Part shown: positions 1 to 64,000 of the stretch, one piece after another
Layout: each line of letters begins with the position of its first letter
How positions within the stretch are numbered: position 1 is the first letter of the stretch
Virus record (IMG/VR): IMGVR_UViG_3300027844_002282
Strand: one strand, 5' to 3'
Source: a virus
Length of the DNA: 64,000 bases
Program-made: the position numbers and the translations under genes
The notes under the pieces: model-generated
Seen by the model: the letters and a program-made list of their open reading frames with translations, nothing else
Databases searched by the model: none
What the model was told of the DNA's origin: nothing

Positions 1-3000
1 AGATCAACGGTCGCAGCCCTCTTCATCATCTTATCAAAGACCATGGTTGCTGCGAACTTCTTCGCTTCCTGTTTGCAAGAACCGCACTTTCTCTTCATTG
101 GATCAATTGACCAAGCGATTTGCAACTTACTTTCTGTTGGACTATCAACATTAATCATCATTGTCTTCTCAGTCTCGGTCTTGCACTTGGAGCAAGCAAT
201 CGTGAGTTCGGATGGATGTCCCTGAACCTGAACCTCTCCGCTTCCGCATGCTGGGCAAATATGTCCAACTTCCTTCTGCATATCAGCGATCTTCTTCATG
301 GAACCTCTATCAATATCAATCATTGCCGCAACTGGCATCTCTGGCGCTGATGGCGCTTCAAGATCAAGTTCTGACTCGTCATCTTCGGCGACCGACTCTG
401 GATTCAACAATTCTATGTTTACGTGATACAAGTACTTGATTCCGCAAGAGTTACAGTCGAACTGTCCCGGTTGCTGATCCTTGTTTCCGGTCTCGGTATC
501 GGTTGATCCACAGACTGGGCAAATCGTTCCCGGTTCCATCTGCTCATCGTCACCAGGAAGCTCTTCTTCATCCGTAAACGACTGGAGGCCAGCGCCTTCT
601 TCTGGAACGGTATCTGGAGTTAATCCAATAGATGGATCTACGCCACCGCCACTTTCATCCGGGAGGGCTCCGCCTGATCCAGCGCCGGGGTCGCCGCCGC
701 CAAACTGAGCAACCTTCTTCTCACCCTTCGTTGATGTAAAAGCACCAAGTCCGGTTGATAATTCAGGGGTTTCTGGACCGCCTTCGCCGAAATCGCCCAG
801 TGGAGCAGCGTCTTCTGGCATCGGACCTTCATCGGCCAAGCCATCGGCCAACTCTATTGGCTCTTCAATCGCACCTTCGTTTTCTACAGGGATCTCAACC
901 GATCCGCCTTCTGTGTCAACTGCGATAATAACATCGCCGGTATCACCATCAACTGTTACATTGACAACGGCGGCGACCTTGACTCCAAGATGGGCGAACG
1001 CGCCATGCGCAAAGCATGAGGCAGCAGCCTTGACAATGTTGTCATTGCCACGACTTGCTTCTGGGACACCAATTTCTTTGAACGAGGTTTCAATAATATG
1101 ACTTGAGGTTTTAACGGCCTTCCTTTCTAGCGCGGCTGTCAATATATCAACGTCTTCCTTGACTGAGGCTTCCTTGTCGTCAGAGCAGGAGCATTCGCAT
1201 CCAGCACTTTCGCAATCGGTGCATTCCTTGCATTCCTTGTCTTTACACTTGAAACAGAAACCGGAAGCTTTCTTGCATGCGCATTCGCATCCAGCGCTTT
1301 CGCATGTTACACATTCCTTACACTCTTCATTTTCGCACTTCTCGCAGCAATCTGAGGCTTCCGTAATCATGGAATCAAGCTCGCTGTTCATGTCGTCTTC
1401 AAGACTCGCTTCTACAACTTCACCGCTTTCTATAATTTCTTCAACTCGGCCTGAAACGATTGCGTCGGAGTGATCGTTGGCCTTAACCACGGCAAATGCC
1501 TTAAGCAACATATCGGGATTAAGCTTTTGTGTCTTGGAGGCGTTTGCTGCAAAGGCTATAATCATCTGCTTAATTTGTGGGTCTGTTGCGGAAGAAGCAG
1601 TAACACCTTTCTGTGCCCAATAAGCTACCCTTTCGTTGAAATTATCAACTGCTGGAACTTCGCCCGAATAAACGGAGATGTCATTGACAAGTGATGCCTG
1701 GTTATCTAATGAAAGCAACGCGAAAGATCCCGCTGTTTTAATAACCTTGCTTGGGGTTGACTGAGAACTTACAACTGTCTTCGCAATAACGTCAACAGCA
1801 GCCTTGATGTGATCCTGATGACTTGCCCATCGAGTAGACGGAGTGTCAACCTTAGGATGGCTCAAAAGATCTTCAATGATCGTATTCGGCTCATTGTTTG
1901 TTCTTTCAGTTTCAAGCTGTGCTTGGGTTGTCTGTTCTACAGCATCACCCTCGCGAGTTGGTTCTAACTGATTCTGGCCAACGGTATTTGGGGCGTCATC
2001 TGTTCTGACAGACTCAAGTAGCCCCTGTTCAATTTCGTTTGGATTACCCTCATGGAAATCCGCGAGTTGCTTACCAATGACGTCTTCTCTGACATCGCCC
2101 TCTCTTGGGTGATGCTTGACACCGTCGCTAAGTTGCTTCTCTGTTACAGCAAGAGGCGTTTGTTTCGCCTTCGCTTCTATAATGTTTGACATATCTCTAC
2201 CTCCGACTTGTTCGATATTTTTGTCACTTAAAGTTACTTCGCCTGCAAGACTTTCTTTCATTGTATTACTAATTTTTTCTACTTTTTCCTGCCAGTTTGT
2301 CTCTAATGCGCTAGTTATTTTTTCCCTCTCCTTCATATTATTAGCTGGGGTTCGTCTCATATTCGTATTTTCCTCTATTGTTGATGCCCCTTTTGAACGC
2401 GGTGATACGGGCTTTTTAACCCCACCGAGTCCCATGCTTGGAGACGGTCTTGTTTTATCCTTAAATTTACCTGGAGCGGATGGCGCAGCGGCAAGTGGTG
2501 ACCCATCGGCCCCGCTTACCTCTCCGGCTCCACCCAAGGATTGTTGATCTGAAATTGGTCGGTCTCCAGGAAGTCCGCCGACTCCGGCGGCTGGTAACGG
2601 CGGCAAGCCAGCGTCACCCATTCCTTCAGCACCTGGCATTCTAGGATCTGCGGCCTCATCAGGAACGTTTCCTGGGATCTCATCTGGCAATCTGCCAAAT
2701 CCAGCCTGTACAAGAGCGTCTACATATTCTTGAAGGTCTGCCAAAATAGATACTAAATCAGATGAGAATTGCATTTCAATGTTTTCTCTCTGTCCGATTA
2801 GCTTGATCGCAATATCCTCAAGAGTGGACAAGACTTCATTCAGTCTCTCAATATCCTGCTCTGAAGCTTCTTTCTTAAACGTATCGCTTGACGCAAAAAC
2901 CATTAGCTTGTTTGAGAAATTACAAATTGATGAAGCTGCCTTTGTGAAGTCTTCGTTATTATAGATGGCTCCAATCTGACATGATGGGCAGGCCGGGTCT

Positions 3001-3683
3001 ACAACTCCACTTAATTCAATAAATCTTATTCCGAAGTTGTCTTCGTAAACCGCCGCTTCCTTATAGTCTCTGGTTTGTCCGGTTTTAACATCGGTAGCTC
3101 TTCCTGTGAATTTTCTACCCTTAAGGTTTCTAATATGTGCGCAATAATCATCTTGGGAGATGGCCTGGTTACTACAAATGGAGCATGTGCTATATTCAAC
3201 GCTGCATCCCATCGATACGCCAGTGACATACTCTTGCTCAATCCCGCGAGCTAACGGGGCATAAGCGTCTCGATCAACGAACGCAATAACATAAATCGCC
3301 TGTTGCTCTTCGCTCCATTCGGCAAAAACAATTTTACCCTTGGCTTTTTCAACGTCGTCGTTTTGATGGTTTGTGAAAAAAGGAACCCCAACAAATGTCT
3401 GTGTGGATTTCTTTAGCTCGTCTGCGCTGAAGAAGTCTCCGTTATTGTTGGGGATGTCTGCCTCGATTGCTCTTGCTTTGAAGAACAAAGCATTTGGTCG
3501 CTTAGCAATCTCTTGTTTTAGTACTGAATCAGCCTCTGAAGAACCATCTATATCCTTTGAGGAAGCGGTTTTAATATTTTCACTTCCAACCTTGCACTCT
3601 CTAACTTCTGAAAAGTCAAAACTTGCTATTTTTCTAATCCCAGATGGCTTGTGGCCACACTCGGAATCGCTTAAATTTTGCAT
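1..3683 (-). CDS. Prohead protease-scaffold fusion, 3'-truncated by the window edge (>1227 aa)
   Basis: Absent from the ORF track, probably because it has no stop in the window; frame checked at several points. ATG 3683 after AGAGGAA. MQNLSD...ARAIEADIPNNNGDFF...FTNHQND...VTGVSMGCSVEYSTCSICSNQA...YCAHI...FIELSGVVDPAC is typical of large-phage prohead proteases; followed by repeats and CxxC Zn ribbons. Confidence 0.8.
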   Translation of the reverse strand, partial: MQNLSDSECGHKPSGIRKIASFDFSEVRECKVGSENIKTASSKDIDGSSEADSVLKQEIAKRPNALFFKARAIEADIPNNNGDFFSADELKKSTQTFVGVPFFTNHQNDDVEKAKGKIVFAEWSEEQQAIYVIAFVDRDAYAPLARGIEQEYVTGVSMGCSVEYSTCSICSNQAISQDDYCAHIRNLKGRKFTGRATDVKTGQTRDYKEAAVYEDNFGIRFIELSGVVDPACPSCQIGAIYNNEDFTKAASSICNFSNKLMVFASSDTFKKEASEQDIERLNEVLSTLEDIAIKLIGQRENIEMQFSSDLVSILADLQEYVDALVQAGFGRLPDEIPGNVPDEAADPRMPGAEGMGDAGLPPLPAAGVGGLPGDRPISDQQSLGGAGEVSGADGSPLAAAPSAPGKFKDKTRPSPSMGLGGVKKPVSPRSKGASTIEENTNMRRTPANNMKEREKITSALETNWQEKVEKISNTMKESLAGEVTLSDKNIEQVGGRDMSNIIEAKAKQTPLAVTEKQLSDGVKHHPREGDVREDVIGKQLADFHEGNPNEIEQGLLESVRTDDAPNTVGQNQLEPTREGDAVEQTTQAQLETERTNNEPNTIIEDLLSHPKVDTPSTRWASHQDHIKAAVDVIAKTVVSSQSTPSKVIKTAGSFALLSLDNQASLVNDISVYSGEVPAVDNFNERVAYWAQKGVTASSATDPQIKQMIIAFAANASKTQKLNPDMLLKAFAVVKANDHSDAIVSGRVEEIIESGEVVEASLEDDMNSELDSMITEASDCCEKCENEECKECVTCESAGCECACKKASGFCFKCKDKECKECTDCESAGCECSCSDDKEASVKEDVDILTAALERKAVKTSSHIIETSFKEIGVPEASRGNDNIVKAAASCFAHGAFAHLGVKVAAVVNVTVDGDTGDVIIAVDTEGGSVEIPVENEGAIEEPIELADGLADEGPMPEDAAPLGDFGEGGPETPELSTGLGAFTSTKGEKKVAQFGGGDPGAGSGGALPDESGGGVDPSIGLTPDTVPEEGAGLQSFTDEEELPGDDEQMEPGTICPVCGSTDTETGNKDQQPGQFDCNSCGIKYLYHVNIELLNPESVAEDDESELDLEAPSAPEMPVAAMIDIDRGSMKKIADMQKEVGHICPACGSGEVQVQGHPSELTIACSKCKTETEKTMMINVDSPTESKLQIAWSIDPMKRKCGSCKQEAKKFAATMVFDKMMKRAATVD

Positions 3684-3703
3684 TGCATTTCCTCTATTTT
3701 AAG

Positions 3704-8482
<4,779 letters not shown>

Positions 8483-8490
8483 TCAAGTTA

Positions 8491-10773
8491 TTACTTTTTG
8501 TCAGGTATACTATTTTTACGCTTTTCCTCTAGCTTTTTCCTTTGTTCGGTGATCCAGCGCTCTCTTTTTCCTATCTCGTTCATGATCCTGGTCATCACAC
8601 CACCGATGTTACTTTCGATTTCTTCTTCTCCAAATCTAATTATTACCCAACCTTTATTATTTAATTTCTGATCTCTCTTCTTATCTCGCTCTATATTCTC
8701 TGGAGAGCCGTGGAATGTAGTTCCATCACACTCTACTCCAAGCTTAATATCTGGGAACGCAACGTCAATCATAACCGGTCTTCCACCAGTATGCACTTCG
8801 TATGAAGGGGATACGTTATATGTTATCTTCCCACTTCTCTGATGGTTCTCAATAGCTTTGATAACCGCCCTCTCAATAGAAGTAAGCATTATTCTTCCCA
8901 TTCTATCTCTCATGAACCCATCACCACCAACCCCGCTGGGGGATTGAACGTTATGCTCTCTCTTTGATTGTTCTTTATCAACCTTTTCTCTATCTCTATC
9001 AAGCTTTTCTCTGGTTTTGTCAGTTAATATCTTTCCGCCGTATTGTCCAGGGTCCGCCTGTGAGGTTACTTTAATCGATTTAGACGACGCTAAGCCCATT
9101 GGGGCGGCGTCGCCCGGGTCTCCCATGCCTCCGCCCATTTCTCCGCCCATTAAGTCACCACCGCCTGGTTCTCCCATGCCTCCGCCAAGGTCTAAGCCAC
9201 CGCCACCGCCTCCCAGGCCGCCACCCATGTCCATTCCACCCATGCCGCCCTCTTCACCAGCAGCCTGTCCCGGTGGTTGTTCAGCCATCGCTTCAATTCT
9301 TTCCCATCTCATCTGCTCGAATTCAGTGTCTGGATCGATATCGAACTCTGTCAATACTCTTGTGGCACTAATAAGTCCCTTGTCGAACAACTGTAAAATC
9401 ATTTGTCTTTCTTGCTGTCTGTCTCTAAGATTTAAGCTTCCCCATTTTATCTTCGGATAAATCCATTCGTCTTCGCCCCATTCATTGGTCTTTCTAAAGC
9501 CCTTCATCTTAGAAATCGGCAAGTAGATCTCTTCTTCGATCCATCTTTTTAACTCAAGTCTCCACGACTCAAGTCTCTTAATCATTATTTCCGCACCCAT
9601 AGCTGCGCTTGAGTATGTCGGACCTTCACCAGTAATCAACTGCTTGTTAAGACCGAAACCGTCCATAATTTCCTGATTGATGAACTCGTACTCTCCCTGA
9701 ATAGGAAGAACTTGACCATTTGCTCCAACCCAATCGAGTTCGAATGCATGATGAGTAACGATAACCATGTTAGGATCGTTAGATGCCGCCTGTAGCTGCC
9801 CTTGTACGGCAGTAATGTCCGCTTCGCTCGCTGGACGTTCCTCAGTACCGACTTTGACGACCTTGATAGGAAGGATCAGTCTTTCTGCCACGATCCATTG
9901 GGCGGTCATGATCTTCGTCTTATAACTCAAGATCGGGAAAAGTCTTCTGGTCATCGAGATCCCGTATCTTCTATAGCCAGACTCGCCAAATTTCAAATGA
10001 CTTACATTTCTGCTATCTAATGGAATTGGTCTTCCTTGAGCAATAAAATCTTTCACTTCTTTTGACAGCTTATCTGTACCTGGGCCACTCTTAATAACAA
10101 GATCTCGCAATTCATCATCTGGAACGTATGTGATAACGTCTTCTGGTGAAATCGAGTTTGAGAAAACCTCAACAAAGTCGGGATTTAGGATTAGGAGCCT
10201 CTTGAACGTTCCACCTTCATGCTCGCAGATTTCATCTCCAATCCTACCGCTTCCACCGCAATGGTCGCATTCTATTTCTTTGAACGGAAAACAATCTCCC
10301 ATCAAATGGACTTCATGACTAATGAGTCGAGCCCACTTGTCAATGTTTAGTTTCTTGTTAACCTCTTCATCAAAGAAGTGTTTAATGTATCTATCTGAAC
10401 ATTCTGTCTCGAAAGTCGTAATAGGGAACTTGCTGTAAAAATCAATAGCGGTCGCGACACGGGGCTCGTTCTCGTACCAATAGCGACACCACATATATAT
10501 TTCTCGGCGGCGTGATGGGATCTGCCAGTTGATTGGCGTATATACAGGAGAAAAGAACTGTGGCTGACCATAAGAGATTCCAGCTGTCGTCTGCTTTGTT
10601 TTCCTATTGTAACTACCAAAGTTAGAATGGGAAACCGTTGCGGCAGAATAATCCCTTGGTGTCTGTGTTGCTTGTGGCGCTTGCCCGAACGTTGTATTCG
10701 GGCTCGCCTCTAATCGTTCACCCCTCTTAAGACTGTTGAAGTGCTTTTCGAGATCGGCTACTACCATTTCCAT
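8491..10773 (-). CDS. Portal protein with Gly/Met linker and C-terminal DUF559/Vsr-like endonuclease domain
   Basis: WCRYWYENEPRVATAIDFY, LNPDFV, HLKFGES..YGIS, P.KVVKVG portal-like segments; C-terminus IDVAFPDIKLGVECDG..FH...DKKRDQKL..KGWVIIRF. Confidence 0.8.
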   Translation of the reverse strand: MEMVVADLEKHFNSLKRGERLEASPNTTFGQAPQATQTPRDYSAATVSHSNFGSYNRKTKQTTAGISYGQPQFFSPVYTPINWQIPSRRREIYMWCRYWYENEPRVATAIDFYSKFPITTFETECSDRYIKHFFDEEVNKKLNIDKWARLISHEVHLMGDCFPFKEIECDHCGGSGRIGDEICEHEGGTFKRLLILNPDFVEVFSNSISPEDVITYVPDDELRDLVIKSGPGTDKLSKEVKDFIAQGRPIPLDSRNVSHLKFGESGYRRYGISMTRRLFPILSYKTKIMTAQWIVAERLILPIKVVKVGTEERPASEADITAVQGQLQAASNDPNMVIVTHHAFELDWVGANGQVLPIQGEYEFINQEIMDGFGLNKQLITGEGPTYSSAAMGAEIMIKRLESWRLELKRWIEEEIYLPISKMKGFRKTNEWGEDEWIYPKIKWGSLNLRDRQQERQMILQLFDKGLISATRVLTEFDIDPDTEFEQMRWERIEAMAEQPPGQAAGEEGGMGGMDMGGGLGGGGGGLDLGGGMGEPGGGDLMGGEMGGGMGDPGDAAPMGLASSKSIKVTSQADPGQYGGKILTDKTREKLDRDREKVDKEQSKREHNVQSPSGVGGDGFMRDRMGRIMLTSIERAVIKAIENHQRSGKITYNVSPSYEVHTGGRPVMIDVAFPDIKLGVECDGTTFHGSPENIERDKKRDQKLNNKGWVIIRFGEEEIESNIGGVMTRIMNEIGKRERWITEQRKKLEEKRKNSIPDKK

Positions 10774-10794
10774 ATGAGCCCTCTTCTATTTTTA

Positions 10795-11589
10795 TTATTC
10801 GATTAAGCCAACTTCTTTACATGTATTCACGAGAGAACCGCCCCCTTCTTCCACGGTTTCCTTCTGAAGACCAGTAGCATCCTCATCGGTCCCTGGAACA
10901 TCGTTCTTCTTTGAACATGGGAGACACTTTTCATGGCGATTCTTCCTACGCCTTCTTCTACTTCTCGATACATCAGCATATTTCTTTGTTATCTCTGTGG
11001 ACTCCGAAGCGATTGCTTCTAACATAATTACTTTGTTGACAGGTATATTATACGCCGAACTTATATCAACGAGATCACTGTTCTCCAATTCTCCTATGTC
11101 AGTCAAATATGCAATCCTCTCGAAAGCTCTCGCCATAGATAGTTTCTTATTGTCAAAAGACTCTGTCAATGCTTTCTTCTTTTTCTTTGTCTTTTTATGA
11201 AGAGATCTTCTATCATCGTCACTCAAAATCATACCTTCGGTAATGCCGAGAGCCAATTCATCAGTGTCGGTCGCTTGATGGAAAGCGACCTTTTCCCCTC
11301 TGCTCTCTGATAATCTCGCTTCTGTAGAATACTCTTGAGGCCTTGGCGTTGAAGTTCTAAAATCAACATTTCTTCTCATGTCGTTTCCGGCAGTGTCGAT
11401 CTCTGTGTCATAAATTTCGTCTGGAATAACTCCCCTATCGGAGATCTTGGCTTTTGAATACCAACTAATACGGTCTTCGGTTGTAACCTCTGCTTCGCCC
11501 ATTTCGAGGACTTCTATACCGCCATCGCGATTAACCCTCTCAACACCACTGGCGTTGGCCCTTCCTCCAATTGATCTATATGCGTTCAT
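10795..11589 (-). CDS. Hypothetical head-region protein
   Basis: 264-aa ORF with GGAGG RBS; SWYSKAK and EKVAF motifs. Confidence 0.7.
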   Translation of the reverse strand: MNAYRSIGGRANASGVERVNRDGGIEVLEMGEAEVTTEDRISWYSKAKISDRGVIPDEIYDTEIDTAGNDMRRNVDFRTSTPRPQEYSTEARLSESRGEKVAFHQATDTDELALGITEGMILSDDDRRSLHKKTKKKKKALTESFDNKKLSMARAFERIAYLTDIGELENSDLVDISSAYNIPVNKVIMLEAIASESTEITKKYADVSRSRRRRRKNRHEKCLPCSKKNDVPGTDEDATGLQKETVEEGGGSLVNTCKEVGLIE

Positions 11590-11598
11590 GATTGCCTC

Positions 11599-11829
11599 CT
11601 AAACAATTCCTATTTTATCTTCAAGAAAGTCGAAAAGAGAATTGACATCTTCAAAAGCTCTGTCATAAGTCGAACCTTCAGATATCAAAGTGCAAGAGTC
11701 TTTAATGTCTTGTGTTAGATCTTCCCCCGTAGCCGCCTGAACGGACCTTGAAAGCCCGCCAATTGCCTTGCCAACATCATTGTTGACAAAGGTGAAAAGA
11801 TCATACTGGTTAACAAAAAAGCATCCCAC
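11599..11829 (-). CDS. Hypothetical protein
   Basis: 76 aa, GTG start coupled to the upstream stop. Confidence 0.55.
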   Translation of the reverse strand: MGCFFVNQYDLFTFVNNDVGKAIGGLSRSVQAATGEDLTQDIKDSCTLISEGSTYDRAFEDVNSLFDFLEDKIGIV

Positions 11830-12791
11830 TATTTTATCTTCTCCATTTCATCTTGTAAGCAATTAAAAAATAAATCCGAAACTAGTGGAGTCTTACTTGA
11901 CTTGACGGTGTCCCAACTTCTATCGTCTTTCTTTCCACGCTGAATAGCCTCTCTTCTGGAGGTGGTCTTATCAGCAAGGTGCTCGCCCGCCGTCTTTTCA
12001 GGAATAGACTCGTTGTTGTCTTTATCATCAAACATAGAGTGCTGCCCTTGCCCTATAGATCCATGTTGCTGCCCATGACCGGCACCTGTCAACTTTACTC
12101 CATCCTTGGCAATAATGCCAGGGTCTGGCAAGTTAGCTAACGTTTCCCTTTCCCATTCAGACTTGTCAAAAGCGATCTCCTTTCTTCTCGCCTCATTAGC
12201 CTCTCTAAGCTGAGCTACCGTAAGACTCTGATCAGGGGCTTTAATCTCTGGGTCTGCAATTGAGTTTTCGCCAGGTCTTACTCCAACAACTCTTTGCTCT
12301 TCGTAAGTCTCTCTTCCGTCAAGTCTGCCAACGGACCCGGCCTGTGATGGTTTGCCACTAATAGGCATCTTCTGAGAAGGTGTTACCTTATTCCAATCTT
12401 CATTTTTCTCAAAAGAAGATTCTGATGCGAACCCTTCTAATATTCCAAATGGATCTGGGGCCTCGGAGGCGTCTACTTCTGCCACCTTCACCTCTCTTTC
12501 GTTAGCGGATAAAGCGATCTCTTCTTTCGAGACTCCGATAACATCCTCGTCTCTCAAACCGCACAGTGATGCGTATTCTTTTAGCTCGCCCTGATTCTTG
12601 CTTGAAGAGTCAAAATAAAACGGCTTGCCATCTTTGGAACAAGCTTCTATTTTAGTTCTCGCGTCCACCAAATCATCATCGCTATTAACGATAACCGCAG
12701 AAGACACGTCATCTCCAATGTTTATAACAGCGGCGTTTGTCATCCAATCGGCCACTGATCCTTCAGAGTTTTTATTAAGTGGAATTGCCAT
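11829..12791 (-). CDS. Hypothetical head-region protein
   Basis: 320-aa ORF with AGGAG RBS, downstream of a late-promoter motif. Confidence 0.7.
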   Translation of the reverse strand: MAIPLNKNSEGSVADWMTNAAVINIGDDVSSAVIVNSDDDLVDARTKIEACSKDGKPFYFDSSSKNQGELKEYASLCGLRDEDVIGVSKEEIALSANEREVKVAEVDASEAPDPFGILEGFASESSFEKNEDWNKVTPSQKMPISGKPSQAGSVGRLDGRETYEEQRVVGVRPGENSIADPEIKAPDQSLTVAQLREANEARRKEIAFDKSEWERETLANLPDPGIIAKDGVKLTGAGHGQQHGSIGQGQHSMFDDKDNNESIPEKTAGEHLADKTTSRREAIQRGKKDDRSWDTVKSSKTPLVSDLFFNCLQDEMEKIK

Positions 12792-12880
12792 TTAGTCTCT
12801 CCTGTTTTAATTTCCTGGCTATTACTATGGTTGAATAAGCCATTAAAAAATCTTGTAAATCTATTATACCACGGGTTAAA

Positions 12881-12908
12881 CTACAATTTTTTTTAGTTGT
12901 TTCCCTTT
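12881..12908 (-). promoter_or_regulatory. Putative phage late promoter AAAGG-N18-TGTAG
   Basis: Matches a motif recurring before many genes (see findings). Confidence 0.5.
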
Positions 12909-12916
12909 ATACAGAC

Positions 12917-12950
12917 AAAAAAAAGGACCAGGTTTCCCTGGCCCTTTTTT
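12917..12950 (-). terminator. Intrinsic terminator, possibly bidirectional
   Basis: Minus strand GGGCCAGG-GAAA-CCTGGTCC followed by T8. Confidence 0.8.
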
Positions 12951-12969
12951 CATATCATTCTTGGAATAA

Positions 12970-13641
12970 TTACTTATATTCCTTGAGCATCATACCAACC
13001 CACTCAGAGTCATAACCTAAAGTCTTAACCCAATAGGACTTCAACTTCTTTTTATTAGCTGGGGATAGTGTCGCGATTTTAACAAACCTTTCGCTACTCG
13101 CTTCAACAGACGCTGTTTCATCAGAGTACACACCCGCTTCCGCTTCTGGCTCTTCAATCTCTACGACGACCGCTGAATCGCCAGGCTCATCAATGTCGAT
13201 AGCGTCTTCTTCAACAGAAACCGGAACTTCCGCTATTTCATCGTCGCCTTCAACCGTTGCTCCAGCATCGGTCAACGCCTCGGCTGCGTTATCAAGGATG
13301 TCCTGCGCGTCCGCAACCGCTTCGGCTGCTTCGTCAAGGGGATCTCCGCCAAGTTCGGCATCATCGAGATCGTCAATGTCGTCGCCTTCACCGCCAATCT
13401 CGTCTGAAATAGGCGCGTCTTCCAACCCTGGTTCTCCATCGACAACCACTGCCTCTTCAACAGCCACGTCTTCCGGCGGCTCGACCTCAAAAGAAAACTG
13501 TGCAAGCTTTCTTAAATCGTCCGTAGACATAGCGTCAACGCCGATCTTCTCTATATTATCTTCTGTTGAAACAACCTCTTCACCAGGAACGTTATCGGTC
13601 CAGGATCTGTTCTTTCCGCCAGCTGAAAAAATCTTACTCAT
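12970..13641 (-). CDS. Acidic hypothetical head-associated protein
   Basis: Likely start MSKIFS after GGAGGG; very acidic; RKLAQF and VKIAT motifs. Confidence 0.7.
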   Translation of the reverse strand: MSKIFSAGGKNRSWTDNVPGEEVVSTEDNIEKIGVDAMSTDDLRKLAQFSFEVEPPEDVAVEEAVVVDGEPGLEDAPISDEIGGEGDDIDDLDDAELGGDPLDEAAEAVADAQDILDNAAEALTDAGATVEGDDEIAEVPVSVEEDAIDIDEPGDSAVVVEIEEPEAEAGVYSDETASVEASSERFVKIATLSPANKKKLKSYWVKTLGYDSEWVGMMLKEYK

Positions 13642-13705
13642 ATTAATCCCTCCATTAGATTGCAATTAATTATTGATTCAAAATCAAACCAACATTAATT
13701 CCCCT

Positions 13706-13733
13706 ATTCTTAAATGCTCAACGATTTCCCTCT
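13706..13733 (-). promoter_or_regulatory. Putative late promoter AGAGG-N18-AGAAT
   Basis: Recurrent motif. Confidence 0.55.
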
Positions 13734-13755
13734 ATAAAGAGAGAATAATTTCTAT

Positions 13756-14514
13756 CTACTGAACTTCCACAATGCCGTTTTCATAAACGGTAGCAAAATA
13801 ACCAACGAAGTTTACACCATCTATATCATAGTCTGAAGACGAATTGATCGTTTCGTCAATGGTTAAATCTATAGGGCTTTCTTCCTCTAAAGTATATTCT
13901 GTATCGTGAATATACAAAAGACTCCATTCACTTGATAAATTAAGCTCTGAAATCGTATTTAGAGGTGTTATATGAAGATTCGCCACATCATCAGAATAAA
14001 TAAAGTTTGAAACGCCGTCTTCTGTCCAAACTTGAGACCCCTTAGATTCATAAAATCCTGGAGACGTGACTGTTACAGATGCTATTCCGGTAAACAAAGA
14101 CAGTTCTTCTCCGTCGAGGTTTATATCTGATAGGATAAGCCCTCCACCACCCCCAACAAAAGATAAAATGTTGGCCCTAATGAGAGGGGAGAGATTGTTG
14201 TCTATCCCAAAAAACAACACCGCGTCGAAACCCTGAATATATTCAAGTGTTGAGAGATCTTCGATAGCCCCTCTCGTAACATTTATATCATCTACATTAT
14301 CTACGATACCGACACTTCCATCATCTACGCCATCCACTATCACTAATGCATTTATTACCCCCTCGTCGCTTATTGATGATGCGAACTGGAAGCACCTCTC
14401 CACCAATGATGGCGGAAAAGAGGCGTTGTCTGTATTAATATTTGCAAATCGGCTGCAAATTAACAGAATATTACCTTGCTGATAGTCTAATGATGATATA
14501 ATTGAAAATTTCAT
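13756..14514 (-). CDS. Hypothetical structural protein
   Basis: Likely start MKFSII; last gene of a tightly packed tail-type block. Confidence 0.6.
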   Translation of the reverse strand: MKFSIISSLDYQQGNILLICSRFANINTDNASFPPSLVERCFQFASSISDEGVINALVIVDGVDDGSVGIVDNVDDINVTRGAIEDLSTLEYIQGFDAVLFFGIDNNLSPLIRANILSFVGGGGGLILSDINLDGEELSLFTGIASVTVTSPGFYESKGSQVWTEDGVSNFIYSDDVANLHITPLNTISELNLSSEWSLLYIHDTEYTLEEESPIDLTIDETINSSSDYDIDGVNFVGYFATVYENGIVEVQ

Positions 14515-14515
14515 G

Positions 14516-15490
14516 TTAGTCCAATACGTTATCCGAATCTGCACCAAGCAAAAACGCTATTTCCTGTACTACTGGAACGCTAACGTCGCTATAAGACGAT
14601 AGTTTTATCCCTACTTTGACCGAGCTTCCCCATGTGGTTGAAAGATCTTCCACTTTATCAAGATCAATGATCTTATAATCCTGCCAATTGGAACTGTTCC
14701 CGCTCGTTACCCCAAATCTTATTTCTGTATTTTCAGGTATAGATGTGGATGCGGTCAAAAGCATATCGTCTACATTTGAATTCTTTTCTATCTTTATCTT
14801 CCTCGTGAAGAAGAAAACAGAGTGTTTTCCGCCATAGGTTATTATGAATTCACTAACTATTGGGTTCTCAATGGTTGTTTCTGTTTCGAGATCTACCTTA
14901 AACATCATGAATCTGCCTTTAAGGTTGAATCTATCCAAATCTTTATTAACAACAAACGTGCTTGGCAAGGCATATCCGCCATAAGCGACTTCGGCCTCTT
15001 CTGAAATGTAATACTCCCAATCTTTTGCAATAACATCCGCCTCCGTCTCGGCTACCTTGAGCGCCACAACGACTCTTCCATGACTACTATTTTGTGTCCA
15101 TGTTATAGACTTCCAGAATCCGAAGTCTTCATCGGCTTTAAGAACGTCAGATGTATACACAGCCGTAGCCCTGGTGTTTTTTGACACTCTAAACGAATCG
15201 GTATTCTCTTCTATAATATCGAACCCGGTGCCTATTCCACTCGACTTTACAATAGCGTTGTACAGATCATAATAAATAGAAGTGTTTGCTACGGATGAGA
15301 TGTCGCCCTCTCCATTAACGATCTGAGCGAACACATAATTAAGGCCTTTACCGAACGGGTTTATTGGAAGCTCGTTAATATTACTTACCACGCCTTCCTC
15401 TGAAAATATAAACACTTCTCCCGCGCCATGAAAATATTTCACGTCGGTTATGTTCCCATTTTGGGACTTAAAAATTGGTCTGAAACTCAT
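14516..15490 (-). CDS. Putative tail/baseplate structural protein
   Basis: 324 aa, beta-rich (FGFWKSITW, GRFMMFKVDLET..NPIV). Confidence 0.55.
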   Translation of the reverse strand: MSFRPIFKSQNGNITDVKYFHGAGEVFIFSEEGVVSNINELPINPFGKGLNYVFAQIVNGEGDISSVANTSIYYDLYNAIVKSSGIGTGFDIIEENTDSFRVSKNTRATAVYTSDVLKADEDFGFWKSITWTQNSSHGRVVVALKVAETEADVIAKDWEYYISEEAEVAYGGYALPSTFVVNKDLDRFNLKGRFMMFKVDLETETTIENPIVSEFIITYGGKHSVFFFTRKIKIEKNSNVDDMLLTASTSIPENTEIRFGVTSGNSSNWQDYKIIDLDKVEDLSTTWGSSVKVGIKLSSYSDVSVPVVQEIAFLLGADSDNVLD

Positions 15491-16419
15491 TATAAATAAT
15501 AAACCTGGTCAAGTTTTCCTGGTCTAACGCTATATCCGCTATCGTTAACAATTACTTCGTCTTCCTCGCCAAGGAATAGTTTCCCTGTCGAAGTGTCAAA
15601 GCCAACGTATATAAAACTACCATAATTCAAGCTTTCTGACAGGACATACCCCTGTGTTAATATGCCATTGAATATTCCAGCTCCGTCTGTACTTACCCCA
15701 CCCTTTTTGACAAACTTGCCGGATGATACGAGCATCAATCTCGACACAAACGTTACCGGTGTGAAAACATCTAAAGAAACTGGTGGTGAAGATACGATAA
15801 GGGTTCTGTCTTCGTCAAAATACCACTTCAAAGTGAGCGAAAATAACATTGTTAGAACGCCATAATTTCCAGTGTCTATAACCGACTTGTTAATCGACGA
15901 GCCAGGCGATATTGTAGAGGCGGAAATAGCAAAGGGGGTATTATAATCGCTTGAGTATGTAACGTCGCAGCTTAAAGACGGATAGTACGATGTCCCTGAC
16001 ACAACTTCAGCATCAAATTTTGACAGTCCGCCTGACACATATATCGATATATCAGTATCGTCGAAGTCCCATGGCGTTTGTCTTAGGTCTAACGCCTCTC
16101 CATTGTTTGCACTTTTAGACGCGACCTCGTCTAACCAGGACTTCATACTAAATTGAGAGGTAAATACACTTGTTGAGTCGGGAATTATCTCATACAAGAG
16201 CTTCTTCCCATCCCCAACGTATCCAATAAACTCTTCATCAGAGTGGTCTATATCTAATAAGAAGTCCCCATCAGTCTTGTAGAACGCTCTCTTTATAGTT
16301 TTGGTTCCGGTTTCAAGAAACGTCACCGATGCGGTTTGGCTCTCCACAAGAGAAAGGTTCCTACTACCTATTTCAAATGGAACTGGATACTGTTCTGGGT
16401 CTTGGACTAAATTAATCAT
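15490..16419 (-). CDS. Putative structural protein
   Basis: 309 aa, coupled to its neighbours. Confidence 0.55.
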   Translation of the reverse strand: MINLVQDPEQYPVPFEIGSRNLSLVESQTASVTFLETGTKTIKRAFYKTDGDFLLDIDHSDEEFIGYVGDGKKLLYEIIPDSTSVFTSQFSMKSWLDEVASKSANNGEALDLRQTPWDFDDTDISIYVSGGLSKFDAEVVSGTSYYPSLSCDVTYSSDYNTPFAISASTISPGSSINKSVIDTGNYGVLTMLFSLTLKWYFDEDRTLIVSSPPVSLDVFTPVTFVSRLMLVSSGKFVKKGGVSTDGAGIFNGILTQGYVLSESLNYGSFIYVGFDTSTGKLFLGEEDEVIVNDSGYSVRPGKLDQVYYL

Positions 16420-17218
16420 TTGCCCCCTCCATTATATAAACCATGTCATCTACGGCCACCAAAAGCTGGTCTGCCCCAACGACATCAAGAGATCGTATCT
16501 TCTCGCCTTCCCACTGTCCTGCGATCTTCACATCTGTCCCGTCATATTCATAGAGATTACACCTGTTCTCCGGGGCAAAGTAAAGCTTATCATCAAATGA
16601 TACTGCACAGGAAAACGAGACATCAAAGTTTTCGTTCTTTTCAAGAGTAGCCAAGGATGTTGTGACCTTTGAAAATGTTGAAATAGAGAAAAAATCATCC
16701 CCATCCTTTAGCATGGACCAGCCACTCGAATTCAAAACTGGAATAGACTCTATCCCCTCGACAAAAACATATAAAGAACCCCCATGAGAAACCATTGCTT
16801 TAATCCCCCCACCATATGCGTCATACTCCATTCTCCAATCAGTTCCGTCAAATGATAATATTAGCCCGCTCGGAGAAGTCCCAGCATAAAGTTTGTTATC
16901 ATGAACTTCGAATGCTGTTACTTTGTAATCTCCAGTGGTTACATAATGGAATCTATTTCCAGTGTTGAAATTGTGCATCATTATCCTACCATTTGGAGAG
17001 GTTCCAACGAATAAGGCGTTTCCATAGTCGGCAATCGCCGTGGCATACATGTCTCCCACCTTGTAAAACTCCAAATTAGATGTCCCGTCAAGGGTTCTAT
17101 AAACAATACCCTCTGGACCGGTCCCTACATATAGGTATCTACCAAAAACATGGGTTGATTGAATAACTCTGTTATCAACTGATTTATACTTGGCTATGAT
17201 TGTTCTTGTTGTAATCAT
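16412..17218 (-). CDS. Beta-propeller repeat protein
   Basis: Repeated LYVGTGPEG / LFVGTSPNG / LYAGTSPSG blades. Confidence 0.7.
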   Translation of the reverse strand: MITTRTIIAKYKSVDNRVIQSTHVFGRYLYVGTGPEGIVYRTLDGTSNLEFYKVGDMYATAIADYGNALFVGTSPNGRIMMHNFNTGNRFHYVTTGDYKVTAFEVHDNKLYAGTSPSGLILSFDGTDWRMEYDAYGGGIKAMVSHGGSLYVFVEGIESIPVLNSSGWSMLKDGDDFFSISTFSKVTTSLATLEKNENFDVSFSCAVSFDDKLYFAPENRCNLYEYDGTDVKIAGQWEGEKIRSLDVVGADQLLVAVDDMVYIMEGAND

Positions 17219-18978
17219 TATATTTTCGCGGCCTCAAATGTTTTATCTTGATAATCAGTTGGGTCTCTATCCGAGCCCGAACCATTAAAATCAAAGTAAG
17301 AGGAGTTCTCTCCTCCTCCAGAAAGATCCACATTTCTCTTATCAACCTTATACGCACCATGTCTCAAGTCTGTTACAGTAATATTATCAACTGAAAAGTC
17401 AGCGGTGAAGCCCCCTACAATACTCGCGCTAACACCTTCGTTTCTTGCGGTCGCAGAAAACGTCCCGTTAAAATAAACGCCACTATCATAGTCGAAGCTC
17501 AAAATATTTATTCCAGGATTACTAACTCTATTTACCATCGCTCTAAGATTAGTATTGTCTATTGCCACAAAACTATCCTGGTTATACCCTCTTCTTACGT
17601 AGATTCGATCTATATTCACCATTATATTAGAGGAGAAATTAGGCTCGAAGGCTTTATTGAATGAGTACACTCTTCCATCAGAATACGCCGTTACTATATC
17701 CCTTGTGTTTACATTTAACCCAAACCCAACGAACCCAGATGATAAAGTTAGGGCCTTAATAACAGCATTGCCTCTAACCACATATATCTTTTGATCATAT
17801 GGAGAGTGGACATAAACGTCTCCATTGATGGCGACCTCAAGATACCCAGACCTACTTATTGGTTTGTTTACCAATAAGTTTCCGTCTGAGTCATAATGTC
17901 TAATCCTATTATAGCCAACATCCGAAACCCAGCAAGATCCATCGAGTCCCAATTTTACAAATCCCGGATTGCTGAATCCAGAAGAAATGGTAAAGACAGT
18001 ATTCATATTTTCATCAAGCTTCACCAGACTTGTCTTATTAATCACCCAGACGCCATCACAGGTTGAATCGTCATAATATAAAGACTTTGGGTAGTCCAGA
18101 CCATCCTTTTGTATAAGGGCTATCGATTTTGGTTCTTCAAATAAATCTGACTTGGCTGATATTTTTGATCTGGTAACATCAAACTTCATAACCCGACCAG
18201 CCTTGTATCCGTCCCCAAAATATGAAGAGAAGTATATGTCACCTGTTATGTCACAAATCTCAAGACATGATTCCGAATCGGCGAAGCATTTTATTTCCTC
18301 AACAAAAGTGGGGCCTTTATATAACCCATTGCCAAAAAACAAGCTCCCATTTTTCCCAACCAAAACCGCTTCATCAAGACTAAATCTAAAGTGGGTTAGG
18401 CTGGACACCGAATCGTTTTTTCCAACAGGAACATTTGAGTAGGTAACTATATCGTCGATATTACACTGTAGGTTAAAATCTACGGTCTTCGAGTCAAGTG
18501 AGAAGAAATCCAAGTCAGATATTGTCTCTGAATATATGTTAAAATTACCAGACGCTGTACATTCATCGTTAACAAATATAGCCATAGTTGCGCCTGACCC
18601 AAGAATTAAACCTGAACTATCCCAATAAAACTCAACGATGAATGACGTGTCTGAAGATATTGACGTTTTAGTATCGACTATTACAAACTTTCCATTTCGA
18701 GTCCATAATGTAAGAATTATTCCTTCGTCTGACAATGAAGCGTAAACCCCTGGGAAGTCGATAAATTGCGCCTTCTGGTTAGTTCCGAACAAAATATAAT
18801 CTGTAAGATACTTCTCACCATCGCATAAAGCATACACCCCATTTGATATGGCGTTTGGAAGAGTTAATTGTAATAGGACCCCTCCAGACGAAAACGTGAA
18901 CAACTCTGATGCGTCATCATTATAAATGAACGTGTCAGAGTACTCAGTCTTTTTAATACTGTTTTTATTTGTTTCCAT
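17218..18978 (-). CDS. Putative tail/baseplate protein with NHL-like propeller
   Basis: 586 aa; FSNPGFV..DGSCWVSDVGYNRIRHYDSDG is an NHL-like repeat. Confidence 0.6.
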   Translation of the reverse strand: METNKNSIKKTEYSDTFIYNDDASELFTFSSGGVLLQLTLPNAISNGVYALCDGEKYLTDYILFGTNQKAQFIDFPGVYASLSDEGIILTLWTRNGKFVIVDTKTSISSDTSFIVEFYWDSSGLILGSGATMAIFVNDECTASGNFNIYSETISDLDFFSLDSKTVDFNLQCNIDDIVTYSNVPVGKNDSVSSLTHFRFSLDEAVLVGKNGSLFFGNGLYKGPTFVEEIKCFADSESCLEICDITGDIYFSSYFGDGYKAGRVMKFDVTRSKISAKSDLFEEPKSIALIQKDGLDYPKSLYYDDSTCDGVWVINKTSLVKLDENMNTVFTISSGFSNPGFVKLGLDGSCWVSDVGYNRIRHYDSDGNLLVNKPISRSGYLEVAINGDVYVHSPYDQKIYVVRGNAVIKALTLSSGFVGFGLNVNTRDIVTAYSDGRVYSFNKAFEPNFSSNIMVNIDRIYVRRGYNQDSFVAIDNTNLRAMVNRVSNPGINILSFDYDSGVYFNGTFSATARNEGVSASIVGGFTADFSVDNITVTDLRHGAYKVDKRNVDLSGGGENSSYFDFNGSGSDRDPTDYQDKTFEAAKI

Positions 18979-18985
18979 TATTTAC

Positions 18986-21253
18986 CTAACTTGAACTTGA
19001 ACTACTTGAGCAACTACTTGAACATGATGTCCATGTTCCAGAGTTCAAAAATTTACCGGACCCGTTATTATACAAAGATCTGGCCATTGCTGCACAGGCT
19101 CGCTCATTTGACAGAGTGGGCTCTTTCCAAACTGCCACCTCATCCATTGTGACATCAAAATTTGACCAATTCCCATGTAAAAGGAATGGGCACGAACTCT
19201 CACTTATAGTCCCATCATAAGATTTGCTCTCCTTCAAAACGCCATCTATATAAAGATGTATATTACTACCGTCTGCCACACCAAAGATATGATGAAAAAC
19301 GTCTTCGGTAACCTCATGATTACCCATTGATGAATAAGTCAAATCTGATTGTCTAATCAGCCAACTAACTCTAAAATGCTGTGAAGAACTCCCATTAAAT
19401 GTAAAGTGGTAACTGCTAAGTTTACCCTCTGAAGATCCACCAGAACCAGAATTGTAATGTTGTTTTACCCACATTGAAATAGCAACCTTATTGGTGGCGG
19501 ATAAATCAATGGAGTCCGGTGCCATCAGACTCGCCGCAGCTCTACCAGTTGGCCCTGGCCCGCGACGGCCTGCGCTTTCACTAAACAAGGATGCGTTGCC
19601 CTCTTTGCCGGAAACTGCGTCAATGGTCTCATTGTCTATTAAATCATTCGACCCTACCGAGTCGAACCTCCTACCAGTCGTTTCCTCCATATCCCAATAC
19701 GCCACTAATTTTGAATCCTGGTCTGTAATGTTGGTACAAAAATTCGTTGAGCTACTCGAACTCGCGCTACTTACAGAGCTTGTGCTGGTACTAACATAGC
19801 TTGAATATGAAGGACTTGATGGGCTAAGCCAACTCGAACACGAACAGCTACTACTGCTGCTTGAGGAGCTTGAGCAAGAACAGCTTGAACTACTCAACCA
19901 GCTTGAGCAACTACTCGAACTACTCGCTACTGTACCATGCTCGAATCTCCAAAATATATGTACTTTTTCATCCCCATCATAGTTTTCACCAGACGTGAAT
20001 GTTATCTTAATATCCTTTGAATCATCAAACCCAAAATTTCCAGGTGGGTGAATACTTCCATTTTCATATAGATCAAACTTACTTCTATCAAGAGTCTCGG
20101 CGGTGTTGGCATAATCAATCAGACCGTCAAAAAATGGATTCAACTTTGTAAAATCATTCAATAATCCATCGTCAAAATATTCTGATAATACCGGGCTTGT
20201 TCCGACAATCACATGTGCATCATACCTGTCTGGGAAAGTTCCCGCCGATATCTCAATAAATGATGACGTGTTGAAAGATCTACCTGGAGTCTTTATAAAA
20301 TCAGACGACTGTAGAACTTTTGCTATCCAAGTCGTGTTCCCACCATCCCAATAAGCCCTGTAAACGGCGAACAGGGCCGTTTTTGTATCTATTGATGGTG
20401 AAATAAAAACCATTTTATTTCCGTACAAGGAGCCGAGTGGTCCGTCCTCACCAAACCCTACAAAAGACGATCCGTCAAAATAAGTGAACCCAGTCGGAGA
20501 ATCTCCAGAATCTCTGTACATCAATGGTGTAACCAAACTTCCAGTATAATCGGAAACGTCTCCAGATGATCCTATATAAATCTCATAATGGATATTAGAA
20601 GACGGTGGCCAGGTGTTAAAGTAATCGCTTATTTCCGGTAGAAGATCTACGGATAATGGTGACGTTCTGTTTTCTCCAGTATTAGAAAAGGTGCTTGCAT
20701 ACAGGTTTATTTTTTTGCCAGAATAACTAGAATACTCGTTAGACAGTGTTATATCACCGCCAGATACTGTGCAGCCCCTCGATCTATGGAATAAGTACAA
20801 GTCCTGAGTGAAATCAATTGTCAAATCTGTTGCTATAAATTTAGACTTTAATAGCCTTGTAGTATGCCATGATGTATACCCCTCTCCAGGCAGGGAGTAT
20901 ATCTTATCATATTCTATTGCCCAGCCATCTATATCTATAGATTCAAACTTATACAAAACATCGGCGGTCAACTCTCCATCCAGAACAAAATCCTGATTAT
21001 ATGTGAGAACATACTCAATATGGGCATAAGAATACCCAATTGGGACATCTGGCAAATCTGTTTCCAGAATTAATATGGTACTGTCTGAATAATAAGGTGG
21101 CGTAATACTAGATTTCGCCCATGACGAAACATCAATATATTTTCTTGGGTTCGATCTATAAATGGTCCCCTCACTATTCAATGTCAAGTCCACATCGCCA
21201 GAATCCACCCCTACAATATGTCCAAAATGCTTGTTTAGTTTTACTTTCTTCAT
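18986..21253 (-). CDS. LamG/ConA-like domain tail-type protein with Ser/Cys tracts
   Basis: LVAYWDMEE...ISMWVK...FHHIFGV..IHLYIDG..MDEVAVW; two poly-Ser/Cys tracts; start placed at MKKVKL after a GGGG RBS. Confidence 0.75.
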   Translation of the reverse strand: MKKVKLNKHFGHIVGVDSGDVDLTLNSEGTIYRSNPRKYIDVSSWAKSSITPPYYSDSTILILETDLPDVPIGYSYAHIEYVLTYNQDFVLDGELTADVLYKFESIDIDGWAIEYDKIYSLPGEGYTSWHTTRLLKSKFIATDLTIDFTQDLYLFHRSRGCTVSGGDITLSNEYSSYSGKKINLYASTFSNTGENRTSPLSVDLLPEISDYFNTWPPSSNIHYEIYIGSSGDVSDYTGSLVTPLMYRDSGDSPTGFTYFDGSSFVGFGEDGPLGSLYGNKMVFISPSIDTKTALFAVYRAYWDGGNTTWIAKVLQSSDFIKTPGRSFNTSSFIEISAGTFPDRYDAHVIVGTSPVLSEYFDDGLLNDFTKLNPFFDGLIDYANTAETLDRSKFDLYENGSIHPPGNFGFDDSKDIKITFTSGENYDGDEKVHIFWRFEHGTVASSSSSCSSWLSSSSCSCSSSSSSSSSCSCSSWLSPSSPSYSSYVSTSTSSVSSASSSSSTNFCTNITDQDSKLVAYWDMEETTGRRFDSVGSNDLIDNETIDAVSGKEGNASLFSESAGRRGPGPTGRAAASLMAPDSIDLSATNKVAISMWVKQHYNSGSGGSSEGKLSSYHFTFNGSSSQHFRVSWLIRQSDLTYSSMGNHEVTEDVFHHIFGVADGSNIHLYIDGVLKESKSYDGTISESSCPFLLHGNWSNFDVTMDEVAVWKEPTLSNERACAAMARSLYNNGSGKFLNSGTWTSCSSSCSSSSSSS

Positions 21254-21261
21254 TATTACCC

Positions 21262-23130
21262 CTAACTCGAACTGCTCGAACTGCTTTGGGTCCAAGTTCC
21301 GCCATCATAAAATGTTCCATGATCGCCATTATAAATATAGTCAGCCATACTGTCTGCTTCGGCAACACTACTAAGTGGAATGTCTCCCCAAAAAGCAAAT
21401 TCATCAAGGCCCGAATCGTCATCTACACTTATCCATACCTCAGTGTCATTGGAAAAGTCCTGTATTGTGCTGGAAAACGACTCTATACCCGACTGAACCC
21501 CATCGACATATATTATGATCCTATTTATACCAGAATCAGCAATACATAAAATGTGATGCCAATTTGCAAGTGACATCGCCCCAGACGTTATCAATCTATC
21601 ATCAGCCTGAAAAGTAAGTTTTGCACTTCCAGTGTCTAAAAAGTGAGAAACTTCGTACTCATTTGTCTTTCTTATAATTATTTTCCCAGGAGATACATTT
21701 AGTGGGTCTGGGTAATACCAGAAACTCATTATAACAGAACTCGCATGGACCCCGCTTATTCCAGTCACCAAACCAAACGTCACATCCGCCTCTGGTGTCG
21801 TTGCGTTAGTCTTCTTTCCAGGATCTGTTTTTACTGTTGATGCGTCTTTTGTTATCAAATGATTATATGGTAGCACATCATCGGAATGAATCGACCCAGT
21901 AGTCTCATCAAAGTCCCAATGAGCCAGCATATACGAATTGTAAGCATTAATGTCCGAAGTCCAAGAAGAGGAACATGAGCAAGAACTACTACTGCACGAT
22001 GAGGAACACGATGAGGAGCACGATGAGGATGATGAGTTATTGCAAGATGACGAACTACATGATGACGAACTTGAAGAACTGCTTGACACAATCGCGTCAT
22101 CTAAGTTCATCGTGATCGCTGTGTCAAAATTTTTCCATTGATTTTCAGTCTTGCTGAAGTATGTCATGTATATATCTTCGCCCTTTTGGGCGGAGGCGTA
22201 AACAACACCTCTGTTGTCAACGCTTATTTGAGGATATATCAAGTCAGAAACAGCACCAAATGGTGTTGACGATGCAAAGAACCTCCACTCATCATTGTCT
22301 TTACCAAACCCTACAACCGGGACAAATATTGAGTTTACAGGGTCATAGCTTACAGATATCGCATATACATAGCTGTCGTAAATAAAAAATGAGTTATCAT
22401 CTGTCGGGTTCTCTAATGAGCATAATGAAGGGAAGATAGATCTTTCGGTACAGAACGACCTGAAAGTAGAATAAGAGCCAGAGGCCAGACATAGAATTGC
22501 TTCTGGACTCCCTGCATAGTGTTGTATCGTTTCCCCAAAATCTTCTTCTATAATTTCATACGGGTATTCTATATCTCTTTTTACAACAAATAGTATAACA
22601 TCATTCACCATCGACTTGGCATCAACAAGGATATAGTCTGTCAATTCTGCTTTCTTGGTTACCGACGTTGTTGTAACTTCATAAATAACAACGTTGCCTC
22701 CAACTTGAGAGGCCATGAAAATATCATCGGTGTCAACCTTCACTAACTTAGAGAATGATGGAAAGATTCCATTTACACATGCGTCACTATCGATAGCTTT
22801 CCATGTGGTATCAAGATATGTGTAATAGCCACAGTCAAATTGTCCATCAAAAACTCTGTTTGGATTGTTTCCTGTGCCCAAAACTGAGACGTTATCTGAG
22901 GCGAGTTCTACGAGGGACAGGTTCTCCCCCACATAGTCTCTTGGAAGACGGTCTGTCGAGGCTGGGAAAGATACAGTGGTGTCCAACACCTCATCAGTTC
23001 TATAGACTGAAATGTTACCGTCTTTATCTCTAAACAAATAATGGACATAATCATCAGAGAACCTCTTAAAGTCTCTGATGTTTGTTTTTATTGGTGTTAG
23101 GAAGTTTCTTCTGTCATTCTGTGGTTTCAT
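21262..23130 (-). CDS. LamG/ConA-like domain tail-type protein with Ser/Cys tracts
   Basis: LAHWDFDE...MSFWYY...WHHILC...IYVDG...LDEFAFW; Ser/Cys tract precedes the domain; poly-Ser C-terminus. Confidence 0.75.
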   Translation of the reverse strand: MKPQNDRRNFLTPIKTNIRDFKRFSDDYVHYLFRDKDGNISVYRTDEVLDTTVSFPASTDRLPRDYVGENLSLVELASDNVSVLGTGNNPNRVFDGQFDCGYYTYLDTTWKAIDSDACVNGIFPSFSKLVKVDTDDIFMASQVGGNVVIYEVTTTSVTKKAELTDYILVDAKSMVNDVILFVVKRDIEYPYEIIEEDFGETIQHYAGSPEAILCLASGSYSTFRSFCTERSIFPSLCSLENPTDDNSFFIYDSYVYAISVSYDPVNSIFVPVVGFGKDNDEWRFFASSTPFGAVSDLIYPQISVDNRGVVYASAQKGEDIYMTYFSKTENQWKNFDTAITMNLDDAIVSSSSSSSSSCSSSSCNNSSSSSCSSSCSSSCSSSSCSCSSSWTSDINAYNSYMLAHWDFDETTGSIHSDDVLPYNHLITKDASTVKTDPGKKTNATTPEADVTFGLVTGISGVHASSVIMSFWYYPDPLNVSPGKIIIRKTNEYEVSHFLDTGSAKLTFQADDRLITSGAMSLANWHHILCIADSGINRIIIYVDGVQSGIESFSSTIQDFSNDTEVWISVDDDSGLDEFAFWGDIPLSSVAEADSMADYIYNGDHGTFYDGGTWTQSSSSSSS

Positions 23131-23570
23131 TATGAGTGATCAAGGCTTACCTGATACGTCACAGACCCCGCTTCTGCGGCGTCCATGGACATTCTTGAGT
23201 TCATGAATATATACTTTGACACATTGTCAGCCCTTGTCCCTATCGTTACTGGTTGGTCAAGACCCGCGAAGAATCTCGACAGTGTGCTTCTTGAGACAAA
23301 ATTATCGTCAAGTTCTATTCCGAAATTTCCATTCCCCGCTGTCCCGTCAGAAGTGATATCTACAGGGCTGTCATTTACTGTGATTTGTGGGGAGGCTGTT
23401 ATTTGAAGAGTCACATTAGAAAGAAACGATACGTCTGGGACATACAGATCAAAAACTCTGATCGGGCTGAATTCGCCTATGTTGACATTTCCAAATGACA
23501 AAGAGGTGACTGTTCCCATTAACTTTCCTGTCGATGGGTTATACTCTCTCCATACTGCTGCTATAGCCAT
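23130..23570 (-). CDS. Putative structural protein
   Basis: Start MAIAAV after GGAGGGAG; first gene after a late-promoter motif. Confidence 0.65.
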   Translation of the reverse strand: MAIAAVWREYNPSTGKLMGTVTSLSFGNVNIGEFSPIRVFDLYVPDVSFLSNVTLQITASPQITVNDSPVDITSDGTAGNGNFGIELDDNFVSRSTLSRFFAGLDQPVTIGTRADNVSKYIFMNSRMSMDAAEAGSVTYQVSLDHS

Positions 23571-23595
23571 TTTTCTCCCTCCAAATATAGTCCAA

Positions 23596-23623
23596 ATTCT
23601 TTCATAACACTTCAAACTCCTTT
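23596..23623 (-). promoter_or_regulatory. Putative late promoter AAAGG-N18-AGAAT
   Basis: Best match to the recurrent motif. Confidence 0.6.
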
Positions 23624-23639
23624 AATTTATAATTGTACA

Positions 23640-24566
23640 TTAACTAAGGCCGTTGGACATCCAACGACTAAAACATTCGTTATTCAAAATGTCCTCACAA
23701 CTACTGTCTATCATTAATTGATGCCTCATTATCGCCCCAAGATAGTTCTTTACCACTTCCCTATCTGGGGTGAAGTCGTCAAACCCTGACAATTTACCTT
23801 CGTAAGTAGCCCCTGAGCCCGTATATGCCGATCTGCCGATGGTCGCCACAGGAATACCACTAAATAGCGCCTCAGTTGCCACTGTTGAATTAATTGTAAT
23901 AACCTTTGAGCATCTTGATATAGATCTATATACAGATTTTTCCAAATCTAACTCCCATCTATCGCCAAATATTTTAACCCCCTCTTCTCTAACTTCTTCC
24001 CAGTCGGATCGGTGCCTTGGGTGTGGTCTAACAATAATTTCCTTGTCTGGGAACTGTTTCTTTACTCTTGACAACAATGATAAGATACTACTCCCTTTAC
24101 CGTAATCGTCATAACAATATTTTACAGGAGCGTCATTCTCTCTTTGTAAAACTACAAGAATCGGACCTTCCGGGTCGTATTCTTGAAAATAATCAACCCA
24201 ACCAAACCTTTCTTCCGCAATTTCATAGAACTTATCTATCTCAAATGACGAGGCGGATTGTAAATACTCCTTATCTGTACATATTGTAGAGTCCGAAAAC
24301 CACCCGTTCGTATCTAAGAATATTCCACTCCCCTGATTGAATAATGCGTTCTCGATAAACAAAAAGTTTTTGCCGTGTTTGTCGTACCATTCTTTTGGAA
24401 CTTTCAAACCCCAGGTAATAATATTGTCATATTCTTTTATAAGATTTATATACTCATTTTTAACGCAAGAAAATCGGACAGATATTTCTTTATCAGTTAA
24501 AACATGTTCTATTTGATGTTTTAACTGATCGTGGTTTTCTGGGAAAAATAAACATGCTACTCTCAT
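23640..24566 (-). CDS. Capsule-synthesis (KpsS/KpsC-like) glycosyltransferase
   Basis: FIENALF...LDTNG, LVVLQRENDA, IIVRPHP, VITINSTVATEAL..G.PV.T.G.S.Y. Confidence 0.75.
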   Translation of the reverse strand: MRVACLFFPENHDQLKHQIEHVLTDKEISVRFSCVKNEYINLIKEYDNIITWGLKVPKEWYDKHGKNFLFIENALFNQGSGIFLDTNGWFSDSTICTDKEYLQSASSFEIDKFYEIAEERFGWVDYFQEYDPEGPILVVLQRENDAPVKYCYDDYGKGSSILSLLSRVKKQFPDKEIIVRPHPRHRSDWEEVREEGVKIFGDRWELDLEKSVYRSISRCSKVITINSTVATEALFSGIPVATIGRSAYTGSGATYEGKLSGFDDFTPDREVVKNYLGAIMRHQLMIDSSCEDILNNECFSRWMSNGLS

Positions 24567-24592
24567 GATTTAATCTCTTATGATGACGATAA

Positions 24593-26215
24593 TTATATAC
24601 TGCTACTACTTGAACAGCTACTTGAACAGCTACTACTGCTGCTTGAGAAACTCATTGATGATGACGAGAGCGAATAGCTCGACGAAGAACTAATACTTTC
24701 TGATGAACAACTACTTGACACCCAACTTGAACAGCTGCTTGACGAACTGCTTGAATTTGTCCAACAAAGGGAACTAACTTGACCGCCAGACTGATTCAAT
24801 GTAAAGTCGCACCCTGTGATATCAATAATCCATGCTGTGCCAGCTAATGGTGCTTGAACGCAAACTTCAACAGGACAAGTCGCCTCAACAATATAGGTGT
24901 TGTAATTCTGATAAGTAGATATTGATCCCGTATCCAATATACTTCCGGTATTATCTGTAACGGTCAATCTGTCTGGAATCGTATACGTCTTAAATTTGAT
25001 AGTCATTGTTCCGCACGATTCTCCAGGTGAACATTGACCAATGGCCTGGACGGAGCTTATAGACTCGCTCGATTTGCTAAACGAACTACTGCTTGATTCC
25101 CAACTTGAACATGAACTCGAACAACTTGAGCTACTTGAGCTACTTGACGAGCTACAAGAGTTACTCGATGAGCTACTTGATATGCAAACGGTACAGGCGG
25201 CATGTGTTGATGGAGGTGTCGGAACAGTGTCATTGCCCTGCCTTTTTATGTAAAAGCAATAGGCGTCGGGTGGGGGACAACACGATAAAAAATTCCACGT
25301 GGTAGTTACTGGAGCACCTGTAAGTTTTGCACTCTTTATCCTAACAATGGATGTAGCATCAATATCTTCAATAGCATTATAGGTAACCTCGAATCCTGCT
25401 CTGGCAAAAGACTCTGTTGGAAGCGGTGGCGTTCCTTCGCCAGAATATTTCTTTCTAAATGTGACAGAGAAACTGTCAAAATAAACGCCTGTGAAAAAAT
25501 TGTACTTAGTCACATCTTTATTCAACATTGTTAGTGGGTCTCTTACCCATGAAGCTGGAGCGGTTCCAGAATACAGCCCGGTATTATTGAATTCTGTCAA
25601 TGTAAGAACAGATCCGCCAGACTCTGGAGCTTCGAACTGGGCTTTTGCCTCCCAATAAAATTCTCCTACACCACTTAGTGATGAGCTTTCCCAACTTGAA
25701 CAGCTTGAAGAGCAACTACATAATGAGCTTTCCCAGCTGGAACAGCTTGAGGAACAGCTTGAGGAACAACTACTACTTGAGGAACTACATGAACAACTAC
25801 AACTTGATGAGCTACAACTTGAGGAAAGACTTGATGAGCTAAAGCTACCAGATCTTGATGATGAAGAACAAGAACAAGAACAGCTTGAACTACTATTCGA
25901 CGAGCTACTGGAAGAACAGCTGCTGGAAGAACTTGAACTGCTTATTTGATCACCAAGAATAGCGGGGAAAATATTCTCCTTATATCTTGATCCGGTTGCC
26001 ATAACTACCGGGCCATTGATCATCACGTTTTTCAACTCTCCCTTTTCTGGATTATTGAAAGCGTCTACCTCATCACAAGAAGAATAGAATGACACATCAT
26101 CAATGGGGTTTTTATTATTCCATTGAAAATCGTCTGGGTAATTTCCCTCCTGATTCACCGAAGAAGCATTGCTTCCCGGTAGCGCTAAGTCTGCGTACCA
26201 ATTTGAAAGTGCCAT
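24593..26215 (-). CDS. Ser/Cys-rich putative virion appendage protein
   Basis: 540 aa with three long S/C tracts separating small globular domains. Confidence 0.7.
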   Translation of the reverse strand: MALSNWYADLALPGSNASSVNQEGNYPDDFQWNNKNPIDDVSFYSSCDEVDAFNNPEKGELKNVMINGPVVMATGSRYKENIFPAILGDQISSSSSSSSCSSSSSSNSSSSCSCSCSSSSRSGSFSSSSLSSSCSSSSCSCSCSSSSSSCSSSCSSSCSSWESSLCSCSSSCSSWESSSLSGVGEFYWEAKAQFEAPESGGSVLTLTEFNNTGLYSGTAPASWVRDPLTMLNKDVTKYNFFTGVYFDSFSVTFRKKYSGEGTPPLPTESFARAGFEVTYNAIEDIDATSIVRIKSAKLTGAPVTTTWNFLSCCPPPDAYCFYIKRQGNDTVPTPPSTHAACTVCISSSSSSNSCSSSSSSSSSSCSSSCSSWESSSSSFSKSSESISSVQAIGQCSPGESCGTMTIKFKTYTIPDRLTVTDNTGSILDTGSISTYQNYNTYIVEATCPVEVCVQAPLAGTAWIIDITGCDFTLNQSGGQVSSLCWTNSSSSSSSCSSWVSSSCSSESISSSSSYSLSSSSMSFSSSSSSCSSSCSSSSSI

Positions 26216-26258
26216 GTTTACTCATCTCAAAACTTTTAGTAGAAATTCACAAGTCTTT

Positions 26259-26432
26259 TTACTTCTTGCCTCTTTCTCTCTTGTGTTTCGCCTCGTTTTC
26301 ACTTAAATACTCAAGGATTGCCTGCCCTTCCGTCATACCCTTATCTTTCTTGCTCTTTAGATTTTCCCAATACTCTGTCATCATATTTGAGCTATCTCCG
26401 GCGTCTTGGGCTTCTTTTTTAATATCTTCCAT
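26259..26432 (-). CDS. Small protein, 57 aa (MEDIKKEAQDAG...)
   Basis: Below the ORF-track cutoff; AAGGAG RBS; fills the gap; carries KKEAQ. Confidence 0.65.
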   Translation of the reverse strand: MEDIKKEAQDAGDSSNMMTEYWENLKSKKDKGMTEGQAILEYLSENEAKHKRERGKK

Positions 26433-26441
26433 TTTAACTCC

Positions 26442-27368
26442 TTATGAAATTAGATCTGACCAATCATCAAGAAAGGTCTTCTTCTTTGGTGGTTTTTCCT
26501 GCACCGGAACATTTTGTACCGGAACATCCTGTACTTGAGTATCCGGTGGCGGGGTCTCTTGAACGGGCGGTTCTCTTCTTTTTGTATCAATTACATCTAT
26601 TCGATTAGGGTCAAACATTTCAATTTGATCACGCGCTTGTTCAAGCGTCTCTCTCGCCCGCTGCTCATGATCTTTTCCCTCTTCAATAGAGGTTAAATAA
26701 TTTCTAATGTCATGAGGGTTAACTGGGCCGTCCTTTGTTATAAATTGATACCCAACGATATCATCCAACTTAAATGTTCTTGGTTGACCGCCTCTAGTTA
26801 AATCAACAACAGTTATATTGTCGCCGTCCCTCTCAAATATTTTACCGCTTGGAAGCTTGGCGGTTCCACTTGTTGCTAATTGATGATCTAACATGCCTCT
26901 GTGGCCACCGGTGTACATATAGGATATCTCCATGTTCAACCCGTTCTTTATTGCGAAATCAAGGGCGTCAACAAAGTTCTGTGTTATTCTAACGTTAAAC
27001 TCTTCGGCTCCGGCTGTTTTTATACTGTCTCCAAAACTATGACCAACCACAACATTGTTCTTAGCAAACCACCCACGATTAACTTCAAGTGCGTACCTAC
27101 ATTTTGTCGATGACTTTACGGGCCTTAGAGATAATGGTATCAAGGGTTTAATATCTAACACTTTGAAATCGCTACTCAAAAAGGCTATGTCCAAGGGAAT
27201 ATAGGTGTTAGACATCCAGAAACTAAGGTGCCTATCTGACGCAAAGCAAAATAGCATCCCGCGATTTTCTCCGAGATGCTTCTTGTACATCAGCCCCTGC
27301 TCTCTTGTGTAGGGGTCGTTTGCGACATCTACCATTAAATTAATTGTCTTTTTTTCACTCGCAGCCAC
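26442..27368 (-). CDS. DUF192 domain protein fused to a WYL-like domain
   Basis: REQGLMY..GMLF..FWMSNTYIPLDIAF..YALEVNRG (DUF192); AIK...EISY...PRTFKLDDI (WYL-like). Confidence 0.75.
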   Translation of the reverse strand: MAASEKKTINLMVDVANDPYTREQGLMYKKHLGENRGMLFCFASDRHLSFWMSNTYIPLDIAFLSSDFKVLDIKPLIPLSLRPVKSSTKCRYALEVNRGWFAKNNVVVGHSFGDSIKTAGAEEFNVRITQNFVDALDFAIKNGLNMEISYMYTGGHRGMLDHQLATSGTAKLPSGKIFERDGDNITVVDLTRGGQPRTFKLDDIVGYQFITKDGPVNPHDIRNYLTSIEEGKDHEQRARETLEQARDQIEMFDPNRIDVIDTKRREPPVQETPPPDTQVQDVPVQNVPVQEKPPKKKTFLDDWSDLIS

Positions 27369-27392
27369 GGCTACAAACCTCCAATTTCACGC

Positions 27393-27590
27393 TTATCTTC
27401 TATTTGTTCTTGTCGGCGTATTAGACTGCCATGCACAACCATATGAAGAAACTATACGTATTAATTTAGAAGCGCTCGCCTCATCAACCTCAACATAATA
27501 ATTTCGACCACTTGATTTATACTTAAAACCACTCAGCCTACCTTCTTTTATCTCACGATCAAATTTTTCAGTCGCAAAGAAAAAGATCAT
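27393..27590 (-). CDS. Hypothetical protein
   Basis: 65 aa, coupled to the upstream stop. Confidence 0.55.
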   Translation of the reverse strand: MIFFFATEKFDREIKEGRLSGFKYKSSGRNYYVEVDEASASKLIRIVSSYGCAWQSNTPTRTNRR

Positions 27591-28051
27591 TACTTTTTAC
27601 CCACAGAGAGTCTTGGTCCATTTCCAAATTTCTTCTTTTTATCAGCGAGAATTTCCTGGAGCCCCTTGGTTTCAGAACTCTTATCAAAACTATTCTCTTC
27701 TGAAAGAACCAGAGTCTTAATAACCTCTCTCCCTCTGCTTGTGTACGTAAAAGTCTCTATATCTCCACTTATAAGACCAGAGGCTTTTAGCCTTAAAACG
27801 TCGTTCTGACTTACCGTCTCTGGAATAGGTATCTTTTCATCACTGGCGCTACCGCTACTGTCTTTCCAAAGCTTGAAAAGTATTCCCGCCTCGAAATTGC
27901 TGACCTTTATGATATCATTGGCTTTCGACTGTTTTTCTGTAACAAATGGTAACAGGCTTACATCTATACCGTAATCAACCTGAGGGGTCATTGGTTTGTT
28001 TTGATCTAACATCAAATAATCTGTATTCATTGGTACTATTGGGACTGGCAT
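27590..28051 (-). CDS. Hypothetical protein, possible winged helix
   Basis: LRLKASGLI....TYTSRGRE resembles a wHTH; GGAGG RBS. Confidence 0.55.
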   Translation of the reverse strand: MPVPIVPMNTDYLMLDQNKPMTPQVDYGIDVSLLPFVTEKQSKANDIIKVSNFEAGILFKLWKDSSGSASDEKIPIPETVSQNDVLRLKASGLISGDIETFTYTSRGREVIKTLVLSEENSFDKSSETKGLQEILADKKKKFGNGPRLSVGKK

Positions 28052-28060
28052 TTTGACCTC

Positions 28061-30496
28061 CTATACTGTTTCAAAAAATTCCGGCTGCTCTTTAACTACT
28101 TTTGCATGTATTTCTTTCAATTTTTCAAGGCCGTATTCCTTTAGCATGTATTCTCCGTCAGGGCCGTAGCCTATGATCTTCTCATATTCATATGCCAATC
28201 TCTTTTCAGAAACCTTCGCGCCGTCAAACAATAATTCTTTATTTCTATGAATCGACTCATCAAGCTCTGGGTCTATAGAATATCCTCTAAGGTTTAATAT
28301 GATCGCCCTCGTAACCATGAGCGGATTAATCGGGATAACAACGTCTGGGTTGAGGATCGGTCTAACAATCTTGGCCTCAATATCATCCATGGCTTTTCCC
28401 GTTATATCGTAGATATTATTGTCAATAAAACTATAAAGTAGACTATTGACGGTAAAGTCTCTGGCATACACGTCTAAGTGAATTGGGGTCGTTGAGATAT
28501 TCTCTTCTCTCATAAGCGGTCTTACACCCTCTGTGAAAATACGTTTTCCACGAAAGTCCATCGATACGCCTTCATACTCATAACTCATCGTTCCAGTTCT
28601 TTGGCTAAATCCGATATCGACAATACCAAGATCTGCCGCAAGAAGACCGCCAAGTTTTTGAACGTTCTCGACTACCGGAGATGTGAAATCAAGATCGTTA
28701 ACCTCAAGGAAATTCTTTGTCGTTGCCAATGTTCTTGGGAATCCACCAACTACGAAACAGTCTTCTATCCCATATGTCTGTGATAATATCTTACACTTAC
28801 TAAGTATCTTATTGATTGTTTCCTTAAGTCTTCCCTGAAGGTTAACAAATGAGTTTACACGATCAATGTTAGATCCAGAGTTTACATTGTCCTCAATTTC
28901 TTTAATATCTTCTAAGTCTTCATCCCCAGTAATCCAAACTACAACTTTATCCTTGAGATTGTCATTCTCAAATATTGCATACGGAAAATCTCCTAATGCG
29001 TCAACAACATGAGGTAAAGCGTCTTCATGAACAATCAGCCTGGCTACATTTATCTTTTTTGACAAAACCATCTTCTTATAATACCCAACCCTTCTCAATA
29101 TTTGAACAATATAATTCTTAGATTCGTTATCTGTCACATTATAAAGAGAGTTGCCAACTGCCCCAGCAGTACCAAAATCGGATCGGCCAGACCAATAAGT
29201 ATCTCTATCGTTCCACTTCTCTGGTCTATTCCTATGTTCTGGTGAAGCAAGGTCAATCTGGATATCATTTTTCCAGTAAGATCTACCAAATCTATCTTTG
29301 GCTATTTTACCCCTACCGTACCTTTCATCATATCTTCTCATCCAATATCTTCTGTCTGAAGATTCTCCGTCGTAATATCCATGGGTGTCAGAAATATCAT
29401 CAGCCTCAAATGGCTCTCTCCAACCCGCATTAAATCCATTTAGATATCCAAAGACGCCACCAATATGCGGGCCACCAACGTTACTTCTCCATGACGCGAA
29501 CTTAATAAGTTTATTTGTCGATGCCGCTTTTTGAATAGGAATAATCAAAGCGTGAGGAAGCTTGTCCATTAACATTTTCTCTAACGTTACAGACTCTGTC
29601 TCAGCAACCCCCTTCTCTTTCCTTTCTTGAGTAAGGTTTTCCTCACAAGTTTTATCTCCCGATTCGTCACCAGTGTGAAGATTGTTTTCAAGAAGGGTTT
29701 CCACTGAGTCATACTTTGTCCCTTCGGTAGCGAATTCTTGAAAGTTAACCTCTTGATTGGATCTCAACACTGTTTCAATTAGACTCCACTGGAACGGGGC
29801 GATCTGAGCCTTCCTATACCAACTATTTTCATTTGAAGCGTGAGTCATTTCCCCTGTCGTTTCAAAAGGCAGGTTAAACCTATTCATCCCCCAAGAAAGA
29901 AGGGAATTTTGCAACTCTTGACATGGGCCTTCGTCCCCACCTTTGGCATGTAAGGCTTCGTGGGCAATAATGGAAGCTAACTGAACTTTTCGAAGGTTGT
30001 TCTTATCATCCTCGGTAATCGTATCTGGATCGGAGTCCAAAATCATTTGGTCAGTAATATCCATGATTCTTGCAATATCGATGCCAATAACGCTTCCACC
30101 TTCAGATTTTTTCTTTTCAAAAAGTCTTCTCATCTCTTCTGTCACTTCTTCTGGATCTTTATCTGGAGAATATGCATATAGAAGATCACTTTCTGAAGGG
30201 CTCTCTGGAATATTAGTTACATAACCAGATCTTTCAAGCTCTTTCTTAACCCTGACCCAATCAACTGTTTCGTTCAATGATGGGTTGAAAACCCCGAATG
30301 CATCTACATCAGTAGAATTGTAAATGTATGCTACATTTTTCAACAGATCTCCCCCAGCAAATTCGTTAACTAACGAAACAGCCTCGGAAGCGCCGGGGAA
30401 TCTCCCGGAAATTTCATCAGAATTAACATTTCCTGAGCCTACGTTCTGCTCAATTGTGTCAACCTTCTGTTCTATCTCTTGCAATTCTGGATTCAT
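28061..30496 (-). CDS. CCA-adding / poly(A) polymerase family nucleotidyltransferase with long N-terminal extension (HEXXH domain plus repeat linker)
   Basis: CFVVGGFPR...NDLDF...ARDFTVNSL class II nucleotidyltransferase head motifs; IAHEALH near the N-terminus. Confidence 0.8.
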   Translation of the reverse strand: MNPELQEIEQKVDTIEQNVGSGNVNSDEISGRFPGASEAVSLVNEFAGGDLLKNVAYIYNSTDVDAFGVFNPSLNETVDWVRVKKELERSGYVTNIPESPSESDLLYAYSPDKDPEEVTEEMRRLFEKKKSEGGSVIGIDIARIMDITDQMILDSDPDTITEDDKNNLRKVQLASIIAHEALHAKGGDEGPCQELQNSLLSWGMNRFNLPFETTGEMTHASNENSWYRKAQIAPFQWSLIETVLRSNQEVNFQEFATEGTKYDSVETLLENNLHTGDESGDKTCEENLTQERKEKGVAETESVTLEKMLMDKLPHALIIPIQKAASTNKLIKFASWRSNVGGPHIGGVFGYLNGFNAGWREPFEADDISDTHGYYDGESSDRRYWMRRYDERYGRGKIAKDRFGRSYWKNDIQIDLASPEHRNRPEKWNDRDTYWSGRSDFGTAGAVGNSLYNVTDNESKNYIVQILRRVGYYKKMVLSKKINVARLIVHEDALPHVVDALGDFPYAIFENDNLKDKVVVWITGDEDLEDIKEIEDNVNSGSNIDRVNSFVNLQGRLKETINKILSKCKILSQTYGIEDCFVVGGFPRTLATTKNFLEVNDLDFTSPVVENVQKLGGLLAADLGIVDIGFSQRTGTMSYEYEGVSMDFRGKRIFTEGVRPLMREENISTTPIHLDVYARDFTVNSLLYSFIDNNIYDITGKAMDDIEAKIVRPILNPDVVIPINPLMVTRAIILNLRGYSIDPELDESIHRNKELLFDGAKVSEKRLAYEYEKIIGYGPDGEYMLKEYGLEKLKEIHAKVVKEQPEFFETV

Positions 30497-30498
30497 AA

Positions 30499-30879
30499 TT
30501 ATGCTGTCTCTGGACCCTCTTGGACGACTTCTTGCTGTCTCGCAATATCCGCTCTCTGTTCCTCACGGACTGTGTCAACAACTCCGGCACTTGGGTCGTC
30601 TGGTGGCTCATCATCTCCAAACCCGGCTCCGTTTCTCATCTCACCCTGAGATTGCTGTAAACTCTTTGAAGCATCAGATATCGCAAACAAATCATTAAAA
30701 AGATTTATCTCATTTGTTCCCCTGTGCTCACCCTCTTTGGCTTCAATGGCAATATCTACGCCTGTGCCATCATCATTTATCTTGTAACAAACAGTCCATT
30801 CGGCTCTCTGAACGTTTCCCGCTCCAGTTTGCGCCTTAACTAACTGCCCACTACTGTCTACCTTATATATTTTCATCAC
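30499..30879 (-). CDS. Hypothetical protein
   Basis: 126 aa; LVKAQ motif. Confidence 0.6.
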   Translation of the reverse strand: MMKIYKVDSSGQLVKAQTGAGNVQRAEWTVCYKINDDGTGVDIAIEAKEGEHRGTNEINLFNDLFAISDASKSLQQSQGEMRNGAGFGDDEPPDDPSAGVVDTVREEQRADIARQQEVVQEGPETA

Positions 30880-31885
30880 TTACCTCCTGTTGTAAAAACT
30901 TTGAAAACCTCTTAAAACAAACATCTATAGGGATACCTGCATTTAACCCGTAATTTCCTACTGATTCCACTATTACGGCGGCTATCCCAAAAACCCTTCC
31001 ATCTGACGAATCAACAACCGCTCCGCCACTTGATCCTGGATACACAGATAAATCCATAAAGAAATAATTGCTTCCGCTATTTATCTCTCTGTCTTTAGAC
31101 GAGATTATTCCTCGTGACACATTATTGTCATAACCATATGGGCTACCAACGCAAAGTATAGATTCTCCGACGCCGACCGAATCGATTCTTTTAGGCTCTA
31201 CCTCTGTGTGTTTTACAGAGTCGCAATAAAGAACAGCGATATCCAATTCATAGTCAACGTCTAATATTGTTGCCGAATACTGTCTGTCTCCATCTATAAC
31301 ATACGCCGATACACTTTCAAAGCGTTCCTCGTTTCTACTGATTACGTGTGCGCATGTGATGAGGATGTTTGGTTTAACAAAAAAACAAGATCCCACCTCT
31401 TTGACCCCGTGGGTGTGAGACTCTGTCTCTATCTTAAAGCATGAAGATAGAAGATCTGCGACGATTGGAACCATTTCCGTTTCTTTATTGGCGGTTTTCA
31501 TCATAGTATCATCGCTTGATGCCATGGGGGATATTAGACGCCATTTTTTGTTCTTCTTACCAAGATCCGCAACTATCTCATGAATAGGTCTGTTTTCATA
31601 AACGACCTGCTTACCGCCTTCTAAATACACAACAAATCGTCTTACTTTATCGCCAAGTAATCCTGATCTATTCCAAAGGTCTTCCCCATGAAACGGGTCG
31701 TTGATATGCCAAGATATATCTACCGTGTCAGGACTTGATATTCCAGTATGGTCCGAAAAACCCTTATCTAAATCTTTTCTTCTCTTAAGATCTCTATCAA
31801 TATTTAGAGCGCGGCCTTTGTCGGTTATAGGACTAAGCTTATCGTCCAAGAACGGCATCGTCGTTCTATATGATTTAATTTGCAA
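30863..31885 (-). CDS. Trypsin-like (S1/HtrA-type) serine protease with N-terminal extension
   Basis: ITCAHVI (His), DIAVL (Asp), PGSSGG (Ser). Confidence 0.85.
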   Translation of the reverse strand: MQIKSYRTTMPFLDDKLSPITDKGRALNIDRDLKRRKDLDKGFSDHTGISSPDTVDISWHINDPFHGEDLWNRSGLLGDKVRRFVVYLEGGKQVVYENRPIHEIVADLGKKNKKWRLISPMASSDDTMMKTANKETEMVPIVADLLSSCFKIETESHTHGVKEVGSCFFVKPNILITCAHVISRNEERFESVSAYVIDGDRQYSATILDVDYELDIAVLYCDSVKHTEVEPKRIDSVGVGESILCVGSPYGYDNNVSRGIISSKDREINSGSNYFFMDLSVYPGSSGGAVVDSSDGRVFGIAAVIVESVGNYGLNAGIPIDVCFKRFSKFLQQEVSDENI

Positions 31886-31900
31886 GATAATCCCCTCATG

Positions 31901-32515
31901 TTAATCTTTTGGCACAACAATGTCTTCTGATTCTTCAAAGGTATTTTTTCGGCTATCATCTGCAAATATAATGTCATCATCTACTTTTTCAGTACTACTT
32001 TTGGTCATCTCTACAGTCGTTGGTATTTCTCCAACCATAACAACTGCGGGTGAAGAATCTGTTCCGTCAAGATCGCTGTAATTAATGTCACCAGGCTGTA
32101 TGTCGCCATCCAATGGATTAACGTCGTCCTCAAGAATCTCTCTTACATTATCAGCAGTCAATTCTTTCGGTAGGATATTCTCGTCATTCAGATCCTTTGT
32201 CTCTTCTTCAATCATTATAGTTAATGATTGAAGAGGGTCTTCTTTAATAACCTTAGCGTTCGATTCATCGTCGGCGACAACAATATTTTCCTTCTCGGAA
32301 CTCTCTTCCTCTTCTTTCTGATCGAAAGATTCATTAATCCCGCACATTGAGACCAGACCATTATGGATACAACCCAAAAGGTCAGCACTTTTTTCCACAT
32401 CGTCTTTATCATATAGCACGAACTCCGTATTTGATGGTCGGATTGTTAAACCCAAACTGTCAATATGTAAGATCGTTCCGCTATTATTTCTTAGTTTTAC
32501 CAAAGGCATTTTCAT
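31901..32515 (-). CDS. Hypothetical acidic protein
   Basis: 204 aa with AGGAG RBS. Confidence 0.6.
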   Translation of the reverse strand: MKMPLVKLRNNSGTILHIDSLGLTIRPSNTEFVLYDKDDVEKSADLLGCIHNGLVSMCGINESFDQKEEEESSEKENIVVADDESNAKVIKEDPLQSLTIMIEEETKDLNDENILPKELTADNVREILEDDVNPLDGDIQPGDINYSDLDGTDSSPAVVMVGEIPTTVEMTKSSTEKVDDDIIFADDSRKNTFEESEDIVVPKD

Positions 32516-32523
32516 CTCCTGAT

Positions 32524-32880
32524 TTATTTATTTGCTTTCTCGAATTTTTCTTCCTCAACGGGATTGTTAGAAAGTCTCTGTTCCTCAAGTTTCGGAACGT
32601 CTCCTTTCGTTTCAACACGGTGATTAGAAAACATACTTTTCTCATTATCTAATTTTGCTTCGGTCACCCCAGCTTCTGCTCCAGTGTGCCTACTATCTAA
32701 TTGACCTTCCGTCAATTCTGAATCATTTTGCCACCTTCCGTCTTCTAAATTGGCTTCAAGTGTTTCCGTTTTTATTAAATCAGCATAATCTCCAGATACT
32801 TCGTCCAGCATCTTCTCGATTGTTCTCGCTTCTGCGAGCACCTTTGTACGCGCTCTTTTTTCGCTTAAGTTGTAAGACAT
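32524..32880 (-). CDS. Small repeat protein (scaffold-like E-x-x-L repeats)
   Basis: TIEKML, TLEANL, LTEGQL, VTEAKL, LEEQRL. Confidence 0.65.
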   Translation of the reverse strand: MSYNLSEKRARTKVLAEARTIEKMLDEVSGDYADLIKTETLEANLEDGRWQNDSELTEGQLDSRHTGAEAGVTEAKLDNEKSMFSNHRVETKGDVPKLEEQRLSNNPVEEEKFEKANK

Positions 32881-32916
32881 GTTATAAACTCCATTTTTCC
32901 AAATTCATTTGTTGTT

Positions 32917-33002
32917 ATTCTTTATAAGAGCGTTTATAGTCTTTGGCGCGAACCTGCTCCAGACTATCCTTATTTTACACTCAAGGACTATGTAAATCCT
33001 TT
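32917..33002 (-). promoter_or_regulatory. Two tandem putative late promoters
   Basis: AAAGA-N18-AGAAT (32917-32944) and AAAGG-N18-TGTAA (32975-33002). Confidence 0.5.
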
Positions 33003-34752
33003 ATGTAAAGTGTATATTAGCAACAACTCCCTGCGGGAGAGGATTTTTAAGAACTCTACCGATAGCCATCCAGGCAGCACCAGCGACACAATCAAGAAGA
33101 TCATCCGTGGTTATATCAGCCTGTGGGTCAGGAAAAATCTGGACCCCCCTCTGTGTTGGTCTATACTTAATATTAAGCATTTCACCAACAACCAAATCGC
33201 TTCCATAAAGAACCAATTCTCTCCTGTCCATGAGATCGAATAGGTTTTTGTAGTAATTAGCCTTTGGACCTCTTCCAAATGGTAACTGCTTGGCGTAAAA
33301 CCCCTTATTACTCAGGTAGCTTATGGAATGAACACTATTCCACGTGTCATATGTTACTGATATAGGCTTAAATATTCTTGCTATTTCAAGAATTTCATCA
33401 TCCAACTTTACAATATCAAGACCGACACCTGGCTGTGGTTTCCAGACCGCGTGGAAGGCTAATACTATCTTAAACCTCTTTTCCCCAGACGATGTGACAT
33501 ATCTCACTCTTTTAACAACAGCACAAGCGTAAGTGTCGTGTTTTGAGGCCGGGTCAATATGCATAAAGTATTCACAGCCACGGTCTCTTTGGTCCTCCAT
33601 ACTAAGATTAGGGTCAACTGCACCCATAACCTTGTCTTCAGGGAAGTACTTATGTACAGAGCCCATTGTAGACCACATTGCGCCAAACTCAATATTGAAA
33701 GCCTCTGGGTCTTTACTTCTCAACATTGTCAAATAGTCGCCATCATATGGGAATTCATCATTAATATCCCATGTTGCAAGGTGAAACCCAAGAATTCTGT
33801 CAAATTGCTTATCAATACTCTGCCCCTGCTTATGTATTGAATGGAAAATTCCAGACGGAATACCAGTCGTGGATAACTCCACCAACTTTCCTCCACCATA
33901 TGTGTCAAACTTTGCCATGGACGGAATCAAAGCGTTATAGAAGTCTCTTCCTGAAACAACTGGGTGTTCAGTGTAGTACTGTAGCTCATCAAACAGGATA
34001 CAAATAGCTGAATAACCACGCAAACTGTCCGGGTTACTATGTCCGCATATCAAAACAATAGATCCCTCAACAGCGATATTCATATCTGGATCGTCTTTTT
34101 TTCTAAGATCGATATCTGTATACAATCTTATCTCAGATGACGAGTCTCCCTTTCCCTGAACTCTCCCCTTAAAAAATGGAGCATTTCTTATCCTCGCCTT
34201 AACTTGTGAAAACAATCTTCCACCCTGTTTCTGGGAGTTTGCCACATTCAATATTGCTATCTCTTCATCGTATGGGATGTTATAATGCTTATATGGATCG
34301 CCAAGCTTGATTAACTTGTACGACTCGTAAGCGCAAATAACTGATGCGAGAAGGGTCTTGCTCGCACGTCTACCGCAGGCGAGATTTAGTTCCATAAAAT
34401 TGAAATTGTGAGGTTCTCCGGGATTGACCCCATCAACTTTTCTTTTTAACTTTTCAATGGCCGAATCTTGGCTCTTGGCGTATAGCCAGTTCCATTCTTC
34501 ATCCGTAAACTCTGTTTTTTCATTACCAGGAGTTCCGTAATAGAATGATTTGAGAATAACTCTCTGACTTAAAAATAAAACAAGGTTGTTTTTAGGTAGG
34601 GCCATCATGTCGTCCCTTTCACAAAAAGATATAACATCTATTAGACCTTCTTCAGTCTCGCCTTCTTCTATAACAAGATTATTCTTTTTTCTTATTTCGG
34701 TGACAGCGTTAGATAAGAAATTAACGTTGTTCCCTTTATTTTTCTTTTCCAT
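33001..34752 (-). CDS. terL: Terminase large subunit
   Basis: Walker A ACGRRASKT, LRG...ILFDE Walker B, STT motif III, nuclease HIDPA...D and TDDLLD. Confidence 0.9.
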   Translation of the reverse strand: MEKKNKGNNVNFLSNAVTEIRKKNNLVIEEGETEEGLIDVISFCERDDMMALPKNNLVLFLSQRVILKSFYYGTPGNEKTEFTDEEWNWLYAKSQDSAIEKLKRKVDGVNPGEPHNFNFMELNLACGRRASKTLLASVICAYESYKLIKLGDPYKHYNIPYDEEIAILNVANSQKQGGRLFSQVKARIRNAPFFKGRVQGKGDSSSEIRLYTDIDLRKKDDPDMNIAVEGSIVLICGHSNPDSLRGYSAICILFDELQYYTEHPVVSGRDFYNALIPSMAKFDTYGGGKLVELSTTGIPSGIFHSIHKQGQSIDKQFDRILGFHLATWDINDEFPYDGDYLTMLRSKDPEAFNIEFGAMWSTMGSVHKYFPEDKVMGAVDPNLSMEDQRDRGCEYFMHIDPASKHDTYACAVVKRVRYVTSSGEKRFKIVLAFHAVWKPQPGVGLDIVKLDDEILEIARIFKPISVTYDTWNSVHSISYLSNKGFYAKQLPFGRGPKANYYKNLFDLMDRRELVLYGSDLVVGEMLNIKYRPTQRGVQIFPDPQADITTDDLLDCVAGAAWMAIGRVLKNPLPQGVVANIHFT

Positions 34753-34754
34753 TT

Positions 34755-36071
34755 TTACACATATTTTTCTAAGATATAACTCGGTAAAACTATTATATTC
34801 TCAACTTCATTGTCATATGTCATCTTGAGTGGAACGTCAAAATATCCATTCCTCTCTACAATTCCACTATGTATAACCTCTCCAGCTATACCGTCATATT
34901 TAGTTCCCGAATCAATGCATGTCATCAGTTTTGATTCTTGCAATGTCATCCTGTCTTTTTCAAGTGATTGTCTTATGGAATCTTCCACACCAGTCTTTGC
35001 GAACGAGACAAATGAGCAAAGCTTGGTTTCAGACTCTCCACCTTTCAACATGACATATACCTTTGTTTTGGTTCCGTCTCTCTTGTCAAATGCTAAAAAT
35101 CTATCTTTTACATAGTCCCCATTCTCTTGTGTCCCAACACTTATGTCGCCATCATTTGGTGGTTCTGGGACTATGATTATATCATCGTTTACCTTGTAAC
35201 TCGATATGGCCTTGAATATCGGATACCATAAATTGTTATAGTATGTCTGAGACATTAATGGGAACTTTGAAATCATATCTCCAAGTGGCTGGACCTTTGT
35301 CATGATCAAGCCCTTATCAAATTCAATACAGAATGGACCCTCATCAGTCGAGAAGTATAAGATATACTCTCCAGTATGCTCTCTATCTATCCCGGAAAAA
35401 GAGGTCTTAAAAGGAAGCCTTTCAATCACATCGTCGCTCATCTCAGATAGGGCTCCAGATATCCATGGAACATCTTTATTGGCCATTACCTGCATCATAG
35501 CTCCAGAGACGTTTGCTTCGAGGAAATCTCCAAAATGAGTTCTGATTTCCTTATATATTTTCTTCAATTTTCTCTTTAACTTGATCGTGTCTTTAGAATA
35601 TGGGCTCTTAACGTCGTGGTATCCTATTTCTAATATATCGATACCCTCTTTTGCATCGTTAACTGACTCGTCCGCCTCAAATTCCGCAATTGTATTAGAC
35701 ATTATTTCGGCATAATTATCTATCATGGTCTTAAAATTGTTAATTTTTGTCTTTAGACTGCCAGATTTACTATCGCCCTTCATATTCTCAATCATATTTA
35801 GGAAAGTCGTCAAAGCCATATTGAATTTATTTATAACCCTTGTTCTGATCTCATCAGGGCTAACCTTGTCTTCATAATCGGCCATTCTCGTCAGTTTGTC
35901 AGAATTCTCCCAATAGAATAGGCTCGCCTTAGAGGTCGCTTCCTGCATAGTTGGATAAGAACCCTCATCACCTATAAAAGGAAGATAATCATCTGAGCAG
36001 AACAGTTCTGTATCTGCATAAATGATTGAAAAAACGTATCCAGCATTCTTTTTATATATTTTTAGATCCAT
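34755..36071 (-). CDS. Hypothetical protein upstream of terL
   Basis: 438 aa, preceded by a late-promoter motif at 36098-36125. Confidence 0.65.
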   Translation of the reverse strand: MDLKIYKKNAGYVFSIIYADTELFCSDDYLPFIGDEGSYPTMQEATSKASLFYWENSDKLTRMADYEDKVSPDEIRTRVINKFNMALTTFLNMIENMKGDSKSGSLKTKINNFKTMIDNYAEIMSNTIAEFEADESVNDAKEGIDILEIGYHDVKSPYSKDTIKLKRKLKKIYKEIRTHFGDFLEANVSGAMMQVMANKDVPWISGALSEMSDDVIERLPFKTSFSGIDREHTGEYILYFSTDEGPFCIEFDKGLIMTKVQPLGDMISKFPLMSQTYYNNLWYPIFKAISSYKVNDDIIIVPEPPNDGDISVGTQENGDYVKDRFLAFDKRDGTKTKVYVMLKGGESETKLCSFVSFAKTGVEDSIRQSLEKDRMTLQESKLMTCIDSGTKYDGIAGEVIHSGIVERNGYFDVPLKMTYDNEVENIIVLPSYILEKYV

Positions 36072-36134
36072 ATGACACCTATATTTATTACATATTGCTT
36101 CTATAAACGGGTATGTAAACCCTTTTCCTAAAAA

Positions 36135-36899
36135 TTAGATATGAGCTTCTACTATGGGTACTTCAATGACTTTTTCATGGAAGAATGAGTGCCCCCAGAG
36201 GCCATCCTCTCCCATACAATCCCCGTGGTCTGAACATAGAATAATATCTGTGTTTTTCATCTTCGGAGATTGAAGTAATCTTTCGATCATTTTATCAAGA
36301 TACTCTATACATCTGATCTGAGCAGATCGACACCGTTTATCACCCCAATTAATTGGCTCATCATTTTCTCGTATCCTATAACTGTGATGAGTTTCTCCAA
36401 AATTCATAAATAAGAAAAACTTCTTATCTGTAGGTAATTCTTCAAGAACATAGTCAATCTGTTTCTTTGCAACCGTGAACTCTCCAAAGAACCCGAACTT
36501 CTTAAAATCGTCAATTGCCGAAATGTGCGCTGGTTTATTTATATTGAACCATCCAACAGCACCAGTTCCAACAGTATCATACCCCTTCATATTGAATCCA
36601 TGAACAATATTTCTCCCGTCAAGTTGAACATGAGCATCTCCGGGGGACTCTGGGTTATTCAATCTCCACCACTGGCGACCATCTGTCTTCCTACCCGATC
36701 TCGCACAAGTATCGAAAGATCCACTACGTGTATGGGGTAATTTTCCAATGAAGAATGAGGTATGAGCCGGTAGAGTATATGTCCCATGTGTAAATGCCTT
36801 TTCAAATGGGAACGATTTTATTGTCGGCAAGTTAGCGTCTCTGAACGTGTCCCATCTTAAACTGTCAAAAACTATTAATGCTTGATTTCTCATTTCCAA
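36135..36899 (-). CDS. Sulfatase / alkaline-phosphatase superfamily enzyme
   Basis: FDSLRWD, TYTLPAHTSFF (Thr at the nucleophile position), ETH, CSDHGD, WGH, VP. Confidence 0.75.
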   Translation of the reverse strand: MEMRNQALIVFDSLRWDTFRDANLPTIKSFPFEKAFTHGTYTLPAHTSFFIGKLPHTRSGSFDTCARSGRKTDGRQWWRLNNPESPGDAHVQLDGRNIVHGFNMKGYDTVGTGAVGWFNINKPAHISAIDDFKKFGFFGEFTVAKKQIDYVLEELPTDKKFFLFMNFGETHHSYRIRENDEPINWGDKRCRSAQIRCIEYLDKMIERLLQSPKMKNTDIILCSDHGDCMGEDGLWGHSFFHEKVIEVPIVEAHI

Positions 36900-38125
36900 T
36901 TTATCTCGTGAATATCTCCATTAAAACCATGTGGCGTAACTCCAACAGGTAGATACCTCTTTAAAATCTGAATATCTTCATTTCCAAACTTCAAACCGCT
37001 CAAATCTACGGGTCTCTTCCTTACTATTACGCTTATATTATATCCATACTTTTTTACCCTCGCTAATGAACAGTCGAATCCAGCCAGGATGAGATGCATA
37101 AGGAGTAACCCAGCGTTCCACAAAGATACGTGTCCGCCAACGATCTCGTGTTTTAATGGAGGTACTGTTATGGCTAAGACCCCATCGTCGGTAAGGTCTC
37201 TGTGTATCTTCTTCAAAAATTCATTAGGACTTAATTGGTGTTCGAGAACATGAGAACACCATATACAATCGAACTTCTTGTCGAATTCATGATCACTATA
37301 GTCCCCAACTATATCGGCGTGTTTTCCATGGACATAATCTATAGAGGTAACGTCCTTTCTACACGACTTAAAAGCCGCCTTATGGTTCCCATGTCTACCG
37401 CATCCGATATCAAGTACTGATTTGAACTCGAAGTCGTTGACGAGCTTTGAAATGCATTCGTGAGAATGCATTTCAGTAAAAACAATCGGCTTTCTCTTCG
37501 TAATAATAGCTGCACTGTCAATATCTATTTTCATATCAAGAAACTTTGATATTGTATTCCATTCTTCTTTAGGGAAAGATGTGACATCTTCAAAATTAAC
37601 ATTTAGACAATCAATACCCTGATTGCTTACGTGTTCAACCATTTTATCTCTAAACCCGTTCCATTTTTCTATCCTACCCTTATAGTGCTTCGGGCTCAAC
37701 TTGTTCATCTTAGCCGAAGAAGCGGCTTGGTTGTCAATGTTTCTATGGAGAACGATGACTCTTACATCTACACCTGAATCTTTTAACTCTTTCAAGAATG
37801 GAAGGTCGTATGTTCTATATGATTTAGTCGCTACGACATCTTTGTTTTTATACTGGTTATTTAGGAATTTCTTATAGTCCTTAATATTCTCTTCACCCCT
37901 CTCTATAACACTCTCGATTGGTGGCGGGTTTTCGCAAACAAATAATTTCTTGTATATCTTCTTTATCTTATTTATGTGGGGCTCACTCTCAAAATATCCG
38001 CCTGGATTGAATTTGTCTTCAGTCTTCGTGTCCTTCACGAACGCTCCTGATTTCCTCAAAACCTTCATCATGTATGAAGACCCAATCCTCCCCATCCCAT
38101 ATGTTAATACAATCAATTTCTTCAT
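36890..38125 (-). CDS. Sulfotransferase-like domain fused to class I SAM methyltransferase
   Basis: GMGRIGSS, NPGGYFE, LHRN...SS, VNFED; then VLDIGCG, FDCIWCSHVLEH, G.L.ITVP. Confidence 0.75.
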   Translation of the reverse strand: MKKLIVLTYGMGRIGSSYMMKVLRKSGAFVKDTKTEDKFNPGGYFESEPHINKIKKIYKKLFVCENPPPIESVIERGEENIKDYKKFLNNQYKNKDVVATKSYRTYDLPFLKELKDSGVDVRVIVLHRNIDNQAASSAKMNKLSPKHYKGRIEKWNGFRDKMVEHVSNQGIDCLNVNFEDVTSFPKEEWNTISKFLDMKIDIDSAAIITKRKPIVFTEMHSHECISKLVNDFEFKSVLDIGCGRHGNHKAAFKSCRKDVTSIDYVHGKHADIVGDYSDHEFDKKFDCIWCSHVLEHQLSPNEFLKKIHRDLTDDGVLAITVPPLKHEIVGGHVSLWNAGLLLMHLILAGFDCSLARVKKYGYNISVIVRKRPVDLSGLKFGNEDIQILKRYLPVGVTPHGFNGDIHEINWK

Positions 38126-39525
38126 ACCAATTTCTCCAAGAAAGAAGTTTTGTCGTCACTAATGATGATACTTATTTTACCCTTATATTTATCAAGTATG
38201 CTTCTGTACGCTTTTGTTACCCCAGGCCAAGCCTGATTTTTGTAATCGTCAATAGCGATCACTCCGCCCTTAACAACATACGGGAACATCATTCCAAAAT
38301 CAGAATTTACAGCCGCCTCGCTGTGTTCTCCATCTATATACACGAAATTAAATTTTCGCCCTTCTATTTCTTTCTTAAGCTCGCATGAGGGGATGAAAAA
38401 ATGTTTATGGTTGGATAGCTTGGAGATGTGCTCGCAAAATTTTTCTCTAAATTTACCAATATTATTAGCCCCGTCTGTATTTAATCCTCCAGAGGCGAAT
38501 TTATCATTCAGTGGATCACATGAATACAATTCCCAATTTGGGAAAAGTGACATCATCATGTTAGAGATAAAAACAGTCGTCTTCCCAGCCTTCACCCCAA
38601 TCTCACACATATCTCCAACGATGTCTTTTTTCTTAAGCGAGAAAAATATATCTGCCATATCACCCATGACTTGTTTCTGACTTTTTAGATCCTCAACCTT
38701 TTTTGCTTCCCCTATAGCATCCCTAATGATCTTATTTTTCAAAGGTTCTGGGTATACCTCGTTATAGACTTTTCCCTTCTGTCGCCGTTCATTAAGTCTC
38801 TTGAAATGGGGGACATCCATCCAGTTATCTGGCCAGACTTGTGTGGCAGTTTCAATCCTCTTGCAATTCTTAAAATGTAAGTAGCATCTTTTGTCAATTT
38901 TACTCTCAGAAGAAGAATAGTTATTTAAGACTTCGCAGAAATCACCCTGTATATAATAAGACTCCGGGCAAACCTTGAAAACCCTTGGCTCGAATGTCGC
39001 TACCAAGTCTGGACTAAAATGAGAGATGTGATCCCCACTAAGATTTATTCCATGGAAAAACGTCTTCCCAAACTTTTTGTAGTTAGAAAGATCGGCGACC
39101 ATATTTGGCGTGGCTATCATATCACCATCCCACTTACAAACAAAGGATCTACTCGTGAGGGATAAGGACCAATTATAATAGTACGCAAGATCATGTATGG
39201 AGTCTTCTGGAATATCTCTATGACCGGGGCCATTATGATGCATCTTGAAAGGATATTGATATATCTTTATTTTATCAGAGTTAATATTCCTTATAATATT
39301 TTCTGTATTATCTTCCGAGCCATTTAGTGTAACGATTATCTCATCGAAAAACCCAAGTACAGACTGAATACTTGGTAGTATAAACTCTTCTTCGTTCTTT
39401 ATCCTGATCATTGCGGAAATTCCATCTTTCCTATTCTCAAGCCAGTCTTTTTTTATAAAATACTTTTCTACCCCTTCTCTATTTTTAAGATGCATTTTAA
39501 CCTCTATAGAATGGTTCCGAACCAT
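38122..39525 (-). CDS. GT2-like (CgtA-like) glycosyltransferase fused to a Methyltransf_24/TylF-like domain
   Basis: ISAMIRIKNEE..DEII..SEDNT, YYNWSL, KWDGD; EIGV..G, YIDGEH, GGVIAIDDY..WPGV. Confidence 0.75.
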   Translation of the reverse strand: MVRNHSIEVKMHLKNREGVEKYFIKKDWLENRKDGISAMIRIKNEEEFILPSIQSVLGFFDEIIVTLNGSEDNTENIIRNINSDKIKIYQYPFKMHHNGPGHRDIPEDSIHDLAYYYNWSLSLTSRSFVCKWDGDMIATPNMVADLSNYKKFGKTFFHGINLSGDHISHFSPDLVATFEPRVFKVCPESYYIQGDFCEVLNNYSSSESKIDKRCYLHFKNCKRIETATQVWPDNWMDVPHFKRLNERRQKGKVYNEVYPEPLKNKIIRDAIGEAKKVEDLKSQKQVMGDMADIFFSLKKKDIVGDMCEIGVKAGKTTVFISNMMMSLFPNWELYSCDPLNDKFASGGLNTDGANNIGKFREKFCEHISKLSNHKHFFIPSCELKKEIEGRKFNFVYIDGEHSEAAVNSDFGMMFPYVVKGGVIAIDDYKNQAWPGVTKAYRSILDKYKGKISIIISDDKTSFLEKLV

Positions 39526-40325
39526 TTATCTAATTTATCAGACCCTACCGGGATCTGCTTATCAATAAGGGCAGCAAGTAATTTGTCAACCCTATCGGTG
39601 TGAGAATTAACATATCCTATCCCAAGAGATGTCGTGGGAGCGCCAAGCATTAAAGATTCAAGCAAGCATGTTGAATTTATCCCTATCACACGCTTAGAAT
39701 ATCTTGCTATATCTAAAAAATTTCCAGTGCTTGTCACTTTATTTTTGGCAGAACAGGTGACCTTTATTGAATTCGGGTCTAACGGGTGACCCTTGAAAAT
39801 TATTTTGTCTTCTGGATATATCCTTTCAACATAGTTAATCAACGCCTGCATCTTTTTGAAAGGGGAAAACTTCAAAATATTTGTGTCCCCCTCAAGCTGT
39901 AGCGGGCATAGTATATTCTCTCCACCGACCCAAGGTTTACCACCAATGTATTTTTTTTTGAAATCTTCTAAAGATTTAATATGTGCATCCGTTATCCATG
40001 ATAAGTCATCTGACATCAAAGATCCATGCCCATTTATACCCATAGTGTCAACAAAATAGTTCGATCTTTGCGGAAACCATCCAACCTCAACAATCCGATG
40101 CGGAATGTTCAATTTTCTACAAAGGTGTTTGATATGGCTTGTCGATTCCATTTCACCATTCCATATCATTACAAAATCATACCTCTTGCTTGTAAGCTCA
40201 GATTCTGTAATCCTCTTTCGACAAACATTTATTTCAACTATATGACCCTTGTTTTTGCAATACGATTCAAAGCCTTTAAGCCATGGACCAAAATGATCAT
40301 CGAAATAGTCATAAAACCCTACCAT
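39504..40325 (-). CDS. Capsule-synthesis (KpsS/KpsC-like) glycosyltransferase
   Basis: IWNG, VEVGWFP..VDTMGIN, PLQLEGDT, FKGHP, INSTCLLESL; paralog of 23640-24566. Confidence 0.75.
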   Translation of the reverse strand: MVGFYDYFDDHFGPWLKGFESYCKNKGHIVEINVCRKRITESELTSKRYDFVMIWNGEMESTSHIKHLCRKLNIPHRIVEVGWFPQRSNYFVDTMGINGHGSLMSDDLSWITDAHIKSLEDFKKKYIGGKPWVGGENILCPLQLEGDTNILKFSPFKKMQALINYVERIYPEDKIIFKGHPLDPNSIKVTCSAKNKVTSTGNFLDIARYSKRVIGINSTCLLESLMLGAPTTSLGIGYVNSHTDRVDKLLAALIDKQIPVGSDKLDKWFGTIL

Positions 40326-40337
40326 AATAATTAGTCC

Positions 40338-41051
40338 TCAAAATTTAATACCATGTTTTTTATGGAACAGATTCGAATTTCTCCCGTTGCTGCCACCCTT
40401 CTTAGCTAATTCAGAAACTTTATGATGTAGATGTCGTGTCGTCGAAAACTTATGACTTTTGCATAGTATCTTAATATTTGCTGCACGTTTAGAAAAATCG
40501 AGATCTTCGAAGCCCCAGGCTCCATCAAAGCCCTCGTCAAAACCACCAATTTTATTCCAGAGAGCCTTTGTGAAACAAACGTTACCACCATAAGCCTTGG
40601 ACCAATTGATACCAACCAATGGTTTTCCATCTTTGAAATCTTTCCTTCTCGGATCTTTTTGTTGTAGGAACTTTCCGTTCGAATTATATCGATCAGTCAT
40701 ACCAACGGAAATAACTCCTGGGTGGTGCCAGAAAACACGGTCATGACCCTCAAAGTATTTCTTTTCTGGAGCGCAATCCGCATCGAGTAAAACAATGTGC
40801 TCGTGTTTCGCGAGAGAAATACCAATATTTCTATTGCCATTCAATCTGTATTGACCAGATTGGCCACGCTGGTAGATATGGTTGAAAAAATTAGAATCTC
40901 TCGCCCAATCCATAGTTTCGTCTGTTGATTTGTCATCAACCAAAATTATCTCAAGGCATCTCTCGTTTTCACGGATTCGATCAAGGACTATCATTAAAGA
41001 TTCTAATTTATTATAGCTGCAAATAACAACGCTATACGGCAATGTGTGCAT
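40338..41051 (-). CDS. GT2 family glycosyltransferase
   Basis: SVVICSYN, VDDKSTD, RNIG, LDAD, GGFDE...WGFED. Confidence 0.85.
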   Translation of the reverse strand: MHTLPYSVVICSYNKLESLMIVLDRIRENERCLEIILVDDKSTDETMDWARDSNFFNHIYQRGQSGQYRLNGNRNIGISLAKHEHIVLLDADCAPEKKYFEGHDRVFWHHPGVISVGMTDRYNSNGKFLQQKDPRRKDFKDGKPLVGINWSKAYGGNVCFTKALWNKIGGFDEGFDGAWGFEDLDFSKRAANIKILCKSHKFSTTRHLHHKVSELAKKGGSNGRNSNLFHKKHGIKF

Positions 41052-41842
41052 TACTTGGCCTCATCCGGTGGTTCATATTCAAACATACCAAGAAGTCTTT
41101 CTACGCCAATTGGAAAGTCGTCAAAGTTGTCTGGTTTTGGGAGTCCAACTTCTCCATCGTAACCTTCGCTCTGTCTTTTCTTGGCCTTGTCCGCTTGCTC
41201 TTGATACGCTGGCATTGAAGAATAAATTTTCGCATGACTAATACTTTTTTCGTCGCAATTTTTAGGGAAGACCCAGCCGAGATGATAAATTGGTTTTGGT
41301 GGCATGGTCGGCGCGACTACTGGGTCGATCCCCCCCTCAAAAGTCCAAGCGTCTCCCATGAGGGAAATGCTTGGTACGTTCCGAACCATCCGAATCGCGG
41401 CGCTGTATGCTGCGGCACCTTTTGGCAAGGGTGTCCACGATCCAATAAAGTGGTTAAACATGAATTTAACGGAGTTTACTTTCCCCTGCTTACCTTCAGA
41501 AATTCCTTTGATGAACTGCCAGTTGTCTTCGTGAATAATTTCGTCCGCCTGAAGATAGTAGACCCATTCGTGTGAACATCTTTTTAGCGCCTCTGAAGAT
41601 ACGGTAGCGATAACTTCACCGTGAGCACTCTTCTTCCAGTTAGTTCTAAAAAGTTTAACCTTTTCGGGGTGAAGGTATCTGAATTTTTCCATGTATACGT
41701 ATGTGTCGTCATCTGAGTGCCCCTCGCTGATTACGATTTCATCAGCGAAATCAAGACAAGAATTTAGAGATTCCCAAAACGGATAACCATTTCTCATCCC
41801 GTTTCTAATTACGAAACACACTGATATCCCAGGTTTTTTCAT
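41051..41842 (-). CDS. GT2 family glycosyltransferase
   Basis: ISVCFVIRNG, DEIVISEGHSDDDT, YYLQADE. Confidence 0.8.
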   Translation of the reverse strand: MKKPGISVCFVIRNGMRNGYPFWESLNSCLDFADEIVISEGHSDDDTYVYMEKFRYLHPEKVKLFRTNWKKSAHGEVIATVSSEALKRCSHEWVYYLQADEIIHEDNWQFIKGISEGKQGKVNSVKFMFNHFIGSWTPLPKGAAAYSAAIRMVRNVPSISLMGDAWTFEGGIDPVVAPTMPPKPIYHLGWVFPKNCDEKSISHAKIYSSMPAYQEQADKAKKRQSEGYDGEVGLPKPDNFDDFPIGVERLLGMFEYEPPDEAK

Positions 41843-42930
41843 ATTTTTTCGATCCTTTCGAGTAACTGGTTATTAATTGTAAAAATAGCCTCGGCAGAAA
41901 CGTGCTTAGCCCAATCCTTATCGAGATCTTCCACCGTTCTCAACTGCTTCAACATATCTCCGATACATTCCTCGTTTCGAGACTCATTTGGGAAAAACAA
42001 ACTCTGCGTCAAAATCCTAATCAACTCCTTGCGCCAGGTTTTCTGACCGATCTTGCTTTTGACCGTCAAGTCGATCATCCGATCAATATCAAAACCGTGA
42101 ATTATTTTCGGGCTGTGCGTCGTAAAAACTATTTGACAATTTGGGAAACATTTTTCAATGCAGCCAACCAGAGCCATGTGACGACTCAACTCTACGTGCA
42201 TCTCTACGTCATCGATCAACACCACAGATGGCATTATTTCCTTGTTTAACAACGTTGTGAAGCACTTTATGATCTTTTTCTCCCCCTTACTACACTCTCG
42301 GTCAGAAATCGTCTCATTGGGCTTAGTTATCGTCAATCCTAAAACGTGTTCATCCATCTGTGCGGCGCGATTTTTTAAGTTTCCGTTGTTAAGATTAACT
42401 GTGAACGGAGACATCGGACACTCGACTTTATCCACCTTGTATCCTGTAACGGATTCGAAGAGTTCTTTGAATTCTTCCCATTGTTCAAGTCGAAGTTGAA
42501 AAGTATGTAGCTCTTCGTCATATCTCGTCCTGAAAGATTGACGCATGAGCGTCTCCGCAATCTCCTTCGGGTGGCCCTTTTCACGGAGGTATCCACTCTT
42601 GTCGATGGCGATACTATAATCTCCGAACTCGGAACTAATCTCCGCCTCAATCAAAAAGTTAGCCTTCTCCTGCTCTGGCACGGTCATCTGTTTGTAATTA
42701 CGAATGCATTTTCTCATTGACACCTCAATTCTATCAGAATCGTATGCGGCGAAGGTTGACATCGCGAGAGTTATAGCGTCTAAAATCGTAGTTTTACCAC
42801 TGCCGTTGGGACCGAACAGGCCGAACAGTAGATAGATACCCTCGTCATTTGAGAAGTTTAAGTGAAAATCTTCGTAACACTTAAAGTTTTTAAGAGTAAG
42901 ACTTTTGATCGCTAATCGGGGTTGAGACAT
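41839..42930 (-). CDS. ABC/SMC-type ATPase (AAA_15/AAA_21-like)
   Basis: LKNFK, GPNGSGKTT, signature SKGEK, Walker B VLIDDVE, TTHSP. Confidence 0.85.
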   Translation of the reverse strand: MSQPRLAIKSLTLKNFKCYEDFHLNFSNDEGIYLLFGLFGPNGSGKTTILDAITLAMSTFAAYDSDRIEVSMRKCIRNYKQMTVPEQEKANFLIEAEISSEFGDYSIAIDKSGYLREKGHPKEIAETLMRQSFRTRYDEELHTFQLRLEQWEEFKELFESVTGYKVDKVECPMSPFTVNLNNGNLKNRAAQMDEHVLGLTITKPNETISDRECSKGEKKIIKCFTTLLNKEIMPSVVLIDDVEMHVELSRHMALVGCIEKCFPNCQIVFTTHSPKIIHGFDIDRMIDLTVKSKIGQKTWRKELIRILTQSLFFPNESRNEECIGDMLKQLRTVEDLDKDWAKHVSAEAIFTINNQLLERIEKI

Positions 42931-42935
42931 GGTTT

Positions 42936-43346
42936 TTATCCTTCTTTTTGAAATATCATTTTTTCTATTAAAATATCATGGAGTAGACTGACGTGAAACG
43001 TGAGTACTACACCGGCCCCCGTTTCTTGCATGCTAAAATGAACATGACTGAACAGCGAAAACGTGCTGTTGTATTCTTGCGGAGTGATCTCCACAATTTT
43101 TTCGATAAATTTTGAGAGATGACTTCTTACAATTAACTCACCGATAGTATCGACGTGGAAGATTGATATTGAAGCGGGCTTCAGCTTTTTGAAAGTGGCG
43201 GTTAGACGAGAGTCGCCGCCGCATAAATAACTTATTGGAACAGTGAAATTCACTCGCCCCTCTTTTCTCACACGCACATGCTTGATGAAGTCTTGCTCAC
43301 CTGTTGCTTTTAATAATTTGGAGCATATTCTTTCGCCTAAATTCAT
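42936..43346 (-). CDS. Hypothetical protein
   Basis: 136 aa, first gene of the leftward block. Confidence 0.55.
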   Translation of the reverse strand: MNLGERICSKLLKATGEQDFIKHVRVRKEGRVNFTVPISYLCGGDSRLTATFKKLKPASISIFHVDTIGELIVRSHLSKFIEKIVEITPQEYNSTFSLFSHVHFSMQETGAGVVLTFHVSLLHDILIEKMIFQKEG

Positions 43347-43639
43347 AAAAATGGCCCTATAAAAATTAGTTAGTCACTTCGTAATTATACACCTATGCAA
43401 AATAACTTACCCACTAACGTTAGTATTTTCTTACTTCTTTGATCCCAACCTACTTCCTAACTCTTCCATATAAGATTTTCATAGTACGCCCCTAATTATT
43501 AAAATAGATGCGCCTCCATTTTTACTATAGGACCCCTCTGGGATAATTTATTATCCCTTTAAACTAGTCTATAAGGGCCTATTTTTATAACATGTACATA
43601 CCGTGATACCAAGGGGTTACGACACAGTACTTTGGCCCT

Positions 43640-43882
43640 AAACAGTGTTGAGATTACACTGATTGGAGGCAAAGTTGTTTCTTTTCAACATTATTTACTC
43701 CGAAATCAGTGTAAATTTTACACCGATTGTCTGGAAAGATGTCGAAAATAGCCAAAACACTTTTTAGTCTTTGATTTACTCTGAAATCAGTGTAAAATTT
43801 ACATCGATTGAGCCAACGGATTTTTCAATCTCTTCTTTTCAATAATACTTTGCCCGCAAACAGTGTTGAGATTACACTGATT
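43640..43882. repeat. Four 25-bp imperfect palindromes AATCAGTGTAA-N3-TTACACTGATT (possible origin iterons or operators)
   Basis: Copies start at 43640, 43704, 43785 and 43858 in the largest intergenic gap, at the strand switch. Confidence 0.75.
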
Positions 43883-43943
43883 AGCGAGTAAGTGGTGTAA
43901 AATCGAAAAGTTCAGATCGAACAACAAAATTTAACATACCAGC

Positions 43944-43971
43944 TTGAAATGAGCGGTTTTTAAGGTATGTT
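43944..43971 (+). promoter_or_regulatory. Sigma70-like promoter TTGAAA-N16-TATGTT
   Basis: Upstream of the RdgC-like gene. Confidence 0.45.
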
Positions 43972-44025
43972 ACATCCATTAGAAAAGCACGAAAGAAATT
44001 AAAAAAACGAATCAGAGGTAGAACT

Positions 44026-45306
44026 ATGAGCTTTGAAAAGGGCGGAATGACATTTCGAGTACTAAAACCACAAGTGGCGAGAGCAAGCGAAACGGAACAG
44101 GATCTCTTGGATCTTTCCTATCTCGAAACACCCGGCGTTGGCGACTACACCACAGTGGATGTATGTAGAGGCGTAACATTGCATACTGGTGAAAAGCCAG
44201 AAGGCGAAGACTTTTTGAAATACGGTGAGAATGTCTATTTCGCCATGAGAACCAGAGAAAGGGTCATTGATAAAAAAGCAGTTAAGGAACTTGTCAATTA
44301 CTTGTTAGATAAATTCTATACCGAAAAGGGATATGTGGCCAAGGGCAAGAACGTCAAAGAAATCAAAGAGAATGCTGAAGCTATTCTCGCTGACAAGACC
44401 TTCGAGGACTGCTCTGGTATTCGCGCCGTACTCACTCGACCAAAGGCCAATCTTCTCGTGGAGGGAGCCTCTATCAAAAAGGTTGATTCTCTCTTAGACG
44501 GAATGGGCTTGGACACCGCAACCAATTATACGGTATTATCCCCCGACGAACTCTTTACATCCATCACCGGAAAATCGCCAGCAGAATATCTTCCGTATTC
44601 TATTAACGGAAAGTCAACCACAGCAGAAATAGGTAAAGACTTTCTCACGTGGCTCTGGATGGCCTCCGAGACCGATGGTAAGTTGCCTGGGAAGATCGTG
44701 ACCGCTCTTTGCGGAGATATTGTCATGAAGGGCGAAGGAAGAAGTTCTTTGACCACAAAGCTCAGTAAGGGTACGCCTTGGGCTGGGGAAGAGGTATGCG
44801 CCGCATTCAACGAACATAAGAAAGTGTCGTCAGCCAAGTTTCGCGTAATAACGAAGGATGACTACATTGTCGAATGTATGATTGACGAAGAGTTTGTCTT
44901 TTCTGGATTTAAGACCATCACTGAAATTGATGGAAAAGACCCTCAAGAAATCATGGACGAAAGGATAAGAATGGTTGAAAGCTTTCTTGAAACCATTGAG
45001 GCGCTCTTCGAACGATTTTTACAAGAAGTCGATCCTGAACAGGTCGTGACAGCTTGGGTCCACCGTAAACAGGCCGCTCAAATCCAGGTTCAAATAGATT
45101 CTGGAATGGCAGACGCGAGACCGGATGCGCCTCTTGCGGATGGCTCATTTCATATGGATGTAGAACCATGTCCTAAATGTGGGAAAAGTCATGACGCGCT
45201 TATTTTTACAAGCTTGACAGCGCCATTCCAAGACTACAGTCACTGGGGGATGTGTCCCGATAGTCATGATCCAATTATGATGAAAAAAAGAGAGGATGAC
45301 TCTTAA
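44026..45306 (+). CDS. RdgC-like recombination-associated DNA-binding protein with C-terminal Cys/His tail
   Basis: YFAMRTRERVI, EIKENA...L, IGKDFLTWLW; CPKC..H..C tail. Confidence 0.65.
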   Translation: MSFEKGGMTFRVLKPQVARASETEQDLLDLSYLETPGVGDYTTVDVCRGVTLHTGEKPEGEDFLKYGENVYFAMRTRERVIDKKAVKELVNYLLDKFYTEKGYVAKGKNVKEIKENAEAILADKTFEDCSGIRAVLTRPKANLLVEGASIKKVDSLLDGMGLDTATNYTVLSPDELFTSITGKSPAEYLPYSINGKSTTAEIGKDFLTWLWMASETDGKLPGKIVTALCGDIVMKGEGRSSLTTKLSKGTPWAGEEVCAAFNEHKKVSSAKFRVITKDDYIVECMIDEEFVFSGFKTITEIDGKDPQEIMDERIRMVESFLETIEALFERFLQEVDPEQVVTAWVHRKQAAQIQVQIDSGMADARPDAPLADGSFHMDVEPCPKCGKSHDALIFTSLTAPFQDYSHWGMCPDSHDPIMMKKREDDS

Positions 45307-45377
45307 AAGCCACCCTCTCTTATATCAATATCCTATAATTGGGACAATACTATACTATAATTGGGATAATATTAAAA

Positions 45378-45815
45378 CTAAACTGTGTTCTCCAAACGTA
45401 CTCTTTCTTTCTCAGCGTCGGCGTTTTCCGCCGCCTGCTCAGAGGCCTTGTCTTGTGATATTTCATTCTCGGTTAACTCTATCTTCTTCTCAACATCAAA
45501 AAGACTTGTGGGTTTACCCTTAGCGACATCAGCTAAAGCCGTTATTACGGCCTTGATGTCGTTTGGAACGGCAACGGTTTCTGGGTCCATAACATTATTC
45601 GGGGCCAAAAGTCTTTTTAGATCAGAGTCATTAATAAATGTAGAAAGACCCATTTCTACAATATTTTGAATCATAGTAAGGCATTCTTCTTTAACAGTTT
45701 GACTGTCGTCCCACTGCGCTATTTTACCAATAGACTTCCATTCCTTCTTGCTAATTTGAAGAAGCTTCCGTGATTTGCCATTAGAGTTGGCTATTTTTGT
45801 TGTCACAATTCTCAT
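45378..45815 (-). CDS. Hypothetical protein
   Basis: 145 aa; WKSIGKIAQW motif. Confidence 0.65.
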   Translation of the reverse strand: MRIVTTKIANSNGKSRKLLQISKKEWKSIGKIAQWDDSQTVKEECLTMIQNIVEMGLSTFINDSDLKRLLAPNNVMDPETVAVPNDIKAVITALADVAKGKPTSLFDVEKKIELTENEISQDKASEQAAENADAEKERVRLENTV

Positions 45816-46139
45816 TTATATCCCGACCCTTTGCAGTTGGTTGTGTAAATTTGTCACCAGGTCACCGATATCTGTGAGAGATCTCTTGAGACCCTCAACG
45901 GCTTCAACCCTATGCCCAATAGAGGAACTAAGCCTTGCAATTTTTGTTCTTGCCGATACAATCTCACTCAACATAGTATTTAAAGTATCATAAGGTGTGC
46001 TTTCGCCATCCTCTTCAGGCTCATGTATCTCAGCAGCCTTGACTTCTCTTTTTTCAACAACCGGGAAATCAAGCTTGAAACTATCTTTATACTCCAGCTT
46101 ACTTAGCTTTTCAAAAATATCTTTGTTTACATCTCTCAT
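45816..46139 (-). CDS. Coiled-coil hypothetical protein
   Basis: 107 aa with AGGAG RBS. Confidence 0.6.
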   Translation of the reverse strand: MRDVNKDIFEKLSKLEYKDSFKLDFPVVEKREVKAAEIHEPEEDGESTPYDTLNTMLSEIVSARTKIARLSSSIGHRVEAVEGLKRSLTDIGDLVTNLHNQLQRVGI

Positions 46140-46156
46140 AATTTTTCTCCTGACGC

Positions 46157-46597
46157 CTATGGGCCGTGAGGGCCACTTTGTGCATGTTTATATTCTACAT
46201 TAAAATCGGCCTGTTTTCCTTCCGCATCGTCATTTAGCGCTCCAGCATCAGCTGTTTTTATGTTTTCACCATCAAGTATGAATATATCAGCGCCGTCTTT
46301 ATTTTCGGAATCAACCTCTGAAGCTCTCTCTATTGCCGAGGGTGGAGCAGTATTTTTTTCGTCAAAAGATTGTTTGAGATAATTCATACCAAGGAAAACT
46401 ACAATTGTGCAAATTGCAGCGGCTGCGCCCCATAGCCCAGACTTTACTTTAAGCTGTGCGACATCTACAGTTAAAACCGTAACGTCGTTCCTGAGATCAC
46501 CGATGTTATCGTTTAGTCTTTTTAATTCGGCAAGAACGTGATTGGCCCATTGACCCCACTCTCCATTACCACCTGAATTTTTATCATCAGATCCCAT
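46157..46597 (-). CDS. Membrane protein, coiled coil plus one TM helix (holin/XhlA-like architecture)
   Basis: LKRLNDNIGDLRNDV..LKVKSGLWGAAAAICTIVVFLG. Confidence 0.55.
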   Translation of the reverse strand: MGSDDKNSGGNGEWGQWANHVLAELKRLNDNIGDLRNDVTVLTVDVAQLKVKSGLWGAAAAICTIVVFLGMNYLKQSFDEKNTAPPSAIERASEVDSENKDGADIFILDGENIKTADAGALNDDAEGKQADFNVEYKHAQSGPHGP

Positions 46598-46622
46598 TTT
46601 TCACATTCCCATATTAAAGAAG

Positions 46623-47462
46623 TTATCTCTGGGTTTTTAATACATAAAGCTCGGATTGTTCTCCTTTAATATTTATACATAATGTCGTTATTTCTATGTC
46701 ACAACTTGGCCCTGAAATGGGACTTGTATTACAACTAAAAACTATCGTCTCGCCTCCCCAGGCAATTATTGGCTTAAAAAACACATCTATATCCATGCCA
46801 ACTAATTCGACATTCGACTTTGGACCTCTTAAGAAATCATATCCTGACTTGTTAGCATATTTGATAATTCCACAGTTTACCACTATAGCTGGACAGTAGA
46901 TCATATCAATAACTTGATCTACAACAAGGATTGTCCTATCCTTTTCATTAAACTCTTCTTCCACGTCCCTTATAGATACAATATATCCAGAGATCCCATT
47001 CTTTACTGGGGAAACAACAATGTCCGCATGAAAGCTTTTTCCCTTGTCTCCACAAACCTCATCCTGATAGGAGCACTTAACCCCCCCCGTTCTTTCAATA
47101 CCATTGCTCAAGGCCGTGCTAAACGGCTCTCTATCTTTCCCGTCTTCAGAAGGTATAAAAATGAATTTTGAGACATGGAGCCCCTTGACCTCATTAAATA
47201 TAATACCAAACATTTTTTCAGAAGCAGGGTTTATAAAAACAATATTCTCAGATTCATCAAGAACTAAGAAGCCATCGGCAGAGGTGGATAAAATAGAGTC
47301 GGTTATCTTATATAGAGCCTTCAATTCAAAATCCTGAGAAGATATATCATTGGCCATTTTGGACAAGTCATCCAGTCTTCCTTGATTTTTTTTATGTTCT
47401 ATTTCCATGCGCTTGCTTTTCTCAACAGCATCGCCGACAAATAACTTCACAACCCAGTTCAA
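46623..47462 (-). CDS. PAS-domain protein with no output domain
   Basis: ILSTSADGFLVLD..IVFINPASEKMFG...EVKG...SIRDV; second degenerate PAS (IKYANKS). Confidence 0.75.
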   Translation of the reverse strand: MNWVVKLFVGDAVEKSKRMEIEHKKNQGRLDDLSKMANDISSQDFELKALYKITDSILSTSADGFLVLDESENIVFINPASEKMFGIIFNEVKGLHVSKFIFIPSEDGKDREPFSTALSNGIERTGGVKCSYQDEVCGDKGKSFHADIVVSPVKNGISGYIVSIRDVEEEFNEKDRTILVVDQVIDMIYCPAIVVNCGIIKYANKSGYDFLRGPKSNVELVGMDIDVFFKPIIAWGGETIVFSCNTSPISGPSCDIEITTLCINIKGEQSELYVLKTQR

Positions 47463-47562
47463 AATTATACCTCACTGATAAAAAGAGTTAGAAAAAACAT
47501 ATAACACTGTTGTATTAAGTGAGATTTGACACAATCCCTTTGTGTCCAATAATGGATACAAA

Positions 47563-48297
47563 CTAATCTAAGTCAACACCGGTCCCCTTTTGTCTCTCTT
47601 TTATGATCCTAGTCTGAACCTCCACCGGCATTTCCTCATTTTGAATATGAGAAGTCCTATCCAAGTGTTGAATATCCAGAGATCTTTTTTGTTGCCAGAA
47701 TCCGCTGGCCATATCTACCATAGCTGAACCAAGACTATTTATCAGTCTGGTAATAGGCTGTAAGAACGGAATGTTTTGAAAAGCCATCCCTATCATAGTG
47801 AAAGCCAATCCGAAGCCAAGAAGGTACAAAAGGATCAACATGACTCCACTCATTTTCCACTTCCCCTTAGACTTGTTAATCGCATATTCTGAAAAATCGG
47901 TAAACGCTTTAGCACCCGCTTCCTGATCTTTGGATATATCTTGAACCAGACGAGCATCCTCGATAATACCTGAGCTTTTACCTATAATAGCATCTGTATG
48001 CTCAGAGGTTTGGGCAACGATTCCAGGAGCGCCCTTACGAACGATTTTATCGACTTCCGCTGTACGTCCAAGGATCTCAGCCGCATCTTCCTCGATACGC
48101 TCGCCTATTATCCCAACCGCTTCAGCGTTTTCACGCGCCTGTTTCGCTACAATAGCGGCTTCCCCGGCCTCAATTGCCAACCCAACGTCCTCGCCCTGCC
48201 TACCAGAGCTAAAGAAGCTTCGGCCCCCACCAACACACCCCGACATCAACACTGTCAACACCAACGAGATGATTAACATTTTTGGGACGGTCATCAT
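47563..48297 (-). CDS. Lipoprotein with helical region and TM helix (spanin-like architecture)
   Basis: Lipobox LMSG-C, helical middle region, hydrophobic VMLILLYLLGFGLAFTMIGMAF. Confidence 0.55.
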   Translation of the reverse strand: MMTVPKMLIISLVLTVLMSGCVGGGRSFFSSGRQGEDVGLAIEAGEAAIVAKQARENAEAVGIIGERIEEDAAEILGRTAEVDKIVRKGAPGIVAQTSEHTDAIIGKSSGIIEDARLVQDISKDQEAGAKAFTDFSEYAINKSKGKWKMSGVMLILLYLLGFGLAFTMIGMAFQNIPFLQPITRLINSLGSAMVDMASGFWQQKRSLDIQHLDRTSHIQNEEMPVEVQTRIIKERQKGTGVDLD

Positions 48298-48388
48298 AAC
48301 TACCTCCGAACACGTGATTTAGAGGACTAAACGCTTAGGGCAATTGTATTTTTGCCGACCTCCAAACCATGAGCGTCTAACTATTATA

Positions 48389-48545
48389 TAGTATTCTAAT
48401 TAATGAAAAGGAAACCTTTATTTCCCACCAAAAGGAGGATTTTGTGAGAAGCTTTCTTAAAATGACTTGACATCGACCGTTTGTGGTGTATTATAAGCAC
48501 ATTGAAACAAACACATCGACATAAAAGTTTTTCGGAACGAAAGGA
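48389..48545. repeat. 157-bp direct repeat, copy 1 (divergent promoter cassette)
   Basis: Identical to 49287-49443; contains TTGACA-N16-TATTAT (+, 48467-48494) and AAAGG-N17-AGAAT (-, 48393-48419). Confidence 0.95.
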
Positions 48546-48560
48546 ACAGGATATTCAAAA

Positions 48561-48674
48561 ATGACTACAGCAATTACAACCAGAGTAAAAACGAATACAG
48601 TCGCTGCTATTATAGCAGCGTCCATCCGCCATGATAATGGTAGATGGAACGGGATTCGTTCCTCAGGGTTGTAG
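48561..48674 (+). CDS. Attenuator leader peptide, 37 aa (MTTAITTRVKTNTVAAIIAASIRHDNGRWNGIRSSGL)
   Basis: AGGA RBS; Thr/Ile/Ala-rich; its last codons form the antiterminator strand. Confidence 0.7.
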   Translation: MTTAITTRVKTNTVAAIIAASIRHDNGRWNGIRSSGL

Positions 48675-48700
48675 CCTTGTAGTTAAGTACAAGCGTACAA

Positions 48701-48740
48701 AAAAAAGGCCTGAGGGAATCAAAAACCTCAGGCCTTTTTT
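48701..48740 (+). terminator. Attenuator terminator hairpin
   Basis: AGGCCTGAGG-GAATCAAAAA-CCTCAGGCCT followed by a T run. Confidence 0.85.
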
Positions 48741-48756
48741 GTGTTCATACACAGAC

Positions 48757-48769
48757 GATCTTTGAAAAT
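48757..48769 (+). promoter_or_regulatory. rrn-type boxA-like antitermination element GATCTTTGAAAAT
   Basis: Resembles rrn leader boxA; related ACTTTGAAAAT at about 51346 before the second tRNA cluster. Confidence 0.5.
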
Positions 48770-48866
48770 AGAATAGAATAAAGAAAAAACAAAAGGGATG
48801 TTGTACTTCACGGTATAATAGACCTTTAACATACTCCTGTCTCTGCGTAACAAACAGAGGCAGATT

Positions 48867-48942
48867 GCGGACATCGTATAAAGGATAATTACCTTTGGCT
48901 TCCACCCAAATGATGTGAGTTCGAGTCTCACTGTTCGCTCCA
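48867..48942 (+). tRNA. tRNA-Gly(TCC)
   Basis: Cloverleaf, TTTGG-CT-TCC-AC-CCAAA, TTCGA, CCA. Confidence 0.9.
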
Positions 48943-48952
48943 ATTTTTTCTT

Positions 48953-49028
48953 GCGGGTATAGTTCAATTGGTAGAGCAATAGGTTTCCAACCTGTCTGTT
49001 GTCGGTTCGAATCCGACTACCCGCTCCA
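48953..49028 (+). tRNA. tRNA-Gly(TCC)
   Basis: Cloverleaf, ATAGG-TT-TCC-AA-CCTGT, CCA. Confidence 0.9.
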
Positions 49029-49030
49029 CT

Positions 49031-49132
49031 CTTGAAGGGGCTCCCGATTCTGAATATCAATGTAGGTGAGCCAAGTGGCGGATCGTGATTCAGCATGATC
49101 AAGTGGTGCCCAATCACCACCCTTCAAGACCA
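49031..49132 (+). ncRNA. tRNA-like RNA ending ACCA
   Basis: 8-bp acceptor-like stem CTTGAAGG/CCTTCAAG, three internal hairpins, no TTC T-loop. Confidence 0.55.
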
Positions 49133-49286
49133 TTTTTAATCACAACTGTTAAAAGGTTATATTATGGTAACGAAATGTATAAAAATAGTGGTGTTGCATG
49201 TTTGCTCTGATCGATCTATCTAATCTAAAATTGCCAGACATATCGACATTTATGGAAATGCACTCGAATAAGATCGAGTCAACGTT

Positions 49287-49443
49287 TAGTATTCTAATTA
49301 ATGAAAAGGAAACCTTTATTTCCCACCAAAAGGAGGATTTTGTGAGAAGCTTTCTTAAAATGACTTGACATCGACCGTTTGTGGTGTATTATAAGCACAT
49401 TGAAACAAACACATCGACATAAAAGTTTTTCGGAACGAAAGGA
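49287..49443. repeat. 157-bp direct repeat, copy 2 (promoter cassette for a two-gene insert)
   Basis: Identical to 48389-48545. Confidence 0.95.
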
Positions 49444-49458
49444 GAACGATGAGAACAA

Positions 49459-50277
49459 ATGAAAACTTACTGCATAATCGGTGCCTACGAGTATAATGGC
49501 AGTGCTCGTGATGCGATAGTCGAATACTTTTGTATGCAGGGGGTCGATGGCTTGGTTGTCGTTGATCATAGAAGCCAAAGACCGGCTAGCGACGAGATAG
49601 GGAATGCCGATGCTTGGATGTATCTATGCAGTGCTGCCTGTTCTGCTGGGATGGAGGTGATTTTTCAGTATCACGAATTACCGCGAAGCATAGACCAAGG
49701 ACGAATCGAGAAGATCGTGTCTACTGGGTGCGGCAAGATAAGTATCGGGAGCGCAGAAACTACAGAATGGGTCGGCTCTCACGAGTTGGCGGAAGAAAAC
49801 ATTGAGATTGGCAAGCGCATGGGTTTCGAGTGGGTGTGCGGCATAACGCCGAGGACGATCCTAATGGATTTACTTACTCGTAAGCGGAGAGAAGTTCTCG
49901 TCAGGAATAATGTCTTGTGCCTTACCCTTTCTCCCTATATCCTGTGGGGGTATATGTTTGCTGACGAGCGATTCCCCCATCAATGGGAAACCACGCTGGC
50001 GGGAAAGAACCTTCATGTCGAGTACGGTCTCACGCCGGAAAGACTTGCTGACTACGTTGAGCCACTTGACATAATGGCGGGAGTGGGATCACAGGTGGGT
50101 CTTGATGCCGGTAGCGCAGTATATGCCAAGATGTTAAACTTCAAGGGTTTGGTGATCTCGCTGCCGTTCGATCTGACGGGTGTGTTCGACACCTCAGTAA
50201 GAATGTCGCCTCCGGGCAGCTACCCGACTATTTGTGGGAATTTTGAAGAGGGAGGATACAGGAATGCCTATGCGTGA
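49459..50277 (+). CDS. Hypothetical protein, possible TIM-barrel-like enzyme
   Basis: 272 aa with alternating beta/alpha pattern; overlaps the next gene. Confidence 0.55.
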   Translation: MKTYCIIGAYEYNGSARDAIVEYFCMQGVDGLVVVDHRSQRPASDEIGNADAWMYLCSAACSAGMEVIFQYHELPRSIDQGRIEKIVSTGCGKISIGSAETTEWVGSHELAEENIEIGKRMGFEWVCGITPRTILMDLLTRKRREVLVRNNVLCLTLSPYILWGYMFADERFPHQWETTLAGKNLHVEYGLTPERLADYVEPLDIMAGVGSQVGLDAGSAVYAKMLNFKGLVISLPFDLTGVFDTSVRMSPPGSYPTICGNFEEGGYRNAYA

Positions 50278-51238
50278 CGGGATCGTGCTGAGATTTATTC
50301 CGGGGGTCACTTATTCTGTCGTCATTTTTCATATTGGTCACATGACCACGATGATGTGCAATTTTCTTTACGCGAAAAAGCATCATGGTATCTGCTATAT
50401 TGCGCCAGAGATAAGTACAATCGGGTTAAACGGAGCGGGGTTTATAAGACCGTACCTGTCGATAAGTGGCTATCGAACAGATACTTCTCTCAGGCTGTTT
50501 GGTAATCTGGGTATCCCGGAAGTACTGATAAGACCGATTCCAACATACTGGGGTGGCTTAGAGCTACGCCAAGAGATGAGTAAAAAACTTCATGCAGAAA
50601 CTGGAGCATCGATTAGCCAAATATTGGATGAATTCCCGAAGGCTGATATCAGTAGTTCGATAGTCGCTGTTTTTGATTTTCTCTTGGGGTCGAATGTCAT
50701 AATTCGCGGTGGTGATTGGAAGGGCATTGTAGATCCCCATATCCGTGCTTCGACTTATGTAGAGACCCATCGAGCGATCCTAAATTATTTAAGAGGGATA
50801 GTCGGTCAAGGTCCGATTACGGAACACTTCGCACCACTAGTTCTTTCGGACGGAGAGAAGATATCCAAGTCAGCCATTGCTGACATGGGAGAAGACCCCG
50901 TAGTAGTATTCCGAGAAGGGGGATGTTCGACGGAAAATGCCCCCGGAATTTCCCCTCTGGCGTATCTGGTATGGATGGCTGGAAAGGTTGGAGAGGATCT
51001 TAGGTCGATTGATGATTTTGTCAATTATTATCAGCTTTTCGACATCGAGGCTGTTCCGGAAGAGCTTGATTTTGTATTGGATGACCTGCTCAATGCCGAC
51101 GAGGTTGTCAAAAAAGCGTTCGGTCATACATCGAGTAGCGGCGATGACTTGGTGAAACACCTTGCTGTTTTCAGCGATGCTTTAGGGGTTAGTCGGGTCG
51201 ATGGCGTTTACGAGGATACTATAATTTGTAATTTTTGA
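50264..51238 (+). CDS. Minimal glutamyl-tRNA synthetase-like (GluRS/GluQ-RS-like) catalytic domain protein
   Basis: VLRFIP...FHIGH...NFLYAKKHHG, IIRGGDW, PLVLSDGEKISKS are GluRS HIGH, IRGED and KMSKS equivalents. Confidence 0.7.
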   Translation: MPMRDGIVLRFIPGVTYSVVIFHIGHMTTMMCNFLYAKKHHGICYIAPEISTIGLNGAGFIRPYLSISGYRTDTSLRLFGNLGIPEVLIRPIPTYWGGLELRQEMSKKLHAETGASISQILDEFPKADISSSIVAVFDFLLGSNVIIRGGDWKGIVDPHIRASTYVETHRAILNYLRGIVGQGPITEHFAPLVLSDGEKISKSAIADMGEDPVVVFREGGCSTENAPGISPLAYLVWMAGKVGEDLRSIDDFVNYYQLFDIEAVPEELDFVLDDLLNADEVVKKAFGHTSSSGDDLVKHLAVFSDALGVSRVDGVYEDTIICNF

Positions 51239-51454
51239 ACTTTTACAGAATGCATGGGATGAGCCTATTTCAAAGGTGGAAATAGAATTGTCCCCTGTGG
51301 AAAATAAGGATGCATCATCTATCCTGATTATAAAATATGCATAAATACTTTGAAAATGTTGGCGAAACCGGAAGTCATGACTCAGTGGAAACCCTCCGGT
51401 AACTCTCACCGACAGAAAACAAGAGAGCAATAGGCCTGGGCGGGAAAAATAGAT

Positions 51455-51532
51455 GCAGACTGTAGTGTTAGTAGCTCAGCACACTTGATTGTGGCTCAAG
51501 TAGGGGCGGTTCGAATCCGCTCAGCCTGCCCA
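51455..51532 (+). tRNA. tRNA-His(GTG)
   Basis: G-1, CTTGA-TT-GTG-GC-TCAAG, C discriminator, CCA. Confidence 0.85.
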
Positions 51533-51549
51533 TCTTTTGCTGTATAATA

Positions 51550-51636
51550 TCCAGTGTAAACCGTAATGGCAGCGGAACGGACTGTTAATCCGTGACATTT
51601 TATGTCCTGTAAGTTCAAGTCTTACCTCTGGAGCCA
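51550..51636 (+). tRNA. tRNA-Asn(GTT) with long variable arm
   Basis: ACGGA-CT-GTT-AA-TCCGT; extra GACAT-TTT-ATGTC arm; GCCA. Confidence 0.8.
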
Positions 51637-51646
51637 ATTTTATAAT

Positions 51647-51721
51647 AGGTCTGTAGCTTAGTTGGAAGAGCTACTGTCTTCTAAGCAGTTGGTCCGGGCT
51701 CGAATCCTGGCAGGAGCGCCA
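51647..51721 (+). tRNA. tRNA-Arg(TCT) with damaged acceptor stem (possible pseudogene)
   Basis: ACTGT-CT-TCT-AA-GCAGT; first three acceptor pairs mismatched. Confidence 0.6.
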
Positions 51722-51819
51722 GTCGCTCTATACGTCTCGTACCAAGCCGAGTGCAAACGGTTGGGATGTACCCGCAAGGGAAATTTTGCAACCGGATGGT
51801 ACCCGGCTGGACGAGCGCA
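51722..51819 (+). ncRNA. Double-pseudoknot structured RNA
   Basis: Five stems plus two 6-bp long-range pairings (see findings). Confidence 0.6.
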
Positions 51820-51827
51820 TTTTATTT

Positions 51828-51904
51828 GCCCCCGTAGTTCAATTGGATAGAGCAATAGTTTTCTAAACTATCTTGTGTAGGTTCGAGTCCTACCGGGGGT
51901 ACCA
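51828..51904 (+). tRNA. tRNA-Arg(TCT)
   Basis: ATAGT-TT-TCT-AA-ACTAT, CCA. Confidence 0.9.
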
Positions 51905-51915
51905 TTTCTCAAAGA

Positions 51916-51989
51916 GGGTCCGAAGCATTAAGGTGAGGCAATGGGTTTTTACCCTATGGAACAGGGATCATTACCCTGCGGGCCTACCA
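51916..51989 (+). tRNA. tRNA-Lys(TTT) with atypical T-loop
   Basis: ATGGG-TT-TTT-AC-CCTAT; T-loop ATCATTA; ACCA. Confidence 0.75.
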
Positions 51990-52003
51990 ATTTTCAAAAC
52001 AGC

Positions 52004-52031
52004 TTGACTTTTTTCAAAAGCAGGTTATAAT
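52004..52031 (+). promoter_or_regulatory. Sigma70-like promoter TTGACT-N16-TATAAT
   Basis: Immediately upstream of a tRNA cluster. Confidence 0.7.
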
Positions 52032-52044
52032 ACACTTAACAGAT

Positions 52045-52116
52045 GCCTACGTAGCTCAACTGGAAGAGCACTTCGCTACGAAGAGGTTGCAAGTTCAAAC
52101 CTTGCAGTGGGTACCA
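52045..52116 (+). pseudogene. tRNA-Arg(ACG)-derived gene with a 4-nt anticodon-arm deletion
   Basis: CTTCG-CTA-CGAAG where CTTCG-CT-ACG-AA-CGAAG is expected. Confidence 0.65.
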
Positions 52117-52120
52117 TTTT

Positions 52121-52265
52121 GATAATGTGGCGGAATTGGAATACGCGCCGCTGTAATAGCGGTAGAGAGCAATGGGTTCAACTCCCATTTAAGGTACGGT
52201 TACCGCTTGGCTGTAATAGCTAAGGCAATGTCTCCTTGTGGGTTCGAGACCCATCATTATCATCA
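52121..52265 (+). ncRNA. Double tRNA-Leu(TAA)-like RNA with two anticodon arms and two T-arms
   Basis: GATAATG/CATTATC acceptor, Leu-type D-arm, GCTGTAATAGC twice, T-arms with TTCAACT and TTCGAGA loops. Confidence 0.7.
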
Positions 52266-52275
52266 AAATTTAGAT

Positions 52276-52365
52276 TGCGGGTAAATCGACTGGCGTAGCA
52301 GATAACTGGCTCATAACCAGGGAGGGGCAACCCTTAGGTCGGTTCAATTCCGACACCCGCTACCA
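52276..52365 (+). tRNA. tRNA-Met(CAT) with long variable arm and 1:72 mismatch
   Basis: CTGG-CT-CAT-AA-CCAG; AGGG-GCAA-CCCT arm; ACCA. Confidence 0.7.
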
Positions 52366-52461
52366 TTTTAACTATGATAAAATATGAAATCAGATAGAGA
52401 TATGGATGTAGAGTATACAAAAACCCAACTCGTTATTTTTGGGATATATGAGATTTAATGT

Positions 52462-52557
52462 TGTGAGGATTGATTGAAAGTACTATGCTTTCATCAGGAA
52501 AACTGTAAAGTTCCATGGACTTAGCGGCTGGAGGTTCGACGCCTTCTCTCACAGCCA
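52462..52557 (+). ncRNA. tRNA-like RNA with Tyr-type loop and replaced D-arm
   Basis: TGTGAGG/TCTCACA-GCCA acceptor, canonical T-arm, CT-GTA-AA loop, long hairpin in the D position. Confidence 0.6.
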
Positions 52558-52558
52558 T

Positions 52559-52638
52559 AGCGGAAGAGTGGATGTGGATACATAGACCATACCAGCCTCA
52601 TAAGTTGGAGATTGCAGGTTCGACTCCTGCTTCCGCTA
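52559..52638 (+). tRNA. tRNA-Met/Ile2(CAT), no encoded CCA
   Basis: CCAGC-CT-CAT-AA-GTTGG; atypical D-arm; followed directly by a ribozyme. Confidence 0.75.
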
Positions 52639-52709
52639 GATTAGTATAATGACAAGCCTCCACGTGGCACTAATCGGAAACGAACTAACCCTCGGCTAAT
52701 TTGTCATTA
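52639..52709 (+). ncRNA. HDV-like (theta) self-cleaving ribozyme
   Basis: P1 GATTAGT/ACTAATC, P2 TAATGACAA/TTGTCATTA, P3 GCC/GGC, L3 TCCACGT, P1.1 CC:GG, J4/2 GCTAA. Confidence 0.85.
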
Positions 52710-52837
52710 ATAATATCCGTAATTATCATCAAATATTTCTTCGCCCCATCGGTCTTGAAATATCCAAAAGAGGAGGTGTCGATAATACACAAGGAAATTC
52801 CATGGTTAATACACGATCCCATTAATTTTCGAATAGG

Positions 52838-52954
52838 TTGTGACTAAGGCCCGGTAAAGCCGGGTGCCGATCACTTACTAAGGCCTCAGCCCGTAAGTGC
52901 CGGGCGGGAACACAGAGGCTCTACCCCCGAAGATAACCAAACTTTGAGTCACAA
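52838..52954 (+). ncRNA. Structured RNA with probable kissing loop
   Basis: TTGTGACT/AGTCACAA closing stem; CCCGG/CCGGG; CACTTAC/GTAAGTG; loop GCCTC can pair with GAGGC. Confidence 0.5.
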
Positions 52955-53002
52955 TACTTTTTCCTTGGAGATAATATGGAAGATAAAATACACCCGCTGG
53001 TT

Positions 53003-53053
53003 GGACAATCGTTCAAAGTTGAATGGTGGATTCGAATCCCACTTGGTCCACCA
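53003..53053 (+). pseudogene. tRNA remnant or minihelix (T-arm plus acceptor ending ACCA)
   Basis: GTGGA-TTCGAAT-CCCAC-TTGGTCC-ACCA with no D or anticodon arm. Confidence 0.45.
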
Positions 53054-53121
53054 ATTTATTACAGGGATTTCTTTCGAATAATTAGAAGTATTAGCTCAAC
53101 CCACAACAATAGGAGGGTAAT

Positions 53122-53409
53122 ATGAATAAGAACAAAATCATCGGGACACTAATGGTGGCTCCGTTACCGATTTATCTCGTCTATCTTCTTTTGGCAAAAG
53201 AGATTTTGCCGATTGTCATTTGTCTTGCGGCTGGAGTTGGATTATTCCACTTCGGACTCAAACTTTTGACAGGATCAACACTCGAAGAGGTCGGCGAAGA
53301 TGTTGTCAGACATCTCGACGAGGTTGAGGAAGAAGCAGAAGAAGCAGTTGATAAGATTAAGAAAAAGACAAGGAAGCCAAGGGCGAAGAAGGCTGTTAAA
53401 AAGAGTTGA
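53122..53409 (+). CDS. Small membrane protein, two TM helices and basic tail (holin-like)
   Basis: AGGAGG RBS; late-promoter motif at 53061-53088. Confidence 0.65.
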   Translation: MNKNKIIGTLMVAPLPIYLVYLLLAKEILPIVICLAAGVGLFHFGLKLLTGSTLEEVGEDVVRHLDEVEEEAEEAVDKIKKKTRKPRAKKAVKKS

Positions 53410-53532
53410 CGGATAGGGTATGTTAAAATGACCGACGACCATTCTTCCCCACGGGGAAGTAGCTATTACATACGTTGAGGGATTGGATACGAGACCAATA
53501 CGTGAGTTTCACAAGATGGCAAGTCAATTTTT

Positions 53533-53609
53533 GGATCGGTGGCGCAATTAGGTAGCACAGCAGACTTTTAATCTGTGGGTTGTGGGTTCGATTCCCACCC
53601 GATTCACCA
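53533..53609 (+). tRNA. tRNA-Lys(TTT)
   Basis: GCAGA-CT-TTT-AA-TCTGT, ACCA. Confidence 0.9.
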
Positions 53610-53700
53610 GCTTGATTGACAGGGTCTCGCAGACCGTACCAATAACAAAAGCAAATATCTTAATCTATGCCACCTGACATTTTATTTTTACGAGGAGCCA

Positions 53701-54009
53701 ATGAATAATTTAACGGAAGAAAAAATATTTGACGAGTTAAGACCAATATTAGACCCTGATCTTGGAATAAGCATTGTAGATATGGGTTTGATATATAAAG
53801 CCAAGATAAATGGAGATCATGTTGATGTTGAAATGACATTAACATCTATTGGATGTCCATATGGTCCATATTTAATATCTGAAGTAACAGAAACAGTCAA
53901 AAATATTGATAGTATTAAAACGGTAAATGTAGAACTCGTTTGGGAACCACCTTGGTCGATTGAAAATTTGTCAGACGAAGTTAAATTAGATATTGGAATA
54001 GACATCTAA
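53701..54009 (+). CDS. DUF59 / SufT-like Fe-S assembly protein
   Basis: DPDLGISIVDMGLIY, MTLTSIGCP, VELVWEPPW. Confidence 0.9.
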   Translation: MNNLTEEKIFDELRPILDPDLGISIVDMGLIYKAKINGDHVDVEMTLTSIGCPYGPYLISEVTETVKNIDSIKTVNVELVWEPPWSIENLSDEVKLDIGIDI

Positions 54010-54069
54010 ACCGGTTGCAAGTTCGATTCTTGCCTGGAGAGATAATTTTCAACAAGGGTATTTTTATTT

Positions 54070-54148
54070 GGCCTTAGCTCATGTTGTGGCTTAGAGCGCC
54101 TGTTTTGCAAGCAGGAGGTAGTGGGTTCGATGCCCACAGGGGCCACCA
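54070..54148 (+). tRNA. tRNA-Ala(TGC) with shortened acceptor 5' strand
   Basis: CCTGT-TT-TGC-AA-GCAGG; GGCCT opposite AGGGGCC. Confidence 0.65.
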
Positions 54149-54156
54149 ATTTTTAC

Positions 54157-54561
54157 TTAAAGTCCAGCCAATCCCCTAAATAAACGCATGGCACCAATTC
54201 TATCACCCGCGAAATTACCCTTTTGGTCATCTGGGCCAACAAAAAACCAGTAATCTCTGAATCTGTCGGTTGCAATTTCACCGAGGATCTTCCTGATCTG
54301 GGTGTGAGAGATATCTTGAGAAAAGGTCGCCTCAAAATTTTCCGCGAAGAATGTCAACCTACACCAGCCACTTGCGATAGCATTATAGCCAAGGGTGAGA
54401 CTGTCAAAGGGCATTGGAAACGATTCAGAACCAATCTCGTCTTCAGAAAGGTATTCTGCTAAAGCTTTCTCATGTCCCTGGAAATCATTTACGGGGACTT
54501 CTCCACCATCAGGGTCTATCCATAACCCATAAGCCCCTTGAGATTTTTTGTACCAATTCAT
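54157..54561 (-). CDS. Hypothetical protein (MNWYKKSQ...)
   Basis: 134 aa, antisense to the tRNA island. Confidence 0.65.
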   Translation of the reverse strand: MNWYKKSQGAYGLWIDPDGGEVPVNDFQGHEKALAEYLSEDEIGSESFPMPFDSLTLGYNAIASGWCRLTFFAENFEATFSQDISHTQIRKILGEIATDRFRDYWFFVGPDDQKGNFAGDRIGAMRLFRGLAGL

Positions 54562-54798
54562 ATTTTGTCCATATCAAAATTTCTATGCTCAGTTGGGGAA
54601 ACGCCGGAGCGCGTAACTCCGCCCCTCTGGGCTCCTTTTCAACGAAGAGTAAGCATTAAAGAGGTACTGTCACAATTAGATGTACAATAAACTCAGTCCA
54701 CATCCCTCTCATATAACAATGACAGCATCGAGGTAAATATATGAAAAACTATGAAGAAATGAGCTGCGAAGAGCTTCGCCAAAACAGGAAAAAATAGT

Positions 54799-55242
54799 AT
54801 GGGGCTACTTAGCGCTATTTGTAAAGGTTGCAAGAAAAATATTGAACATTTTAGTTTCGACAATGACATCACCTGTAGAGGATGCGGAATTATAAATGCT
54901 TCAAGTGAAATTCAGCTTTCGACCTTAAGCTACGGAAAGGGACGTGAAGACGGAAAAGACTCATCATCCAGATGGCTTAAATCTTGGATGAACAATAGAG
55001 AAAAACATAATTCATTAGAAGATTGGTATAATGCACTATATAGTATTGTTTACAAAACCAAAAAGTCGCCGCCAAAATTCAAAACTAAAATATCCCTACA
55101 CGCATCAAACCTTCTTTTAAATATGGCAAGGCTTAAGAAAGAGGGGATGGGCGACGAGAAACACGACTATATGTGCGAAAAGATTTGCGATGTTATAATA
55201 GACGCAGAAGATTGGGAAAAAGAACATGATATAGAATCATAG
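54799..55242 (+). CDS. Zn-ribbon hypothetical protein
   Basis: CKGC...CRGC. Confidence 0.6.
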   Translation: MGLLSAICKGCKKNIEHFSFDNDITCRGCGIINASSEIQLSTLSYGKGREDGKDSSSRWLKSWMNNREKHNSLEDWYNALYSIVYKTKKSPPKFKTKISLHASNLLLNMARLKKEGMGDEKHDYMCEKICDVIIDAEDWEKEHDIES

Positions 55243-55303
55243 TGGGAATAAATGGTGACAACATGACAAAAAGAATCGTAGTAACGAACAAGAGATAATC
55301 ATA

Positions 55304-56030
55304 ATGCAATGGGACTCAGTATACATGCCAAACTCAGCTTATCCCCCGCACGTTGGACATGCGGCAATGATCTTACACGCAAGAGCGAGCTTTCTCTACA
55401 CAAAATTTTATTTAGAATCTTATAACACGCCTGGAATCGATCTTAGATGGGGGGTCGTTCATGATGTTCGCTCAACACCAGAGTTTGAAAAAATGCAGGT
55501 TGATCTTATGAATTGGATGGGATACCCACCGGAATTTGAATTGCGACTAAATGAATATGGGAATTTTCAAGCCGACGTGATGTGCATGTTGTTAAAGATG
55601 GAAATTCGAGAGGCCGATTTCAAAAGCCTTGAAATTGGGAAGTTTATGGTTCTAAACTCAGTAAGAACTCACATAAGGGGGGTGGGACCTTGTTCCGTTA
55701 GAAAAAGTAGAGAGGCCATTGGCGGGCGCTTTTGGATTCGGCTACCCAACAATAAGATACGCCCCATTATTATTAGACAATAATGGCGAAAAGATATGCT
55801 CTAGTAAAAGCGAGCATAAAAAGTTTCAACTAACTCAAGTAACTATGGATTCAAATGGGCCAGACAGTCTGATTGAAAAGCTATTAAAATGCCACTGCCC
55901 TGACGCGGAACATGTGAGAGGCGAAGACCCTGACGAAATAGCGATCAGATGGTGTAGAAAACTATGGACGCATTACCATGGATTAGCTTGTCTTGGACAG
56001 CCAATGACGCCAATAAAATTTAACTTATAA
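55304..56030 (+). pseudogene. Second minimal GluRS-like gene, split by one extra G in a G6 run
   Basis: PHVGH; removing one G at 55677-55682 joins THIRG-WDL...GYPTIRYAPLLLDNNGEKICSSKS. Confidence 0.7.
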
Positions 56031-56033
56031 AAT

Positions 56034-56110
56034 GCCGATGAAACATTTATATGGATGATGTCCTGTCTTGTAAGCAGGTTAACTCGGATCGTTACCGAGC
56101 TTCGGCTCCA
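56034..56110 (+). tRNA. tRNA-Thr(TGT) with atypical T-loop
   Basis: CCTGT-CT-TGT-AA-GCAGG; T-loop ATCGTTA; TCCA. Confidence 0.75.
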
Positions 56111-56111
56111 A

Positions 56112-56603
56112 TTACGTCTTCAAACCGCCAGGAGCGTTTTGTTGATCAAAGTATTGAGTGACAGCACCCTGGTCAAAGTACCCCAGTTCCCCAAGATACT
56201 TCTCAACATCCAGGGAAGGGGCGAATACGCTTTTGAAATAAGTGCGTAGTTTTGGAATCACCTCACTTGGCATAAAGAGCCCGCTTCTGTTCATATCAAC
56301 AATGTGTATTTGAACCTGTTTGGTCCCTCTCGGATACAACGCTTCCCCTGCGTATGGGATAAGCCACATCTGAAGATACCCCAGACGAACATTCGTAGGG
56401 GCGAAAACCTGGATTTCAACAAGACTCCTGTCAGATCTATTTTCGACCCTTGATTTCACCTCAAGACCAAAAAACTCTTGAACTATATTAACAGCCCCGG
56501 CCTCTGCGGCCTGAACGTCTGCATCGTCCAAAGCCAATTTCTTGTCCAAAACAGATCTTACTTTCTGTTGAAGGGCATCATTATCGTCTGCATAAATTCT
56601 CAT
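56112..56603 (-). CDS. Hypothetical protein
   Basis: 163 aa; late-promoter motif at 56643-56670. Confidence 0.65.
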   Translation of the reverse strand: MRIYADDNDALQQKVRSVLDKKLALDDADVQAAEAGAVNIVQEFFGLEVKSRVENRSDRSLVEIQVFAPTNVRLGYLQMWLIPYAGEALYPRGTKQVQIHIVDMNRSGLFMPSEVIPKLRTYFKSVFAPSLDVEKYLGELGYFDQGAVTQYFDQQNAPGGLKT

Positions 56604-56680
56604 GAAAATAACCTAATATGTAAAATTAACTTGTTTTTTCATATACGCGGTTACATTGCAGATATCCTTTTTCAATCTAT

Positions 56681-56744
56681 ACATTGGTGGCGCAACAGGC
56701 TCTTAATCTGAAGGTTGCGGGTTCGATTACCGCCCGATGCACCA
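56681..56744 (+). pseudogene. tRNA-Lys(CTT)-derived gene lacking most of the D-arm
   Basis: CAGG-CT-CTT-AA-TCTG; T-arm and ACCA present. Confidence 0.6.
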
Positions 56745-56745
56745 A

Positions 56746-57018
56746 TTACTCAAGGCCGAGCATCTCTTTTGCTCTCTCGTCAGTGATCAAGCCTGATTCA
56801 AAAGACTTAAAGATTTGCTCGAAAGAGAAACCGTCTTTGTAAATACGGCCAATCTCGTAAGCCTCGTTCCCATGCGGAACGGTAATTACAGCAGTGGCAG
56901 CCTGGGCGGCACCTAATTGCTTTTCGACTCTGGCCTTTTCTGACTCAAGGTCTTGGACGGAAGCGGGTGAATTTTGAGAGCCAACAGTAACGACAAATAA
57001 TCTTTTACTCATAATCAA
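56746..57018 (-). CDS. Hypothetical protein resembling fragments of the portal
   Basis: VVTVGSQNSPASVQDL / VITVPH / GLIT..A.EMLG echo portal VVKVGTEERPASEADI / IVTHH / GLISATRVL. Confidence 0.55.
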   Translation of the reverse strand: MIMSKRLFVVTVGSQNSPASVQDLESEKARVEKQLGAAQAATAVITVPHGNEAYEIGRIYKDGFSFEQIFKSFESGLITDERAKEMLGLE

Positions 57019-57056
57019 ACTCCTGTGGTTAGGTTAAAATATATTATACATCACAT

Positions 57057-57136
57057 GGACGCATAGCTTAGTCTGGCTAAAGCGCTTGTATGACACATGC
57101 AAGAGATCGTTGGTTCGAATCCAACTGTGTTCACCA
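57057..57136 (+). tRNA. tRNA-Val(GAC) with 2-nt expanded anticodon loop
   Basis: CTTGT-ATGACACAT-GCAAG (9-nt loop); ACCA. Confidence 0.65.
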
Positions 57137-57426
57137 AACTTAAAAATATTAATAGAAGGTCATATTATGGGTAAACATCACGAATGTAAAATTACAAAAC
57201 TAAAAGACCAGGAATTTTTCAAGAAAGATAATCCACACTATGGAAGGTCTCGCAGAATTTATAAGCAAGAATTCCACAGCCTTTGACCCAGATGATAAGA
57301 AAAAGCTAAAGCTATGGGCGGAAGAAGAGTTCGCGAGGCAAGAAAGGGCGTTAACAACTTGATATCAATAAGTAGTTAAAAGGATCTTAGTTAAAATCTA
57401 AAGAAATAGCCTATGGAGGCTATAAA

Positions 57427-57723
57427 ATGGATGCTGACGAAAAAGATTTACAGAAAAGTCTTGGGATTGAAAACATAGATGAAGAAGATGAACTTCAGGA
57501 CGTGATAGGGAGAGAGGGGAAGATCGTTGAGGCGGACTTCCTGATTACGCAAATAATAATGCTACAATCCATCCTTAGAAGGGACTACTCTATCGACGAA
57601 AGAGAAATTAGGAAAAGGTCTTCCGTACTATGTAGAAGGTCCAATTTCGAATATTTATCAGATATTGTTAGAGAAATTGAATCCTTAAGAATAAGACATG
57701 ACAAGAAAAATACGGCGGGATAG
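57427..57723 (+). CDS. Hypothetical protein
   Basis: GGAGG RBS; late-promoter motif at 57379-57406. Confidence 0.65.
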   Translation: MDADEKDLQKSLGIENIDEEDELQDVIGREGKIVEADFLITQIIMLQSILRRDYSIDEREIRKRSSVLCRRSNFEYLSDIVREIESLRIRHDKKNTAG

Positions 57724-57781
57724 CTCAACTGGAAGAGCACTTGTTTCATACGCAAGAGGTTGGGGGGCGGTTCCGCCACCA
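57714..57781 (+). pseudogene. tRNA-Met(CAT)-derived gene lacking the T-arm
   Basis: Intact acceptor, D and anticodon arms; T-arm replaced by GGGGGGCGG. Confidence 0.6.
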
Positions 57782-58279
57782 ATTTCCCACAACGACTTGA
57801 AAACAACGATAACAGTGCTATGTTATCTCATAACCTGCTTAAGGAAAAATCATGAATCATTACATCGAAGTGTTGATCAAACAAGAGATTGGGAAATTTG
57901 TCGAGGAAGAATTGAGAGGTAGATATAGAGATTACGTCTCAGACATCTTCTTGACTTCAATCTTATTGAATCGTATGAATGACAGCCATCATCATGGCGG
58001 CATATCAAGAGGTTAGTACTTTTTCGAGGACGACCACAACGCCACCGTTTTTTTACGAAGCATCTTGCTGTATCTTTGAATCGATCTTATAGTATGGTTG
58101 CAAAGTTGGCGGGAATGGCCATCACGTTGCCCAGAACTTTTATTCATACATGAAGATAAGATTGCATGGAGTGACAAGGGAAATCGCTATTAAAAAGGGC
58201 GAGACTATAGAAAGGGGTTATAATTAGCGCTCTTGAAGGAGAACTTAGTAAAAATCTCATAGAAGCCCGTGTCCCCCAT

Positions 58280-58486
58280 TTGGCTGCGGCGATAAGAGAC
58301 ATGGAAGGTTGCCCTAATGGAGATCTAAAGTGTTCAAGGTGCAAAGCTGAAGGTGCGTCAAACAACAGACAACGCACCGCATATGCAAATCCAGACAATA
58401 TGGCAATTTATTGCCCATCATGTCAAGAAGAAGCGGACGCTTATTGGAAAGAGCAATGGGATGAATATTACGGTGCAATATTATAA
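58280..58486 (+). CDS. Small Zn-finger protein
   Basis: CSRC...CPSC; the true start may be MEGC. Confidence 0.5.
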   Translation: MAAAIRDMEGCPNGDLKCSRCKAEGASNNRQRTAYANPDNMAIYCPSCQEEADAYWKEQWDEYYGAIL

Positions 58487-58506
58487 CTCGTAACCAGGAA
58501 GACATT

Positions 58507-58767
58507 ATGACAATTTATAGAAGAACAATGGAAATTTCTAACAAAGAGTTGAGCAATGGCCAATGGGAAATTTTTAACAAAAAGAATATTGAATTTATTG
58601 CTCTGGCGCTAAGGAGCGACAAGTGGACATCAATTGATAATTTATCAAAAGACATTGGGCTCTATAGAAAAGCTCATAAAGAGCCAGAAATAACTCAAGA
58701 AGAGATCATCGTAGCGTTAGAAAGTTTAATATTGCACGACATGGCGGAGTGCAAAGAGTCCGAATAA
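58507..58767 (+). CDS. Hypothetical protein
   Basis: 86 aa, AGGAAG RBS. Confidence 0.55.
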   Translation: MTIYRRTMEISNKELSNGQWEIFNKKNIEFIALALRSDKWTSIDNLSKDIGLYRKAHKEPEITQEEIIVALESLILHDMAECKESE

Positions 58768-59267
58768 TACAACGAGAGGGAAGTATGGAAGATATGAAAT
58801 GGGAAATTGAGCCTCACAAACTAAGTCCGTGTCCTGGAGACTATGGTGAAATAATAGGGAACGTTAACCAAATGGAATATAATGGTAAAGAAATCCCATG
58901 GATACAGGATGTTCATTTATTGGTTGGCCAGCTACCCACATTTGAAAAAGAGATGAAATACGCGGTATTTCATGATTGCGTAGTAAAGTTAGACCGGAAC
59001 ACGTGCAAAAGTAAGCTAATGCCAGTTTATGAGGTGATCTCCAAAAGAAGGCCCATAGACACAAACGGTGAGGGAAACGAGTCTACTTACAAAGAGATGG
59101 AGATATTTCTTATGTCATGTCATCTTGACGCAAGAAGGACCTTGGCCTGCAATGTTCTCAAAGAGCTTGGTTGTGATTATGTAACTATGATTAGAAGGTT
59201 GGGTCCAACAATGATCGGCCCGCCAAACGGCTTTATTTATGAAGAATTAGCAATCGTTGGTCAATAA
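58749..59267 (+). CDS. Hypothetical protein
   Basis: Likely start at MEDMKW. Confidence 0.55.
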   Translation: MQRVRIIQREGSMEDMKWEIEPHKLSPCPGDYGEIIGNVNQMEYNGKEIPWIQDVHLLVGQLPTFEKEMKYAVFHDCVVKLDRNTCKSKLMPVYEVISKRRPIDTNGEGNESTYKEMEIFLMSCHLDARRTLACNVLKELGCDYVTMIRRLGPTMIGPPNGFIYEELAIVGQ

Positions 59268-59272
59268 TATAT

Positions 59273-59346
59273 GCTCTTGTGGTGAAAAGGAATCATTTCT
59301 CTTTCCTAAAGAGATGTTGCGGGTTCAAGTCCTGCCGGGAGTACCA
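59273..59346 (+). tRNA. tRNA-Arg(CCT)
   Basis: TCTCT-TT-CCT-AA-AGAGA, ACCA. Confidence 0.85.
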
Positions 59347-59732
59347 ATATAGTCCAAATATGATCCTCTCACCAATCTTGTTTATCAAAGATTATTTTGA
59401 AGGAATCGCATACGGACCTCCGAGAAAGTATAAAGCGAACATGAAATTAGTTTGTAATGACATCTATAGTTTAATAGGGGCCAGAGCATTTTCAATTTTA
59501 TAGAACAGGTAAAAAGAACAAACAGCAGGTATAGGTATGAATATCGAAAAAAATTTTTATATAACGATGTCCAATTCGGCGTAGAGGTCTTAGTACCAAG
59601 TTACCATACCATAGATAAAAACGCCATAAATAACGCGATAATAAAACTTGTAATGACTGGAGTGAAAAACATCAGTGTTGTAAAGTCTGGAGGCCAGGTC
59701 GGAATCATGGGATCAGAAAAAGAAATAACACC

Positions 59733-60269
59733 ATGGTCTATATTTGGGGGAAGGGAATGAAAAAGAGTTCATTAATCCTGTTTATACTAATGACCATGGA
59801 GGCATTCTCATTTGAACCAAGGATGCAGGCCGAAGTCAGAACATACACTCCAGAGCACCTGGTTCCAAAAAAAGCAACAATTGAGCTTCTCGATGGCACT
59901 AAGATAATCGGAACTATAGAAGACAAAGATGGGAAATACATTATCAAATCCGAATCTGCCGGTGAAATAATCATAGAAAAAGACGAGGCGAAAATTATTG
60001 AATATAAGGAACGGGTTGTAAAGAAGAAAAGCGAGGGGAAAAAAACAATCAGTGATCTACAACAAATGATGCTTTCAGACCCAGACTTGATCAATGAAAT
60101 CATTCTTAGGTTCGCCACTGATAAAGATTTTCTTGATGTTATATCAGACCCAGAAGTAATAAAACATATCCAAGATTTTAATCTATTGGAGCTTCTTACA
60201 AATCCGAAAATACAGGCTCTTACCGAAAAGGAAAGCATTAAAGATTTTACCAAAAAAGTCACTGAATAA
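59733..60269 (+). CDS. Secreted protein with STI1/DP-like helical C-terminus
   Basis: Signal peptide MKKSSLILFILM..AFS; DPDL, DPEV and NPKI repeats. Confidence 0.55.
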   Translation: MVYIWGKGMKKSSLILFILMTMEAFSFEPRMQAEVRTYTPEHLVPKKATIELLDGTKIIGTIEDKDGKYIIKSESAGEIIIEKDEAKIIEYKERVVKKKSEGKKTISDLQQMMLSDPDLINEIILRFATDKDFLDVISDPEVIKHIQDFNLLELLTNPKIQALTEKESIKDFTKKVTE

Positions 60270-60271
60270 TT

Positions 60272-60664
60272 ATGGTCGAAGATGAAAAAGAATTACAAGG
60301 AATGATTGGACCTAACGGCGGGCCAGATATCCTATTTATAAGAAAATCTGAGACTCTTGATAGCATAGTCACAGAATACGAGTGGCCAAACGGATCTTCT
60401 TTCAGACTGGGATTCTCAGAACAGGGAGTCCGTGGGGATATTTATTGCGCGGACAGAAGTGGCGGTGTTAAAATGGGAATAGTAGACGACTCAGGAGGGT
60501 TTACTGTCCCAACATACTATTGTCATAAAATAAATATGCCAGTAATAATTAACGAATTGGCTATGCGTAGCTGTCGTAATATTTACATACTTAGAAAGGG
60601 CTCAGAACTTGGCGTGTTTGGCGGAAACATAGAACTTGATCTTTCTAAACCAGACAGGGGCTAA
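60272..60664 (+). CDS. Hypothetical protein
   Basis: 130 aa. Confidence 0.5.
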   Translation: MVEDEKELQGMIGPNGGPDILFIRKSETLDSIVTEYEWPNGSSFRLGFSEQGVRGDIYCADRSGGVKMGIVDDSGGFTVPTYYCHKINMPVIINELAMRSCRNIYILRKGSELGVFGGNIELDLSKPDRG

Positions 60665-60670
60665 AGACTA

Positions 60671-60868
60671 ATGCTAAGTAGAGAGTTCCTGTTAGATTTA
60701 GAAAAATGTTGTGGCAGCGGATGCTTTAACTGCCCATATGACCCAAGGCACACGAGAGGGTCAGAAAAAATTTCAAAAGACGCCCCTGTAGTTCAATCGG
60801 AAGAACAGTTGCCTTCGAAGCAATCGCGTCCGGGTTCGAATCCTGGCAGGGGTACCAATAACGATTAA
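60671..60868 (+). CDS. DUF5522-like small Cys-rich protein whose 3' end runs through a tRNA
   Basis: LSREFLL...CCGSGCFNCPY. Confidence 0.55.
   Translation: MLSREFLLDLEKCCGSGCFNCPYDPRHTRGSEKISKDAPVVQSEEQLPSKQSRPGSNPGRGTNND
60782..60857 (+). tRNA. tRNA-Arg(TCG)
   Basis: GTTGC-CT-TCG-AA-GCAAT, ACCA. Confidence 0.9.
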
Positions 60869-60977
60869 TCTGGATTAGGGAGCCAGTTGAATGCCAACTT
60901 CCCAAGGACGGGCGTTGAGGAATCCTCAATAGCTCTTACGAGAGCGAATCCTTGTTAAAAACACGTCGCCATTTTAC

Positions 60978-61242
60978 GTCGATGTAGGCGAGAGGAATAG
61001 CCATCGTAAACACGGAAATGAAGTCCCTAACGGGAGTATGAGAAGATATATCTCGGTAATATAGCTGCGTTGTGGCGTTCCCGGTATACGTCTTTTGGTA
61101 TAAAGGTTGTAAATGAGCTTCTAAGGCGACCTGGAAAAGCGAAGAGTGGAACCAGGTGGGTATAAGTAACCTGCCTTATTGATGCCCGTGACCTAACAGT
61201 ACCGTTCATACCACGTCGATTCAAGTCCGACCATCGACACCA
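60978..61242 (+). ncRNA. 265-nt tRNA-like RNA with about 200 nt of structured insert
   Basis: GTCGATG/CATCGAC-ACCA acceptor, TAGGC..GG..GCC D-arm, GTCGA-TTCAAGT-CCGAC T-arm. Confidence 0.65.
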
Positions 61243-61272
61243 ATTATGTAGAACCAAAAACGTAGAGAATTT

Positions 61273-61359
61273 GCATCGGTGACCGAATTGGCTGAAGGTA
61301 TCAGACTTTTAATCTGAAGAGCTAAGGCTCCACTGGGGGTTCGAATCCCTCCCGATGTA
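61273..61359 (+). tRNA. tRNA-Lys(TTT) with long variable arm, no encoded CCA
   Basis: TCAGA-CT-TTT-AA-TCTGA; GAGC-TAAG-GCTC arm. Confidence 0.8.
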
Positions 61360-61444
61360 AATGTGAAACCATAACCAATAAAGAACAACTAATAGATAAC
61401 AATAAATAGAATAACATAATCATAACTCAAAAAAAGGGGGGCGC

Positions 61445-61843
61445 ATGAGTTGGTGGAAATTTTGGTCTAAGACCAAAAATTATAGGGTGTCGGGAGCGGA
61501 AGTGATTGAAGAAAAATGGCCAAGTGACAGGCTAATAATTATAAGAAAAAACAAGGGCGAATCAGTGATCTATTTGAAAGACACTAAGACCCCAGTAATA
61601 GCAAGAAACGATGATAATGATTACATTTTAATACCAAAATTTGAAGTGGGTAAACCATATCTAAAACTGAAAGATCTCGCATACAAAATAGCAAAATTCG
61701 GAATCTATACACACATACACATTTTCAACATAGACGGGAGTACGGTAGCGGTGGTGGGAACCGTTAGAAAAATCGGGTTAGCTAAGGAGTTTTATAGCAT
61801 AAGAGATAGCTCAAGCGCACATAATATTAACAAATATGTATAA
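61445..61843 (+). CDS. Hypothetical protein
   Basis: 132 aa. Confidence 0.55.
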   Translation: MSWWKFWSKTKNYRVSGAEVIEEKWPSDRLIIIRKNKGESVIYLKDTKTPVIARNDDNDYILIPKFEVGKPYLKLKDLAYKIAKFGIYTHIHIFNIDGSTVAVVGTVRKIGLAKEFYSIRDSSSAHNINKYV

Positions 61844-61849
61844 AAGGGC

Positions 61850-61878
61850 TTGACTTTTCCCAATACCGAGCATATATT
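61850..61878 (+). promoter_or_regulatory. Sigma70-like promoter TTGACT-N17-TATATT
   Basis: Upstream of the lipoprotein gene. Confidence 0.55.
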
Positions 61879-61911
61879 ATCAACCAACGTACAATCAACA
61901 AGAGGTGAACC

Positions 61912-62439
61912 ATGAAGCTCCCGGTGTTATTAGTATTTTCAGCGTTCTTATCTGGATGTGCAACTTTACCAGTGGGGAAACAGTCTGCACCACCAATATA
62001 CACCTGTGAAACAATGCTCCCACCACTTCTTGAGGATTTTTACAGAATTTATCGAGAACCATACGTGGAAAACTTGTACGATTGTTCAAATAAATCTGCA
62101 AAATACACCCTCAAGTTGAGAGAAAATGGATTTGAGGCAAACACGATCCTTATTGAACAAGTCGGCTATGTTGTTGGCGACTTTATACACGCGGTTGTTA
62201 TTATAAAGATAGGGGACGATTGTGAGTTTTTCTGTGATATTACAAATGGGACTTGGACTACCGATTTACCCACACTCGGAATTCCTTTAGCCTACGTCAA
62301 CAGTATAGACTTGTTGACGAATTATGAATATGTTAACAATTTGCATTTGATCCCGTTTTTGGGAGAAGTGATAAAAGTGAGAGCTAATGGGGTCTTATAC
62401 ATAGACATAGCCGTTCCCGTTGTACTTGCACCAAAGTAG
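61912..62439 (+). CDS. Lipoprotein with transglutaminase/papain-like Cys-His-Asp pattern
   Basis: Lipobox LSG-C; YDCSNKS, HAVV, CDIT. Confidence 0.6.
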   Translation: MKLPVLLVFSAFLSGCATLPVGKQSAPPIYTCETMLPPLLEDFYRIYREPYVENLYDCSNKSAKYTLKLRENGFEANTILIEQVGYVVGDFIHAVVIIKIGDDCEFFCDITNGTWTTDLPTLGIPLAYVNSIDLLTNYEYVNNLHLIPFLGEVIKVRANGVLYIDIAVPVVLAPK

Positions 62440-62497
62440 AGATGGGAGTATAGCTCAGATAGGGTTTTTACAGTTAGTTGTTCTCAATTAAAGAAGG

Positions 62498-62737
62498 ATG
62501 TTTCAGGAAAAATGCGTGTTCGTATGTGAAACCTGCGGAACAAAACATCGAAAAGAAAAGACGGCCAAAGGGTGCTCGATACTTGACAAAAGGGAAGCTA
62601 TCATTAAGAAGTGCAAAAATTACACTGTAATGTTTGACTCGGCGATCCATAGACATAATCCAAATGCAGATACAGCAGATAGGTTTTTGGCTGGATTTAT
62701 CATAGACCAAGCCATTAACGATCCAGATTGGGAATGA
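62498..62737 (+). CDS. Small hypothetical protein
   Basis: CETC..H......C. Confidence 0.5.
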   Translation: MFQEKCVFVCETCGTKHRKEKTAKGCSILDKREAIIKKCKNYTVMFDSAIHRHNPNADTADRFLAGFIIDQAINDPDWE

Positions 62738-62738
62738 C

Positions 62739-62951
62739 ATGAAAAATATTACCATATATGATGAAGAATGGAGATATTACCAAAAAGAAAATGGGGACAC
62801 GATTTTATACTCCCCTCTATATCAGATATATGAAATCGGATTCGCCCACTGTAACAAGTTGATGCATACAGGATTCACCATAATAGATCCTGTAAAATTG
62901 AGTGAGTACATAAAGAGGTATATTTTGGAGACTAATCATGGGTCTAAGTAA
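62739..62951 (+). CDS. Hypothetical protein
   Basis: 70 aa, operon-like spacing. Confidence 0.5.
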   Translation: MKNITIYDEEWRYYQKENGDTILYSPLYQIYEIGFAHCNKLMHTGFTIIDPVKLSEYIKRYILETNHGSK

Positions 62952-63276
62952 CCATTGGAAATCTGACAAGGGAGTAAAATTCGATCACGAGTTAAGACTA
63001 ATAAACAATGGAATAGGTGAAGGCGAAATGGTCTTCTTTGGTGGAAAATGCTATCACGACATGGTATTTGGAATCACCAATATATCATTAGGGCGAGATG
63101 AGATCAGCAATGAGGCAATAATCAGAATATCCGAAGTTCTTGATGAGACTTCATACAAAGCGGCGAAAGAACATGCAGATCCGCAATGGGAGATGCAAGA
63201 TTTTGAATATGATGATTTTAGACTCATGTTCAGGAAATACGCAGAGGCAGGAGCAACGTTAACTGGATCGTGGTAG
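62938..63276 (+). CDS. Hypothetical phage protein
   Basis: 112 aa, GGAG RBS. Confidence 0.6.
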   Translation: MGLSNHWKSDKGVKFDHELRLINNGIGEGEMVFFGGKCYHDMVFGITNISLGRDEISNEAIIRISEVLDETSYKAAKEHADPQWEMQDFEYDDFRLMFRKYAEAGATLTGSW

Positions 63277-63294
63277 ATTCGAGGAATACAAACA

Positions 63295-63738
63295 ATGATA
63301 TCAACAGAAAATCCGAAAGGAACAATCGTAATCACAAGCGGATATTTTGACCCTCTACATGTAGGACATATAGAGTATCTTGAGTTAGCAAAACACTGGG
63401 GCGACTATTTAATAGCGATAGTCAACAACAACAATCAAGCTCTCCTTAAAAGCGGCGGATTTTTAATGGATCAGTTCGATAGGTTGAAAATTGTTGGCTC
63501 ATTGGGAATAGTTGATTCCGCACACCTTTCCATTGATAAGGGGCAATCAGTGAAGGACACAGTCGCTTACTTGCGACAGCAGTACCCAGACAACAAAATG
63601 ATCTTCGCCAATGGCGGAGACAGGCCCTCTGAGGGGCTCGAAGAGACCCAAGTGTGTGCTGATGGCGGAATCGAGTTAATAGACGGCCTCGGTGATAAGA
63701 TCAGATCTTCATCAGATTTTAGGAATTATTCTGTGTAG
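63295..63738 (+). CDS. Cytidylyltransferase-family nucleotidyltransferase (TagD/RfaE-like)
   Basis: SGYFDPLHVGHIEYL, FANGGDR, KIRSSS. Confidence 0.85.
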   Translation: MISTENPKGTIVITSGYFDPLHVGHIEYLELAKHWGDYLIAIVNNNNQALLKSGGFLMDQFDRLKIVGSLGIVDSAHLSIDKGQSVKDTVAYLRQQYPDNKMIFANGGDRPSEGLEETQVCADGGIELIDGLGDKIRSSSDFRNYSV

Positions 63739-64000
63739 ATTGTAGCTCGTCCTTATACGATTGCAGCGCCGGGTTGTCAGCATCCCTTTGACGAACCCTC
63801 TTTTGAAAACCAGGATCGTCTTTCAACCAACCCTTTGCATCCCCCATCATGGTACTGATTCCAATACTTTTTGATTTTTCCTTAAGATATCTGTCCCAGG
63901 CACTAATCGTGTCATCTATTCCTGAGTCCATGCCTTTGACCAAGTCAAAAAACTTTCTCACCGCAAGATAGGCGGCATTTTTCTTTTCGTCATTACTATC
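63719..64000 (-). CDS. Hypothetical protein, 5'-truncated by the window edge
   Basis: Frame stays open from 63961 to 64000 (DSNDEKKNAAYLAVRKFF...). Confidence 0.55.
   Translation of the reverse strand, partial: DSNDEKKNAAYLAVRKFFDLVKGMDSGIDDTISAWDRYLKEKSKSIGISTMMGDAKGWLKDDPGFQKRVRQRDADNPALQSYKDELQSTQNNS

What the first reader, a model, noticed from the sequence alone, without database searches (positions are those of the whole stretch)
60978..61242. 265-nt giant tRNA-like RNA
Seen: perfect 7-bp acceptor with ACCA, D-arm and T-arm, but about 200 nt replace the anticodon and variable region, with stems GTATGA/TCATAC, CCTGG/CCAGG, GGGTAT..AAG/CTT..ATGCCC and TATAC/GTATA. It lacks the G3-U70 alanine identity of tmRNA. 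Inference: a tmRNA-like architecture with a different identity, or a tRNA with an unrecognised intron; possibly a new RNA class.
Basis: partly seen in the sequence, partly recalled or inferred. Interest (0 to 1): 0.7.

Follow-up and report, generated by a model that had tools for sequence, protein, structure and literature searches.

The report
Giant tRNA-shaped phage RNA gene
A marine giant phage carries, among its tRNA genes, a 265-base gene with the complete top half of a tRNA but about 210 unrelated bases where the anticodon arm should be. It is not a tmRNA and not a known self-splicing intron, and with no relatives or RNA data I cannot say whether the extra part is cut out or kept.

Summary
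Window 60978-61242 (+) has a perfect 7-bp acceptor stem with ACCA, U8, a D arm with GG, and a T arm with a UUCAAGU loop, in line with a phage tRNA island. A purpose-built scan finds two such oversized frames in 72 kb, against one in 1.7 Mb of shuffled sequence.

- **Not the phage's tmRNA.** A canonical tmRNA lies 7.6 kb downstream.
- **Not a recognisable group I intron.** Rfam finds nothing at E<=10. Two real phage group I introns searched the same way score 23 bits.
- **No bulge-helix-bulge splice motif.**

Removing 184 nt gives a tRNA-Val(AAC) that ARAGORN accepts. With the middle shuffled, 49 of 60 controls also give an acceptable "spliced tRNA", and the real anticodon stem is poor, so that reading has no statistical support.

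No homologue was found. The phage is near-clonal worldwide, its flanking genes are orphans, and no RNA run was listed.

My odds: an unspliced, tRNA-scaffolded RNA about 0.4, a protein-spliced intron about 0.3, a decayed gene about 0.2.

The scan read this same stretch twice in overlapping windows. It has noted similar kinds of RNA on other DNA, but no look-alike of this sequence.

The parts
60978..60984 (+). Acceptor stem, 5' strand GUCGAUG (RNA nt 1-7)
   Evidence: Sequence. Perfect 7-bp complement of 61232-61238. Picked up by the frame scan.
60987..61002 (+). D arm: GGCG-AGAGGAAU-AGCC (nt 10-25), with G13.A22 unpaired, A14 and G18G19 present; preceded by U8 A9
61004..61015 (+). Stub hairpin UCGU-AAAC-ACGG (nt 27-38), where an anticodon arm would begin. 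The loop has 4 nt, so no 7-nt anticodon loop is present.
   Evidence: Pair probabilities 0.7-0.8 in the constrained fold.
61024..61035 (+). Small hairpin UCCC-UAAC-GGGA (nt 47-58)
   Evidence: Pair probability 0.88-0.99.
61036..61041 (+). 5' strand GUAUGA of the stem that carries the large domain (nt 59-64)
Evidence: Pairs with 61206-61211, probability about 0.68.
61042..61095 (+). Arm A: a 54-nt irregular hairpin (nt 65-118)
   Evidence: On its own z=-1.1, not significant.
61097..61203 (+). Arm B: a 107-nt branched hairpin (nt 120-226), including the CCUGG/CCAGG helix. Its base pairs GGUAU..AGGUU with GACCU..GUACC.
   Evidence: MFE -31.2 kcal/mol, 26% of the ensemble, z=-2.46, 3 of 200 shuffles as stable.
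61206..61211 (+). 3' strand UCAUAC of the carrying stem (nt 229-234), followed by CAC (C at position 48)
61215..61231 (+). T arm GUCGA-UUCAAGU-CCGAC (nt 238-254), with an A.C mismatch at 53:61
61232..61242 (+). Acceptor 3' strand CAUCGAC, discriminator A, encoded CCA
61009..61192 (+). Alternative reading: a 184-nt intervening sequence (nt 32-215). Its removal gives an 81-nt tRNA-Val(AAC). Its ends pair as CACGG/CCGUG.
   Evidence: ARAGORN with introns at a relaxed threshold. This is the only splice of 986 tried that passes ARAGORN's default. The shuffled control passes in 49 of 60 cases.

Best explanation
This is a real RNA gene that keeps a complete tRNA frame but does not become an ordinary decoding tRNA.

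Inferred sequence of events:
1. It is transcribed with the neighbouring tRNAs.
2. RNase P cuts its 5' end (the phage encodes its own RNase P RNA), and it ends at the encoded CCA.
3. It folds into the tRNA elbow (acceptor/T helix plus D arm).
4. It keeps the roughly 210-nt middle part, which projects as a stub hairpin, a small hairpin and a 6-bp stem bearing two long arms.

The tRNA half would supply processing, stability and possibly recognition by tRNA-binding enzymes. The large domain would be the working part, binding a partner that is still unknown. This is the logic of tmRNA and of laboratory 'tRNA scaffolds'.

Shown: the frame, its position, and the absence of known intron, ribozyme or tmRNA signatures. 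Inferred: transcription, processing, no splicing, and a role for the domain.
For: - The frame is complete and far beyond chance, and it sits in line in the tRNA island.
- No canonical anticodon arm can be assembled. With a 4-5-nt variable loop, the 3' strand would be UUCAU or UCAUA, and neither pairs with nt 27-31 (sequence).
- The only ARAGORN-acceptable splice has a stem with a C.C mismatch, a G.U pair and a 10-nt variable loop. It is no better than shuffled inserts, 49 of 60 of which pass.
- A genuine intron-bearing phage tRNA found with the same scanner (tRNA-Leu UAA in LR745208.1) has a perfect 5-bp anticodon stem and a 5-nt variable loop.
- No Rfam family matches at E<=10, while the phage's own tmRNA intron and the LR745208.1 intron each score 23 bits with RF00028 in searches of similar size.
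- Arm B is a well-defined fold (z=-2.46, 26% of the ensemble) in which the supposed anticodon loop and 3' anticodon strand are base-paired.
- The insert's G+C is 45.7%, close to the phage's RNase P RNA (47.5%) and tmRNA (43%), and above the nearby spacers (30-42%).
- The same island holds other tRNA-like genes with anticodon loops too short to decode: 52045-52113 with a 3-nt loop and 52121-52264 with GUAAU pentaloops.
Against: - There is only one sequence. No homologue, covariation or natural variants were found, since all contigs sampled are identical.
- There is no expression data.
- Folding energy of the whole RNA is not significantly better than shuffles (z=-1.2).
- No partner protein has been identified.
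- A spliced product with a Val-type anticodon (A35 C36) and A73 can be drawn, and the island has no other clear Val tRNA.
- The phage encodes an RNA ligase and Tpt1, which could reseal a cut tRNA.
Confidence: 0.4

Rival explanations
1. A tRNA gene (Val-type, anticodon AAC or CAC) is interrupted at the 5' edge of the anticodon loop by a 184-nt intervening sequence that is not a ribozyme. Proteins cut it out, and the phage's RNA ligase, phosphoesterase and Tpt1 kit reseals the halves.
For: - ARAGORN in intron mode gives tRNA-Val(AAC) with the insert at 31/32 and a loop CUAACAG containing U33 and A37.
- It is the only one of 986 splices that passes the default threshold.
- A73 plus A35 C36 fit the known bacterial Val identity elements (from my own knowledge).
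- The insert ends pair as CACGG/CCGUG.
- ARAGORN places the insert of the second oversized frame, 52121-52264, at the same stem/loop boundary.
- RNA ligase PF09414 and Tpt1 PF01885 lie in the same genome.
- Phage tRNA introns of unknown mechanism are in print for Lak megaphages (PMC6784885).
Against: - Shuffled inserts give an acceptable spliced tRNA in 49 of 60 trials.
- At a relaxed threshold, ARAGORN in intron mode calls many false tRNAs in coding DNA.
- The anticodon stem has a C.C mismatch and a G.U pair, and the variable loop has 10 nt.
- A34 anticodons other than Arg-ACG are unusual in bacteria (from my own knowledge).
- There is no bulge-helix-bulge motif, no long duplex and no tRNA-like element at the junctions (read by eye).
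- Pfam finds no splicing endonuclease in the window.
- Ligase, 2H and KptA kits are common tRNA-repair sets in jumbo phages, so they do not point to splicing in particular (PMC9503650).
Confidence: 0.3
2. A decayed or disrupted tRNA gene. A former tRNA, perhaps class II and Leu-like, or a fusion of two paralogues, had its anticodon region replaced by unrelated sequence and no longer has a function.
For: - No functional anticodon arm is present.
- The T arm has an A.C mismatch at the normally invariant 53:61 pair.
- The overall fold is not significantly stable.
- No homologues were found.
- The neighbouring 52121-52264 RNA looks like an internal duplication of anticodon arm plus T arm, which shows that rearrangements happen in this island.
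Against: - The acceptor stem (7 of 7 pairs), the D arm, the T-loop consensus, U8, C48 and the encoded CCA are all intact.
- The insert has no copy elsewhere in 72 kb.
- Its G+C is that of the phage's structured RNAs rather than its spacers.
- Arm B folds better than 98% of shuffles.
- Phage genomes seldom keep about 200 nt of dead sequence (general knowledge).
Confidence: 0.2
3. A second, tmRNA-like rescue RNA that is charged with an amino acid other than alanine and carries a short tag-coding frame.
For: It has a tRNA top half with an ACCA end around a large inner domain. The phage invests heavily in translation RNAs: tmRNA, RNase P RNA and about 20 tRNAs.
Against: - ARAGORN tmRNA mode finds nothing even at 80% threshold, and no Rfam tmRNA model matches at E<=10.
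- It has C3-G70 instead of G3.U70, and a true D stem, unlike tmRNA.
- The only long open frame (33 codons from nt 87) runs through the predicted helices and does not end in a typical tag (by eye).
- The phage already has a canonical tmRNA scoring 91.9 bits.
Confidence: 0.05

Closest known systems
tmRNA (Rfam RF00023)
   Same: The termini form a tRNA-like acceptor/T-arm module ending in ACCA, and a domain of more than 200 nt sits where the anticodon arm would be. The gene lies in a phage region of translation-related RNAs.
   Different: There is no G3.U70, a real D stem is present, and there is no pseudoknot-plus-tag-ORF layout. It does not match ARAGORN or Rfam tmRNA models. The phage has a separate canonical tmRNA.
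tRNA genes with group I introns in the anticodon loop, such as tRNA-Leu(UAA), found here in uncultured phage LR745208.1 at 167806-168091
   Same: An oversized tRNA frame of similar length (286 against 265 nt) with the same UUCAAGU T loop, in a huge-phage tRNA island.
   Different: That gene has U-1, the R and S core elements, a 23-bit RF00028 match and a perfect mature anticodon arm. This one has none of these.
'Enigmatic' introns in tRNA genes of Lak megaphages (Devoto et al. 2019, PMC6784885)
   Same: Phage tRNA genes carry inserts in the anticodon region that match no Rfam family.
   Different: As I read the paper, tRNAscan in eukaryotic mode types the Lak tRNAs once the intron is removed, and one Lak intron may itself encode a tRNA. 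Here the insert is 184-211 nt, has no tRNA-like element, and the spliced product is marginal.
Class II tRNAs and long-armed allo-tRNAs; giant-armed tRNA-like RNAs noted earlier in this scan (e1-2167918, e1-5324776)
   Same: A tRNA frame with a 3-bp D stem (G13.A22), A73, and an expansion leaving the body just before the T arm. Weak blastn matches of the T arm and acceptor are to phage tRNA-Leu (E about 8, not significant).
   Different: Known variable arms have up to about 25 nt, and the scan's families up to about 100 nt, all with a recognisable anticodon arm. Here the expansion is about 200 nt and branched, and the anticodon arm is a 4-bp stub with a 4-nt loop.
Engineered tRNA scaffolds for RNA expression (Ponchon and Dardel 2007; from my own knowledge, not checked here)
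   Same: The anticodon arm of a tRNA is replaced by a foreign structured RNA, and the tRNA body secures processing and stability.
   Different: That is a laboratory design. Whether this natural gene works the same way is untested.

Membership tests
tRNA (RF00005) | 7-bp acceptor stem, discriminator base and CCA end | tested here: met
   GUCGAUG/CAUCGAC + A + CCA.
tRNA (RF00005) | D arm and T arm with the conserved elbow nucleotides (U8, A14, G18G19, U54 U55 C56, A58) | tested here: met
   All are present. The only deviation is A53.C61 in place of G53-C61.
tRNA (RF00005) | 5-bp anticodon stem with a 7-nt loop (U33, purine 37) at the normal distance from the D and T arms | tested here: not met
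   There is no Rfam tRNA hit at E<=10 and no default ARAGORN hit. nt 27-38 form a 4-bp, 4-nt-loop stub.
tmRNA (RF00023 and related models) | G3.U70 alanine identity pair | tested here: not met
   Pair 3:70 is C-G.
tmRNA (RF00023 and related models) | Match to the tmRNA covariance models or ARAGORN tmRNA mode; tag reading frame after pseudoknot 1 | tested here: not met
   No hit. No credible tag frame by eye. The true tmRNA is at L001:18851-19545.
Group I intron (RF00028) | Catalytic core (P3-P8, R and S elements) detectable by the covariance model | tested here: not met
   No hit at E<=10 in a 416-nt search. Two phage group I introns score 23.0 and 23.3 bits in searches of 301 and 501 nt.
Group I intron (RF00028) | U at -1 of the 5' exon and G as the last intron base, giving a correct mature tRNA | tested here: not met
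   Joining after U30 to after G213 or G222 gives an 8-nt loop or too short a body (worked out).
Archaeal/eukaryal protein-spliced tRNA intron | Bulge-helix-bulge: two 3-nt bulges separated by a 4-bp helix at the splice sites | tested here: not met
   For both candidate anticodon stems, the 4 nt after the 5' strand do not pair with the 4 nt before the 3' bulge (by eye). This was not tested with a dedicated program.
Archaeal/eukaryal protein-spliced tRNA intron | A splicing endonuclease (EndA/Sen family) available | tested here: inconclusive
   Pfam finds none among 40 ORFs of the window, nor in the precomputed Pfam hits of about 30 kb downstream. The rest of a genome of more than 160 kb, and the host, were not seen.
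Class II (long variable arm) tRNA | Normal anticodon arm plus a single extra stem-loop of about 10-25 nt between positions 44 and 48 | tested here: not met
   The extra region is about 200 nt and branched, and the anticodon arm is a stub.
YrlA-type Y RNA (RF02553) | Ro-binding terminal helix with an internal tRNA-like module; Ro60/Rsr gene nearby | tested here: not met
   No Rfam hit. The termini here are the acceptor stem itself. No TROVE domain appears among the ORFs scanned.

The most novel reading that the evidence does not exclude
This is the first seen member of a new class of phage RNA: a chargeable tRNA body (7-bp acceptor, ACCA) that permanently carries a branched domain of about 200 nt in place of the anticodon arm. 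It would work off the decoding path, for example as a carrier or decoy for tRNA-binding enzymes or host tRNA-targeting defences. It may be served by the phage's own RNase P RNA, its CCA-adding enzyme and the two truncated GluRS-like proteins in the same island.
Probability: 0.3. Interest if true: 0.75.

Novelty: new variant of a known kind. Interest (0 to 1): 0.5.

Why it matters
If the 265-nt form is the mature RNA, phages have built a large non-coding RNA on a tRNA body a second time, independently of tmRNA. It would join several tRNA look-alikes in this island that cannot decode. That would point to uses of the tRNA shape in phage-host conflict beyond supplying codons.

If the insert is instead removed, it would be a long, non-ribozyme intron in a bacterial virus. 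That would require a protein splicing route not known in bacteria, and it would give the widespread phage ligase/Tpt1 kits a second job.

Either answer can be obtained with one RT-PCR or small-RNA library from water where this phage is abundant.

Tried and rejected
**Searches for relatives or variants that found nothing useful**
- blastn of the region, of the RNA alone and of the spliced exons against 50,697 GenBank phages gave only chance-level T-arm matches.
- Exact-pattern scans of IMG/VR with the T arm plus acceptor, the T arm, the D arm and an insert loop gave one chance hit inside a coding region.
- One metagenome scan with the D-arm 18-mer gave 11 unrelated hits. That collection does not even hold this phage.
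- Protein-based locus searches with a flanking ORF and the terminase found nothing.
- The two flanking ORFs (130 and 132 aa) have no homologues beyond this phage.
- The GluRS-like protein has one relative at 79% identity, on a 6.7-kb contig with a different gene order and no retrievable DNA.
- Eight further contigs of this phage (of 24 indexed for the flanking gene) are 99.95% identical to the window. The four that span the RNA carry it unchanged, and six more match its 3' 128 nt exactly.
- Four sequencing runs with partial shares, laid on the region, showed no variant; the low shares reflect low coverage. No RNA holder was listed.
- Five IMG/VR contigs matched an RNase P RNA core motif; three of them carry RNase P RNA next to tRNA genes. 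All five were scanned whole. There is no DNA similarity, and the only oversized frame is two adjacent tRNA-Ser genes.
- No whole genome is held for the window, and JGI contigs cannot be searched as records.

**Readings considered and dropped**
- The missing S-domain of the phage's minimal RNase P RNA supplied in trans: no RNase P hit.
- A short coding gene: only 3-8-codon frames on the + strand.
- A transposon-like insertion with a target duplication: the AACA repeat at both junctions is too short, and there are no terminal inverted repeats beyond CACGG/CCGUG.
- A fusion of two tandem paralogous tRNAs: no remnant of an inner T arm or D arm.

Full report
**Setting.** The window comes from an uncultured marine phage. 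It has a large terminase at 33001-34752, and its closest GenBank terminase is only 22-25% identical. Positions 48.8-61.4 kb on the + strand form a tRNA island with 13 ARAGORN and 17 Infernal tRNA calls. No whole genome is held for the window. The same phage lies on many public contigs, up to 112 kb long, at 99.95% identity. It occurs in seawater metagenomes from 16 studies.

**The observation.** RNA numbering runs from 60978. The sequence shows:
- acceptor stem GUCGAUG/CAUCGAC (1-7/255-261), then A73 and CCA;
- U8 and A9;
- D stem GGC(G)/(A)GCC with loop AGAGGAAU;
- C at position 48;
- T arm GUCGA-UUCAAGU-CCGAC, with one A.C mismatch at 53:61.

The elbow contacts (U8-A14, G15-C48, G18G19 with U55 C56, U54-A58) are all possible.

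I wrote a scanner for a T arm, a 7-bp acceptor, U8 and a D arm with GG at a total length of 100-500 nt. In 72 kb of this phage it finds only this gene and 52121-52262. Shuffled sequence gives 1 hit in 1.7 Mb. The frame is therefore real and lies in register with the island. Standard tools miss it: ARAGORN at default settings, Rfam at gathering thresholds, and Rfam at E<=10 on a 416-nt slice all find nothing.

**Not the tmRNA.**
- ARAGORN tmRNA mode at 80% threshold finds nothing, and no tmRNA model matches.
- The phage has a canonical tmRNA 7.6 kb downstream, at L001:18851-19545. It scores 91.9 bits and has G3.U70.
- That tmRNA is split in its T loop by an insert of about 240 nt that starts after a U and ends in G.
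- Searched alone, this insert matches the group I model at 23 bits, E=6e-4.
- The same stretch also holds a 198-nt RNase P RNA (63.9 bits, below Rfam's threshold of 100; E=7e-18).

**Not a recognisable group I intron.** The tmRNA intron is one positive control. A second came from the scanner. In the uncultured huge phage LR745208.1, which has the nearest terminase, a 286-nt frame with the same UUCAAGU T loop is a classical tRNA-Leu(UAA) gene. It carries a group I intron (23.3 bits, with GAGACUAGA and GAAGAUAUAGUCC elements), a perfect anticodon stem UCCGC/GCGGA and a 5-nt variable loop. The present insert gives no RF00028 hit at E<=10 in a search of the same size. No U(-1)/terminal-G pair of sites yields a proper tRNA. 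By eye I find no bulge-helix-bulge motif, no RNase III-length duplex and no inner tRNA-like element.

**The intron reading.** With introns allowed and the threshold relaxed to 90%, ARAGORN calls tRNA-Val(AAC) with a 184-nt insert at 31/32 and the loop CUAACAG. Of 986 possible excisions, only this one passes ARAGORN's default.

The control undercuts this result:
- Keeping the frame and shuffling nt 27-237, 49 of 60 shuffles also contain at least one passing excision, often dozens.
- At relaxed thresholds, the intron mode calls many false tRNAs inside coding DNA.
- The proposed stem has U.G, C.C and only three Watson-Crick pairs, and the variable loop has 10 nt.

Excision to a Val tRNA therefore remains possible, with A73, A35 and C36 in its favour and no other clear Val tRNA in the island. 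It has no statistical support.

The phage does encode an RNA ligase (PF09414), a metallophosphoesterase and Tpt1 (PF01885) 19-30 kb downstream. Such kits are common tRNA-repair sets in jumbo phages (PMC9503650), so they do not argue specifically for splicing. Pfam finds no splicing endonuclease among 40 ORFs of the window.

**The inner part.** I fixed the frame and folded the rest. The ensemble favours:
- a 3-4-bp stub with a 4-nt loop (nt 27-38);
- a hairpin UCCC-UAAC-GGGA (47-58);
- the stem GUAUGA/UCAUAC (59-64/229-234);
- two arms on that stem, A (65-118) and B (120-226).

Arm B alone is well defined: 26% of the ensemble, z=-2.46, and only 3 of 200 shuffles as stable. In it, the supposed anticodon loop and 3' anticodon strand are paired. 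The whole RNA is not significantly stable (z=-1.2), and nt 32-215 give z=-2.0. G+C of the insert is 45.7%. The phage's RNase P RNA has 47.5% and its tmRNA 43%, while nearby spacers have 30-42%. There is no paralogue of the insert in 72 kb.

**Context in the island.**
- tRNA 52045-52113 (47 bits) has the anticodon arm CUUCG-CUA-CGAAG, a 3-nt loop.
- 52121-52264 is a 144-nt frame with two GCU-GUAAU-AGC hairpins and an inner T-arm copy.
- 57057-57136 has the loop UGACACA, without U33.

Several tRNA-shaped genes here therefore cannot decode in the usual way. This makes a non-decoding role for the 265-nt RNA more plausible than it would be in isolation. LR756504.1 also has oversized frames of 143 and 186 nt. 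In the first, a normal-looking arm UCUCC-CUGUCUC-GGAGA is followed by a long extra region, and ARAGORN again misreads it as an intron.

**Search for relatives.** Nothing was found by any of these routes:
- GenBank phages;
- IMG/VR patterns;
- one metagenome scan;
- flanking proteins;
- the terminase.

All copies of the phage carry an identical RNA. One phage with a GluRS-like protein 79% identical exists, but it has a different gene order and no retrievable DNA.

**Verdict.** The gene is real and unusual. I put an unspliced, tRNA-scaffolded RNA at about 0.4, a protein-spliced intron in a Val-type tRNA at about 0.3, a decayed gene at about 0.2, and a tmRNA-like rescue RNA at about 0.05. Everything beyond the sequence features is inference from one sequence. 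One RT-PCR or small-RNA data set would decide between the first three.

Noticed in passing
L001:18851-19545 (about 70295-70989 in window numbering, beyond the window end): The phage has a canonical tmRNA (RF00023, 91.9 bits, G3.U70). An ORF-less insert of about 240 nt splits it in the T loop. The insert starts after a U, ends in G, and matches the group I model at 23 bits when searched alone. An HNH-like 191-aa gene follows.
   Followed up: partly
L001:13009-13206 (about 64453-64650 in window numbering): A 198-nt RNase P RNA with CR-I and P4 but most of the specificity domain missing (RF00010, 63.9 bits, below the threshold of 100; E=7e-18). Three IMG/VR phage contigs (L009, L011, L012) also carry RNase P RNAs of 191-322 nt next to tRNA genes.
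   Followed up: partly
window 52121-52264: A second oversized tRNA frame of 144 nt. It has two hairpins with the identical top GCU-GUAAU-AGC and an inner T-arm copy AUGGG-UUCAACU-CCCAU. It looks like an internal duplication of anticodon arm plus T arm. ARAGORN in intron mode reads it as tRNA-Tyr(GUA) with a 58-nt insert. Fold z=-2.6.
   Followed up: partly
window 52045-52113 and 57057-57136: Two tRNA genes have anticodon arms that cannot decode normally. One is CUUCG-CUA-CGAAG, with a 3-nt loop. The other has the loop UGACACA, without U33 or a purine at 37, and ARAGORN calls it Cys(ACA).
   Followed up: partly
window 60858-60977: The 120-nt spacer between tRNA-Arg and the giant RNA has 45% G+C and three neat hairpins. 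Its fold is not significantly stable (z=-1.5), and it matches no Rfam family.
   Followed up: partly
L003:19457-20116 and L016:15221-15817, 20286-20660: RNA ligase (PF09414), a weak metallophosphoesterase hit and Tpt1/KptA (PF01885) lie 19-30 kb downstream in the same genome. A PolyA_pol-type nucleotidyltransferase of 811 aa lies at window 28061-30496.
   Followed up: partly
window 50234-51238: A GluRS-like 334-aa protein sits inside the tRNA island, with only a weak class I synthetase hit. Its one relative (79% identity) sits next to a tubulin gene and a 5'-3' exonuclease gene on another phage contig.
   Followed up: partly
L048:7806-8091 (LR745208.1 167806-168091): An unannotated uncultured 485-kb phage carries a tRNA-Leu(UAA) gene with a classical group I intron between U34 and A35.
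   Followed up: yes
L051 (LR756504.1, - strand, 143-nt frame) and L053 (186-nt frame): There are two more oversized tRNA frames in a 636-kb uncultured phage. The first has a GUC-type anticodon arm followed by a long extra region. The second has an insert of about 110 nt of unknown nature.
   Followed up: no
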